A stretch of 64,000 bases of DNA from Podarcis pityusensis (taxonomy: Eukaryota). Positions 1-64,000 of the stretch are shown here, piece by piece. Made by a program: the position numbers and the translations under genes. Location of the stretch: assembly GCA_964106645.2 (NCBI GenBank), contig OZ067043.1, one strand, 5' to 3'. The notes under the pieces were generated by a model. The model saw only the letters and a program-made list of their open reading frames with translations. It was not told where the DNA came from and searched no databases. How positions within the stretch are numbered: the stretch's first letter is position 1; every line of letters starts with the position of its first letter.

Positions 1-1134
1 CAGTTTTCATCATTCAAGGAGACTGCAACCAAAGACACACCACCCTATACAACTTAAACCAGAATGTCAAAGAGCAGATAAATTGTTACAACCTCCCTTC
101 TCTCTCTTTCTTTTTTGGTAAAGCAATGAGCTATACCAATTGATGAAGACCAGAACAAACGTCATGGTATCCTGCCACAACCTACTAACCAATGAACTAG
201 CTGTGTGGCCAAATACCTTGAACTGAGGAAAGCTTTCCTTCTAACCTATGAAGGCCTGCAAATAATGTGGAAGCAGAATGAAAACATTTATAAATTGTTG
301 CAAGTTTTGTTTTTAAATCTAATCTGGTAGTCTCAATTTCACAGTGTTAATTGCATGCTATGAAAATGTGCCTATTTTTAAACTTTACTAGTTTTGTAAA
401 TAAAACTTGAAAATGTTTGTTTGTTTTATCATTTTAAAAAGTTAGCAATTTCAATGTCTTATGTGTTACGAAAATGTGCACATAATTCCTCATTCCCATT
501 GCCCTGCTCTCTGCTGTGGAACCACCGTATCCTGAAATCATCTCTTCTTACAAATATTTCAAACCAATTTCAGCTTTTGCCCTCATTCCCCATTTGCCTG
601 TCACAGACCAAAGCCAACCCTCTGTCTTTCATTATATTTTAAGGTTACCTACCATTTCTGTATTCATGTACCTGAAACTATTATTAAGCCTAAAGTTGAT
701 TCACTTGACACACACCTCCGAACCTGTCTCACCCGCATGTCTAACCTGCTTAGGCCCATGCTATACATTTTTTAGGGACAGAGGAACACGAATAGCAGGA
801 TTGGGTTCAGTTTGCAGTGACTAGCGGGCTTGAGAAGCATTACTTCGCTACTTTAAGGAAATCCTGCAGCTCTGAAATGCCTCTGGCTTCAAAGTTGGGA
901 AGAGTCTGGAGCTGTTAGCAGAGTCGATTGTATAAGGTGCGCCTCTCAAGCAAGTGCCCAATGATGCTTTGATCCTCTTCCATTCTCGCCCCCAAACCAA
1001 CACCACACTTCCTGCTTCTGGTTTCAATTGCCTTTTCCTTTCCAGTGGCCTCAGTCAGTCAATTCTCATGCAAAGTTGTTGCAAGTGTCAGACACACCAA
1101 ATCGGAACATCTCACACCGACATGGGGATGCTAG

Positions 1135-1267
1135 TTACAGGTAGGTAGCCCTGTTGGTCTGCCATAGTCGAAACAAAATAAAAAAAATTCCTTCCAGTAG
1201 CACCTTAGAGGCCAACTAAGTTTGTTATTGGTATGAGCTTTCGTGTGCATGTATACTTCTTCAGATA
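1135..1267. mobile_element. Penelope-like terminal repeat fragment
   Basis: gtagcc.tgttggtctg...ccagtagcaccttagag.ccaac...tgagctttcgtg...cttcttcagata resembles squamate Penelope-like ends (recalled). Confidence 0.5.
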
Positions 1268-3469
1268 TGTGGATGCTAATGATCTCTATTATGCTGGCTG
1301 CTGCAGTGCTAATACACGAACACACACACACGATCAGTGTGGTGAGTGTGGCACCACTGAAATTAAGAAGTAAAGCATCAGCCAGCCCTTTGCTCTAGCT
1401 GGCACCTAATGGGTTGAAGTGCTTCCTCATTGAAGAGAATCAATGTGGTGTAGTGGTTAGCATAAGCCACTTGGACCTGGGCGACCAGGATTCAAGTCCT
1501 ACCTTACAGGGCTATTGTGAGGATAAAATGGGGAGAAGGAGAACCATGTTGCCACCTTGAGCTCCTTAGAGGAAAAGGGTGAGGTATAGATTTTAATAAT
1601 AATAATGCACTGAAAATGATAAAAGAAGCTGTGACTGGAAAGTTGTGGTTCCATTCCAAAGCAGAAGGTAGCAGGAAAGGCACAATATTTCTAATCTAAG
1701 TCTTATTTCATGCCAAATGAAATGTAAAAAAGAGAGAGAGGTTTCCCATCAGTGAGTTTGTAAACATTTTTTAAAAAAACTATTTTACCAATACAGATAC
1801 ATAAAATGCTTAGCCAAACCATGACCAAGCACAAACACATGAATCTATCTTATGGTTGCGGATTGCTGTTGTTAAAGAAGAGAGACCTTGATGATGATCC
1901 TGGGTTCAGATGGCCCACTAAGCCAGTTCTTGACATAGCTGCTGCTCTCGTGTGCTTTTTAGCCTGGCGAGGAGCTAGGTGAGTGTGAGCTCCTTTGCAG
2001 GAGCCAGCATAACATGCCAGCATAACTCTGGCTTACAACGATGGGCAAACCATCTCAAAATCCATGATTATTTTACCCATATTACAGAAGGTGGAGCTGT
2101 GTCAGAGAGAATGTGGATTATTGTGCCAGCCTTGCAAAGTAACCCAGTGTTGTTATACTCATTCTGCTCAAAGAAGAGAGAAGGGCAGTGTGTAAAAGCC
2201 CTGAAGTGTAATCCAGTATTATTTTAAATTCTGGTGTGCTTTTTTTTTTTTAAGGGTAATGTAGTGCAGTTGATTGTATTAACTGGACAATTAATTAAGG
2301 GCTAGAAGGGCTGAAGGGAAGCAGGAAAAGAACTGAGTTTCAGCTGTGAATGGAAAGGCATCATCTGGATGTCAGGTAGACTCATGGATGGATAGCATGT
2401 CTAACTGTTGAGAAACAAGGTAGATGATAGACCTGAAATACATGTTTCTCAGAGGCCAGGTCTACCCAGGTCTCAACGCTGTTCAGTCACCAGATCTACC
2501 AGAAATAGTAGACATGCTGTGGTGCTAGTTATGATTGATTGTTTATAGTGTTGAACTGAAAAAAATTCTGCTGGCATCCATGCTTTGGTCTCTTCTCCTC
2601 TGTTATCTATTATCACACTAGGACCTTCTATCTGGATTCCTTTTTATGCTTTAAAATTATGCCTGTATTTGGGAATTGTTGCTTTGCACGTGTATAATTC
2701 TACCACATTTCTAATTTCAGCAATCATGACAAAGCTGTTTGAATTAAGTACAGATGTCGCATGTGCATTATTTCAAAGAGCTAACTTTTATTCTAGAACA
2801 TCACATTGTCTCTATCCACATTATAGAGACCAACATGCACCTGTTGAAGTGGCCGCCGGCCCATGAATGTTTATGCTTCAATATATTTGTTAGTCTTTAA
2901 GATGCTGCAAGAACTAATACTGTTATTGTAAACCATGGATGTCACTTTAATCTAAACCACCATAGCTCTGAAAAATTCCTTGGATTTCTCTTTAAAAAGA
3001 AAGAAACTCTCGCTACTCAGGAATTAAGCTTCTTTTCACTCCAAAGTACAGGAAAGTTATGATACAAACCACAAGTCTGCAACAGTACAACAAATAAAAG
3101 TTTGCTGAAAAATAACCTGAAGTCCCATACAAAAGGTTATTGATTGTACAGTGAAATATGACCCATGATTTCACAATTCCAAGTGTTGCACACGCACACA
3201 CATTTAAACACACAAATACTTTGAATTCTCAAGCTAACCTTAAGAGATTCTGTTAATATTTAACAAGCATTATTCTAGGCCAAGGTTGAGATTTGTTTGA
3301 TGCCCCCCCCCCCCAGCAATGGGAACAGTTAAACTTGGTTCCATTAAAACATTGTGGGCTGTGCCAAGGAAGGCTGCTCACCACATACTGAGTGCTTTTA
3401 TTTGTTTTATTAATTTAGTCCACCTTTCTTCCATCATGAAACTCAATCCCAACAGTCTGGAAGTGCCAA

Positions 3470-3478
3470 AGGAAGGAA

Positions 3479-3531
<53 letters not shown>
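3470..3531. repeat. (GAAA)n microsatellite
   Basis: Direct reading. Confidence 0.95.
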
Positions 3532-3532
<1 letters not shown>

Positions 3533-6500
3533 CCCAGCAACAACAGAGCAAGTGATCACCATCAAACGCTTAAAAAATAATAATTAGGTTTTAGGTAATT
3601 CAACTGGAAAGTATGATCCCTGGCAGTGAGCTGCTCTCGAGGGACCACTGAGAAATACACCTCCTTCATCATTTGGTCATTTCCTCATGGATATGTCTTG
3701 TAAGCCCTTTGTCACCTTCATATTTTAGAGAGTGCTGTGGAATAAAGAGTCAGCAGTGGTAGCAGGAGCAGCCTTACCCTTACATTTATCTGACTCATCA
3801 AGGGTCACTTTCACAACACAGGGCGACTTAAAACCAGCTTTTCAAGCTTGGAGAATGTAAATCATGAGCAATTCAATGCATCAACCATCCGCTGTGGGAC
3901 AAGTCTAATAGCAATACTGAAAAGCTATGTGATGGATGTTCGGGAGTAGAATACACCTTGGATCGGGATAAAATAAGACCCTCATTGTCACATATGAACC
4001 ATCAGAGGCATTCTCTGCACCCCCTCTTTCTGTGGAAGTATGGTGGCTGTGTAAAAGAGACAGGGACCATTCTGTCATGGACCGAGACAGCAGAATCGTC
4101 CCCTTGTCCAAATGTTGCCTGCCTGGCTCCATCTCCTTCTGCCATTTTGGTGGGCGGTGATATTCTACTCTGTCTTTGGGATGTCTTTTGAACTGGATGT
4201 CTTGTTTTACTATTATTGAGAGAGTGTAACTTTCCCTGCTGAATGAGGTTTCAGAGGCAATATTCACAGCTGCTTTGGGCCATTTTGTAAAGGAAAATGA
4301 GACAGAAATCAGCATGTGGTCCACAAACGTAAGTGTCAAGATGGGCCTAAAGACATCTTGCTGTTCCATGTGACTGTGGCATACAACCCAAGGCATGCAC
4401 TCAAGGATGCTAGGCCACAATTCTTGGATCACACATAGTTTCACTGGTGCCATTGAAACCCATCTTTCTGGTTGGTTCTACTGTTTGGCCATCACTACCC
4501 TAAAGGGGAAGAGCCAAATTATCAGGGCTGGTAGAACGCATGCCCTGCGTGCAGAAAACCTCACTCAGCTAGAGCTGGGAATGTCCCCTCCCTGAAACAC
4601 AGAAGAACTGCTAATCATGGAAGGCAATACTGAACTAGGCAGACCCATGAGGCCCCCTGCTTCCAGATTCTTAATGCAAGTAACTGGGAGGAGAAACAAT
4701 ATGGCAGTATTAATCAAACCCTCCAGCTTTAAGTTTTTATGGTTTTAGCTCCATTGTTTTTAATGTTTTTAAACGTTTTATGGCTTAGGCTTATTGCTGC
4801 ATCATTCTTCCCATCTTATTTTACTTAATTGTAATGTAAACCTTCTCTTATTTCTTTTTGGAAAAAGAATCTGGCAAGTTCCAATCTAGTTTTTATATCA
4901 TTGCTTCCTCTTACATATACTCTTCCTCCTTCAATTGGAGCAAAGTGGTAGAAGGAGAAACTCTGGATATGCAGAAAGTGGGGCAAGGGGTTGTTCTTAA
5001 TTTTGTTACTTATTTATACCTAGGGTACTCTTCAACAGAAAGGCTCAAAGGCAATTGATTAAAAAGTTTAAAATGAAATTATAAAAACAGTCCCATTTTC
5101 AAGCTTTATTAAAAACAGTATTAAAAGGGCACAAAAGTGACAGTGAAAAGCCCCAAGTAAATTTTCAAACGACTAGCAGGATGTTGCTGTTGCTTCTTTA
5201 AAAAAGAGAGAGAGAGAGAGCAGATTTAAATAATAATCAATATGTCAGCAGGTTTCACCTCATCTGATTTACATAGCAGAGGTTGGCGCTGTGGGGGATG
5301 GGACAGGCATAAGAGATGGCAGAGCACAGATGAGTCAAACTGATATGCACAAGGGGACCCAAGAGAAGCAGACTGGCCCTGTGCAAATCTGCAGCTACGG
5401 ATGCTGGCTAAGACATGCTCCAGCAAATATTGCTTAGAACACAATTCATTTCTCACAAAAATATAAAAAAAAGCTTCCTGCATGCTTCACTTTGCATGTG
5501 TGAGACAGGTGAGAGACTTGGCATGCGCGAGACACATGCCAAGTTCAATACAGGGTGTGGCAAGGAAGTTTTAGTTTTACAGGGGGTTATTTTCAAAGCA
5601 AAGGAATATGGATGGGCTTCCATCCAATGCTGGGTGTACGCAGTTCTTAAGCCAGTTCAAATATTGACTCATACCTACATCCATGGCAGCTGGACAAACC
5701 CTCATTCCTTTCTGAGACAGAATTGCACAGCTCTCAATGTCTGTCTAAAGGAAGGGCTTGGGGCTTTGAAAGTTTCAGATTTATACATGGCTGAAGACAT
5801 GGGCTTGGGCTCACGTACTTCATTTTTTAGGCTCATTTATCCCTTTAACCCAATGCTGAAGAGCCTAACTGCACATTACATAAAAATGCATGAAATGAAG
5901 CTACGTGGCTATTCTTTGTAAAGAAAAGCATCTTCTGGAAGGGTGAGTCTGAGGAAAGATGCATCAAAATGTCTCTGAGGGATTTTCTCTTCCTTTTAAT
6001 CTCTGTAGAGTTCCAGATACATGCTCACAAGAATAGCATCTGCCTGAAACCAGTGCGGACTGGTCCATTAGAGTGAATGGGGCACTGCTCCACCAACCTC
6101 AGTTTGCCCTCAGCCAGTGCTCACTTGCCGGCCTTCTTACTTACAGCCAATCCAGGTGGTGGCACTGCCTGACGGCACCATCTGCTTACAGCTTATCCAT
6201 TCTTCCATTGTCACTTTGCCTCACAGAAACCTGCTCTTTAGTACCAAATTGGAACAAATGGCAATCATGTTTTCCATTGATTTGGTCCGATTTATTGCTA
6301 AAGAGTTTCCAAGGGAAACCAGTAGGGCACAGGGCTTATTTATTTGTGTAGCTTATTTACTACAGCTGCAATCCTAAACACACTTAACAGTGATTGAACA
6401 CAGTGACTTTTGAGTAAACATGCATAGAATTACACTACAGTTCCCCTGGGACAGTCACCCTCTTTCACCCTAACCTATCCCACAAGATTGTTGCGATGAT

Positions 6501-9500
6501 AAAATGAAGGGTTTGGCATATGGAGAAAGGGAGGGATTGTCATTTTCCCTGAGCAAAGCCAGTCTTAGTCTTTTCTGCTGCCCAGGATGAATAGTCTCAT
6601 GCCCACCACACTTGTCCACCTCACCGAAACACTTGGTTGGCCACCTTGTCTTCTGGCAACGGTGGTGGAAAAGTGTTTTCAAATTACGCTGGGCGTGCAC
6701 ATTACAAATAAGCTTCCTAGTTAATTGAGGATGATGTCCTCTTTGCCTTCAAGCAACCACACTAGGATAATTTTATGTTACCTCAGCAGCACGGGAGCTG
6801 CTGGATTGCTTCTCATCACTCCCATATCTCTGGGCCCAATGGGAGGAGGCTGCTATTTTGTTCCACACCAGGGTGAATAGGTCAGAAACGTTCGCAGCTC
6901 AAATCTTTCCCAGGGTGAGATAAATTGAGCTTCAAGGGCAAACAACAACACTATATTAAAATATACATAATGAAGCCCCAGCGTTTTTATTTTGAAAGTG
7001 GAAAGTAGCCTGGGGAAACCATTTGAGTAAAGTAACAGCAAGCTTAGCTGCTTCCTACCACTCATCTTCCTGTTCAAATTCCCCATTTGCTTTCCTACCT
7101 TTATCCAAACATATTTAGATCCCTCCCAGGTAGTGGGGAGCGGTATAGTTGGGCAGGGGGTTTTGGGTAGAAAAATGGACAGCAGAGCAGGAGCTAAGCA
7201 CTCCTTCCCTCTGCCACTCCTGTAGGCAAAACTGGATCACCCCCAGGCTGTTTTTCTTTGCTTTTTTAAAAATGAAGATTTGTTATATGCACTTGCCTGC
7301 AGATTTCACTGTTGGGAGAAGATGCATACCACCTTTTCAGGGTTCCACAGGAAGCCCAGAAAGAACAAATGGTTCATGTCACCCCCCCCCTTTGCATTGA
7401 TGTGTGACCCTGAAGCTTCTCACCCAACTAGCTAAAGACTGCAGGAAGCAGGAAAGGAATTGTGTTGATGCAGTTTAGAGCTCAGGGACTGCCCCCCAAA
7501 ATCAAAACAATTAGTCAAACCTATGTGATTCAAAATCCAGTGGTCTTCTACCAAAAAAATAGGTCTCGTAATTTCTTTATCACTTTAGCCTCATGTGTCT
7601 GTAGTCAAAGTGTAAGTTCTGATGTAGCAAACATGGATCTATTTCATGACAATGCTTGTAAGGGAAATAGTTGTCGTTTCTCTCCACAACAGTGTAAACA
7701 AGTGGGCAGTCCCCAAGTGAAATGCATGCATGAATTCACCCCAAAATGTATGTAGAATAATTGCCATTTCATTCAGCAGCATTATGTGAGGCATCCTCAG
7801 AGTTCATTCATTTATTTCCTAAATGACACCTGAGCCATGATATTCCCTCCCACTTGATGATGCCTTTGGAGCCATCTGTTCAACATCACTGACTTCTAAT
7901 AATGCCCTCCCATGCCCTTTCTTTAGTCAGCACCACTTCTTGGTATTGCAGTTATTCAATGGACAATTCAGTTAAAGAAACACAAGAAGGAACAGAATCC
8001 AGCTGAACACATGTCTGTCTGGTAGGCATTAGGAACTGGAAGTGAACATTCAAGGCATCCTGTCTTCATATCATGAAACACACCACTTGTTGACTTGCAG
8101 CTGGATGTGCAAACTGACTCCATGGAAAAGCATTATGGGTGTCCAATTGGGGGCGTTTGATCTTTGCCAGGCCTTTCACACATGCTGCAGTCATCAAGTG
8201 GTGGACATGCATTTGGGATCCACCAGCTCTTAGTAGAGATTGCCTTTGCACTGGATTAAGAGCAATTCTGGAAAACAGTTCCAGAGAAATGCTGTTCCCA
8301 CTACTTCAAGAGGCACATATGTGATGCAGGATATCAGGTTTGTTTTTAGCAGAGCACAGCTGAAGATGACACTGGCAAATCACATAATGAAAAACAGGTG
8401 TGGAATTCTGCTTAGTATGTGTGCCTCTGCATGGAGACAAGCACTGCAAAGAGCAGAAGATAATGAAAACTGCACGTGAAGCCACCCCAATTTAACTCAG
8501 GATACATTTTCCCCCAGACATGAACTTTTCCAAAATCACGGTAATCTTCTCTATAAGAAATTATACAGGCAGCTAGTATTTTGGTGTTTTGCCAAGGAGT
8601 TTATGCCGGTTTTCCTTTATCTAGTCATTTATGGAATATTAATTGAGCAAATCTTAGAAATACTGTAGTTCTAAAACAAAACTATTTCCAAGATTTGCTC
8701 AATCTTGGAGCCTGTATTTTTGCATTTAATCTTGTTTTTCGAGTCTGAATCATTGGTACTTTATCCCATTTTTTTCCTATCGACAGCTTCTGGCTGGCAA
8801 ACAGTTGATAAATCTGATATACACACGTACACACAAAATTATCTGATCCATTTTGGCCTTCTGTCTATTACTGCAAAGCCACACAGGCACAGACTTTCGT
8901 ATCATAAACATGCTATTTGTCTACCAGTTTTAAAACCTGGTGTTATCAGGATAATATGCAGAAGTGGTGCTTTCCCAGCCTCTTCTCTTGTACTTGCTGT
9001 AGTCAGCAGAACTGAAGAGAAGGGTGGGAGGAGGGACTGCTTGAGCAAAAGGGCAGGAGGCTTTGCAGCAGCTGAAACTCTCTTGCTGTCTCTGAGCTTT
9101 TAGAATGTCAACAGTTAATGGGTCTCATCTTAGAGGGGCAAGCGGAATTAATGGGTCTCATCTTAGGCCACATTCTCACCATGCATTTAAAGCACTATGA
9201 TACCACATTAATTAGTCAGAATTCTGGAAGCTGTGGTTTCTTAAGGGTGCTGAGAGTTGTTAGACCCTACATCTCTCACAGAGCAACAGTTTACAGAGTG
9301 GTTTCACCCTTCCTAGGGAGCTCTGGGAATTCTAGCTGTGGGTGGAGAATAGGGGCCTCCTAACAACTCTCAACAGCCTTAAACTACAGCTCCTAGAATT
9401 CTTTGGGTGAAGCCATGAATGTTTAAAACAGCATCATAGTACTTTAAAGTGTGGTATTAATGTGGTCTTTGAAGACAAGTGGAATTAATGGGTGTCAGAG

Positions 9501-11318
9501 GGAAAATTAAATGGTCTCCAGCACTAACTAACCCTATCTGATACCCACGTCTTTTTGGTTGGTTAGCTAAAGAAGGAAATGAGACTAAAATTTCACTAGG
9601 AAAATGTACCGTATTTGTTGGTCTGCTCCCTCCAACAGCCAACTCAACTATAGTAAACTTTGTACCGCACAGCATTTCTGCTTGATGTCTCTTAAATATT
9701 TGTCTCTGAAATAAGATATGCTATTTCCAGCTTCTTCTTGTTGTCATGGTTCCAGAAGCAGCTAATCTAATGCTGGTGCCCAACACAAATTAAATGAGTA
9801 CAATACAAACCAAGGAACACCTGGGATTGTGTTCCCAAAAGTATTGTTAAAAAGAGCAAATGAAGTGGAACAGCCAATTAATCACACAGGCTGTGCAGTT
9901 TGCATATTAAAAAAAAATAGAATTCAGCATAAAGGAACTATAATGTCAAGACCTGTATAAATTATGAAAATTAAGAAAAAAATGGGGGGGGGTTTCAAAA
10001 GGGAAAGCACACCAAATTCTGCACCCAGTGCCAAGTTCTGAATTTACTTTTTGCACTGGAGAAGAATCATAGAATCCGTATAGTCCATAAAGTTTCTCCA
10101 TTGCACACTTGGATAAAAGTAAACTTCAGAGAGTAACACTCTTACTCCTTAGGAAACATCCAGCATATGCACTGCATGATCATTACTCAAATTGAGGGAT
10201 GGCTACAGTTCTTAAATTGTATTCATGGGGTCGTGGAGGATTGTAATGGTGTTCAGCAGAACATACATATAATCCGCCATCAGACCTTCCCACTCAATGC
10301 AAGAAGGTCAAAGTTGAAGGGGATGGTGGGACTGGCACCCATGACCCCATACTGTCTCCACAGGTCCAGCTTAAGAAAACCTGAACAGGGCTACAGTCTT
10401 CATGTTCATTTTGCCATTTCAGCTACAAAATTAGCATCCCTGCTCACACTTCCTCCTCCTTCTATGCTTTTTCCTTCTCCCCCCACCTCACTTCTATTAG
10501 TCATTCATTTGATTAATTTGAGGCACCACTGAAGTCAAGATTACCAGGCTGTGACACAACCAACAGGGAAAACTTCAACATGCATACAAAGCACAAGGCC
10601 CAAAATGATTTCCATTGCATTTGCATGAAAGGTGCAGATCCAGTCAACCAAGTTGAGAACCAGTTGAATGTATGCTGAGAATGTTCCCTGTACCTCATCT
10701 AAGCCTTTTCTGCCTTGGGCATCATCACCAGGAAGTTCTCCAGCAGTTCTACTTTTCATTTGTGTTTCTCTCTCTCTCTCTTTTGCAAGACAAGTTGGGA
10801 AAGTATGGATACTATGTAGTTTGCAGTGGCTTAAATTTCTCCACTCATGATAGTCTTTTAAGCCCATGTCCTACCATCTGAAGCAGAACATTAAGTAACA
10901 GCTTTTATTGGATCAGTGTGCTGGTGAGCATAAATAGACACAGCAATCATTTAATAAGTGGTAACTTTTCCACACTGTACATGTAACTACCTAGTAAGCT
11001 GGTTGACTGCATCCTACTCAAAAATGTTTGCCACACAGCCAAGGCACTCAAGGTGTTGTATATCTCCAGGTGTTGTAAGGTCTCCATTTTAGTGTGGGCC
11101 TGCTGACCAAACCTCAGGGGCATGGGGCACCACTCAATGTGCCCCATCAGAAGATCTACTGCAAGTCACCCCCAAACTAGCAATGGATCCCAATCTACCT
11201 TCTGCCCGCCTCTGTCTTACATTGCATCTCATTTTATATAAGCAAAATGGCAACTGCGTTCCATATATACCATACAAACTAAAGTCAAACCAACCTGCTA
11301 CACAGAGCAAATACTCAC

Positions 11319-11434
11319 AAGAGGTAAGAAAGTCAACAAAGGTCGGACTCTTGGACGTGGCTTAAGTGTTGCTGTTCCAGAATCTGTCACTGAAGCAAAG
11401 CGATTATCCCCATAATAAATGCCGTCCACTTCAC
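11319..11434 (-). CDS. C6orf132: C6orf132 ortholog, second coding exon (G-EVDGIYYGDNRFASVTDSGTATLKPRPRVRPLLTFLPL)
   Basis: Matches the recalled human segment DGIYYGDNRF...SGTATLKARPRVRPLLTFLPL. Acceptor ttgtttcag and donor gtgagt. The 116-nt length keeps frame with phase-1 exon 1 across a ~16.1-kb intron. Confidence 0.9.
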
Positions 11435-14400
11435 CTGAAACAAGAAGGAGAAGCAAGTTAGCAACAAAAGGCAAACAAACCACACATTGTTTTGAAGGCG
11501 TGGCCGCGAACCCCTTCACCTTGAGTTTATGTAAAAATCCATGAGTCACTGCTTAAATGGGTATCTTGGATCAGATAGCTATCAAGACGACAATTTAAGT
11601 TGGTCAAGCCTGTAATTTCTTCTGTATTGCTCCATATTGGAGCCACTTTTGTTTGTCCCCTGCAAACGGATCCTGCTTGTTATGTTTGTCAGAGTGCCCA
11701 AGGATGTTCAGGGTTTGCTTGCATGGAAAGCAAGTATCTCAGATGAACTGACTGTTAGAATAACAGGCACATCAGGGCACCATCAATTCAGAAGCACCTG
11801 AGATTTACAGAATCCCTTGGAGCCGAGGGTCTCTTCACAGGTTTTTGTAGAAGACCTAAGGGCCATTTGACACACTATACAGAAGCAAATAGGAGTTTGC
11901 TACTAAATGTAAACCTAGAGCGGCCATCAACTGAGCTCTCCATAGAATAGATAGATAGATTACATGTGCTTACAAATGTGTTGCTGGCATATCCATGCCA
12001 GCAAGAATACATACAGAAGGATAATAAAAGTGCTATGCAAATAAAAAATGACATTTTAAAAATGTCATCTTTAAAAAAACACTTTAATAAGCATATTCTC
12101 AGCTACATTCCTAATATATATAATGGTTCAAATTCAACAGTCACCTATGAATGGCTTGCACTAGTATAAATTGTGACTAGTGGTTGCATGCTACTGGCAG
12201 TCCACCCATGTATATTACTGAAGGTAGCCACAATCTCTAAATATGCATGTATGACTTCTATCATTCATAAATGGTGCTATTTTCATGTGTTGTTGCTGTT
12301 CTCATGTATCCTGTTAGCATTTAGCTTTTCCTTCAAGCAGCTTAAGTTACCGGTAACTCATTAAGCAACTCTTGTGAGGGAGGTTAAGATGAGAGGTAGT
12401 GGCTTCCTCAAGGTCACTTAGTGCAGGGACCTGTGGACCTCTGGATTTTGTAGGACTGCAACTCCCATCAGCCTCAGCCAGCATGGGGAATAGTCATGGA
12501 TGATGGGAGTTCCAGTCCAACAATATTTAGAGTCACAGGTTCATTCACATTCACACACACAACATTGTGAAGGAGGATTCTCACCAAGGTACCTTCTGTT
12601 GAAATAAAATACTGTACTCTTATTTTACTATATGCTGTGCTGGGTCTCATGTATGCACAAAAAGCAACAGAAAAAGGAGTCCTGAGAGCCAAGCTCCAGA
12701 ACACCCCACTTTTTTCTTTTTCTTTTAACTATGAGAACAAGGAATCTGGTGAAAATCTGGTAAAAAATACTTTTCATTTATTTCCCCCATTCAATTTCCA
12801 GCATATAAAGCAGATGGCTGATTTAGCTGATAGACCAGCTTCTGCTCTCAGTGGCCCTCAAATGGTGGCCTTTGGCTGACAGGCTGTGGCAGGAGAAGGG
12901 ATGGGACTGTTGTGCCAGAGCGCAAGCAATGTGTCGCTAACCACACCATCCCTGTGGCTGCACACCCCCATGGGCAGGGAGTCTGTTTTCAATACACAAG
13001 CGCCTTGGGTTACTTTATCATTCAGGCACAGGCCACAGAGGGACAATAAGTCCCCAGTGTTGCTTGAGAATATCACTGCTTTCAGCTTTGCAGCCAGCAC
13101 CCGCAGTGCCTTTTGTCTGGTGCCTTTGCAACAAACACCAAACACAGCAAGTGAATTCTTCTCAGACAAGTGAATTCTCCATTCAGCGAATTTAATAGAG
13201 TACACAGTAGGAGGTACAGGGTGAGGCTTTGCATGAAACTGCCGGGTTTTTCTTTGCCTGGCTGCTTCATTCTTTCCTAAGAACAGCAATGAGGAATGGA
13301 AAGAATTAGGAAACTATGCACGTGGTGACACCTGCGCCCTTCATAATTACCAGTAGAAATGTTCCTGCACAGCCCACTCGTTGGGCAAACAGAGCATCAT
13401 CCACTGGGCACCAGCCCCAGGTTAGACAAGACAAAGAGCTGCAGTGGCTCTTCCTCATGCCACTGCTGCAGCCAGGCAAGGTAAGAGAGGGATACAGAGG
13501 AGGTACACATAAAGCCAGGAACAGGAAACAATTCAGAGGGTGCAGAATGCAGATGGTTGAGACGTTTTGGTGCCTGGGGCAGAAAACTGAGAGGGTGGCA
13601 AGAAGATAATAAACAAGGTAGCAATCATTGACAAATGGCTGTCTTTTAATGTTACCCCAAATCTGGTCCTCAAGGCAGGTCACCCTTCTGTGCCTAAATG
13701 TAGGGACAGCCCTAGGGCACAACTTGGCTCCTCCATTCAGGTGCATCAAACTATCACATTATCGCTCTGTTAGTGCTAGAAAGGTGTTTGCTTTTGCATT
13801 TTATTATCTGACTTATGGGTCCCAGCTGGGACATTGGCTAATATCACAAGAGATATGGAAACAGATAAAAGAGCTGTAAGATTTTAACCAATTGCATTGG
13901 TATGAGTTTTAGCCACTTAGTTGATGAAATCAGTTGATTTCCCTCCAAATATTTGTATGTAAGAAAACTTTTAAAACAAGAAGCATACTTTATGTTTGTG
14001 GACGATTGCCACATATGAGCAGACTGGGTCCCCTCATCTGTGAAAGTGAACACAAAATTCCACTTTCAATATTAAGTTTTCCCAATAATATTTACTAAGA
14101 ATACTCCTTTTTTTAAAATGCTGCCAGATTAATTGGGGTATAGTTTTAATCCATTATAATTTTTTATGGCTATGCACACATATTCAGGAATAAATCCCAT
14201 CAAAATCTGCAGAACTTCCAAATAAACATGTTGATAGATTAACTCATTCAAAATTGCACTTTTATTAAGTGCATTGGAACAATACACTTTAAAGCCAGCA
14301 ACAAGTTAACCTTCAAGTAAACTCAGTCAATGCACCACACAGCTTCCAAATAGCCTGCACCCCCTTTAAAAAAGGCTTATAAGATTGGCCTTTTAAGAAA

Positions 14401-16661
14401 CAGCATTCCAAAGACAGGGGACCACCACAAAATATAGTTGCCACTGGAAGATCTCAGTTGCCATTCCCAACCCAAAATGGTGCTGAAGGGACAGCACATT
14501 ACCACTGGGATGTGGAGGAGCCTTTACTTGGTTATCTAATATATTAAATTCTTATATAATATATCCTCCCAACACACTGCTAGCAGTGTAGTTCAGTGGT
14601 TGAATACACTGAGGAGTGCTTCAGCCATTACACATTAATTTCATGGAAGCACTTTCATATAGGAAAAGGCATGAAAATCAGGTGTAGATGGGTGCTGAGG
14701 GCAATACAGGTCTCTTATGTCATTGTATGGGACCATGTTACTGCATAGCCACAACTTTTGAGACTTTCCAATTACACCTCTGTAGTATGTACTGTACAAC
14801 AGATGTTCATGTAGTCACCACTGATTGACACAAGATGGTATGCTTTCTGTTTCCTAAATCCATGTCCTTTCCACATGAGACACATATATCATTTTAAATA
14901 GCTCATGAACCAGAGTTCAGGTCAACTACATTCTCCCTCTCAGTTTCCATTTTCCAACTATAGTAATAGTGACTAACCATACAGGGTAGGTGTGAAGGCA
15001 AACTTAATAAAACCTGTATAACATATTAAGAGCACAGTCCTATACATGTCTACTCAAAAATAAGCAAAGTTGCAATTCTGTATACACTTCACTGAGCTTA
15101 ACAGGACTTAATTCTGAATAGAGATGTATAGAGTTGCACTGCAAGTCCTATTTTAAGTCAATGGGGCTCTGGATTATATTTCAGTTAGAACTACCTTCTC
15201 TGTTCCCCAGTTTTACATTTTTAGTTTGCCTTTATCTTCTTTTTGGAAATTGTATTCATCTGTTGCATGAATACTTTTTGTGCGTTGCCCTAGAATCTTT
15301 TGCGGAAGACCAGTTAAGAAATGCAATCTGAACACAAAACACTTTCCTTTTATTCCTTTGTAGGAAGGGCCTTTGCTACCTCTAGTCTGCCCTCCATCTA
15401 GCTTCCTGATCTGATGTTTACTCAATTTTTGTGCATGCAGCTGTATTATGGGAACTGCAGTCCACCAAAACGTCACTTCCTAACAGAGATAAACAATTTA
15501 TAGTCTGCCCTACACCAAATGAACCCAAGGTGGGTTACAAAAACACCACATGAACAAATGATCACTAAATAGAAAAGAAATAAAACCACAAAATTAACAA
15601 ATAACGAAGTCAACAAAACAAAGAATGTGCAGTGTTGATACTGTCAACGCTATTGCTGCTGTCATGTTGCATTTACAAAATCACTGAAATATCCAGCCTT
15701 TCTTAAAAAAGGAAATAATAAAGAATCATGTTTCATTAAAAGGTTTTTGTAATCCTTTGGGATGAAAGGCAGGCTATATACTGAAAAAATAACAATTATA
15801 ATAATTATAATTTTCTCCTTAATATTTTGTAAACTGAGGCTTCTGACAATTAAGTGGTTATGAATTTTATGATGATGATTTGAATGCCCATGACTCCAAG
15901 GTTTTGGTATACCCCCAATCTGGAGGAAACAGAGTATATATGCAATGTTTATTGTGAGGTCCCTGTCATGTTTAAACAAAAGCGTTTCTGGAGTCCTTGA
16001 GTCTCAGCAAATACCTGATGGTAATAGCCGCTGGAGTCAGTCCTGTTGGAAAGAGAAACTATTTGAAGTATCTGATCTCTTCTGTGGGCACAGACATCCT
16101 TCCTAAACATTATGTTAATTGTAACTATTCCCCTTGTAAAGCTGACAGGGGAGGAAACCTGATGACGGAATTGGTGTCAGAGCTGAGAATAGATCTTGGG
16201 GACTTCCATCCTAGCTTCCATCCTTAAGCGCTTGCCTTGGGACCACACCTCTCTGAGCTGTTCTTTCTAGTAATGAGCACCACAACCTGTAATTTACTTT
16301 AATAAGGTTCTCAGCTGAACATTATGAATTAACAGGTATGATCAGCAGAGACACTCCGCTTCTATAAACCCCACCTCTGCTTAAAGGGCTGCTCTGCAGC
16401 ACTTTGCTACTGAGAAAGTGAATGTGTTAAAGTCAAGCAGAGAGGAAGGTGCAACGTGCAGAATATGCGCCATCAGCCACAAAGCAGGATGGATTGCCAC
16501 ATGGAGAGAAAGGCCCACACCCAACCCTATCAATTACATTTCATTGCTGATTCAGCCTTAGAAAGACAGAGAGGGAGAGTGGAAAGATAATTTCATTATC
16601 AGCCAGAGTGCCACATTCCCTGGGGCCCCATGGCAGCAGTGGACAGGGTGAGACCATGAAG

Positions 16662-17098
16662 CAGGGTCGGATTTAGGCTTGATGAGGCCCTAAACTACTG
16701 AAGGTAATGGGGCCCTTTATATGTCCAGCTGCCCTTTGTCAACAACAAATTGTCGCTGTTTTTTGTGTTGAATATATGCTGTATGGTAATTTATGGGCCT
16801 AATAGGTATCTAAAGCCATTTGCAAATGCAGAATGAAGGCACCCTATATATAGAAATGAGGAAACCAGTGATATTTTAGGGAGCAAGCTAGCAAGCGGGG
16901 CCCATTACCTACATCATAGGAACCTACACAACAAAAAACACTGTTGCTGTATTATGTAGGTTTTATTTTATTTGTTTCTTATCTTATATTTTGGAAATGT
17001 ACATCCAGGGTTTTTTTCCCTTCAATTTTTTTGGGGGCCCCCAAGAGAGTGGGGCCCTAAGCTATAGCTTGTTTAGCTTATACATAAATTCAGCACTG
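16662..17098. mobile_element. hAT-type non-autonomous element, family copy 1
   Basis: cagggtcggatttagg...tacataaattcagcactg, highly similar to the copies at 31623 and 43705. TSD not evident. Confidence 0.8.
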
Positions 17099-17178
17099 GG
17101 TGAGAGGCAAAGTGGACAGAACAATAGATGTGATTATACAACAAGAAACATTTCAACCATGCAGAAGTCAGAGCTTTC

Positions 17179-17209
<31 letters not shown>

Positions 17210-17213
17210 ACAC
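17179..17213. repeat. (CA)n microsatellite
   Basis: Direct reading. Confidence 0.9.
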
Positions 17214-19184
17214 TTCTCCAGGCAGACAAACAAGAGGCCTTATCACTGTTCAAGGACAGCCAGGCAAAAGCACTCAGGAAGAGCGGGGATAACATAAGTG
17301 TGGATGAATATAAAGTTCCCTACCCCTGCATGAAAGGATTAAGTCAGCAAAGGTATACATACACACAGTGTCAAACCATAGGCTGAGACAGCTTCTAGCC
17401 ACTTTTCCTAGCAATGGACATTTGTGTAGAAATTGTAGCACACATTTCTCGCTAATGCAAGAAGAAAAGCTGGGCATATGCTTCTCAAGGTGATACCTGT
17501 TTCTATTTATTTTTGCCTTACTCACTAGCTTGAAGCTGAAATTCTTCAGATACCTGGTTGTCTGGGCTGTCATGATATTAGAGGTTACTGACACCCAAAG
17601 TCTATGACTCTTTTGCCTGGCTTCCTTTCTAGATGGCCAAATTAAGCTTTAAAAAGGGAGCAGATAATCAGGTTAACCTTGAAGTTAACAGTCTGGGTGA
17701 GGTTCCTGCCTGCTACAAATAGCCTCATCATAACATTAATTCAACACATCTTCAAAAAGGTTTCCTCTAAATCGACTGCATAAGAGAAGGAAGTCAACCC
17801 AAGCTGACGGCAATAAACCAGTTGGCATGATGTTTTCAACGCATCTCCAAACTGCAGCTCATCACTTCTTCCATCCATTTTTAGAACCTTTTCTGAAAAG
17901 GTGGCAAATTATAATTTGGATGTCTGTTTGTCGCAGTTGGATCGCATCCAAGGTACACCAAATGGTACATATGAGGTAATATTGCACCAGTCACATGACT
18001 AGTTTAATTCCTGTTGTGTTGGTCACTACATGAGAACCTGTCCCATATATTCCCCAAGTGTTATGTTTATGTTATTGATCAAATTCTTAAAATGCTTATT
18101 AGGGAGTAAGGAGCATTGAATGGAATGGCATTTATGACTGAATAACCATGAATAGGATTGTGCCACATGGCTAGAATCCTGTGCACACTTACCTAGGAAT
18201 AGTCTGCTGTACAGTCTACATCTTCTAAACCAGTTTCATTCTTTGCTTACTAAATTGCACTGGCCTTGTATCATAATGCATGAGAATTATATGTACCATG
18301 TACAGCCCGTATTTCTTATCTCATGGCTGTGCAATCTAGAGGCTCCAAGGTTTTCACAAACTCACAAAAAGGTTCTCTGTGAGCTGCTCTCTTTACCTAT
18401 ACAGCAGTGTAGTCTCTGCCCACACAGACTCTATTCAGGTGGCTCGTCTGCCTTTCTATGTTGCAACAGCTTGCCAAAGGCAGGTTTAGGGTGCCGTGGG
18501 AAAACCAGGCAGCTGCAGTATCCACCAACCTGTCCTCATCTTTCATTCAATGCCCTCACCTGGAGACCAGGTGCCTTAAGAAACTTTGATGCAGCATTGT
18601 ATCCAGTTTTTAAGGATGTGTGAGATGAACTGCATCTAAATCCTTCTAGTAGGAAGTTGTTTGCTTAAAAACTGCATCTATACAAACCTTGCAAAAACAA
18701 AAAAAACCAAGGTGCCAAGAAATGATCTGCTGCAGAAACGTCCCTGTGCAGAAAATGCGCCTATGCAAACAGCAAGGGTGCTTCCAGACTGCCACTATTC
18801 AATCCACATACTGGCAAATTCAAGTTGTGCATTCATAGTGGAATGGGAGGTCTTGCACAACAAACTCACTTTCCCAGAAGATCGGACTTTTTGTAATAAG
18901 AAAAGCAATGGGAAAATGCACTCAAAGGTGTGGGATACCACCTGCTTTGATGCAACATCATGCAACCTCCCTGCAATCAAGGAAAGGAATGTTCATTAAA
19001 TAGCCAAAATCATTTAATCTCTCTGCAAACAAATGGGGTTGAATGCTCAGCAAACATGTCATCTGCTTCAGCTCATCTGGTACTTAAGGAATGGCCAGTA
19101 AAATAACAACAAAGAGATAAGTACAGAATTAAGGTGGTTTTAAGGACTAAATATATGCAACTCACTTTGTGAAACAGTTAGTAT

Positions 19185-19384
19185 AGGGTTGCCATACATC
19201 TTGAATTTCCCAGACATAGCCAGAATAACTTTGGCCAAAAAAGGCTCAACAACTTTTGTGTCCATATCTTCTTCACTTTTTGAAATATGGCAACCCTAAG
19301 CTGGTAGTGAATGCTTAACTAGGCTTGCCATACGTCCAGATTTGTGGGTATCAGGAATTCTACTTTTTGAAATATGACAACCCT
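19185..19384. mobile_element. Two adjacent small MITEs with AGGGTTGCCA-type TIRs (possibly PIF/Harbinger-like)
   Basis: agggttgcca...tggcaaccct (19185-19297) and aggcttgcca...tgacaaccct (19321-19384). Confidence 0.6.
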
Positions 19385-21535
19385 ATGATTAACCCTTTCA
19401 CCTCCCATCATTTTTTGGCTCGAAATCCCCTCCAGCGTCTTCCACCAAGGGGTTAAAAAGGAGACAGAAATGCATTTGAAACTGGAGGTGGGGAGGAAAA
19501 TAGGTGGAAGAAAATGACTCCCATATTGGAGAGGAACTGAACTCCGAAGAAGTCTTTGGGAGTCTGTCTACCCCTATTGCCTTTGCTAGGCTAAATGCAC
19601 CCTTTCCTTTAAATCATTTACAGTGTTAAGCTCTTTGGACAAATCCTCATGAGCAAGACCTGTGCCAAGCAGCTGGCCTGGAATGAGAAGGAGGCTGAAC
19701 ACTGGAGAGACAGGGCACTCCTGTGAACCAAAAGCTATGATACCCGTACTGACACCCGTATGGGCATGTCTGTTCAGCATGTGAGTCAGCTGCAAAAACC
19801 AACTTGAATAACATGACAGAACTCAGCTGGCTTTCTCCAGGTTTTGGTATATCGAGATCATTGACAGTCCACAGATCCTCACGCCATCCCTGCCCAAGGC
19901 AGTAAGAACTGCCAAAGTCCTGCAGGGACTGAAAAGAAGCAAGAGCCCCTGCCACTCTTTGCTCTGCTAGTGCAACCTCAAATTTCAGATTCCAACAGGT
20001 TTGTCCACTTGATATGAGGGCACCACAGAACTGGCTTCAGTCTTATACAGGAAGCTGGGGTCCTGGCTGACTCCAGCTACAAAGCCTGCTGCAGAAAGTG
20101 CCAGAGACCATCGCCCTGGAAGTCCTGCAAGAACTGATCCCTGCTCTTAAGTCAGACCTTTTCCATCTGATCCAGGAAGGGAGAGCCCTGACCAAGTTCA
20201 GTGCTGAAGGCTGCCTCTGTTGCTCCTGGTGCTTAGAGATATGGGTTCCATACACACCATAAATTTAAAGCAGCCCCTGCAAAAAAGAATCCTCAGAACT
20301 GTAGTTTGTTAAGGATGCTGGGAATTGTGAAGAGTTACCTGGGAGGAGTGAACTAGTTTCCAGGGTTCTTGGGGTGGGAAATGTGCTCCAAATTTATGGT
20401 GTGTGCAGACCCCAACAGGGGTATTATTTAGGGGTTATTGTTGGGGTCAAGATTTGGCTTCAGAGATGTATTATTTTTGCTCTTATCTGCATTACGCTCT
20501 TGTATTTTTATTGGTAGACCTTATGATGAATGATCAGTGGATTGTTTAATTTTATTGTAGATTGATTGATAGGAGAAGTTTTCCTTAGTCTGTTGTTCAT
20601 ATGACTGTACTTGTTAGTGCATTCTCTTATTATAATGTTGTTGGTGTTATTAGCTGCTTTGAGCACGATTTATCATGGAAAAGTGGCATACAAATAAACT
20701 ATGATGACGACAATCCCTTTAGAAATAAAAAAGGCCCAAAATCTACTGAAAGCAGAATCAACAAGGAGTTGCAACTGGTGAAATGGGCTGTGGTCTACAA
20801 AAGCTTTTGCCATGATAAATCTGTTAGTCTTTAAAAGATACCAGAAGCATCTTTTGCACAAGGAAAAAGTCTCTTGTGCAAGAGACAGTACAGAAGAACA
20901 TTCCTGTGGCTTGCATTTGTCCAGTTCCACTGAATGCAGAACCATACAACCTTGGAGCGCTTCCACATTGTCCCTATTTTCAGGTGGGATTCAATCAAAT
21001 ACCGGCAAATTCTGGTTGTGTGGTTAAAATTGATTTGGAACTCTTGCGCAAAAAACTTGCCTCGGAAACCTGCCTTTTTGCAGTAAGAGAAAGGATGGGA
21101 AAATAAATGCACTGTAAAGTGTGCGATAACATTTCCTTGATGCAATGTTGTCTAGTCTCCTCGTAAACAAATCAGAATGAATGCTCAATAAACGGCCAGT
21201 ATTGTCTAATCTCCCCGTAAGCAGATCAGAATGAGCGCTAAGTAAACAGGTTGTCTGGAAACAACCTCAGTTAATGTGCGGCTTCGCAAACTAAGCCACC
21301 TTGAGTCAGGAAAACACGACAAAGCCTTCCGGAGACTGACAAAGAAAACTGTCAGGCACAATGGGCAACTGCTGTCACTCTAGTTTCATATCTCATCGTG
21401 GGAGAAGTCAAACAAAGAGGGGGTTCAGGGCATTAGATCAGTGAATGCTCTCAGAGAAGAGTGTAAACAGCCTCCCAAAAATAAAAAGTGGCTTCAGTTA
21501 AATCAATCCACATACTGGTAAATACACACAGCCTA

Positions 21536-22402
21536 CAGTGGTGCCCCGCAAGACGAATGCCTCGCAAGATGAAAAACTCGCTAGACGAAAGGGTTTTCCG
21601 TTTTTTGAGCTGCTTCGCAAGACGAATTTCCCTATGGGCTTGCTTCGCAAGACGAAAAATGAAAACGTCTTGCAAGTTTGTTTCCTTTTTCTTAACACTG
21701 TTAATACAGTTGCGACTTGACTTCGAGGAGCAACTCATAGAACGCGGTGTGGTAGCCTTTTTTGAGGTTTTTGAAGACTTTGGTGATTTTTGAAGCTTTT
21801 CCAAAACGTCTTTTAAACTTTTAAAACTTTTTTTGGGGTTTTTGGATTTTGGGTTGGGGTGTTTGGAATTCAAGGACTTGGTGTTGGGGAGGGGTTTGCA
21901 AGAATCTGGAAGCTTGTGGTTTTTGTTTTTTTTCCTGCATTTTTATGATTTTCTGTGACCATTGGGCCACTCTGCTTTTTTAAAAAAAAATCTCTGGATT
22001 TGAATTTCTGTGTGGTGGGTGGCTGGGGGAACAGTTGAGGAGGGGGTTCTTCAGCAAGAAGCAAATTGTGGAAGAGGAACCTTCTTCGAGTTGTTCCCCA
22101 GAGTCTTAGAAAATGTACTATACACTTTGTTGATTTTTAAATGTTATTCTGTCATGTTTAGAAACTTAATTTATTGTTCCTTCAATTTTTGAAATGCTCT
22201 TTACAGTATGTGTGACTTTAAAGAGCACTTAATAAACTCTTGTTGTACCAAATTTGGCTTTGTTTGGACTTTTTTTGACCATAGGAACGCATTAATTGAA
22301 TTTCAATGCATTCCTATGGGATTTCGTGCTTCGCAAGACGAAAAATTCGCTAGACGAAAAAACTCGTGGAACGAATTAATTTTGTCTTGCGAGGCACCAC
22401 TG
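21536..22402. mobile_element. Tc1/mariner (Tigger-like) non-autonomous element
   Basis: TA-CAGTGGTGCCCCGCAAGACGAA ... TTGTCTTGCGAGGCACCACTG-TA with internal tcgcaagacga repeats. Confidence 0.85.
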
Positions 22403-22873
22403 TACTTGTCCTCTATTTCCCGGTTCAGTAAAATAAATCAAAAATAGAGTCTGTTGAAGGGTCAAGGAGGACCTGCACCTTTGCTAGCTGTTTGAGTATC
22501 CTTAGCCCCGCCCCCTGCCACAATGACTTTGATAGTTTCACTAGGAATGGTGATTGTCATTAAAAGTGTGGGCATATCTCTTTCAGATATAAATAAATAA
22601 GTGAATGTGCCCTGTGCTCTCAGTTCATTAGTATGACCATTTGGTAGGACCCTATTTCACTTATTATTCCTCACATTCCAGTATTATGCATAAACACTGA
22701 ACACAGAGGACAGGACACATTTATTTAGAATCATGGAATTATTTTTTTTAGAGTAGGGACCTTGGAAATCATCTTGTCCAATCGCTTGTCTGTGTAGGAA
22801 TCTTGCCGCGATAACATCCCTGACTGACAGCCAACCAGTCTCTGCTTAAATACGTGCAACAAAGGACAGCCCA

Positions 22874-23283
22874 ACATCAGATATTTAAACATCCCCAGAA
22901 ATGATAGACATTGCAGATGTTCTTTGAATACGCCGGCCACAGTAGAACATATTCTTTTCCACTGTCCATTGTACAACCAGCTACGCAAACATGTGCTATC
23001 CCCTTTTTTGGGTAGTCTAACATCATGGCACAATGAAAATATCAGATTCTATCTGTCTGACATTAATCCGGAAGTAACTGCAAGGGTGGCTGAGTTTTTA
23101 TCAATAGTATCTCTAAGAGTGGTAAGTGGCACTATTTAGCAGGAAGAAACTCCAATGAAAATCCTGGTTATTTCATATTTTTACATGGCTGTTTCTTTGT
23201 ACATATATATGTACATATATATATATGATGTTTTATGATGGCCTACATGACCTAATAAAGGTTTGGTGAAGGAAGGAAGGAAG
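22874..23283 (+). mobile_element. 3' fragment of a non-LTR retrotransposon, inserted in a CR1-like 3' end
   Basis: Encodes RHCRC...VEHILFHCPLY (CCHC-type), has AATAAA and a (GAAG)n tail, and is flanked by the direct repeat gacagccca. Host CR1-like sequence at about 22735-22873 and 23284-23420. Confidence 0.6.
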
Positions 23284-24269
23284 ACAGCCCAGTATCCACC
23301 AAGGCAGTCAGTTCCATTGCCAAACAGCTCTTGCTGTTTCTCCTGAAGTACACCCAAAATCTAGTCCCTTTCCTTTTCCATTCCACTCATTCTAGTCCTA
23401 CCCTCTGAAGCAAGGAAAAACAAGTTAGTTTTACCCCACACTGTCACTGCCAAAATTATTTCAAAATTATTATAACTAAGAGGGTAGGGCTGTGCATGGC
23501 CCTCTGATCCTATTTGGGACCTGATCTGTTACTGATCTGATTTGGGATGGTCCAGGCCCAACCCAGATCTGGGTCCTGAGCTAGATAGGGGGCCTGGCAC
23601 AGTTTTCAACTGATTAAACATGCAGTTGAGTAGGGGAGAAGGAAGTGGCTGAAGCTCAGATGCATCAGTCCCTTCCTTTCACAGCTGCAAAAGCTGATAC
23701 AATGCTTTAGATTTTTCATGACAGACAGGATCCAACCCGGAGCTTCTTCAATCCACTCTGACCAAATCTTGGGTCAACCCAAATCAGCCCGAATTGGTTT
23801 GTGATCCAGCCAGAGAAGTTGCACAGCACCAGTAGAAAATGCTAATCGACCTTGTTAGGAAAGTGGGATTCACATCTACTCTTTCACTATTTCCTAGTTT
23901 GCTTGCAGATAGCTGTTTATTGTGTATTGGGTTCTCCTCAATCCTGCATTCCCCCCCCCCAGTGTCCACACAAAGCCATTGAACTGTCACTATTACCTAA
24001 ATGCCTGGTTTTTTCCCCAAGTGTGCTTCTAGTCATTCTGAAAACTCTAAAATTGCCCTTCCCCATACAATCATGGTTAAAAATGAAAGAGTAAATGTTT
24101 TTGGCCCTAAAAGGAACATTTGAGCAGCATCCTCAGCAATAAACATCCACAATGCCCAAATTGTTACTTGGAGAGAGGAGGTAACAAACAGTTATGCTTG
24201 TTGCTTGTTGCTTGTTGAGGATATAAAGAAAAAATGGTGAAATAATGGGTAGGTGTACATCTATGTTGT

Positions 24270-24397
24270 GTCAGTATAGCTCAGTTGGTAGAACATGACA
24301 CTCTTAATCTCAGGGTTGTGGAGTTGAGCCTCATGTTGGGCAAAAGATTCCTGTGTTGCAGAACACTGGACTACATGACCCTTCCAACTCTATGATT
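24270..24397 (+). mobile_element. tRNA-Lys(CTT)-derived SINE with a CR1-like 3' tail
   Basis: tagctcagttggtagaacatgacactcttaatctcagggttgtgg...gttgggc is a decayed tRNA-Lys-CTT, followed by a cccttccaactctatgatt CR1-type end. Confidence 0.75.
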
Positions 24398-27300
24398 TGC
24401 TGCATTGCTCATGCGAGGTGTAGCTTTCTCTTTATGCCAACTGCATCCATAGCTTTAAGGGAGGTGTAGCAGAGAGGGCGGGGGCAGGGACTAGATTCAG
24501 GAATCTCTGAGTCAGTGACACACACAAGCCCACACCCATCTCCGGTTGGGTAACCTGTGTTTACTTTGCAACTCATCAGACACAAACTAAGGTGGGGATT
24601 AAAGCATTCAATCTCTTTTAGCCCATGCAGCATGTAAAGCATGCAGCAAACATTTAAGGTGGTTGTATAACACAGGCCTAGGGTAACCTCAGTGCTATCT
24701 TGACCCACTGGTACTCCTCAAATTGGGAGGTTCTTCAAGGTATCTCTGTAGAAGTCAGTACATACTTGGGACAGTTCTGCATAATTTTCCCACAGTGGTC
24801 CACAGCAAATCACAGGTGGCCGCTGGCCAGAGCCATTCTCACAGACACCCCCTCCCTTTTATGTGCATGTTTTGCTCTGTTTTGACTGGATAAGGGGTGG
24901 GGGTTTCTTGCTCTGGGTGGGTGTTGGCAACCATTCAAACCACTCAGAGTGAGAGCAGGGATTTGTTTGAGAGTGGGGGCAAAAGGTGTTAAGTTACTCA
25001 AAAGCCATAGAGTGAGTCTGTTGGCACAGAGTGGGACCATTTGTTAATATCCCAGCAGGTGACTGCTTGGCTTTGAATATGTTGGTGATTGGATTTGGGG
25101 ATGTACCTGTAGGCTGGTTGATACAAATGGGTTCTGACAGTTTATTCCCCCAACTCAATCTTGCATATCAAACTGCATTGATACAGTCCATTGTGACTAG
25201 CAGCCATTTTCATAATGGCAGGGTGGTAGAAACTTTTGGCAGCTGTTGAGATGGTGGGATGGTGGTGGGGAGACTGTTGGCCACTGCAGATTGTGTCCAC
25301 ACACAATCCATCTGGAGCAAAAAAATTTTGTACAATGTTCTTCATGAGATGGACTCCAGGGAAGGTGGGAGAAAGCCACATTTCTTATTTGAACTGACCA
25401 TATGGCAAGCTTACCAGCACGTTCTCCAAGGGCGTGGAGGACAACACAAAGATATCGCTCAGGGCAGACTCCCCTCACCTGGTGGTCTTCAGAAGATTTT
25501 TGACTACATTTCCTATTATCCCACATCCTTGGCCATGCTGCCTTGCACTGCCTGGAGTCCAAAACACATGAATAGCAGCAGGCTGAGGAAGGTGAACTCA
25601 GACCATCCAAAATCAAATGAGCTAAAATAATGCCTTATAAGCCATTTACTAAGGGGGCCCAATGTTTTGTTTGTTTCCTGCCCTTCACTCTAAAGTCCTA
25701 GGGCAGGTTACAACTTTAAAACACAATATTAAAAACCATTTAAAACAACTGTCATAGGAGCATAGGAAGGTGTCTTCTCCTGAGTGAGATTCATCTGGCT
25801 CAATACTGTCTACACGGACTGGCAGTGGCTCTCCAGGATTTAAGAGAGGGAACATTCCCAGCCCTGTCTGGAGATTGAACTTTGGATCTTCTCCTTACAA
25901 AGCCAATGCTCTATTGCTGAACTGCAGCCCTTCCCAAAATTGCTCCTACTTCATTGCTTTTGCTATTAAACTAATGCTGAATGTACACGGTTTTTAATCT
26001 ATTCACATGGTTTTCTTTCTTTCAGGGTTGACATTGCATACCCTAACTGAGGCTTCTTGATCCAATAGAGACAGAACCACCCCACACTTCTTGTTTTTGC
26101 AGTTATTGTTGGGCCAATTGGTCCATCCCCCTCAAACTTATTTTAGAATGACATTTGTCACAGAGATGGAACTCGGGAAAATGCTGCACCCCACTGGAAT
26201 CTGCTGTCTGAAATGACAGCTTCTCATGCCTTGTGTAACAAGGCCTATCTTGTCTTGATTAAACAATATTTAGGTTTCTGCATGTTTATTTCGTAACCCA
26301 AAGGACACCCACAGCCCAGAAAAAGGAAGCGTGCACAGACGGGAAACAAGAACAGCAGCAGAGAACAGGAAGAAGAGCAACAGATAAATCCTGAGGGTGC
26401 AATATTATCATTATTGTTCAGTCTTTGCCCACCACATGGGAATTCCTGGACACAGAGCTCTGAGATTCTGCAAAGTGTCCTATAAGATCAGATACCAGTA
26501 AGAAGCTTATTCCTAACTTTAGCACCTAGAAGAGCTCCAGTGTTGGCAGATACTGCCTCAGACTTGGAGCACAACTTGTTAATTAAACACTGTGTAACTC
26601 CCCCCCCCCCACAGCAAAGAAGTGACTCATTCTTTGAACTAGAAGCAAGCCAAAGGGCAACGCTTCACATTTCATTTCATCCCAGAGAATTTGATTCTCC
26701 CTTATTATTACTTAGGTCTCCCTTTCATCTGAAATGTCACAGTCCCGGACACTGCAACAAAGTCAGTGCCACTGCCTAGCGTGAACCATACACAGCTACA
26801 AGTTTCGCAACACTGGTGGCCTCCAAAGGCACCATCTATGAAGAACTCGGCTGCGCACCCTCCATTTGTTCCAACAGCTCTTGTGTGGGATTTCTGACGC
26901 TCAGCCTGTTCAGACACTATTCAGAGTTGGCACCCACCCATCTGAGCCTCCAGTTTGTTGTTCCACAATTACAAACTTCAAGAGAATAAATACAATATGC
27001 CGAATAAACACATCTGCTGCTGTCAACACCAGAGAGACCTACCAGATATCCCCGTAAAAGCTCCCTTTGGGTTTCAGTCAATGCTAACTCTAATCTCCCG
27101 CACAAAAATATGTCAGAGATTTATTTACAACTGTCTGGTGGATCTGCTACTTGTCTTACGCTCCATTACACCCATATTCCTGCTCTACAGGAGACTTGCT
27201 GAAATCTGCACATTCTTCTTGGGTTGTTTTTTTTTTTTTTAAGAGAGTGGATCACAGGCTGCTAATTTAGTTTTGCAGGTTCCAACAAGTTTCTCCGTAA

Positions 27301-27556
27301 TCCAGTCATTCCTACCAAAGGCTGTTGTTTTCCGACTGCACGGCTTATTAATAAAGCTTTCTCAAGGCCCCGATGGAAGTATCCAGAGCAACATCAAAAC
27401 TGCGCACCCCACCTCTGAGTGTGCCGGTAGCCCCCCACAGTTGAACATCCTACAAGCTGAAGCCTGATTTGGGGGTGGGGTGGATAGTGGAAGGGCAAAC
27501 AGGCTCCTCCGAGTCCTCTCCCTGAAAGCTCAAAACAAAAGAGAAGCCATACTGAC

Positions 27557-27704
27557 CAGTTCTTGCCAGGTTGTCAGTGGTGACCTCCTGTGTGAAGATC
27601 CAAGGGGGGTTGGTGACGTAGAGGGAAGTGGTGGAATTGTTGCTAGCATGTTTTTTCCCGAAGAGCCTGCTAATAGTCCCCTGCACAGAGTGATTCTTCT
27701 TCAT
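27557..27704 (-). CDS. C6orf132: C6orf132 ortholog, first coding exon (MKKNHSVQGTISRLFGKKH...NPPWIFTQEVTTDNLART-G)
   Basis: Translation resembles the recalled N-terminus of human C6orf132 (MKKKQTVQGTFSKLFGKKH...TSLYATNPPWIFTQE). ATG at 27704-27702. Phase-1 GT donor (G|GTCAGT) after 27557. Position next to GUCA1ANB/GUCA1A matches human synteny. Confidence 0.9.
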
Positions 27705-27789
27705 CCTGACTGCTGCCTTCTCCGGCGTGTCTACAAACGCTCCCTCTAGCAAAACATATTTCCACTTTGCTCAGCTACCACCCAGCACA

Positions 27790-27900
27790 CAGAGCTCCAG
27801 CAGGTGCTCGTCTGCTGAGCTAACTTTTCAGCTTCTTTAAAAGCTAAGCCACCTGAGCAGGTAGAGAGGGCTGGCTGCTCTCACCTGGCCACACCCCGTA
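27790..27900 (-). promoter_or_regulatory. Putative C6orf132 proximal promoter with clustered E2-boxes and a KLF site
   Basis: CAGGTG at 27801, CACCTG at 27850 and 27882, CAGGTA at 27858, CCACACCC at 27889, all 100-190 bp upstream of the ATG. Confidence 0.45.
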
Positions 27901-28225
27901 GCAGCTCCTTTGCTCACATTCTTTCCGCGCTGCTACAATAAGCCATTGTTACACCCAAGGCAGCTCTTAAGCCTAGGAGCTCGTAGAGGTCTTCCCTAAG
28001 GCATTGCCATGTCCAACGGGGACTGAAAGGTTTACGATGTTTCCTGGTTTAAAAAACAAAACGCAGCAAAATCCAGAATGCCTCCCAGGTTTTTAGAAAC
28101 AAAGCCAAATAAATAAAAAGCATTGGTCTCAAACACATGAATTCTCCGACTGACCACACCAATATTGATTTAGGATTATCACCTTTCCTGTTTGGTAAGT
28201 CTCAGAAAAAGTTACGTTTCTAAAG

Positions 28226-28226
<1 letters not shown>

Positions 28227-28269
<43 letters not shown>
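28227..28269. repeat. (TG)n microsatellite, about 520 bp upstream of the C6orf132 ATG
   Basis: Direct reading. Confidence 0.95.
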
Positions 28270-28270
<1 letters not shown>

Positions 28271-28845
28271 ATCTATAGCTACAGTCAGATGAATGTTATT
28301 TTTAAACAAAGATATAAAATATACAACTGTAAGAACTTCCTACTTCTCCACAGTCACTGCATTTCTCCTTTTGTAAACTCTATAGAAGCTTGAGCTAAGG
28401 CTTTGGTTAACCTCCCCAAGGCTAGGAAACAACTTCTGGAAAATTCTCTCCTTGCAAAATATCTTTTTCTTTTTTTAAATTGACTTTCAGAGGGAACAAT
28501 GAAAAGCTTGCTTTCACAATGAGAGAGGTGAAAGAGGTCTACGGAAATGCTCTCTTCGTGAAGACTCATCTCCATCCCCTCCATCATGTTTAACACATGT
28601 CAACACCTGCTATTTCCTCATCACATGGCCATTTTCCTGTCTACATGAGCCTCCCCCAGGAAATGTGCTGTGATGTGCCCCCATGAAATTATGAAGGGCA
28701 TGTTTACTGTACATTAAATTATGGCATCAGAGACAAGTAACCAACAGGAGGTGTTTAGGGGAAGTAAATCAGAAGATCTCCTGTGGCTTCTGAAATGTGT
28801 ATTAGTGTGGTCACTCCATTTGGGAGCTTCTGTGTCTCTACAAAG

Positions 28846-29210
28846 CATGGTGGGTGGCGCTGTGGTCTAAACTACTAAGTCTAGGGCTTGTGGATAGTAA
28901 AGTCAGCAGTTCGTATCCCTGTGATGGGATGAGCTCCCGTTGCTCGGTCCCAGCTCCTGCCAACCTAACTGTTCAAAAGCATGTCAAAGTGCAAGTAGAT
29001 AAATAGGTACCACTCCGGTGGGAAGGTAAACGGTGTTTCTGTGCACTGCTCTGGTTTCACCAGAGGCGGTTTTGTCATGCTGGCCACATGACCCGGAAAA
29101 ACTGTCTGTGGACAAACATTGGCTCCCTTGGCCAGTAAAGCGAGATGAGCGCCACAACCCCAGAGTTGTTTGTGACTGGATTTAACTGTCAGGGGTCCTT
29201 TACCTTTTTA
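28846..29210 (+). mobile_element. Sauria-type SINE
   Basis: gggtggcgctgtgg head, 'aaagtgcaagtagataaataggtac' core, (acctt)-type tail, TSD tgtctctacaaag at 28833-28845 and 29211-29223. Confidence 0.85.
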
Positions 29211-30251
29211 TGTCTCTACAAAGTCTCCAGATTGTTAGTACTGAGCACTGTGAATCTGCAAATTCATATTTAAAAAGCAGAAGTAGAGCACAATCTGCAT
29301 TGCAATGTTTGGAATCCAGTTTCTTCATTTGAATTTCAAACTCAAATTTTTAATCCTGAAACTCACATTTTGGCGCATCTTCACTTACTTCAGCAGAAAA
29401 ATTATAAAGCAGAGGGGAAAGGCTGTCCTGAAATTCTCCACCTTATTTGCCAGTGCCAAAATTGTGTGCGATGGCGGGAATCACTTCACCAAATATTCTG
29501 TCAGAGGAGGAGGAATTTTCCACTTTCTTTGTGGGTGAAGTTTGATCTTTGTGGTGGCAGTAGCACAGTTTCTTTCCTCCTTTTTTTCTAAGGTTTGTTT
29601 TGCTGCTGTTGTGGTAACTGCACTGGAAGCCTGGCCACCGTTATGTTCTCTTCACAGTGAGCTGGACCTGGGATCATTCCAGGACATTGTGATGGTGGTG
29701 AGGAATTGTGACCACCACAAAAAAAATGGTAATGAATATTCAGAAAATGTTTGGCAAAACAACCTTTTTTTTCTAAGAGTTGAGAGCGAGAAAAATAAAG
29801 TTTTCCTCAGAAAAATATATTTGGATAAATTTTGGCCCTGTTCTAAAAAATTCTGCTGACGAGTTCAGCTAAACATGTTAACATCTTTTCCACAGTTCCA
29901 CCTCAGGTACCAGCTGTTATGGCTGCTTCATTGTGTCAATTGGGCCAAGTTAAAAAGATGAGAATACATGTGGGAATCTTTTCACATTTGAACTCATCAC
30001 ACTTAGAACAAGCAAAAGGCTTTTTCTTCTTTATTATTTCAAAATTCCGATTCACTTTTTGTAAATTTGAGAAACCCAACAATCCACAAGCTCGTGAAGG
30101 AAGACAGACTGAAGAAAATATTATGGCAATGAGGCAGCTTTTACCGTAAGAATTCCCCCCCCCCAACTTTAACACTATATTTCTGTCTCTTAATCCAGGG
30201 GTGGACAGATAGCGCTCCATTGGTAGGCTATTGGCCAGCAAGTGCAATTTC

Positions 30252-31470
30252 AGCAAGGTACATAAAGGATTCCACAATCACATAATAAGAAGGTCCTTAT
30301 TAAAGGCCTGGGAAAAATATAAAGAGTTACTGGAACCTAAAACTCTGTGGTGGATATTCCTCAAAGAAAGGAAGAGGGCCAACCTATAGAGAACTATTAA
30401 TTGAACAGGAAGGAAAATTAAAATTGAAAGAGCATGTCAAAATAAAGGAATATTTACAGAGTTGGTTGCACCATAGACAACTGAATGAAATTTTTAAAGA
30501 GGCCAATAAAAAATGATTTGCCTATACAGTTTCCAGATTTAAAAGGGATGTTATAGATGATAACTCTAAACTGTTAAAAAAGGCATATGGCATACTTCTG
30601 AAATTAAATTAAAGAGAAATTAAAGATGAGGAAGTTAAATCAGTAATGATTAAATGGGCACAGGATATTGGGCATAATATACAATTTGATGTTTGGACAA
30701 AACTTTGAAAAGCGGACTTGAAGTTTACGGATTGTATATTGTTAAAAGAGAATTATATGAAGATGATGTACAGGTGGTATGTTACACCAACAAAATTGGC
30801 AAGAATGTATAAAACAGAACAAAGGAATTGTTGGAGATGTAAAGAAGGGGAAGGTACCTTTTACCATATGTGGTGGGAGTGTAAAAATATTCAAATCTTT
30901 TGGGAAATGATATATAATGAATTGAAAAAAATATTTAAAATGACATTTATTAAAAAACCAGAAGCTTTTTTGATAGGAATTTTAGGTCAACTGCCAAAAG
31001 AAAAACAGACATTATTTATGTATGCGATGACAGCGGCAAGAATTCTGATAGCACAGAACTGGAAGACTGGAGCTATACCATCAAAGGAACAATGGCAAGA
31101 GAAGTTGATGAACTATGCAGAGTTGGCAAAGTTAACAGATAAACTGTGTGAAAAAGACAATAGTGATTTTGAAAAAGAATGGGAACCTTTTACATTGTAT
31201 TTGCAGAAACAACAACAAAAGATAGAGTCATTGGTAGGACTTAAATAAACATTTGAAATTTTGCTTATAAAAAATAAGAAAGCTAATAGTAGGACAATAT
31301 AGAAGTATATATAAACAACAGAATGTAATATGACATGTAATAAACCAGGGATAGAAGTTGAGGGAAGTCAGTGGGGAAGGGGGAAAATGAAATTTGAATG
31401 TAATGTAATGATTACAGATATTGTTTTTTAAACCCCCCCCCCCAATAAAAATGATTTTAAAAACAACAAC
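30252..31470 (+). mobile_element. Older, degenerate L1-clade LINE 3' fragment related to the 33-35 kb element
   Basis: ORF 30718-31248 (MKMMYRWYVTP...CWRC...HMWWEC...KKPEAFL) aligns by eye with the 257-aa ORF. Upstream part has stops and frameshifts. AATAAA and an A-rich tail near 31444-31470. Confidence 0.88.
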
Positions 31471-31622
31471 CTCAATGCAACACTAATACCACTAACATTT
31501 ATACTGCATGCTTCAGGCTTCCCCATACATTATCACAGTAATCCTTACAACAGCCCTGTAAGGTAGTCTAGAATCATTATCCCCAAGTTACAGATGAGTG
31601 TCAGGGAGAATGATGTCTTACC

Positions 31623-32183
31623 CAGGGCTGGATTTAGGTTTGATGAGGCCCTAAGCTCCTGAAGGTGATGGGGCCCTTTATGTGTCCAGTTGTCCTTTGT
31701 CAACAACAAGTTGTCACTGTTTTTTGTGTTGAATATATGCTATATGGTAATTTATGGACCTAATAGGTATCCAAAGCCATTTGTACATAACAGAATATGT
31801 ATTTTATCAAAGTACCGTATTTTTTGCTCTATAAGACGCACCAGACCACAAGACGCACCTAGCTTTTGGAGGAGGAAAACAAAAATAATAATAATTCTGA
31901 ATCTCAGAAGCCAGAACAGCAAGAGGGATCGCTGCGCAGTGAAAACAGCAATCCCTCTTGCTGTTCTGGCTTCTGGGATAGCTGTGCAGCCTGCATTCAC
32001 TCCATAAGACGCACACACATTTCCCCTTACTTTTTGGGAGGGAAAAAGTGAGTCTTATAGAGCAAAAAATACGGTAATTGTTGAACTGAAATACAATTAA
32101 GAAGAAGTATATTTTTGGGGGGTCCCCAAGAGAGTGGGGCCCTAAGCTATAGCTTGTTTAGCTTATACATAAATCAGGCACTG
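31623..32183. mobile_element. hAT-type non-autonomous element, copy 2, with a nested Tc1/mariner MITE
   Basis: 8-bp TSD GTCTTACC/GTCTTATC (one mismatch), same family as 16662 and 43705. Confidence 0.85.
31815..32074. mobile_element. Tc1/mariner (pogo/Tigger-like) MITE
   Basis: TIR ccgtattttttgctctataagac / gtcttatagagcaaaaaatacgg with a TA TSD, confirmed by the empty site in a paralogous host copy. Confidence 0.88.
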
Positions 32184-33021
32184 GTCTTATCTAATGCTTC
32201 TTAAATGTGTTTGTGGCTGTGTCAAAAATAGATTTGAACTCAGGACTTCCTGGGAATCAGAAACTCCTGGAGGTCCAACAGCAGATCTCAATCCACCTTC
32301 TCCCCACCCATTGTTTTACAGCACATTCACACTATCTCAAATCAGTCCTGGTCTGATCCAACACAGAAAGTTCATGACACATTTTATCACCTGCTACAAG
32401 CTGATCACAACCTTCCAGCAAGACTGAGGAAGTAACAAGAGGGCACCACAGGGTACGTCTGGGTACCTCAGGCAGTGATCCATATCAGTTATTTGGAAGC
32501 AAATTCCACTGATATGTATGAGAGTTCTAAGCAAATATTTGCACATTTGAGCAAATAAGACAAAGATGAAAGAGAGAGAGGCCTGGTTCACATGACATAC
32601 TAAGCCAAACTATGCCTTACTGGAAGTAAGTGGACAGTGGCAGCAACCACTGTTGCTGCTTTCCTTCTCCTTGGTTGTTTGTTTTTACTCCCAAACCACG
32701 CTGAGCTAAAGCAAGTTTTGGCTTAGTGTGACATCTGGACCTGGGCTCGTGGTTAAGCTCTCTCCATCATTTCAGAAATTCAGTTCAGTTCAGCTGAACA
32801 GAATCTGCAAGGCTTTCATAAGGAAGGTTTCGGGGAGAGTCTGTTGTAGGCCTTTTGCAAGCACCCACATTGTCCCTGGTTGATCCTCCCGCATGCCAAG
32901 GAAAACTGATAAGCAAATCAGGGTGCTTTCAGATGGCAGCTTCCACTGTAGCTATGCTACCAAAACAGGAAAGTAAAGGGGGAAAGGTGAAAATTAACCG
33001 TATGGGGGTGGCACTGTTTTG

Positions 33022-35129
33022 TTTTTTTTTAATAAATGATTTTTATTAAGGTTTCAATAAAAGGTTAGACAGAAAAACACAAATACACAATACATAATCC
33101 AAAAAAAGAAGAAAAACACAAAGAGCAGGAAAAAAAAGAAACAGAACAATTAAAAACAATATCACCTTTTCATTTCCGTTTTTAAATTTACTTATTTTCT
33201 GGACTTCCTCATACCTCCCTCTTTTGTATTCCAGTCCAAATTGTTTGTCCAGCAATTTCTTTTCCACTTTTTTAATCCCAATCTTTAATCTTAATGTAAT
33301 ATAGCATTAAAATTTTACCTCTTAAGTACCAAATTTCCATTTCATTAAATTTCTTTAATCCTAATCTTTAATCTTAGTCTATCTATAACTTTATCCTGTA
33401 CAGTTGGAAACCACTTATTTTCAATTCAACATCACTCTAACATTCTTTAATTTTGCAGTGTTTCTGTAGATAATCTTTGAATTTCTTCCAATCTTCCTCC
33501 ACCGACTCTTCTCCCTGGTCACGGATTCTGCCAGTCATTTCCGCCAGTTCCATATAGTCCATCAGTTTCATCTGCCATTCCTCCAGCGTGGGAAGTTCTT
33601 GTGTCTTCCAGTACTTTGCGATGAGTATTCTTGCTGCTGTTGTTGCATACATAAAGAAAGTTCTATCCTTTTTTAACACCATTTGGCCGACAATGCCCAG
33701 GAGAAAGGCCTCTGGTTTCTTGGGGAAGGTATATTCAAATACCTTTTTTAATTCATTATAAATCATTTCCCAGAAAGCCTTAATCTTTGGGCACGTCCAC
33801 CAAAGGTGAAAAAATGTACCTTCAGTTTCTTTACATTTCCAACATTTATTATCAGGCAAATGATAGATTTTTGCAAGCTTGACTGGGGTTATGTACCACC
33901 TGTATATCATTTTCATAATATTCTCTCTTAAGGCATTACATGCCGTAAATTTCATACCTGTGGTCCACAACTGTTCCCAGTCAGCAAACATAATGTTATG
34001 TCCAACGTCTTGTGCCCATTTAATCATAGCCGATTTTACCGTTTCATCCTGAGTGTTCCATTTCAGCAGCAAGTTATACATTCTTGACAAATTCTTAGTT
34101 TTGGGTTCTAACAGTTCAGTTTCTAATTTTGATCTTTCCACCTGGAAGCCAATTTTCTTGTCCAATTTAAATGCCTCCATTATCTGATAATAATGAAGCC
34201 AGTCTCGCACTTTGTTTTTTTAATTTTTCAAAACTCTGCAATTTCAGTCTATCTCCATCTTGTTCCAAAATTTCCCAATATTTCGGCCATTTGACCTCCA
34301 TATTGACCTTTTTCAAGGCTTTCGCTTCCATTGGTGACAGCCACCTTGGGGTTTTGTTTTCTAATAAATCCTTATATCTTATCCAAACATTAAACAGCGC
34401 TTTCCTGACAATGTGGTTTTTAAATGCTATATGTGCTTTGACCTTATCATACCATAGGTATGCATGCCATCCAAATACATTGTTAAAACCTTCTAAATCC
34501 AAAATGTCAGTGTTTTCAAGAAGTAGCCATTCTTTCAACCAGCAAAAAGCTGCTGATTCATAGTAAAGTTTGAGGTCTGGCAGGGCAAATCCACCTCTTT
34601 CCTTTGCATCCGTTAGTATTTTAAATTTTATTCTGGGCTTCTTGCCCTGCCAGACAAATTTAGAAATATCTTTCTGCCACCTCTTGAAACAATCCATTTT
34701 GTCCACAATTTGCAAAGTTTGAAACAAAAACAACATTCTAGGCAATACATTCATTTTTATCGCAGCAATACGGCCCAGCAGTGAAAGCTTCAAATTTGAC
34801 CAAATTTCTAAATCTTTTTTCACTTCAGACCAACATTTTTCATAGTTATCTTTAAATAAGTTCCCATTTTTTGCTGTCATGTTAATCCCCAGGTATTTGA
34901 CTTTCTTAACCACTGTTAAACCTGTCTCATTCTGAAACCTCTCTCTTTCAATTGGTGTTAAATTTTTCTCTAAAACCTTAGTTTTTGACTTGTTCAATTT
35001 AAATCCTGCCACTTGACCAAATTCTTGAATCAGTTCTAAAACCCTTTTAGTACTAGATTCTGGCTCCTGTAACGTCAATACTAAGTCATCTGCGAATGCT
35101 CTCAATTTGTACTGTTTAGTTCCGACCTG
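33022..35129 (-). mobile_element. Young 5'-truncated L1-clade LINE (C-terminal RT with FADD motif, CCHC zinc knuckle, 3'UTR, polyA) with 19-bp TSD
   Basis: ORFs 34167-35141 and 33437-34210 (AFADDLVL, KYLGI, CWKC...HLWWTC) are joined by a single frameshift in an A-run near 34215. PolyT at 33022-33030. TSD tgggggtggcactgttttg at 33003-33021 and 35130-35148. Confidence 0.95.
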
Positions 35130-35813
35130 TGGGGGTGGCACTGTTTTGGTTGACTGTTCACCACAGCTGCTGTGTCAGCCATGCTGATCCTGCCTACCTA
35201 TTTGGATTAACAGTGATCAGCTCACAGATCCGCAGAATCCCGATGCACTTGCAAACCCTTCCATCTGAAAGAGTATTTAAAATGAGAGTTGCTACAGAGT
35301 AGCTCAGTTCATCTGGAATTCTGTACATGCCCAGAGACAGTGTGTGTGATTTGGTTTCACTGAGCAATGAGTGTGTCATTGTGGAAAGCCCCTGGGTTGC
35401 AGCCAGCCCAAACTAGCAATAAACAGAAAGTTGTAATTTTCCAATTGATCTCCTGAACCAATTCCCATATCAAATACAAGTGAGTATCATTTGCTCATTA
35501 ATCATCCAAAGAATGGATGCCAACCCAGCCAGTCTTAGCTCTGCTTGCATTTTCCAAAATATCTAACTATGATTCCTTTCAGTTATGATAAGATTATCCC
35601 ATTAAAAATAAGATGTGGCTGGCAGAGGTGCCTTTGTGACTTTTATTTGACTTTTCAGCCACTTTTTAGGCAAATGTCTCTCAACACATCTATAATACAG
35701 ATCCTTAAAACCCAGCAATAAAATAACTAAACATTTTCAACTATCCACTTCCATCCAAAGTGTAGATCAAAACATCATACAATAAAGTGGGGAGGGAAAA
35801 GATACTGAAAGTA

Positions 35814-35982
35814 CCGTATTTTTTGCACCATAACACTCACTTTTTTCCTCCTAGAAAGTAAGGGGAAATGTCTGTGCGTGTTATGGAGGAAATGCCTACG
35901 GGTGGCATGCCTACAGATTTTCCTCCTCTATAAACTACGTGCGTGTTATGGTCGGGTGCGTGTTATAGAGCGAAAAATACGG
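35814..35982. mobile_element. Tc1/mariner (pogo/Tigger-like) MITE
   Basis: TA-ccgtatttttt...aaaaatacgg-TA, related to the 31815 element. Confidence 0.8.
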
Positions 35983-36419
35983 TAATATGCAACCATCATA
36001 CCAATGGGCTTTCCTATATACTGTAGGCTGCACTTCCAAAGCAAGATTCTGTCATTCCAACATGCACAGAATCCAACGTTTGGTGTGTGCTTTCTACGGC
36101 TTGCCTGTCTTGGGTGCACCAAATAAGAACCCCCAAGTTTGGAGGGGGACCGTTCTGCATGCAGACACCCAAACAAACAAAAAAGGCATTTCTCTTTCCA
36201 TCCCACTTAGTGATATTCTCACCAAGAGAGAAGATGTGTAGATACTTGGGTGCAGTAAGAATACAAGCAAGTCATATCACCCAGTGTTTGCATTGCTTGA
36301 TCAAACCTATTTAGCAAGCTACATAAATATAGATAAAACCAAAGAACAAAAAGACGAGGAGCTTTTTAAAATAGCCATATCTTGAGGGCTTGTTAGAAAC
36401 TCATACACAGCCTTTAGAG

Positions 36420-36555
36420 CAGTGATGGCCAAACTTGGCCCTCCAGCTGTTTTGGGACTACAATTCCCACCATCCCTGACCACTGGTCCTGCTAGCTAGG
36501 GATGATGGGAGTTGTAGTCCCAAAACAGTTGGAGGGCCAAGTTTGGCCATCACTG
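36420..36555. mobile_element. Palindromic hAT-type MITE (near-perfect hairpin)
   Basis: Inverted arms of ~55 bp (cagtgatggccaaacttggccctcc...ggagggccaagtttggccatcactg) and 8-bp TSD CTTTAGAG. Confidence 0.9.
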
Positions 36556-37647
36556 CTTTAGAGCTAGGATGACGAAGTTGGCCAGTTTTAGGCTTTGCTG
36601 GAATTCTGGTGATTGTGAGAGCTTGCTTTGAATTGTTTTGTGTTATTTTACTTGGTTATAATAAGAATGTTTTTAATGAATCAGCAAGGCTCTCTGCCAT
36701 TTTTGGCTGTGCTAGGAAGTTGTAGAATATGAATGTGTTTTATCTTTTTTTTCCCTTGGAAAACCCTTTATAGGTATACTGGTTTTCTAAACTTCTTAGT
36801 ACACTGTTTACGTACAATCTCATCTTGGTACACCTCAGCATGTGATTTGTGGTCATTTTTCTCTGCAGTCAACCATGCATGAATATTGTGACGACATTCA
36901 AATCAATAGAAATTCATTTTTACCACTTCCACATTAATGACTTATACTTCCAGCTCAGGATAATTGTGGGCCCTTTCTTGTTAATCTAAATCAGGCGAGA
37001 CAATGAACTATAGCTATATATTTACACACAATCACATAGGGCCCAGCAGTCCATTTACATGACACATTTTGACCATTGTTCAAAAGTCACAATGGGGAAA
37101 TTATTGTACAAATGCATTGTGGGAATAGTGGAGGGACACATACTATTCATCTGAAGTCGAAGAGTCTGAAATACTGGTGTTTGGACCCAGGATAACTAGT
37201 CTTTGCTAACACGAAACCTGCAAACATCCTTAAATAGGACATACCTTAAGTGGGTATCTTTGCAGGTACTTTCAGAAACTGGAGGTTTCTGAATATTTGC
37301 ACTTAAATTAGCCAGTGTGCTGACATATTTGTGGCTTGATTTCCTCTCTTTCTTGGTAAGGTGCTCTACTTATGGGACTTCTATTCACTTATTGTGGGAA
37401 TGTCAGGCTGCAAGCAAGTTTTTGGGGTGTTTTGTTCCACATGATTTCTACAATTCTGAAGAGTACAGTGATTAAAGACCCAGGCCTGGCCTTGCTATCG
37501 CTATTTTGAGGAGCAAATGGATATATTTTGTTTAAGCCATTAATAAACTATTTGCATGTTCAGACCCAGAAACCTCCCCCTAAATAAATTCACACTTGTC
37601 TCAAATTTTGGTTTTGGTTTTTGGAAGAATTTAGGCCATAACTTTAT

Positions 37648-38276
37648 TGATTACAGAAAGTGACTGGTTGCAGAGGCTCTGGTTCGACTAGCTCCCTGAA
37701 CCATTGCAGGTAGTGCTGACCCAGGGCAGCAGCATAGATCAGCCAAGGGTGAACACCTGGGTAGATGAAAAGCCGGGAACAGACCATGTTCACCACCCAG
37801 ATGCCCCCCCTGGACTCAGGCATGGGCACCACCCCCTCTCAGGGGTTGACCAAACCATCGAGTCCCTGGATTCCTTTAACGGAATACCCTTCACATAGGG
37901 ATGGCGAGAGCGTTCTCCCATCCCTATCACCTGAACCAGAGCCTATCCACAACCTTACAAGTTGTGACGATTTGCTACGCGGCAGGTGAAACCCAAATGG
38001 CATCAGCCAAGTGGGGGAAATTCCTGCCGTGCCCCTGTCCCAACGACAGACAACACACAACGGCATAGCAAGGTCAAGCACAAAGCCCTAAAAGTAGGGA
38101 GAGGTGGACGGGTGTTCTGAATGCACACGCCAAAAGAGGAAGCTCTGGGTCACTTGCATGGGTATAAATAGGTCCCTCAAACCGTTTGGACTGCATCCCA
38201 TTGGCCAGATTGCACCCAGCTATGAGGGACCTACCAATTGGGTGCTGTGGCTGACCAATCGTACCCACCTACAACA
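37648..38276 (+). mobile_element. Possible degenerate solo LTR within LINE remnants
   Basis: GC-richer block from TG(A)TTACA to CAACA with TATAAATA at ~38164. No convincing TSD. Confidence 0.35.
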
Positions 38277-38279
38277 CAG

Positions 38280-38762
38280 TGTGTCAGTTTCCAGGTCTCA
38301 CCATAATACGTGCCCTCTTTAAGGGAGGACCCGATTTCCTGGTAGCAGCCTGGACAGAGATTGCATTCTTAGGGAGAAGTGATCATTTGTTAACTATGCA
38401 AAACTGGTATGATAGGGTTTGGAAGGTTATGCTTGCAGACAAACTAACACAACATTGCAGAGTAGTCAGAGGCAACATAATCAGAGATAAATTTTTCATT
38501 TAGGTATCACATCACCGGCTCTCTCTAAGGTTTAAAGGTGGTTGTTGTTAACTTTGCAAATCTGCTATTGTAATACATCCTATGTATTTGGCATTTGTAG
38601 ATACATTTTTTCCAAAGTGTGTAATGAGGACGCACGATTCACTTGCACTTTTCCCCTTTCGACATGATCTTTGAAATGCTATTGTTGTTTTATATTTGTT
38701 TGTTTTAATGTATTGTCTGCAATTAAAAAAGAAAGTAAAAAAGTTAAACAAAGAAAAAGAAA
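38280..38762 (+). mobile_element. Degenerate L1-like LINE 3' end
   Basis: Translates as FLVAAWTEIA...TMQNWYDRVWKVMLADKLT, resembling the L1 ORF2 C-terminus, and ends in an A-rich tail. A related HLLWEC-like remnant lies near 37375-37430. Confidence 0.5.
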
Positions 38763-39939
38763 CTGACCCGGTAAGAATCACTTTTATTATTTTATTTCCA
38801 TGTGTCTGTGCATGTGCCTTGCATACTGTAGCTATGTTATGTGATTATGCTATCTATCTGAATTGACGAAACATAGTTAATAAGTAACATCACTATTTAT
38901 TTAAAGAGAACTATATAAAGAGAACGGCACTATTTTCAGCTCTCAAATCATATTGGCTAACTGCATGGGAATCACAGTAGTAGTACTATACTACCATCTC
39001 CGCCAGCTAGATCTCTGAGTAGGGGATGTGTTCATGCCTGGCACTTATGAAAAGGACTTAAGCACTCATAAATTGCTTCCAAATCCCACCAGTGCTCAGA
39101 GCCCAGATCCAGTAGAAGCTTTCACCTAAAATGGTCCCCCACCAATTTTCCACCATGGCATACACTATGCAGTCAGCACTTCTTGCTTCCAACTCTTGGT
39201 GCATGGGCATATTGTGAGTGACACAACTTGCATGTTCAAGTGATATTTTGCCACATTCTAGCTGGGCAAACCCAGCCAGGTAGATGAAATCTGCTTTGTA
39301 ACATGCCCTTAAAAGCACATTGTAGATTTCAGCATGTTTGATTATGTTAAGACTGAGACACCCCCAAAGATAAATGAACTCAATTTAGCTTCTTCTTCTT
39401 TTTTATGTCTTCTCGCTCCCTCTGTTTTTAAATATCTGTTGAAAATTCCAGAAGTGTGCGTACAAATATGTTTCTTTGCATCTCATCCATGGAGGCTAGC
39501 TTGGTACATGTATATATTTGTGAAACCAGGCTCAACCCTGCCCTGCAGTGATGAACCTTTGAACCAAGGCAACTTACAAATAAGAAGCAAGATACATATA
39601 ACAATATCTGACCATGGTCAGCAGCTTCCAACAAGATTTACTAATATTAGCCATGACTTTCCAGTGCTTAGATCATGTTGTTTTGTTTTGTTTTTAAGCT
39701 AAGGCTCAGCCCCCAAACTCATGAAGAGGTGATTTTGATAACTGTTCATCTGAGCACACACAGAAAGTATTTTTATATCCCTTTCCACACATGGGTTTAG
39801 AAACAGAGCTTCCATATCAGATGGTACAGTTTCAAAACATGCTGGAATGCCAGTATACTTTTCCTTTTAGACATTAACAATGGGACATAGCGCTTCACCA
39901 AATTGCATGAGCCTGTAGGGCCATGGGAAGCATGGGTAC

Positions 39940-40371
39940 TGTCAGGGAACTGACATCGGAGCTAGAGGCGGAGGGAAGGCTCTCAAATGATGCTGGAGAA
40001 GGGCCCAGCAGGGAGAGAGGCAGCTCCGCAGATGGGGAAGCAAATCAGCGCCACACCAGGGATAAAGGGGGGCAGATGGGGGAATCGGCGAGAGGGCTCC
40101 AGGACTCTTCACCGGACACCAGCGGGGAGAGCACGGGTTCTCCGCTACCCACGCCCTCCCTGCGCAGAAGACTTCCACGCAGAGAGAGTAGGAGGAGACT
40201 GGGTGTCAAACAACTTTTATGCTGGAAAAGATTTAAGAAACGCCCACTGACGGATTCTGCTAGCGACTGAGGCAGCCACGAAGTGAAGGGCTGCCCAGAC
40301 TGAAAGGTTTAACAAGGCAACAAAGCCAGGAGAGGCGGCAACTTACGCACGAGCAACCCATACTCATTACA
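39940..40371 (+). mobile_element. Solo-LTR-like element, copy A (432 bp), with a 109-codon open frame
   Basis: TGTCA...TTACA termini, perfect 5-bp TSD GGTAC (39935-39939 and 40372-40376), closely similar to 55501-55935. Confidence 0.88.
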
Positions 40372-40500
40372 GGTACTCACTGGGTGAAATTCACAGGGAG
40401 ACCTGGGGCAAGTAACACTTTCTGAACCTAACCTACTTCATAGGGTTGGTGTGAGGATAAAGCCGGGCGTTTAACCCTGAGATCCTTGGATGAAGGGTGG

Positions 40501-40865
40501 TGTCAGGGAGAGGCAAACGGGAAAAGATGAAAGGACAGAAACCAGCAGTTATAGAGAGCCTAAAGAGATTATCAGCAGCTTGTCGTCTGAAAGTGGGTCT
40601 GACGTAGAGGGGGAGGAGGATGAGCCTGGCACAAGTCAGTCGGTATACAGAGGAAGTAAGGGGAGGAGTTTTCGCAGACTTGCATGCTGGATGCGGAAAA
40701 GGAAGAAGAAAGATTAGAGGCAGCAACTGCGCACAAGGGGAAGGACGCTAACTGAAATGCTGGAGATGTACGCTTGAACTTTGTCAAATAAATCAAATTG
40801 TTTGGAACTGGCTGGGAGCCCGGAGTCTTATCTATGGCCAGCTGGACAGCATTAAGCCTCTGACA
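40501..40865 (+). mobile_element. Solo-LTR-like element of a related family (365 bp), inserted into an old SINE-like remnant
   Basis: TGTCA...TGACA termini, 5-bp TSD GGTGG (40496-40500 and 40866-40870), AATAAA at ~40787, same 5' start TGTCAGGGA as copies A and B. Confidence 0.85.
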
Positions 40866-41298
40866 GGTGGGATATAAATCTAATGGATAAATAAAACCAC
40901 TCAAGTTTGAACTAAGGTAAATTGAAGTAAGTCATTTTGCTCATTTTAAAACATACCATTCTCATACAGATCTCCAAAGATCTCCAACACAGACTACACA
41001 GGCCCAATACATATTACCTGGTTTCAAATTGACATTAACCCCTGATGGAAACTTTGTTCATGTCAAATCTAAACAACTCTTCGGTTGTGCCTGACACAAC
41101 CCAAAAGCCAGCCAAATTTGAGTTAACGAAAAATAGTATTGCACACCAAGCAGTGTGAGATTGCAGGAGTTCCAGCTGCTTGCCCAGGGTTCATGTTTCC
41201 TTTTGGAATGAGGTTCAGCGGAGACTGTGGTGTCTTTAGGATATATGGTTTATTTACATATATACAACCTGAGCCTACGATTGGGGGGTTCACAGCAT

Positions 41299-41592
41299 CA
41301 GGGCCGTCTTAAGCATATCCAGCACCATGGTGCAAAGATCCCTCCGCCTGCTCCCATTTCCCATAGTTGTCAATCTTTTCCCAAGCCCCTGCGGTGATCG
41401 CTCTCCTCCCATGTAGGCTTGGGAAGGAAGCTGCAAGCTCTTCAGCCGTATGGTTGACAGGGTGCTGTGGGTGTGCAGGGAAAGGGGAGGCCGCCGGCAA
41501 AGCCGCGCAGCTCCCCCACTCACTGGGCGCCCCTGAGAGGCTGGCACCCTGCCGCAGGCGCGCCACTAAGCCCAATGGGAAAGACGGCTCTG
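41299..41592. mobile_element. hAT-type MITE
   Basis: TIR CAGGGCCGTCTT / AAGACGGCTCTG and perfect 8-bp TSD CACAGCAT. Confidence 0.88.
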
Positions 41593-41942
41593 CACAGCAT
41601 CAACACCCCAAAAAGGTTTTGTTTCTTCCATAGCCACAGGCTTAGATTCAAAGAGACATCAAACATTGCTCTGCCTCCCAGTTTGCTACTTTCCATCTGG
41701 CTTACATCACTGCAACTCAACTCTAAATTCTGCTTCATCCTTCTAGCTGTGAGATGGGGAGGAGCCCTACCCATCTGCCATCTCCCACAGAGCCCCTTTC
41801 CTTTGTATCCCTTAATGGCCCATCACCCAAGCTATTACCTCAACACAGGAAGCTAGTCTGGCTTATATTTTAATGTTTGCTGGCTCCAGGAGTCAGAAGG
41901 ATCTCACATACAGCCTGCTTCCTCCCCTCCCCAACTCATAAC

Positions 41943-42293
41943 CAGGGGCTGAGCAAGCCAATCGGGTGCCTGGGGTGGTGCGTGCGCCCTGTGCCCAGGG
42001 GTGGGGCCTAGCAGCCCACAGAGTGGGGCAGGGCACTCCAGGAGGCCTCCAGGAAGTCTGCCTGTCTCCTCCCACTCAGCCTCCCTACAGTTTAGGGGGA
42101 GGCAGCGGGCAGACTGTTTGGGGCAGTGCAGAGCCTATGGGCACCCAAGCCACTGCGTCACTCCCAGGAGAGATGCGTGGCTCGGGCGCGCTGCAGGCCC
42201 CACAGTGAGTGCCACCCGGCATTTTGTCACCCCCCTCAGTGGTGACAACCGGGACAGACCGCCCACCACTACACCCCCGTTTCTCTGCCCCTG
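41943..42293. mobile_element. hAT-type MITE
   Basis: TIR CAGGGGCTGAG / CTCTGCCCCTG and perfect 8-bp TSD CTCATAAC. Confidence 0.88.
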
Positions 42294-43184
42294 CTCATAA
42301 CACCAGCAATTTATATATTTAGTTGTATGTGCACATCTCTATCTATTCTCACTTCTACAGAAGCCATTGTGCTCTCTTTATGTGATAACATTGTTCAGAC
42401 CTTGTATTTTTCTACCCCTGCTTGTTGAAAATGCAAACATATCATCAAATCTTGATGATAATAATAATAATAATAATAATAAAAACCAGCAGTGGCAATA
42501 TTAGTTTAACCAAACACAAACACAAGGTGTGAGAGAGCTTTGCTCCCTGCCCATTTTATGGTGTGGAAATAAACACCTTTGTTTTATACAACAACAGTCA
42601 AAACACAGTTGGTACCAGCACCACGGCGGTGAATTGGAACACGCTGAACAATGAGAGTCGTGAGCTAGAAAATCTAAGCAGAATATAGCCAACAGTAATA
42701 ATGGGTAAACACATTTAACAGTTTTCACAAATCCGTGCAAAAGAAAAATATGTATCTGATCTTCACAGTGCACAGCTTGGCATTTAAGTTTCTTGTCAGT
42801 TACTCAAATGGGAGGGAATGATGTTACCTTGCCATTCTTTGAGATGTTGCCTGTTGATATTCTACTGACTGACATTTCCCCTTGTTGAACAGCTAGAGTT
42901 TGTCATCAGGTGCTTCTCTGACAGCACCTGCCACAGGCTGGGTCTCTTAGGCACTGTGCAATTAATATTGCATTTAATATTGCACTGACAGAAAGGGAAC
43001 ATTAGAATTTGGTACTAATCATACAAGGGTTGCTCCAATTTGCACCAACTGTTTATTGCTATGGATGCCAGTGTTTTTTGGACAATGTTTTTTTCTATTT
43101 TTCTAGAGGAGTAGTGGTTTGGGAAATTTAAGTATCATTGATTGTATCATCTGCTTTTAAGCACAGAAGAGATAAGTTTCATTG

Positions 43185-43539
43185 AAGGTGAAGGGGTGAA
43201 GGGGCCCCTGACCATTAGGTCCAGTTGTGGCCAACTCTGGGGTTGCGGCGCTCATCTCGCTTTATTGGCCGAGGGAGCCGGCGTACAGCTTCCGGGTCAT
43301 GTGGTCATCATGACTAAGCCGCTTCTGGCAAACTAGAGCAGCGCATGGAAACGCTGTTTACCTTCCTGCCGGAACAGTACCTATTTATCTACTTGCACTT
43401 TAACGTGCTTTCGAACTGCTAGGTTGGCAGGAGCAGGGACCAAGCAACGGGAGCTCACCCCGTGGTGGGGATTCGAACCACCGACCTGATCGGCAAGGCC
43501 TAGGCTCTGTGGTTTAACCCACAGCGCCACCCGCGTTCC
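43185..43539 (-). mobile_element. Sauria-type SINE
   Basis: Reverse complement of the same head and core (gtacctatttatctacttgcacttt; ccacagcgccacccgcg). Confidence 0.85.
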
Positions 43540-43704
43540 TAAATCTGTATTTTGTAGTAAATCAGTACTTTCATTTCCAGGATAAAAAATATTTCAGCAA
43601 TTTGTTTGTTTTGCTATAGGTATTGAAAGAACACAGTGGGTTAGAATTAATTCCAACCCGCTAAGCAATACTTCAGCAATGGTGGGGTCTGGCTGGGTTT
43701 TGAC

Positions 43705-44036
43705 ACGGGCTGGATTTAGGTTTGATGAGACACTAAGCTCCTGAAGGTAATGGGGCCCTTTATATGTCCAGCTGTCCTTTGTCAACAACAAATTGTCGCT
43801 GTTTTTTTGTGTTGAATATATGCTATATGGTAATTTATGGACCTAATAGGTATCTAAAGCCATTTGCACATAACAAAATATGTATTTTATCAAAGTAATT
43901 GTTGAACTGAAATACAATTCAGAAGAAGTATATTAATAGTGAAATACAATTAAGAAGAAGTATATTTTTAGGGAGCCCCCAAGAGAGTGGGGCCCTAAGC
44001 TATACCTTGTTTAGCTTATACGTAAATCCGGCACTG
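43705..44036. mobile_element. hAT-type non-autonomous element, copy 3
   Basis: 8-bp TSD GTTTTGAC. Contains the empty site 'tcaaagTAattgttg' for the 31815 insertion. Confidence 0.85.
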
Positions 44037-44349
44037 GTTTTGACTAATAGAAATGATTAGGGTGTTTCATGTAAATCAGTTTGCAATGGGCTAGCAATGA
44101 GCAGGCACCAATGTGACTTATTCCCCCCCCCCCACAGGAGGGTCCTAATAACTCAGCTTTCTTCCTTTTGCACAACAGCCAAATCAGGCTTATATGCTAG
44201 GTAGGAAACAGTGTGGTTACCTAAACTCTGATACTTCTACACTAATCAAAAACCCATTCCACCTCCAGAAATAAATTTTATAGTGGGAGATATACTATGT
44301 GGTTGGTTAGAGATATAGCAGATCATACATTTTCCAAATCAGCCAGATA

Positions 44350-44910
44350 TAATAATTCAAGCATCATGCAGCTTAAATAGTTTTGAGCAGCTACTCAACT
44401 CAAGCAACACACAAGGAAAGGGAATCATCTCCCATGTATATAAAATCCCCACACAACTGGCTACCCTTCCTTTCACTTTATTAAGACTAAAATGGGGGAA
44501 AGATTTTGGAGAAGTATTAGAAGAAGAACACTGGGAACAAATTTGGAATAAACTACCATTTGGATCCATCTCAATTACAGCGTGAGAAAATGCTTTAAAG
44601 ACACCACATTGCTGGTAAATGTGCCCAGGCAGATTATGTAGAATTAATCGTAACACATCCGTTTGCTGAGGGCAATGCAATTTACCTGGCTCTCTAGAAC
44701 ACATGTGGTAGCTTTGCCCCCAAATTATTCCATTTTTTGAACAGTTAATCAAATGATCCTCCTTTTCTTAGCTGCAGTTAAATTTTTGATTGCAAAACAT
44801 TGGAAAACTTTAATTGCAAATCTTCTTGTAGCCTAGATTTTGCAAGTATGGGACATTGTACTAACGTATCACAAATTAACCGTTTGACAAAAGGAATATT
44901 GATTGGAGTT
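44350..44910 (+). mobile_element. Degenerate L1-like ORF2 fragment (continues after 45485)
   Basis: Remnant codons resembling KW..DFG..LEEEHWEQIW, ENAL, HMW and LIAKHWK, with multiple stops and frameshifts. Confidence 0.55.
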
Positions 44911-44913
44911 GGG

Positions 44914-45484
44914 TGTCAGCATCGCCCTTGAGCCAGTGCCACTAACTGGACTCATCCACTTCAACCCCGACTGGGCTAGGCGAGCTGGGTAGCACTTCCA
45001 GAGACCACCTTCTGCACAGGAACAGGTCAAAGTGCTGTGGACTCACAGCTTAGTGTTGTGAGCACCGGATTCACTCCCACAAGAAGACAGTCGTTGCACA
45101 GCAGAGTATAGCAGAGTACAGCAGAGCATAAACGACTCGGAGAGCAGCTCTGTAGAATATCTTCTTTTATTCTATCTACAACTATAATACACAACTATGT
45201 ACAGAGCTAAATGAGGTCTAAACTAAAAAAACAAACTGAACTGCACTGAGTGTCTGCAGCTGCTCTTAGCAGCAACCTTATCTATACACACGATCTCCAA
45301 CACTCAGTCTCTCTCTCCAACTCACTGACTGACTGACTGATGTTAGGCTGGAGCGGAATAAGTAGAGAGCAGAACACCACCCCTCCTCTCTGGAAAATCA
45401 CCAGACTCATCAGCAGATTCTTGGATATGGGAGGGGTGAAATCTCCTCATGGGGGGGGGAGAGACTCACACCTTCTAAATGACA
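44914..45484 (-). mobile_element. Probable solo LTR interrupting the L1 remnant
   Basis: TGTCA...TGACA termini, minus-strand AATAAA (tttatt at ~45166), imperfect flanks tggg/tggt. Confidence 0.5.
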
Positions 45485-47175
45485 TGGTATCCTTTAAATG
45501 ACCTTGTTAAGGCAATTAAACCTTTTTTTTTTTTTTTACCCTTTATCAACTCATGGAAACTGATGGAGGCACTTTCATTTGACAGCCTTTCTTGGCACAT
45601 CTAAAACTACAACCATCAGCCACTAGTTTTCTTTCTTTTCTGCACAACTACTAAGCTCTGCATTCTTTGTATGGGTATGTTTTGTTACTTGGAATTAAAA
45701 CTCAGTTTTTAAAAATGGATCTTTAAAATTAGAGCTGTCTGATTTCTCCATGTTTCGTGCATACTCAGTATCCCCTAGGAGCAGTCGTGCAACAGAATTC
45801 TCCTGCATGCGTCTGGTGACAGGACTGTGACTTCCAGAACTTTTCTGTAGTTTGCTGTGAAAAACAATGAGATATATACATTTGGATCCAGACCAACACA
45901 GTGCAACCCTACCCTGTTTTAGGATCATCCTCTTTTAGACTTCAATCCTTCATCCAGTTACATGCATGACGGATGGCAGAATGGAACAGGGTGGAGAAAC
46001 TTACAATGTGATGATATCAGGTCGTGAGTTAAGTATAACTACATGTTATGAAAGGGGAGGGGAAGAACATGACAAGTTGTTGATGGAACCAGCCCTGCAT
46101 CATGCTCAGGGCTAGTTCTGCCACAATGGTCCCTAGGAGTTGTGGTGGGGGAGAAATTGCAAAGGTAATTGGGAAGGGGGAGACATGTCAAAAAAGGGGG
46201 AGTATTAAATCAGTGACACGTGATACTTGTTCAAGAAATGAAGAACCCTGGAACTGTATTCAAGTGTCTTGGAAGTTAGTGAGATGCAATTGGTTCTGGA
46301 AAACACAATGCAAGCTGCTCAATATAGGTGCACGATACCTATACGTGCCCATCCTCCACAGATTTATATAGTCAGTGACAGCCACAATGCTTATAATAAG
46401 CAGGTCGTGGTCTCTAGGACTGATCATTTGCAAAACGGATAGAAATATAGCACGGAGGTTGCATAATGAATAGCAGGACACTCCCTTTCCTGCAAGTATT
46501 TGTTATGACATGACGCAAGTTATTCATGCCACTAACTGACATGAAACTCAGCTATGCGTATGCACAAAAATGGTGCATACCCAGAGGGCGTAGTCCCCAT
46601 TCTAAAATTCTTCAGATTTTAAAGAATGATACGACTGTCACAGCCAAGCAACCAAGAAGCAAACTGATTTATATAGCACTCCATCAACAGCCAGGTTACA
46701 ATTATGAAGCAGTGACTTCTCAAGTATGTAGGGGAATCAAACCCAACACAAAGCTTATTTTTAAGTTTATGCGAACTTCCTAGCAGCCACAGATTAATTA
46801 ATGTATTTGTGTGGCACTGACAGTAATTAAAACAGTGCACAGATGATTTGGCTGTAAAGTACCATGCTGATCGGCTCAGCACCTTACAATATTTCTGAAT
46901 AGCACACAAAACTTCTTAGGACTACATTTGGGTTGCTCTGAAGTACACCCCACCAAAAAGAAAATCATGGGAACTATTGTTTACCCCCAAATTATGATTC
47001 CCAGCAACCTTAATAAACTTCTAGGAGGGAGTATGCTATTTTTTATTTTTTTAAAAAAAATATTAAAGATTTTCTTGGTATACAGAAGTATGTGCATCAT
47101 CTCCTTTTTCAGGTTGTAAAGTCTTTTCTACAGATCAGTTAGATCTGTTATTAGACAGTAGTGTTGAGAACCGTT

Positions 47176-47401
47176 CAGTGGTACCTCGGGTTAAGAACTT
47201 AATTTGTTCCAGAGGTCCATTCTTAACCTGAAACTGTTCTTAACCTGAAGCACCACTTTAGCTAATGGGGCCTCCTGCTGCTGCCGTGCTGCCTGAGCAC
47301 GATTTCTGTTCTCATCCTGAAGCAAAGTTCTTAACCCAAGGTACTATTTCTGGGTTAGCCGAGTCTGTAACCTGAAGTGTCTGTAACCCAAGGTACCGCT
47401 G
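47176..47401. mobile_element. Tigger-like MITE (CAGTGGTACCTCGG family)
   Basis: TIR similarity and near identity to the copies at 47498, 51705 and 56408. Confidence 0.85.
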
Positions 47402-47497
47402 TATAAGGTTGGGGAAGAAGGGGTGGGGTGGTGAAACTTAAATTATTTTATACTGTAGGGTTTTGTGTCAGCGTCAACTGGGTAGGTTCTCTGACTA

Positions 47498-47739
47498 CAG
47501 TGGTACCTCGGATTAAGTACTTAATTCGTTCCGGAGGTCCGTTCTTAACCTGAAACTGTTCTTAACCTGAAGCACCACTTTAGCTAATGGGGCCTCCTCC
47601 TGCTGCTGCGCCGCCGGAGCATGATTTCTGTTCTCATCCTGAAGCAAAGTTCTTAACCCAAGGTACTATTTCTGGGTTAGCCGAGTCTGTAACCTGAAGT
47701 GTATGTAACCTGAAGCGTATGTAACCCGAGGTACCACTG
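47498..47739. mobile_element. Tigger-like MITE (CAGTGGTACCTCGG family)
   Basis: TA-CAGTGGTACCTCGG...CCGAGGTACCACTG-TA. Confidence 0.9.
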
Positions 47740-48329
47740 TATTCACTTATTACATTTCCTTGGTAGTGAGAGGGATTTGGGGAGGGGATATGCTATTTAT
47801 CAGAGTTGTATCCTGTTCCACTCTTCATCCAAGTAGCTCAGGATGGCATATAGTAAACCACACTGGGAATTCTGAATGGAAGGGTGGGCTTAAGTAGAAG
47901 ACATTTTGCTGCCTGATGCAAGAGAAGATGGTGTCTCTCACAACTCCCTGCCATTCCACCTACAAAAGCTGACAGGACTGGTAGCTTTAATCTCATTTCA
48001 ACACTGGGAATCGGGCCATGTCCTCCAGCACACCTAAAGTCAGCTTTAGGCACACACCCTGTTGTCCAGTGCTGCTCTCTGCCCATCTGTTCCCTTGTTC
48101 TGCCTAACAGTATTAGATACATGAGGTTAAGTGTTGCGTGGATGGCTGTGTGAATCTATTTCTCACAGGTCCAAGTCCAGCAGCACGCATTCTACCCAAT
48201 ACATCAGACTCCTCCTCGTTCAGCAACATGGAAGGAAGCGCAAAATGCCTCCCGATTCGAGCAAACACCCTTATGGTGACTTAACGCCTCCAGCACGTTT
48301 GCTGCACGTAAGGAAAGTCCTTTGACCGG

Positions 48330-49200
48330 GGCAAAAAGTTCATTAAGGGCTCGCCCAATGTACCCCTGCAGCTTCCCGCTGAATAGCGAGCTGCGTAGGA
48401 GCAGCAAACACGTGGGCGCAACGTCACATTGCAAGCGAGCACCACTGCGCGGCATCCTAAAAGAACTACGGATTTGAGGGGGCGGGCGACGACGCCTGAC
48501 TTGGCTTCAAACCCATTCGTGGAGTAGGCTCAGACCAACTGGCCTTAGCTCTAGAATACGGTTTTTTCAAATAAAATAAAAAACAGTGTCTCTGAGCATG
48601 TCTGGAGTTTCTCATCGCGTGCCCCGAGCCTGGAGCTGGGTCGCGCACGCGGCCTCCCCCAAGGCGAGGACGCTTCTCCTCCGAAGCCCCGATCGGCCAC
48701 GGAATCCCTCGGCCCAGGATCGCCTCGCCGCTCGCTTCCCTTTTCGGGATCGCCCGGCCCTGCGTGGCCGGCTGACGCCCTGCCCGAGTCACAATGAGCC
48801 GTCCCCGCAGGACGCGGCGCCGCACCGCGCTCTCCCGGGCGGCAGAGGGTGGCGGCACCAGGCGGCGAAGGTCACCATGCGCCCGGGCGCAGCGGCCCAG
48901 CCTTCCCTCCTCCTCCCGGGCGGCGCTTTTCCCGGCGCTTAGGGAAATCGCGAGGTGGCGGAGGAGGAGCTGCCGAGTGACGCGACGGGAGGACACCGCG
49001 GGGAGGCTTCCCTCGAAGGTAGGCGGCGGCGGTGGCGGGGCTGCTGGGCTCCGAGGAGAGAGGGGCGGAGTCCCACGAGGGAGTTCCTGGAGCATCTTTC
49101 CAGGATTGGAGAGCGCCAACGCCGGTCCCTTGAAGGTGTCCAGTCCAGCAGCTTATCCGGAACACCAGCCGCTGCGGGACGTGGGCTACGTGCCTAAATC
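48330..49200. promoter_or_regulatory. CpG island; candidate promoter/first non-coding exon of CIMIP3 (possible donor AAG|GTAGGC after 49018)
   Basis: Abrupt GC- and CpG-rich segment in an AT-rich background. CCAAT at ~48355, CACGTG at ~48409, GC boxes at ~48479 and ~49062. The island is clear; its assignment to CIMIP3 is inference. Confidence 0.7.
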
Positions 49201-51704
49201 AAATCCACCTTATCTGGATTGCATAGGAAGGACGTTGTCTTCCCATAGCGTAAAATGCCCAAACACAGAGAGGTTTTCTCTGGCAGCAAAAAAGGAAGCA
49301 GCTAGGCGCAGGATGGGAAAGAGGGGACCCCATAGAAGGGACTGTATTTAGAAGAGTTATTGGGTGGAGCTCAAGGAATGGTGCGTTTGGGTAGCTAGTG
49401 GCTCATAACCACCGTCTGTGTGTTTCTAAATGCCAGTTGCTGGAAACCCCAGAAAGAGAGAGATCTGATGCTCTCAGGTCTTTCCTGTTGGCTTCCCATA
49501 GGCATCTGCTTGGCCAAAGTGAGAACAGGATGCTGGGCTATATGGACCACTGACCTGCCTGATCCAGCAGGCTCTCCTTATATCCATTCATATATCCTTT
49601 TTGTACTTGTATGGAATTTTGGGAGTCACCAGGTGGTGGGAATTATGGAACTGTGTTGCCTTGATGGGGAAAAGATCCAGCTAGCAACAGTCTGGATAGC
49701 CACCAACTTATTGACTCAATATTTACAGCCACAGGCGTTTTGGATCAAATAGTTTTTGGAAGGTCTATTTTGCCCTATACAAGGACCCTGCTTTTATGTA
49801 CTGTGGCTGTAGTGCAGTTGGGGGTGCGGTACCTTCTGAACCCCTGCAGGAGCATGTATAAATTTGACTGTACATGCATAGGTCCCTGTGCAAATGAAAC
49901 CAAGATATATGAAGGTCAGGAGAGGTGCCAGTGTGGGCATGATATTGATCTCTCCAGGGATGGTTTTTCTTGGTCACAAAGATTCTGATCCATTCTGTCA
50001 AGCGGCATGTTTGTTTTCTATAAAGCAGCCAATGAAACAGTAAACCTAATATGAACTTAAACATTGTCTCTATAACAAGCACTTCATCAGAGGCAGGCAA
50101 AGAGCAAATGTAGGAACCGCGAGGAAAGAATATAGAACTCATCAATAATGTAAAATGATGAGATGGAGTCGAGAGAAGAGCGATCTGGAGGTGTAATTCA
50201 GGCTGTTTCTCAGCTTGATCTCTGCCCTCCCTTTGAACTCTGCCTGGAGGTTACTCTGGAAGCTAGGTAGCTGATGGTTTAAGAATGCCTAGAACCTCTC
50301 TGTTGCAATTCAACAAACCAGCTGAAAAACGGAGGTGTCATTTAGCCGTACCAGCTTATAGCTCTTGACAGGGGTATCCTTCATGAAATTGTTCTGTCCT
50401 TCCTCAAAGCCTTCTGAGCTGGTAGCCATCAGAACCCCCTTATGGCGGTGAATTCTATGTTAAATGTGCACTTGGCCAGGGGTCATCAAGACAGCATCTT
50501 GGGGCACCAGAACCAGTGTGCCCACCAGAATCTCCTGTGTCACCTGTGAAGGGTATTTGCAAACATCTCCTCAGAAATCCACTGTGCATGGGAGACTGTT
50601 CTCTCTCCTCAATTTCCCTTTGCACTGGTTTAGCCTCTCCTTAAACATGCCCACATTTCATTGGACAGAAGAGGGGCACAGAGCTTCTCCCTGGGAGTGA
50701 GCACTGCACTAGCTGATATAGGTGCCTTTTCCAACACGCCTGTACCATTTTGTGGCCATCTCTTTTTCTGCCCTTTAAGATATGGCAGCCATTTTGAGAC
50801 TGGCACAAACACTCCAAATGTACCAACTGCATTAGGGCAGTTGCGTGTGTGTTTGCAGGCACAGGAGTGCACAGCGGGCCAGTAAAAAAAGGTGACACCC
50901 TTATTTATAATCCTAGTGTGGATCATTTCTTAGTTCCCATGACTTCATCCCAAGTGTGTGCCTGTGTTTCTGGGAGGTTTGTTGCCCATGTCATTTCTTA
51001 TGGGCACATTACTAGTTGCCGCAGGCTTTGAAAAAGGTTAACAAGACAGCTTGCTAGTTAATCTGGAAAATATGTCGTGTTAGGAAACACCCAATATTTT
51101 GCACCTCTATGAGAAGCTTTAATGAATACAGGAAGGCTGAGAACCATTTCTTTTGCAGTTGGGTCCTGTGGAGCACTTTTAAAACAGAAACAAGGGAGGG
51201 AAGAATCTTTAAAATTTGGATTTATTTTATTTTTGCTTTATTTATCTTCTTTATTAGCCGATGTATATCCCAGTGTTTCTTACTGGAGTGACTCAGCATT
51301 ATTTTTGGTATCTGAACATGGTTCCAGTTGGGTGCATGTGAGGGAAGCATAAGGTACACATGCCTCTCAGCTTATGGACTTTGAAATAAATCTTCAGAAC
51401 GTTAAAATCATGGCATGCTATTTTACAGAGTGTAAGTTTTCTACTAGAGCTAGGGTGGGGAAATGTTTGCAGTCCAAGAGGTTATTTCCCTTCTGGTCCA
51501 CTTTCCAAGGGCGGGGCTGCATGCCAGTGATGGCAAAGCAGCTGGGACATCAAATTTAAAATTTGCATTTATATAGTAGACTTGTTTCTAGAGTTGCCAG
51601 GTCAGGAACACCCCAGCCTCTGAAAGTTCAGGACTGAAACTTGAGATCTTGGGATGGCCTCTGGAGACAGAGGTTAATTGGAATAGAAGAGTGTCTGTCC
51701 TATA

Positions 51705-51930
51705 CAGTGATACCTCGGGTTACATACGCTTCAGGTTACAGACTCTGCTAACCCAGAAATAGTACCTCGGGTTAAGAACTTTGCTTCAGGATGAGAACAG
51801 AAATCGTGCTCCAGCGGCATGGTGGCAGCAGGAGGCCCCATTAGCTAAAGTGGTGCTTCAGGTTAAGAACAGTTTCAGGTTAAGAACGGATCTCCGGAAT
51901 GAATTAAGTACTTAACCAGAAGTACCACTG
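51705..51930. mobile_element. Tigger-like MITE, opposite orientation to the 47.5 kb copy
   Basis: TA-CAGTGATACCTCGG...GTACCACTG-TA, reverse complement of the family body. Confidence 0.88.
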
Positions 51931-52067
51931 TAATTTGAAGCAAACTTCTGCTGGACTGAGGTGTGCAAGCTACACACATGATCTTCTTAATTATTTTTAT
52001 TTTTTATTGCAGGCACCCTTGCCCACCTAGAGATTCAAGCACTCCATTAGCCACCTGGATTTAAAAA

Positions 52068-52082
52068 ATGCAAAGGCAGAAA
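52068..52082 (+). CDS. CIMIP3: Putative CIMIP3 start-codon segment (MQRQK) within a 70-nt exon at 52013-52082
   Basis: Strong polypyrimidine acceptor (tttttattgcag, ends 52012) and donor (AA|GTAAGT, 52083). ATG CAA AGG CAG AAA splices in phase 0 onto ACC AAG GCA CCC ATG at 54229, in frame with the main ORF. Confidence 0.55.
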
Positions 52083-52362
52083 GTAAGTGACCATTTGCTC
52101 TGGTATAGCATGCCCTGTCAAAAATAGGGGCATGCTTGCAATAATTCTATTTTCATAACAGCGACTGCTGCCTGACACCCATTATTAGACATTGCTGGAG
52201 GTTCTGCTGTAGCCTGATTTAAAATATGCTGGTGTTTGTTCTTTTGGCTCAATAAACAGTCAGAAAGCAGAACTGTCCCACAGCAGTTGGTACCCTCACA
52301 GCTGCAGCATGTGAAGTTTGCTTGCACCAGTGAGTAGATGAATCCTTCTCATAGAAATATTA

Positions 52363-52884
52363 TGCTACATGCCACCCCAAACTCCAAGTGGTGAGACTCC
52401 AGGGATACCAGCACTTTCCTGGGGCTCAGGTTCCTTGGAAAGACAGCAGAGACTATGGTCTCTTTAAGTTATATGGTTTTATTTACACATATATACAACC
52501 TGAGCATAGGATGGAGGGGCTTATAGCCCCAAAAGATCTTGCTTCCCCATTAGTCACAGCTTTGGATTCATTACAGAGCAAGACATATGTATGTCCCCAG
52601 TTCTTGTAGCATCTCCCCTTCAGTTTTCAGCTCACTCACATAGCTGTTCTCTAGCCCAGCCCCATTTTTTTGCTCTTTTGGTTGTTGCAGCTATTGCAAC
52701 CCAGCTTATCCCTTTGGAAAGCCCATCAGGACATTATGTGGCCAGTTGGTCTTCATCTCCAAAGAAACTTGATTGACTGGTTGCCCAGCTTCCCCCAAAC
52801 ACAGTGCTTTTTTCAAGGGGGGTGGGACTCAGTACCAGCATCTCTTTTCTGTTGTTGTTAAAAAGTGTGGCACTTCCTGTAACA
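52363..52884 (-). mobile_element. LTR-like repeat, family copy 2
   Basis: Same core as the 41.2 kb and 58.5 kb copies, ends ...TAACA. Boundaries approximate. Confidence 0.6.
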
Positions 52885-54228
52885 ACTTCATGGTGAGTAC
52901 TGGCTTTTCTAGAGAAAAAGCACTGCCCAAATGTATAACAATAAGAATAGGCCAGTTAAATCCAGCCAGTGACCAGTCTAGTCCAATATCCTGTTCTCAC
53001 AGTGGCCAACCAGGTGTCCATGTCACTCTCCCCTCCTACAGTTTCCAACAACTGGAATTCAGAAGCAGGATGTCTCCAACAGTGAAAGTAGAACATAGGC
53101 ATCATGTTTAGTAGTCATCTCCCAACTTAATGATTAAATTCTGGGGGAACTGGGCAGTAACACTGAAGAACGACTGCTCTTAGCATCTCACACTAAAAAA
53201 ATTCCAGTGGAACATTTCTGAAAAGGCAAATAGGGACAAAACAGCCAGTGATTTGCTTTCTCGGACACAGGTGCCACAAAAGAGGGTCTGTCTCCCCAAA
53301 AAATAAAATAAAATAGGGGCAACTGGTGTGTTCTGATAGACAATGAAGCCCTGCTGGGATAGCTGATTATATCGTGAGTGCACTTTTTGTGAAACTGAAG
53401 AGCTTCCTTGCAAGAAGAAATCTGGATCCTATGTATCTGTTGCTTGATAAACCATTTATCTAAAAAAGGCTGAAGGCTCTGTCCCCCTGTTTGGAAGAAA
53501 CTGTTGGTTATTTCATTGCACTGACTCCCTTGGCGTCATAGCCATTCAGTGATGTACATGAATGGTTGCCGATTCCCCTTGTTACAGGATTAATAGCTTT
53601 ACAAGCCAGTGGACAGAGCCAGATCTAGAGGCCTAAAATAATGCAGCCTAATGAGCTCAGAGCATCATGGAAAGTAGAAAACCCGTTAACAGAGTTTAAA
53701 AATAAGCTCAAGTGCCGTCAAGAGTTTAAACAGGATAATCGACACAGGTTTCCATTCAACAATTACCTGGGGCGCGGGTGTCACTGGCAATAAATAAAGC
53801 AGCTATATTGGAACTAGCTGGTTAAGTAACAATTAAAAAATAGTTCTCACACAAATATTTCTTTCCAAACGACTGGCACTAATAGAACCGGCACTTGAAT
53901 TGAAGAAAGAGACAATTGAGTTATAGAATTGCTGGCTATTACTGGTTGTTTAAAAATCATGTATATTGTCATCAGAGGAATTTCTGTACCTTCAGTTTGG
54001 AAAGATGCATTTTCTTCCTGTTATCTCTATTCTTTTTGTTGATGTTAAGTTCAAAATGCTTTTAAATTTTCATCTAATCCAATTGGATATGAATTAAGGA
54101 TTGGGCCAGGGGAGAGGCGTTGATTTGTGGGGAGGGGGGCAATTAGATATCGGGGGGGGCTCATGCAGTTCCCTGTATAACAAATTGACTCAACATGTCC
54201 TTCTTCCATGTGGCCTTTATCTTCACAG

Positions 54229-54624
54229 ACCAAGGCACCCATGAAACCCAAAGTATGCATCTGTGCCTGCAAGATGTCACAGGAGAAGAATGCAGCCAAA
54301 GCTGCTGCGAACAAGCATCAGAAGCCATTTCCAGTAGCTCTGGGCTACAAAATGGAGCAGGCTTTAGTTTCTCAGTATGTCCCTGTTGTTCTCCACCCTG
54401 GAGGACACAAGCGTGAGTCTCTCCGATATGCTTTCTACAACCCTAACTACTCCAACACGTACACACCATTTTACACTTTGCAAAAACCCACCTGCGGTTA
54501 TCGGTATTGTCGAGACACAGATCACACGAGGAAGGTGATGGATGTTGAAAGAGTGGATTTCTCAAAATGGAAACCCATTTTTGGGAAGAAGCCAGGCTTG
54601 TCTGCAGCAGGCTCAAAACACTGA
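54229..54624 (+). CDS. CIMIP3: CIMIP3 / GUCA1ANB (ciliary microtubule inner protein 3), main coding exon
   Basis: C-terminal motif FYNPNYSNTYTPFYTLQKPTCGYRYCRDTDHTRKVMDV resembles recalled GUCA1ANB/CIMIP3. It lies between C6orf132 and GUCA1A as in human. Acceptor tttatcttcacag ends at 54228, TGA at 54622-54624, alternative in-frame ATGs at 54241 and 54274. Confidence 0.8.
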   Translation, partial: TKAPMKPKVCICACKMSQEKNAAKAAANKHQKPFPVALGYKMEQALVSQYVPVVLHPGGHKRESLRYAFYNPNYSNTYTPFYTLQKPTCGYRYCRDTDHTRKVMDVERVDFSKWKPIFGKKPGLSAAGSKH

Positions 54625-54852
54625 AATCGCCATGCAGTTAACCCGGGACTTCCATTCAGAGGCTTGAGCTCACTCATTTTCTAAGGCCACTCAGAAGGAG
54701 ATTGTTGTAGGAACTTCAGAAGAAGCAGATCTGCCTTAACAAGAGCTTTTGGGATAAATTGCAACGAAGTCACCCAAGTGCCACTATAAAGCGGGTACCA
54801 AAACCCAGGTTTTAGTTGGCACTTTAAGCTAAGGCTCATCCTGGAGAGAAAC

Positions 54853-54939
54853 AATAAAGGCACCTGGCTTTCCACCTTTTCACGTGAGTCAGCAGAATGC
54901 AAAAAGTAGCAAAGCAGATGATCAAAAACTGTGAATAAA
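54853..54939 (+). terminator. Candidate polyadenylation signals of CIMIP3
   Basis: AATAAA at 54853 and 54934, about 230-310 nt after the stop, followed by T/GT-rich sequence. Confidence 0.5.
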
Positions 54940-55500
54940 ACACCAAAATGCAAAGCCTGTTGAGGAGATTCTATTTATCCTTGTGGCCTCATGCACTCTG
55001 TGTTTTTGTTCCCCACAGTAATGGTAAGGGCAGAAGCAGAAATTATTTATGCTGTACTTTCTTCAGTTTTGCTGTAACATGGGGTGTCAGTGGGGGCTTT
55101 TGGATCTCACGCATGGAGAGTTCTGTCTTCTGAGTTTCAAACAGCCACTGGAACAGGGAAGGTTGATACACAACTCTGTTATACCTTCTCCACTTTGGTA
55201 TAGCATGTGAATGGACTTTCACGGGCTGAAGATGTCACTTCTAAGGCAGGTGAAGAAGGTAGGCAGCCAGTTTAGTGATCTGGGAATTTGCAAAGATGTT
55301 AAGATGGTGGGTGGAAGCATGAGAGGGAAACCCACAGTATCCTAAGCAAGCAGACAGGTCATTGCCACAGCAGGGCTGTGTATCTCCACAGCTTTGTTAT
55401 ATAAGAAGTACCCACCATTCTCTTGAAACATGGAGTGCACCTGAAATAAGGCTCTGCTGTAGTCTAGTGACATGTTGAGAACATTGGACTTCACACAACC

Positions 55501-55935
55501 TGTCAGGGAACTGACATCGGAGCCAGAGGCGGAGGCTAGGCTCTCGAGCGATGCTGGAGAAGGGCCCAGCAGGGGTAGAGGCAGCTCACCATCTGGGGAA
55601 AGAAATCAGCGTAACACCAGGGATAAAGGGGGGCAGATGGGGGAATCGGCGAGGGGGCTCCAGGACTCATCGCCGGAGATCAGCGAGGAGAGCACTGGTC
55701 CTCCGCTACCCACGCCCTCCCTGCGCAGAAGACTTCCGCGCAGGGAGAGTAGGAGGAGACTTGGAGTCAAACAACTTTTATGCTGGAAAAGGTTTAAGAA
55801 ACGCCCACTGACGGATTCTGCTAGCGACTGAACAGCCACGAAGTGCAGGGGCTGTCCAGACAGAAAAGGTTTAACAAGGCAACCTAGCCAGGAGTGGCAC
55901 CAACTTGTGCACGAGCAACCCCCACATTTGTTACA
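55501..55935 (+). mobile_element. Solo-LTR-like element, copy B (435 bp), with a 109-codon open frame
   Basis: TGTCA...TTACA termini, perfect 5-bp TSD CAACC (55496-55500 and 55936-55940), paralog of 39940-40371. Confidence 0.88.
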
Positions 55936-56407
55936 CAACCTATTTGTGTGTATCAGAAACATATTGGTTATCAGGGATGTTATTTGAGGGGCAGGATCAG
56001 TATGTGCTTACCACATTTGGATGTAAGTGAAATGATACAGATTACCATATGAAAAGATTGTGTGTGTGTATGTATATGAGAGAGAGCATTAAGCCCAGAG
56101 TCTAAAATTATTTGTGGGCCCACACAAGTAGGACATCTTAAGTACTGCAGGGGGGAAGAAGACGCAACAACACAAATGCCTGGGACCTCTATGTGTGCAC
56201 TCACTTTGTAAGGATGAGACTGGAGTCAGGATGACTCCTGCTGGGGAAGTCTCCAGCTTCTATCCTCTTGCAAGTGCTGAGCTATTTATTTTTCTGTTTG
56301 TTTTACAGTATGTGTGTTTTCCATCTGCTTTAACAAGGCTGAAGATATTTTAGATGTTATGCTGATGCTGCGTTTCCTTCATGCAGATGTCATTGGGTTC
56401 CCACATA

Positions 56408-56649
56408 CAGTGGTACCTCGAGTTAAGTACTTAATTCGTTCTGGAGGTCCGTACTTAACCTGAAACTGTTCTTAACCTGAAGCACCACTTTAGCTAATGG
56501 GGCCTCCTGCTGCTGCCGTGCCGCCGGAGCACGATTTCTGTTCTCATCCTGAAGCAAAGTTCTTAACCTGAAGCACTATTTCTGGGTTAGTGGAGTCTGT
56601 AACCTGAAGCGTATGTAACCTGAAGCTTATGTAACCCGAGGTACCACTG
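56408..56649. mobile_element. Tigger-like MITE (CAGTGGTACCTCG family)
   Basis: TA-CAGTGGTACCTCG...CGAGGTACCACTG-TA. Confidence 0.9.
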
Positions 56650-58410
56650 TATCCCTGTTTGCAAGGAGGAAGTAGCATGAGAAAGCACTCATAGTTGGTT
56701 GCACTTTATCCAAGTCCAGTTATTTTAAGAAGTTCCACAAGGGCTGCCTGCTGCACACACTATAAAGTATGCATTTCAGTCCTGATACTTTATCTGCATG
56801 GACACAGGCAAGTTACACTCATGCATTGCTAACTGTTCCACGACAGCTCAGGAATCTTACTAAGGAGCATTTGCCACACTTGTTCATTTTATGCCAGGCT
56901 AGGTTATGTAAGTGACCATTGCTGCTGGAATGTTTATTTTAGGGAAACTGAAATAATCCCAAAGCAAAAAACAACCCCAGCTGGACTCATTGCATGGGGC
57001 AAAGTTTAAAACTGTCCCCATCTCGGAAAGAATGGGCTAAATGCCAAGGGGCTTTCTGAAAGAGATGAAGGCAGCCGAGGAAGATCAGAAGTAAATCCTT
57101 AGATGTGTCAATGCAGAGGAGCTTCTAGCAAAAGCCAAATTTAGGTCAGGATAACTAACTGCTGAATTTCAATACTTAGTGGGTCTGCAGCAGATTGGAG
57201 GGAATCCCCTGAAATCCTCTAATTGCGTAGGGGCTATCCCTGGTGCTTAGCAGACATGGTATTTCCTCTGCTATAAACAGGTGTTTCCTCCTTGTCCTTA
57301 ATATTAATCCACTTACACAAGCTGCAGAAGTGTGTCACGAACTGCCTTGCACTGTGCTGCAACTGATTCCTTGATCTGACTTGCTCTTTCCAAAGACACA
57401 GTTTCTTGAAACATATAGAACAAGCAACAGAGATCCAGGGTTTTTTGGGGAGTGGGCAGAAGTGGCAAGACTCACAGAATTTAGAACTGCGTTGTTTTGC
57501 TCTGGCGACCCAGAAACTTCTTGGCAAAAGTTGGCTTCAGTTTTCATGAATTCTTGCAAGACCTGCTAGCTGAGATCTTCTATAATTTTATGTATTTGTC
57601 TCTTAAGTTCTATGGGGTGCTGCTGGGAAAGCATTCCATGTGGGCATATATGGTAATAAATGAAACAATGCGATCATTGGAAAATGTGGGTGACTTAATG
57701 GCAGAATCCTATACATGTATGCGCAGAAATATACATGTATATCTCAGATATACAAGTATATCTCAGAAAATACATGTATACGCAGCTATACATGCATATC
57801 TCACAAAAGTGTGCATTGGATTGCTCTTACGGTTGCTATTTTAATAATATTTCAATCAGATTCAGGGCAGGAGTTTTTCTAGGCACTTCAAGGATCCAGG
57901 CACAGGCCAGTGACACCAATGTGCATATAGTTAGCATGTGCTAGTCTTTAAGTGAACCAATTCAGATGGCAGGTGCCAGGGCCTCACCAGCACTGGGCTT
58001 TTAAAAATGGAGAAAAATCAGGCAGGAGACTGGGCTGGTGCAATAGATTCAGAGCTCGGACCTGCTAGGCCACCCCTTAAAGCATTCCTGATTCAGGGTA
58101 AACTGCAATGTAGTGAAGATGGAGACAAATGGGAAAGGGTTCCCAGAAGCAAAACTCTATGCTTTTTTCTAAAAAAAAATGTTTAGAAGTACTCTAATTT
58201 TCCTACTCATATTGAAATACTGCCCCTCAATGAGGCCAAACATAGATTCACAAAATGTTTAGGGGTATGCGTACCCCTGCGTCCCCCCAGAAAAAAAGCA
58301 CTGGCAAAACTGATGCAGAAGTGGTGAGGAGCATTAGGCAGGTGTTGCCTGAAGCAGATGTGTGACAAAATGTGGAGGAAGGGCAGAATAGTTATAGAAT
58401 AATAAGAAAG

Positions 58411-58998
58411 TTGCAGGCCACCCACAATCTCTTAGCGGAATGAGATTCCAGGGGGTTCCAGGTACTTTACTCAGGGTCTGTGTCTCCTTTTGGAAATGAG
58501 GCGCAGCTGAGACTATGGTCTTTTTATGTTATATGGTTTATTCAGTAATCTATACAACCTGAGCCTACAATGGAGGAGTTCATAGTGTCACCACTCCAAG
58601 AGGGTCTTGTTTTTCCCAGAGGTGCACCCTAGGGTAGGACTCAAGCACAGCTGCAGCTGACTGCTGCTTTGTGTTTCAATCACATAACTCCTAACTCACA
58701 TTGCTTCTAACACTAACCTCTCTAAGCTCTGGCTTTATCTAACTGAGTTGAGCAAGGTGGCCCCAACCACCTGCCATCTCATACCAAGGCCCTCTGATCC
58801 TTTGTCCTCTTAATTGCTCATCCCCCCAGGCTGAGAAAGTTAGCCTAGCTTAATTAGCTTTTAACATTTGCTGATTCCAGGGGTTAAAAGTGTCTGGCAC
58901 ACAGCTTAAAACACAGTGCTCTGGCCTCCAGTTTTAACGCTCCAAGCCTTATTAAATTCTAACACCTACTGGACCCAAGAGTTTAGGGTGTCGTAACA
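58411..58998 (-). mobile_element. LTR-like repeat, family copy 3
   Basis: Same core, ends ...TAACA. Boundaries approximate. Confidence 0.6.
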
Positions 58999-59454
58999 CC
59001 CACAAATTCCTCATAATAATAAAGAGGAAAGCTGACACGTGGAAAGACATCTCCCTTTCACACTGGGTTGCTGGAAAAAATGGGGCTGTGCAGCTTAGTG
59101 TTTTTCCCTGTTGGATGGATACAAGTATGACTTGGGGAGATGAAGGCTATGTACACACTAGTAGCTTAAAATACAGCAAGGTCAACACTCCACCACTGTG
59201 TTTCAAGTCTATTTGCATGCTGCTGTACACACCAGAGAGGGGGCTGGGATGTCTTCGCCAGATGAGCATTCCCTGTTTGATTTCCCCATCACTATTTGTG
59301 AAGCTATCATACACTGTCATCCATGTATATACCGTGGCTGTCTCAAATGTACACACCTCAGCTTTACTGCGAAATGAATGTGGCTTATGTTTTTGGATGG
59401 AAGCTGGCTTGAGGGAAAACACATCAAATGGCAGTATTTCTCAAGAAAGTTGAC

Positions 59455-59640
59455 AAGACTGAGGTGACCTGATAGAAGTTCATAAAATTACTCAGGACCT
59501 GGAGGAAATGGACAAAGTAAAGTTTCTCTCTCTCTCTCTCTCATAACTTGTGGACACCCAATGATGCCGAATGTTAGAAGATTCAGGACAGATAAAGTAT
59601 TTGTTCACACAGCACATAGTCAAAGTATGGAGCTCATTCT
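59455..59640 (+). mobile_element. CR1 LINE 3' fragment
   Basis: gactgaggtgacctgatagaagtt...ttcaggacagataaag...ttcacacagcacatagt...tggagctc resembles CR1 ORF2 ends. Confidence 0.6.
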
Positions 59641-59684
59641 GTCCTGTATGCCATATCTGCACAAGCCTGATAGAATCAAAAGAG

Positions 59685-60020
59685 AAGTGGATTAGAAGCT
59701 TACAATGTCTTCAGGTAAATCCTGCCATTTTAATCTCCTGGGTCCCATAATCTGCAAAACGCTTTCCCATTTTACCACCTTTCTATTTTTTGCCCTGAAC
59801 TTCCCATGCCCCTTTTGGGATCCCATCATAGGACTCTTCTCTCATTGGCTGGAGGAGGATTTAGTGGGTACTTAAACATCAGGTGCTTCTTTGAAGAGGC
59901 TTTTGCAATTTTAAAACTCCATCAGAGAGCGTGAAATTTTCTCAGGAAGCTCCCCCAATCATCCCTGCTCTTTAGCAAGCCTTAGGAGGTTTGCTGTTTT
60001 CTTTCACTTATAAATACCAT
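59685..60020 (+). promoter_or_regulatory. GUCA1A photoreceptor promoter
   Basis: GGATTA at 59689, TAATCT at 59731 and 59748 (CRX/OTX K50-homeodomain-type motifs), CCAAT at 59955, TATAAATA at 60009, about 100 bp upstream of the ATG. Confidence 0.6.
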
Positions 60021-60109
60021 ACCGCCTGCTTCTGAACTGTAACAAGGGGGAAGCCTCTAGAAGTCCTCCACTGTTTTCTGAGAGACGTGCTCACCTCTTT
60101 TGCTTTACA

Positions 60110-60307
60110 ATGGGGAACATGGATGGAAAGTCTGTTGAGGAACTGAGCGCCACCGAGTGCCACCAGTGGTACAAGAAGTTCATGACGGAGTGTCCCTCCG
60201 GTCAGCTGACCTTGCATGAGTTCAAGCAGTTTTTTGGCTTGAAAAACCTGACTCCAGCATCAAATGAATACATCGAGCAGATGTTTGAAACATTCGACTT
60301 TAATAAG
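60110..60307 (+). CDS. GUCA1A: Guanylyl cyclase-activating protein 1 (GCAP1), coding exon 1
   Basis: [47 protein letters not shown]...MFETFDFNK has Gly2 for myristoylation, the non-functional EF1 with CPxG, and the start of EF2. Donor AAG|GTGGGT after 60307. Exon 2 was not seen in the window. Confidence 0.96.
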
Positions 60308-61399
60308 GTGGGTATTCAGCTGCAGTCAGACAACATTCTGTTTACATATGTAATGCCCATACATATAAGAACATGTGGTTCTTATCTAAAATACTATGAA
60401 ATAACATCTAATCCTCACAGTGTTGATCTTTGCCGTTTTTACTTTGTTTGATATAGAACAGTAATTTCTGTCTGTCTGTTATGATATTGCACACTTTCTA
60501 TTTTTTTTGAATGGAATGTGCCTTTCTCAGTTTTGAATTGCTGCTTGTGAACGTGCTATATGTGTTGGATCTTTTTCAGGAGTAGTCTGGTTATTATTGC
60601 TAGTTTAATCATTTACTTTTACTGCTGGATTAGATGGAAATTTCAAAGCCTGCCGTTTTCAAAGTCCTGCACCCAGAACCCCGCCACATGAGCATTTCTG
60701 AATATTTGTAACAAAAAACTCTGTTACCTGCATCTGGAAAGCAAATTTCCTATTACTGCTGATGCTCTGAATATTCTGATCATGCAACACTCCTGAGGAG
60801 CTTCTAGTCTCGTTTTAGTCTGGTGATCTTCTCCAAGCCTTTTTCGGGGGAGCTGGAATATTGGTTACTGCTGCCCCATGGAAAATACTGCTATTCTGAT
60901 TATGTGCTGACAGTGACCTGTTTAACATCAGTGGAGTTGATGCAGGGTCATCACATGTGGAGTGCTGGCAAACCAGGAGCAAAGCTGTATAAGAAGCTTT
61001 CAGGACCTAGGGGCATGTAAAGCTTATTTTCTAGGCAAAAGGCCCTAGGGTCAATTCCTGCTGTCATTCAGCATGTGTTAAGTATAGAATTGATCTGCAG
61101 ATGTCAAAGGAGGCAGCCCTGTCTTTACTCTTAAGTCAGATGTGTTCTACATCCGTTTAACAGGGGAGCTGTAAGGATCCCAAATCTTTTTCTAAGTGCC
61201 CCAAGTATTTCTGGGTATAAAATGAATTTGAGGGAAATTGTGTTGTGGGGTGATCTGGGTTGGGGAAATCATTTAAGATAATTTCATCTGGAGATAATTT
61301 GGGGGAGAATGAATGGGGTTCAGGCATGGTGTGTTAGGTGGGGTGCCGCTGTTCATCTGTCCTCCTGTCTGGCAAGGAAGCACTGGGTTCACAGCAGCA

Positions 61400-61820
61400 A
61401 AGGCATACCCTCTAACATTTTGCTGATGAAAATAGGGACATCCTATTTAATAATGATGATGATGTTATTATTTATAACCTGTCCATCTGACTGGGTTGTC
61501 TCAGCCACTCTGGGTGGCTTCCAACATATGTAAAAAACATAACAAAACATTAAACATTTAAAAAACTTCCCTATACAGGGCTGCCTTCAGATGTCTTCTA
61601 AAGGCTGTATAGTTACTTATCTCCTTGGCTCAGGGATCGCATAATCTCCAACATTTACCTGATGAAAATAAGGACATTCTACCATACCCTTCAATATTTA
61701 TCTGATGAAAATAGGGACATCCTAAGGAAAAGTGGGACACTCCAAGATCAGATCAGAAACCAGAACAGCTTCTGTAAATGCAGGATTGTCCCTGGAAAAT
61801 AGGGACACTTGGCAGGTCTG
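61400..61820. mobile_element. Old DNA-element with repeated 'ctgatgaaaatagggaca' units, interrupted by a LINE 3' fragment (about 61460-61645)
   Basis: Copies of the motif at about 61422, 61659, 61702 and 61793. Confidence 0.5.
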
Positions 61821-62247
61821 CAAAGCTGCTCTTTCAAGGTGTCTCCAGTGAGGTTTTTTAAAAAGCCTTGTCACTAATGAGGCTCTTTCAGTGGATAGCC
61901 AAAGACAAAATGAGAATTGCTATTATTATTTTATTATTTATTAATTTGTATACCACTTATATGCCAAAATGGCATATAAGGACTGAACCAATAACTGAGC
62001 CAGAGAAGTGAAGGTTAGTTATAGAGGCATGGATTATGATCAGTTATTCAGTAGCTCATTAAATTCTGAACCACAGAGTCTGTAAGTCTTTTCTATACCT
62101 CTCTGCACTACCCTAGTTATTTTAGAAAAATGGGGCAACAGTGTTCAGCAGTGTTCAACTGTGAAATATTTTGGACAAATATTAAATGATATAAACACCC
62201 CGTGCTTGCAGAAAGTCATTTTAAATTATTAGAGAGTATTTTACAGT

Positions 62248-62282
<35 letters not shown>
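62248..62282. repeat. (GA)n microsatellite
   Basis: Direct reading. Confidence 0.9.
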
Positions 62283-62283
<1 letters not shown>

Positions 62284-64000
62284 CTTCGTCTGAAAAGTAT
62301 CATCAGAGACAATGGATAAAGAGGTTATTTAACTGACCCCAAATGCTTCATACCTGTGCAAGAAAGGCTCCCCCAGATATTAGTCTTCCCACAGTTAGAC
62401 TAAAAAGATGAAAAAGATGTAGAGTGTGAGAATGATCCAGCCAAAATTGAGTACTTTATAGTCTTATTGATTCTACTGTAAAATACTTTAAGTAAGTGCT
62501 TAACTTTCCCGCTGACATCACTATGCAGCTAAAAGTGCCCAACTTTGGCTGAACCTGTGTGTGCACTTAAATGTGTGTTAAGTGTGCATCCTTGTATTAA
62601 TTATAAAAGTTAAGTGTGTGTCTCTGTTAAAAGTGAGTGTTAGCTGTGTGCTTGTGTGTTAAGTGTGTGTTTGGGGTGTGTGTGTGTGTTCTCTGTAGTC
62701 ATTAAAAAAACCTTACTGTTTGGCACTTAAACAGTCATCCCTTGTGTTTGTGCATAGGTAAGTGTGATCATGTGTGTGTGGCTGTGTGTGTTTCTGGTTC
62801 TGTCCACTGTGGGGACCTTTGGAATGCTACCCCCAATTACTTTCTACCAGAGGACTGTAGCTCTCCGCCTGAAAATGCATAACATCTATTCACTGTCCAC
62901 AGTCATTTGAAAGTATTAGGATTTGAGTTATTTCATACTACAGAAGTCTACAGAGCAAAACTTACCTTACCTCAACTACTTTAGGCTAAAGGGTGCTGCT
63001 AAGGACACTTGATATCAGAGATGCCGAACCAAAGTTTTGCCTTCCACCTCTCATTGTCTGCAGCCACTATGGCTAGTTGTCAAGGTTAATAGGAGCTATA
63101 GTCCAACAATAGCTAGAGGGCCACAGGTTCCCCATCTTTGTATAATATTTCCTGCTATTTAGTTTCAACAATTGGGGAATGTCCCAGGAAGGCAATGTTT
63201 TGTTCCATCTGCCTCCCATGAAAAAAGAAAGTCACCCCAAATGAAAATTATTCCAGACTTTCTCTTTTCTCAGTTGAGTTTTAACTTCAAAGCAAAAAGT
63301 TATGCAGGCAAAGTGATTCAATGATATATTGTCTCGTTTTTGTTGTGGTAAGAGCTTGCTTCTAATAAAAACAGATTTTAATAATGACATTTCAATTTGG
63401 AAAAATGGTTCTATCATTTCACCTTGTGGTACAGAGCTCAGAATTATCAATTACAAATATTCAAACCGACAATGATAATTTTGTTTTAAAGAATGCCCTT
63501 ATCAGTAAATTCCTGTTTCAGTTTTCACAAAAAGCAACAATAAACTTTTAAGCAGGCATTTGTTCTACTTGTGTCTAAGTAGAGATGGATGCGAAATTTC
63601 ATTCTGTTTTAATTTTCATGTGAACCTAGCTAATTTGCACTTTCTAAATGTGCATATTAGGACAAAGGCATGCTAAAAGGCTGAAGAATTTTTAGGTGAA
63701 CGTTAAAAAAAAGTTCAACAAATGTGGAAATGTGGCAAATTGAATTTAAGATTTTTTTTAAGATGAGAAACAAACTGACAGATTTGTCCATATCTAGGAA
63801 CAGGCAAATTTGTTAGTATCTGTTTCTCTCGGTTCCTCCTCTTTACAATCTTAAATTCTATTCTCCAGATTTCCATATAAATTTGTGATTAAAAAAAATA
63901 ATAATCTCAGGAAAATTCATCAGTGCAGATTTCTCTTCAGATACATTTGTTTTTATGCAACTTTGCCTATTAAACATAGCGATTTCCCCAATATAATCCA

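Follow-up and report, generated by a model that had tools for sequence, protein, structure and literature searches.

The two related repeats in a 64,000-nt stretch of Podarcis pityusensis DNA (the window, meaning the whole stretch analysed) are, we conclude with high confidence, solo long terminal repeats (LTRs) of a chromovirus whose Pol protein ends 331 nt into the 3′ LTR. The peptide that they encode would be the tail of its integrase, likely serving nuclear entry or chromatin binding. A sequence-only reading of the window had proposed that the open frame of these repeats specifies either an undescribed accessory protein or a C-terminal domain. The latter alternative turned out to be right; the accessory protein did not hold, as the frame is continuous with Pol through the polypurine tract (PPT).

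Two solo LTRs and their parent family

Copy A (39940–40371, plus strand, 432 nt) is flanked by the 5-bp target-site duplication (TSD) GGTAC (39935–39939, second copy 40372–40376), and copy B (55501–55935, plus strand, 435 nt) by CAACC (55496–55500, second copy 55936–55940). Both repeats start with TGT and end with ACA, copy A reading TGTCAGG...CATTACA, and they are independent insertions, as had been stated before. They represent subfamily 3 (type A) and subfamily 4 (type B) of one family, and relatives 98% identical to copy A stand on either side of gag-pol elements. Each copy carries a plus-strand frame that opens at nucleotide 2 and runs for 109 codons to a common TGA, with no indel ahead of the stop; these are the last 109 codons of Pol (copy A, 39941–40270; copy B, 55502–55831), orphaned in a solo LTR. 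The earlier codon comparison was reproduced: 12 codons differ synonymously only and 12 change the amino acid, the final five changed codons being silent throughout. The two copies differ at 29 bases, 16 of them in third positions. The other two sense frames gave ratios of synonymous-only to amino-acid-changing codons of 4:19 and 2:22, and the antisense frames 11:12 in one and 3:21 and 2:22 in the remaining two.

DNA searches of the organism's own genome (1.5 Gb, 336 contigs) with both LTRs as queries returned 3291 and 2696 first-look candidates, and the 40 of each that were scored were 97–99% identical. An exact 5-bp duplication identified solo LTRs at 36 of 60 loci from both searches; many of the remaining loci showed fixed internal sequence after the LTR or a G-rich tract before it. 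Two-LTR elements were recognized as paired matches 4–9 kb apart with gag (Retrotrans_gag, zf-CCHC) and a PR-RT-RH-IN-SH3-chromodomain array. The paired LTRs were 94–100% alike in 14 elements and exceeded 98% in 11 of these, and the family is therefore young. The best solved relative of its Pol is Ty3 Gag-Pol (E 2e-126), and the nearest matches are chromodomain-bearing Pols of lizards, amphibians, fish and fungi, the closest named ones being from P. muralis. TG...CA termini with a 5-bp TSD, the PR-RT-RH-IN order and a C-terminal integrase chromodomain are the hallmarks of Ty3/gypsy chromoviruses. Judged by sequence, both repeats belong to a large family of this type that is Tf1/sushi-like in its features. 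The end of gag carried GGGAAAC, a likeness to the PEG10 slippery site, in six of eight elements. Rfam (L069, positions 1–2400) and ARAGORN (L069) gave no match.

Like the V-clade elements Sushi-ichi and Amn-san, the lizard family combines gag and the PR-RT-RH-IN order with GPF/SH3, a chromodomain and a vertebrate host. It also has a self-priming site, a mechanism described in passages of PMC6317226 and PMC4600332, and the ends of copy A fit the Sushi motif TGTYANR...CNTNACA given in PMC3601003. In contrast to Tf1/sushi elements, the lizard Pol fills nearly all of U3 and extends about 240 residues past the YLVxW motif of the chromodomain (median of 61 among 97 Pol homologues), and copy A contains neither an AATAAA nor a TATA word.

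Several observations concern the surroundings of these elements. Copy B lies between a CIMIP3 exon (54181–54624; Pfam PF22581) and a presumed GCAP/GUCA1A-like first exon at 60014–60451, for which Pfam had no match. Fragments of candidate non-LTR retrotransposon reverse-transcriptase frames occur at 33437–35174 (minus strand) and 30709–31248 (plus strand). Elsewhere in the genome, about 18 near-identical Pol copies spaced roughly 20–30 kb apart (G000:C19:509193-968905) suggest an element within a tandemly amplified block. Two-LTR copies are generally abundant on contig C19 (38 Mb), as they might be on a non-recombining W. One two-LTR element holds a nested insertion (L067:3197-4927) with frames that are presumably pogo/Tigger-like transposase. 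The UniRef protein P0004 from P. muralis is a predicted phospholipid-transporting ATPase whose C-terminus consists of the final ~45 residues of the LTR peptide; this fusion is probably a gene-model artefact and possibly an exonisation of a solo LTR. In P0130, an integrase is similarly joined to a V2R model.

The end of Pol and selection on the frame

The sequence-only reading had asked whether the frame extends upstream through the PPT from pol, and it does. In L068 and L069, one uninterrupted natural frame (1124 aa and 1114 aa, respectively) leads from reverse transcriptase to the LTR stop in the order reverse transcriptase, RNase H, integrase, GPF/SH3, chromodomain and LTR peptide. The PPT is translated as G-G-E-V-D, the first LTR base completing the Asp codon. 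Of 31 3′ LTRs picked by their PPT pattern, 27 share one phase between chromodomain and LTR frame; the four that do not look like decayed copies. An independent protein, P0001, is 69–72% identical over the tail, and P0001, P0129 and P0133, all from other assemblies, share the same C-terminal ending. LLCWKR is kept in P0001, P0129, the farther relative L142 and P0131, where it still lies near the end at 67% integrase identity; the tails of L140 and L141 are unrelated. Three further Pol types in this genome (one representative each) extend 100, 117 and 211 codons into their own 3′ LTR, and the layout is therefore common in this genome; L140, L141 and L142 are the representatives.

Pfam found no family for either window peptide, as the earlier reading had suggested checking. 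A HMMER search with the 212-aa tail against 1.84 billion representatives returned three matches at E up to 0.001, namely P0001, a partial copy (P0005) and one weak match, and the ESM Atlas returned only chromodomain clusters (<0.9). In the openly searchable literature, we found no account of a Pol overlap into the LTR for vertebrate or lizard chromoviruses; for sushi elements, the overlap may be on record already. In plants, the polyprotein frame of CRM group A and of several Reina elements enters the 3′ LTR, and in CRM the part encoded there holds the targeting CR motif, according to passages of PMC3059260 and PMC3605345. The lizard element resembles CRM group A and the Reina-clade Bingo in this extension but belongs to another clade in another kingdom, keeps its chromodomain upstream of the PPT and has no Pfam match in its LTR-coded part. 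A chromovirus Pol ending inside the 3′ LTR is thus a known layout, and it explains the protein-coding look of the solo LTRs of this family.

The earlier claim that the frame was kept under purifying selection during replication stands for its last 42 codons; the first 67 could not be separated from the baseline. Across the family, the signal goes beyond chance: the frame was intact in 93 of 106 extracted LTR copies (the intact-frame filter dropped 13, of which two were full length but failed the pattern) and in 55 of 65 copies picked by DNA similarity. The 93 intact copies form nine subfamilies of 66–94% identity. Between subfamilies, the last 42 codons had an NG86 omega of 0.13 (95% codon bootstrap 0.07–0.23) and 0.12–0.18 across estimates, with a maximum-likelihood (ML) value of 0.165 for 16 copies. 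The N-terminal part gave 0.52 (0.36–0.77; first 68 columns) and, by ML on 16 copies, 0.578. Type A against type B yielded 0.07 for the last 42 codons and 0.45 for the N-terminal part. In codons 69–102, dS was 0.58 between subfamilies versus a dN of 0.07, and a dS of 0.54–0.58 in the C-terminal part places the constraint on the protein.

Within subfamilies omega was 0.40, and the N/S ratio of rare non-CpG variants was 0.56 for transitions and 0.40 for transversions (CpG variants, 1.36), so that the neutral baseline of this sample lies below 1. This may stem from ascertainment by best hits and intact frames, or from sublineages that were sampled once or not at all. Omega of the N-terminal part therefore shows little, and the C-terminal part alone clearly stands out. 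ML omega by segment (10 natural copies; the segments are short and the values carry no intervals) was 0.11 for IN/SH3, 0.13 for the chromodomain, 0.15 and 0.19 for two FxGF motifs described below, 0.52 and 1.29 for the spacers that follow the first and the second motif, and 0.58 and 0.18 for the N- and C-terminal parts of the LTR peptide. In copy A, the N-terminal part (codons 1–67; 39941–40141, plus strand) is a weakly constrained Gly/Ser/Glu-rich linker with predicted disorder (pLDDT <50). The constrained C-terminal part (40142–40267, plus strand) is basic, with 14 K/R among 42 aa, and ends in LLCWKRFKKRPLTDSASD. Between subfamilies, length differences amount to net multiples of three within the frame but mostly to 1–2 nt from the stop onwards. 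Five indels were seen in the frame among copies picked by DNA similarity, all of them frame-breaking singletons. At L069:5605, reads from four RNA runs of a related organism agree with the element as far as the Pol stop and, in every run, diverge directly behind it, which is in line with constraint ending there.

These data suggest how a solo LTR could come to look protein-coding. The pol frame would pass the PPT and end inside the 3′ LTR, and selection would act on this copy in replicating elements. Reverse transcription would then copy U3 to both ends of the element, and LTR-LTR recombination would leave solo LTRs in which the record of selection is preserved but from which no peptide would be expressed. 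The tail would stay attached to the mature integrase, where its constrained basic end, by comparison with Ty1, is a candidate segment for nuclear import or for binding to chromatin. According to PMC7459421, the C-terminal tail of Ty1 integrase combines a nuclear-localisation signal with a short motif for host binding and targeting; the likeness is that of a C-terminal integrase segment by description, and Ty1 differs in belonging to the Copia superfamily and in its Pol III target.

Self-primer and internal methionine

The 11 nt from base 3 behind the 5′ LTR are the exact complement of LTR nucleotides 307–317, which in copy A is ACTGACGGATT (40246–40256, plus strand), the predicted transcript 5′ end and self-primer; it overlaps the codons for P-L-T-D-S. 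By sequence, the corresponding site in copy B is 55807–55817 (plus strand). An exact complement of 11–13 nt was present at 10 of 18 5′ LTRs, the remaining eight having a shorter or no exact match. In subfamilies 1 and 2, two compensating changes occur on both sides of the primer pairing in all four 5′ LTRs, and L142 has a third version of the pair. A primer-binding site forming the complement of the predicted transcript 5′ end is the feature of Tf1/sushi self-priming, and we infer a self-primed reverse transcription of this type. The transcript would start at about LTR nucleotide 307 and prime its own reverse transcription; nearly all of U3 would then be coding, and the final eight codons would also serve as primer. 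Four raw RNA runs from a related organism yielded 55–73 reads each from both strands, mostly 90–95% alike, which is too thin to judge expression; these showed no pile-up at the start.

This arrangement bears on an alternative in which conservation acts at the nucleotide level (promoter, self-primer or RNA structure) and read-through as far as the first stop leaves the frame open by coincidence. The self-primer does overlap the last eight codons, the promoter should sit directly upstream of it, and PLTDS shows an L-to-Q replacement that goes along with the change in the primer. However, bases vary freely in codons 69–102 while the residues are kept, as seen from the dS and dN above, and in-frame indels preserve the phase. 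In addition, the peptide end is retained in Pol types with 67–78% integrase identity. We thus regard this explanation as very unlikely, although promoter and primer constraints overlap the C-terminal part and may add to its conservation.

A separate 64-aa accessory protein starting at the internal Met, akin to Nef or Sag, is likewise very unlikely. In its favour, all 84 intact copies from seven subfamilies retain the ATG, and the constrained part lies downstream of it. However, the ATG occurs in none of eight copies of subfamilies 1 and 2, and the LTR-coded part of L142 contains no Met. Transcription is predicted to start 170 nt downstream of the Met, which would therefore be absent from LTR-started RNA. 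The conserved internal start and the Nef/Sag analogy of the earlier reading are accordingly abandoned, as the element is Ty3/gypsy, its frame is continuous with Pol, and no env-like long ORF was found in the two-LTR copies listed. The preferred reading remains that of an LTR frame encoding the C-terminus of Pol.

The integrase tail and its FxGF motifs

The chromodomain (PF00385, above cut-off) folds at a pLDDT of ~88 with a 10-sequence alignment, which predicts the rest of the tail to be disordered apart from short helices of low confidence at FWEEQF and VKQL; folding the tail as a single sequence was uninformative (mean pLDDT 46). Compared to HP1, the first cage Tyr is Asn, the Trp is kept and the third position is Glu instead of Tyr, so that two of the three aromatics are missing. 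The domain therefore lacks the three cage aromatics of type I and fits type II as defined in a passage of PMC3059260.

Directly upstream of the LTR, in the internal region and outside the window, lie two motifs of a putative helix, an acidic linker and FxGF that are about as constrained as the chromodomain. Motif 1 consists of a hydrophobic stretch, an 8-aa acidic linker and FxGF, and motif 2 of W-x-x-x-F, a 9-aa acidic Ser-rich linker and FRGF. All 10 aligned proteins keep the W, F, F, G and F of motif 2 (W130 and F134 included), although the G is gone from the genomic copy L070. Motif 1 shows the exact D/ExExFxGF consensus at 36 of 41 sites. This pattern was absent from 120 Pol homologues totalling 136,624 residues, and shuffling the acidic stretch 100,000 times produced it in 447 cases, figures to be read in view of the motifs having been spotted before being tested. 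In the farther Pol type, L or M replaces the first F of motif 1, P0131 is without motif 1, and P0002 lost its G. A helix is predicted at FWEEQF (83–88, block pLDDT ~51) and none at motif 2, and both motifs contain CK2-type S/T-x-x-D/E sites. The tail would be largely disordered, with constraint concentrated in three islands, the two motifs and the basic terminus inside the LTR.

The TIM/IBM motifs of MLL1, JPO2, IWS1 and PogZ bind LEDGF/p75 and HRP2, and consist of a helix, an acidic Ser/Thr-rich linker of 8–16 residues and FxGF, often in tandem, according to sections of the review PMC9987994; the LEDGF-binding consensus in an excerpt of PMC8022399 is D/ExExFxGF. Both lizard linkers fall within this range. 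Unlike the known ligands, the lizard motifs sit on a retrotransposon integrase and are candidate ligands by sequence, and motif 2 has Ser for the consensus Glu. The two motifs may tether the integrase to LEDGF/p75, which is also used by HIV. The wider proposal, that the retrotransposon swapped chromodomain methyl-lysine reading for mimicry of TND-binding motifs and that LEDGF/p75 or HRP2 steer its integration to H3K36me3 gene bodies, is tentative, and we hold it, like the tethering itself, at somewhat below even chances. A PDB sequence search with motif 1 gave three chance matches and none of the LEDGF-peptide fusions, and a PSIP1 exon in the genome matches P. muralis proteins at 100% identity. 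The only viral proteins that the same sections of the review name as using the LEDGF/HRP2 TND are lentiviral integrases. In the literature, judged by titles and the start of abstracts, we found no retrotransposon with a TIM or a LEDGF-binding FxGF.

Two other families in this genome have distinct tails. That of L134-L139 and L141, with 211 codons in the LTR, has FxGF behind a Ser/Thr-rich linker. By eye, 29 of its 150 matches listed fall within the initial 1 Mb of a chromosome-scale contig (~2 expected), a hint of subtelomeric targeting or retention. The family of L128-L133 and L140 is very young, with many identical matches in 1270-aa frames and L140 LTRs that are 99.9% alike. It is without the acidic FxGF motif, and its LTR-coded tail ends near RRSARL, just as the Anolis proteins P0143 and P0144 end near RRSARI; RRSARL presumably resembles the nucleosome-binding core of HMGN.

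The LTR frame itself is thus explained and ordinary, and the TIM-like tail, outside the window, is the new lead. If true, targeting would be convergent with lentiviruses, but by way of the linear motif of MLL1, JPO2 and IWS1 and not the catalytic core, and the basic terminus stored in U3 would complete the targeting tail. A vertebrate family that was active recently and bears constrained TIM-like motifs in tandem would offer a direct test of how chromoviruses with a cage-less chromodomain are targeted, with thousands of candidate insertion sites in one genome available for mapping.
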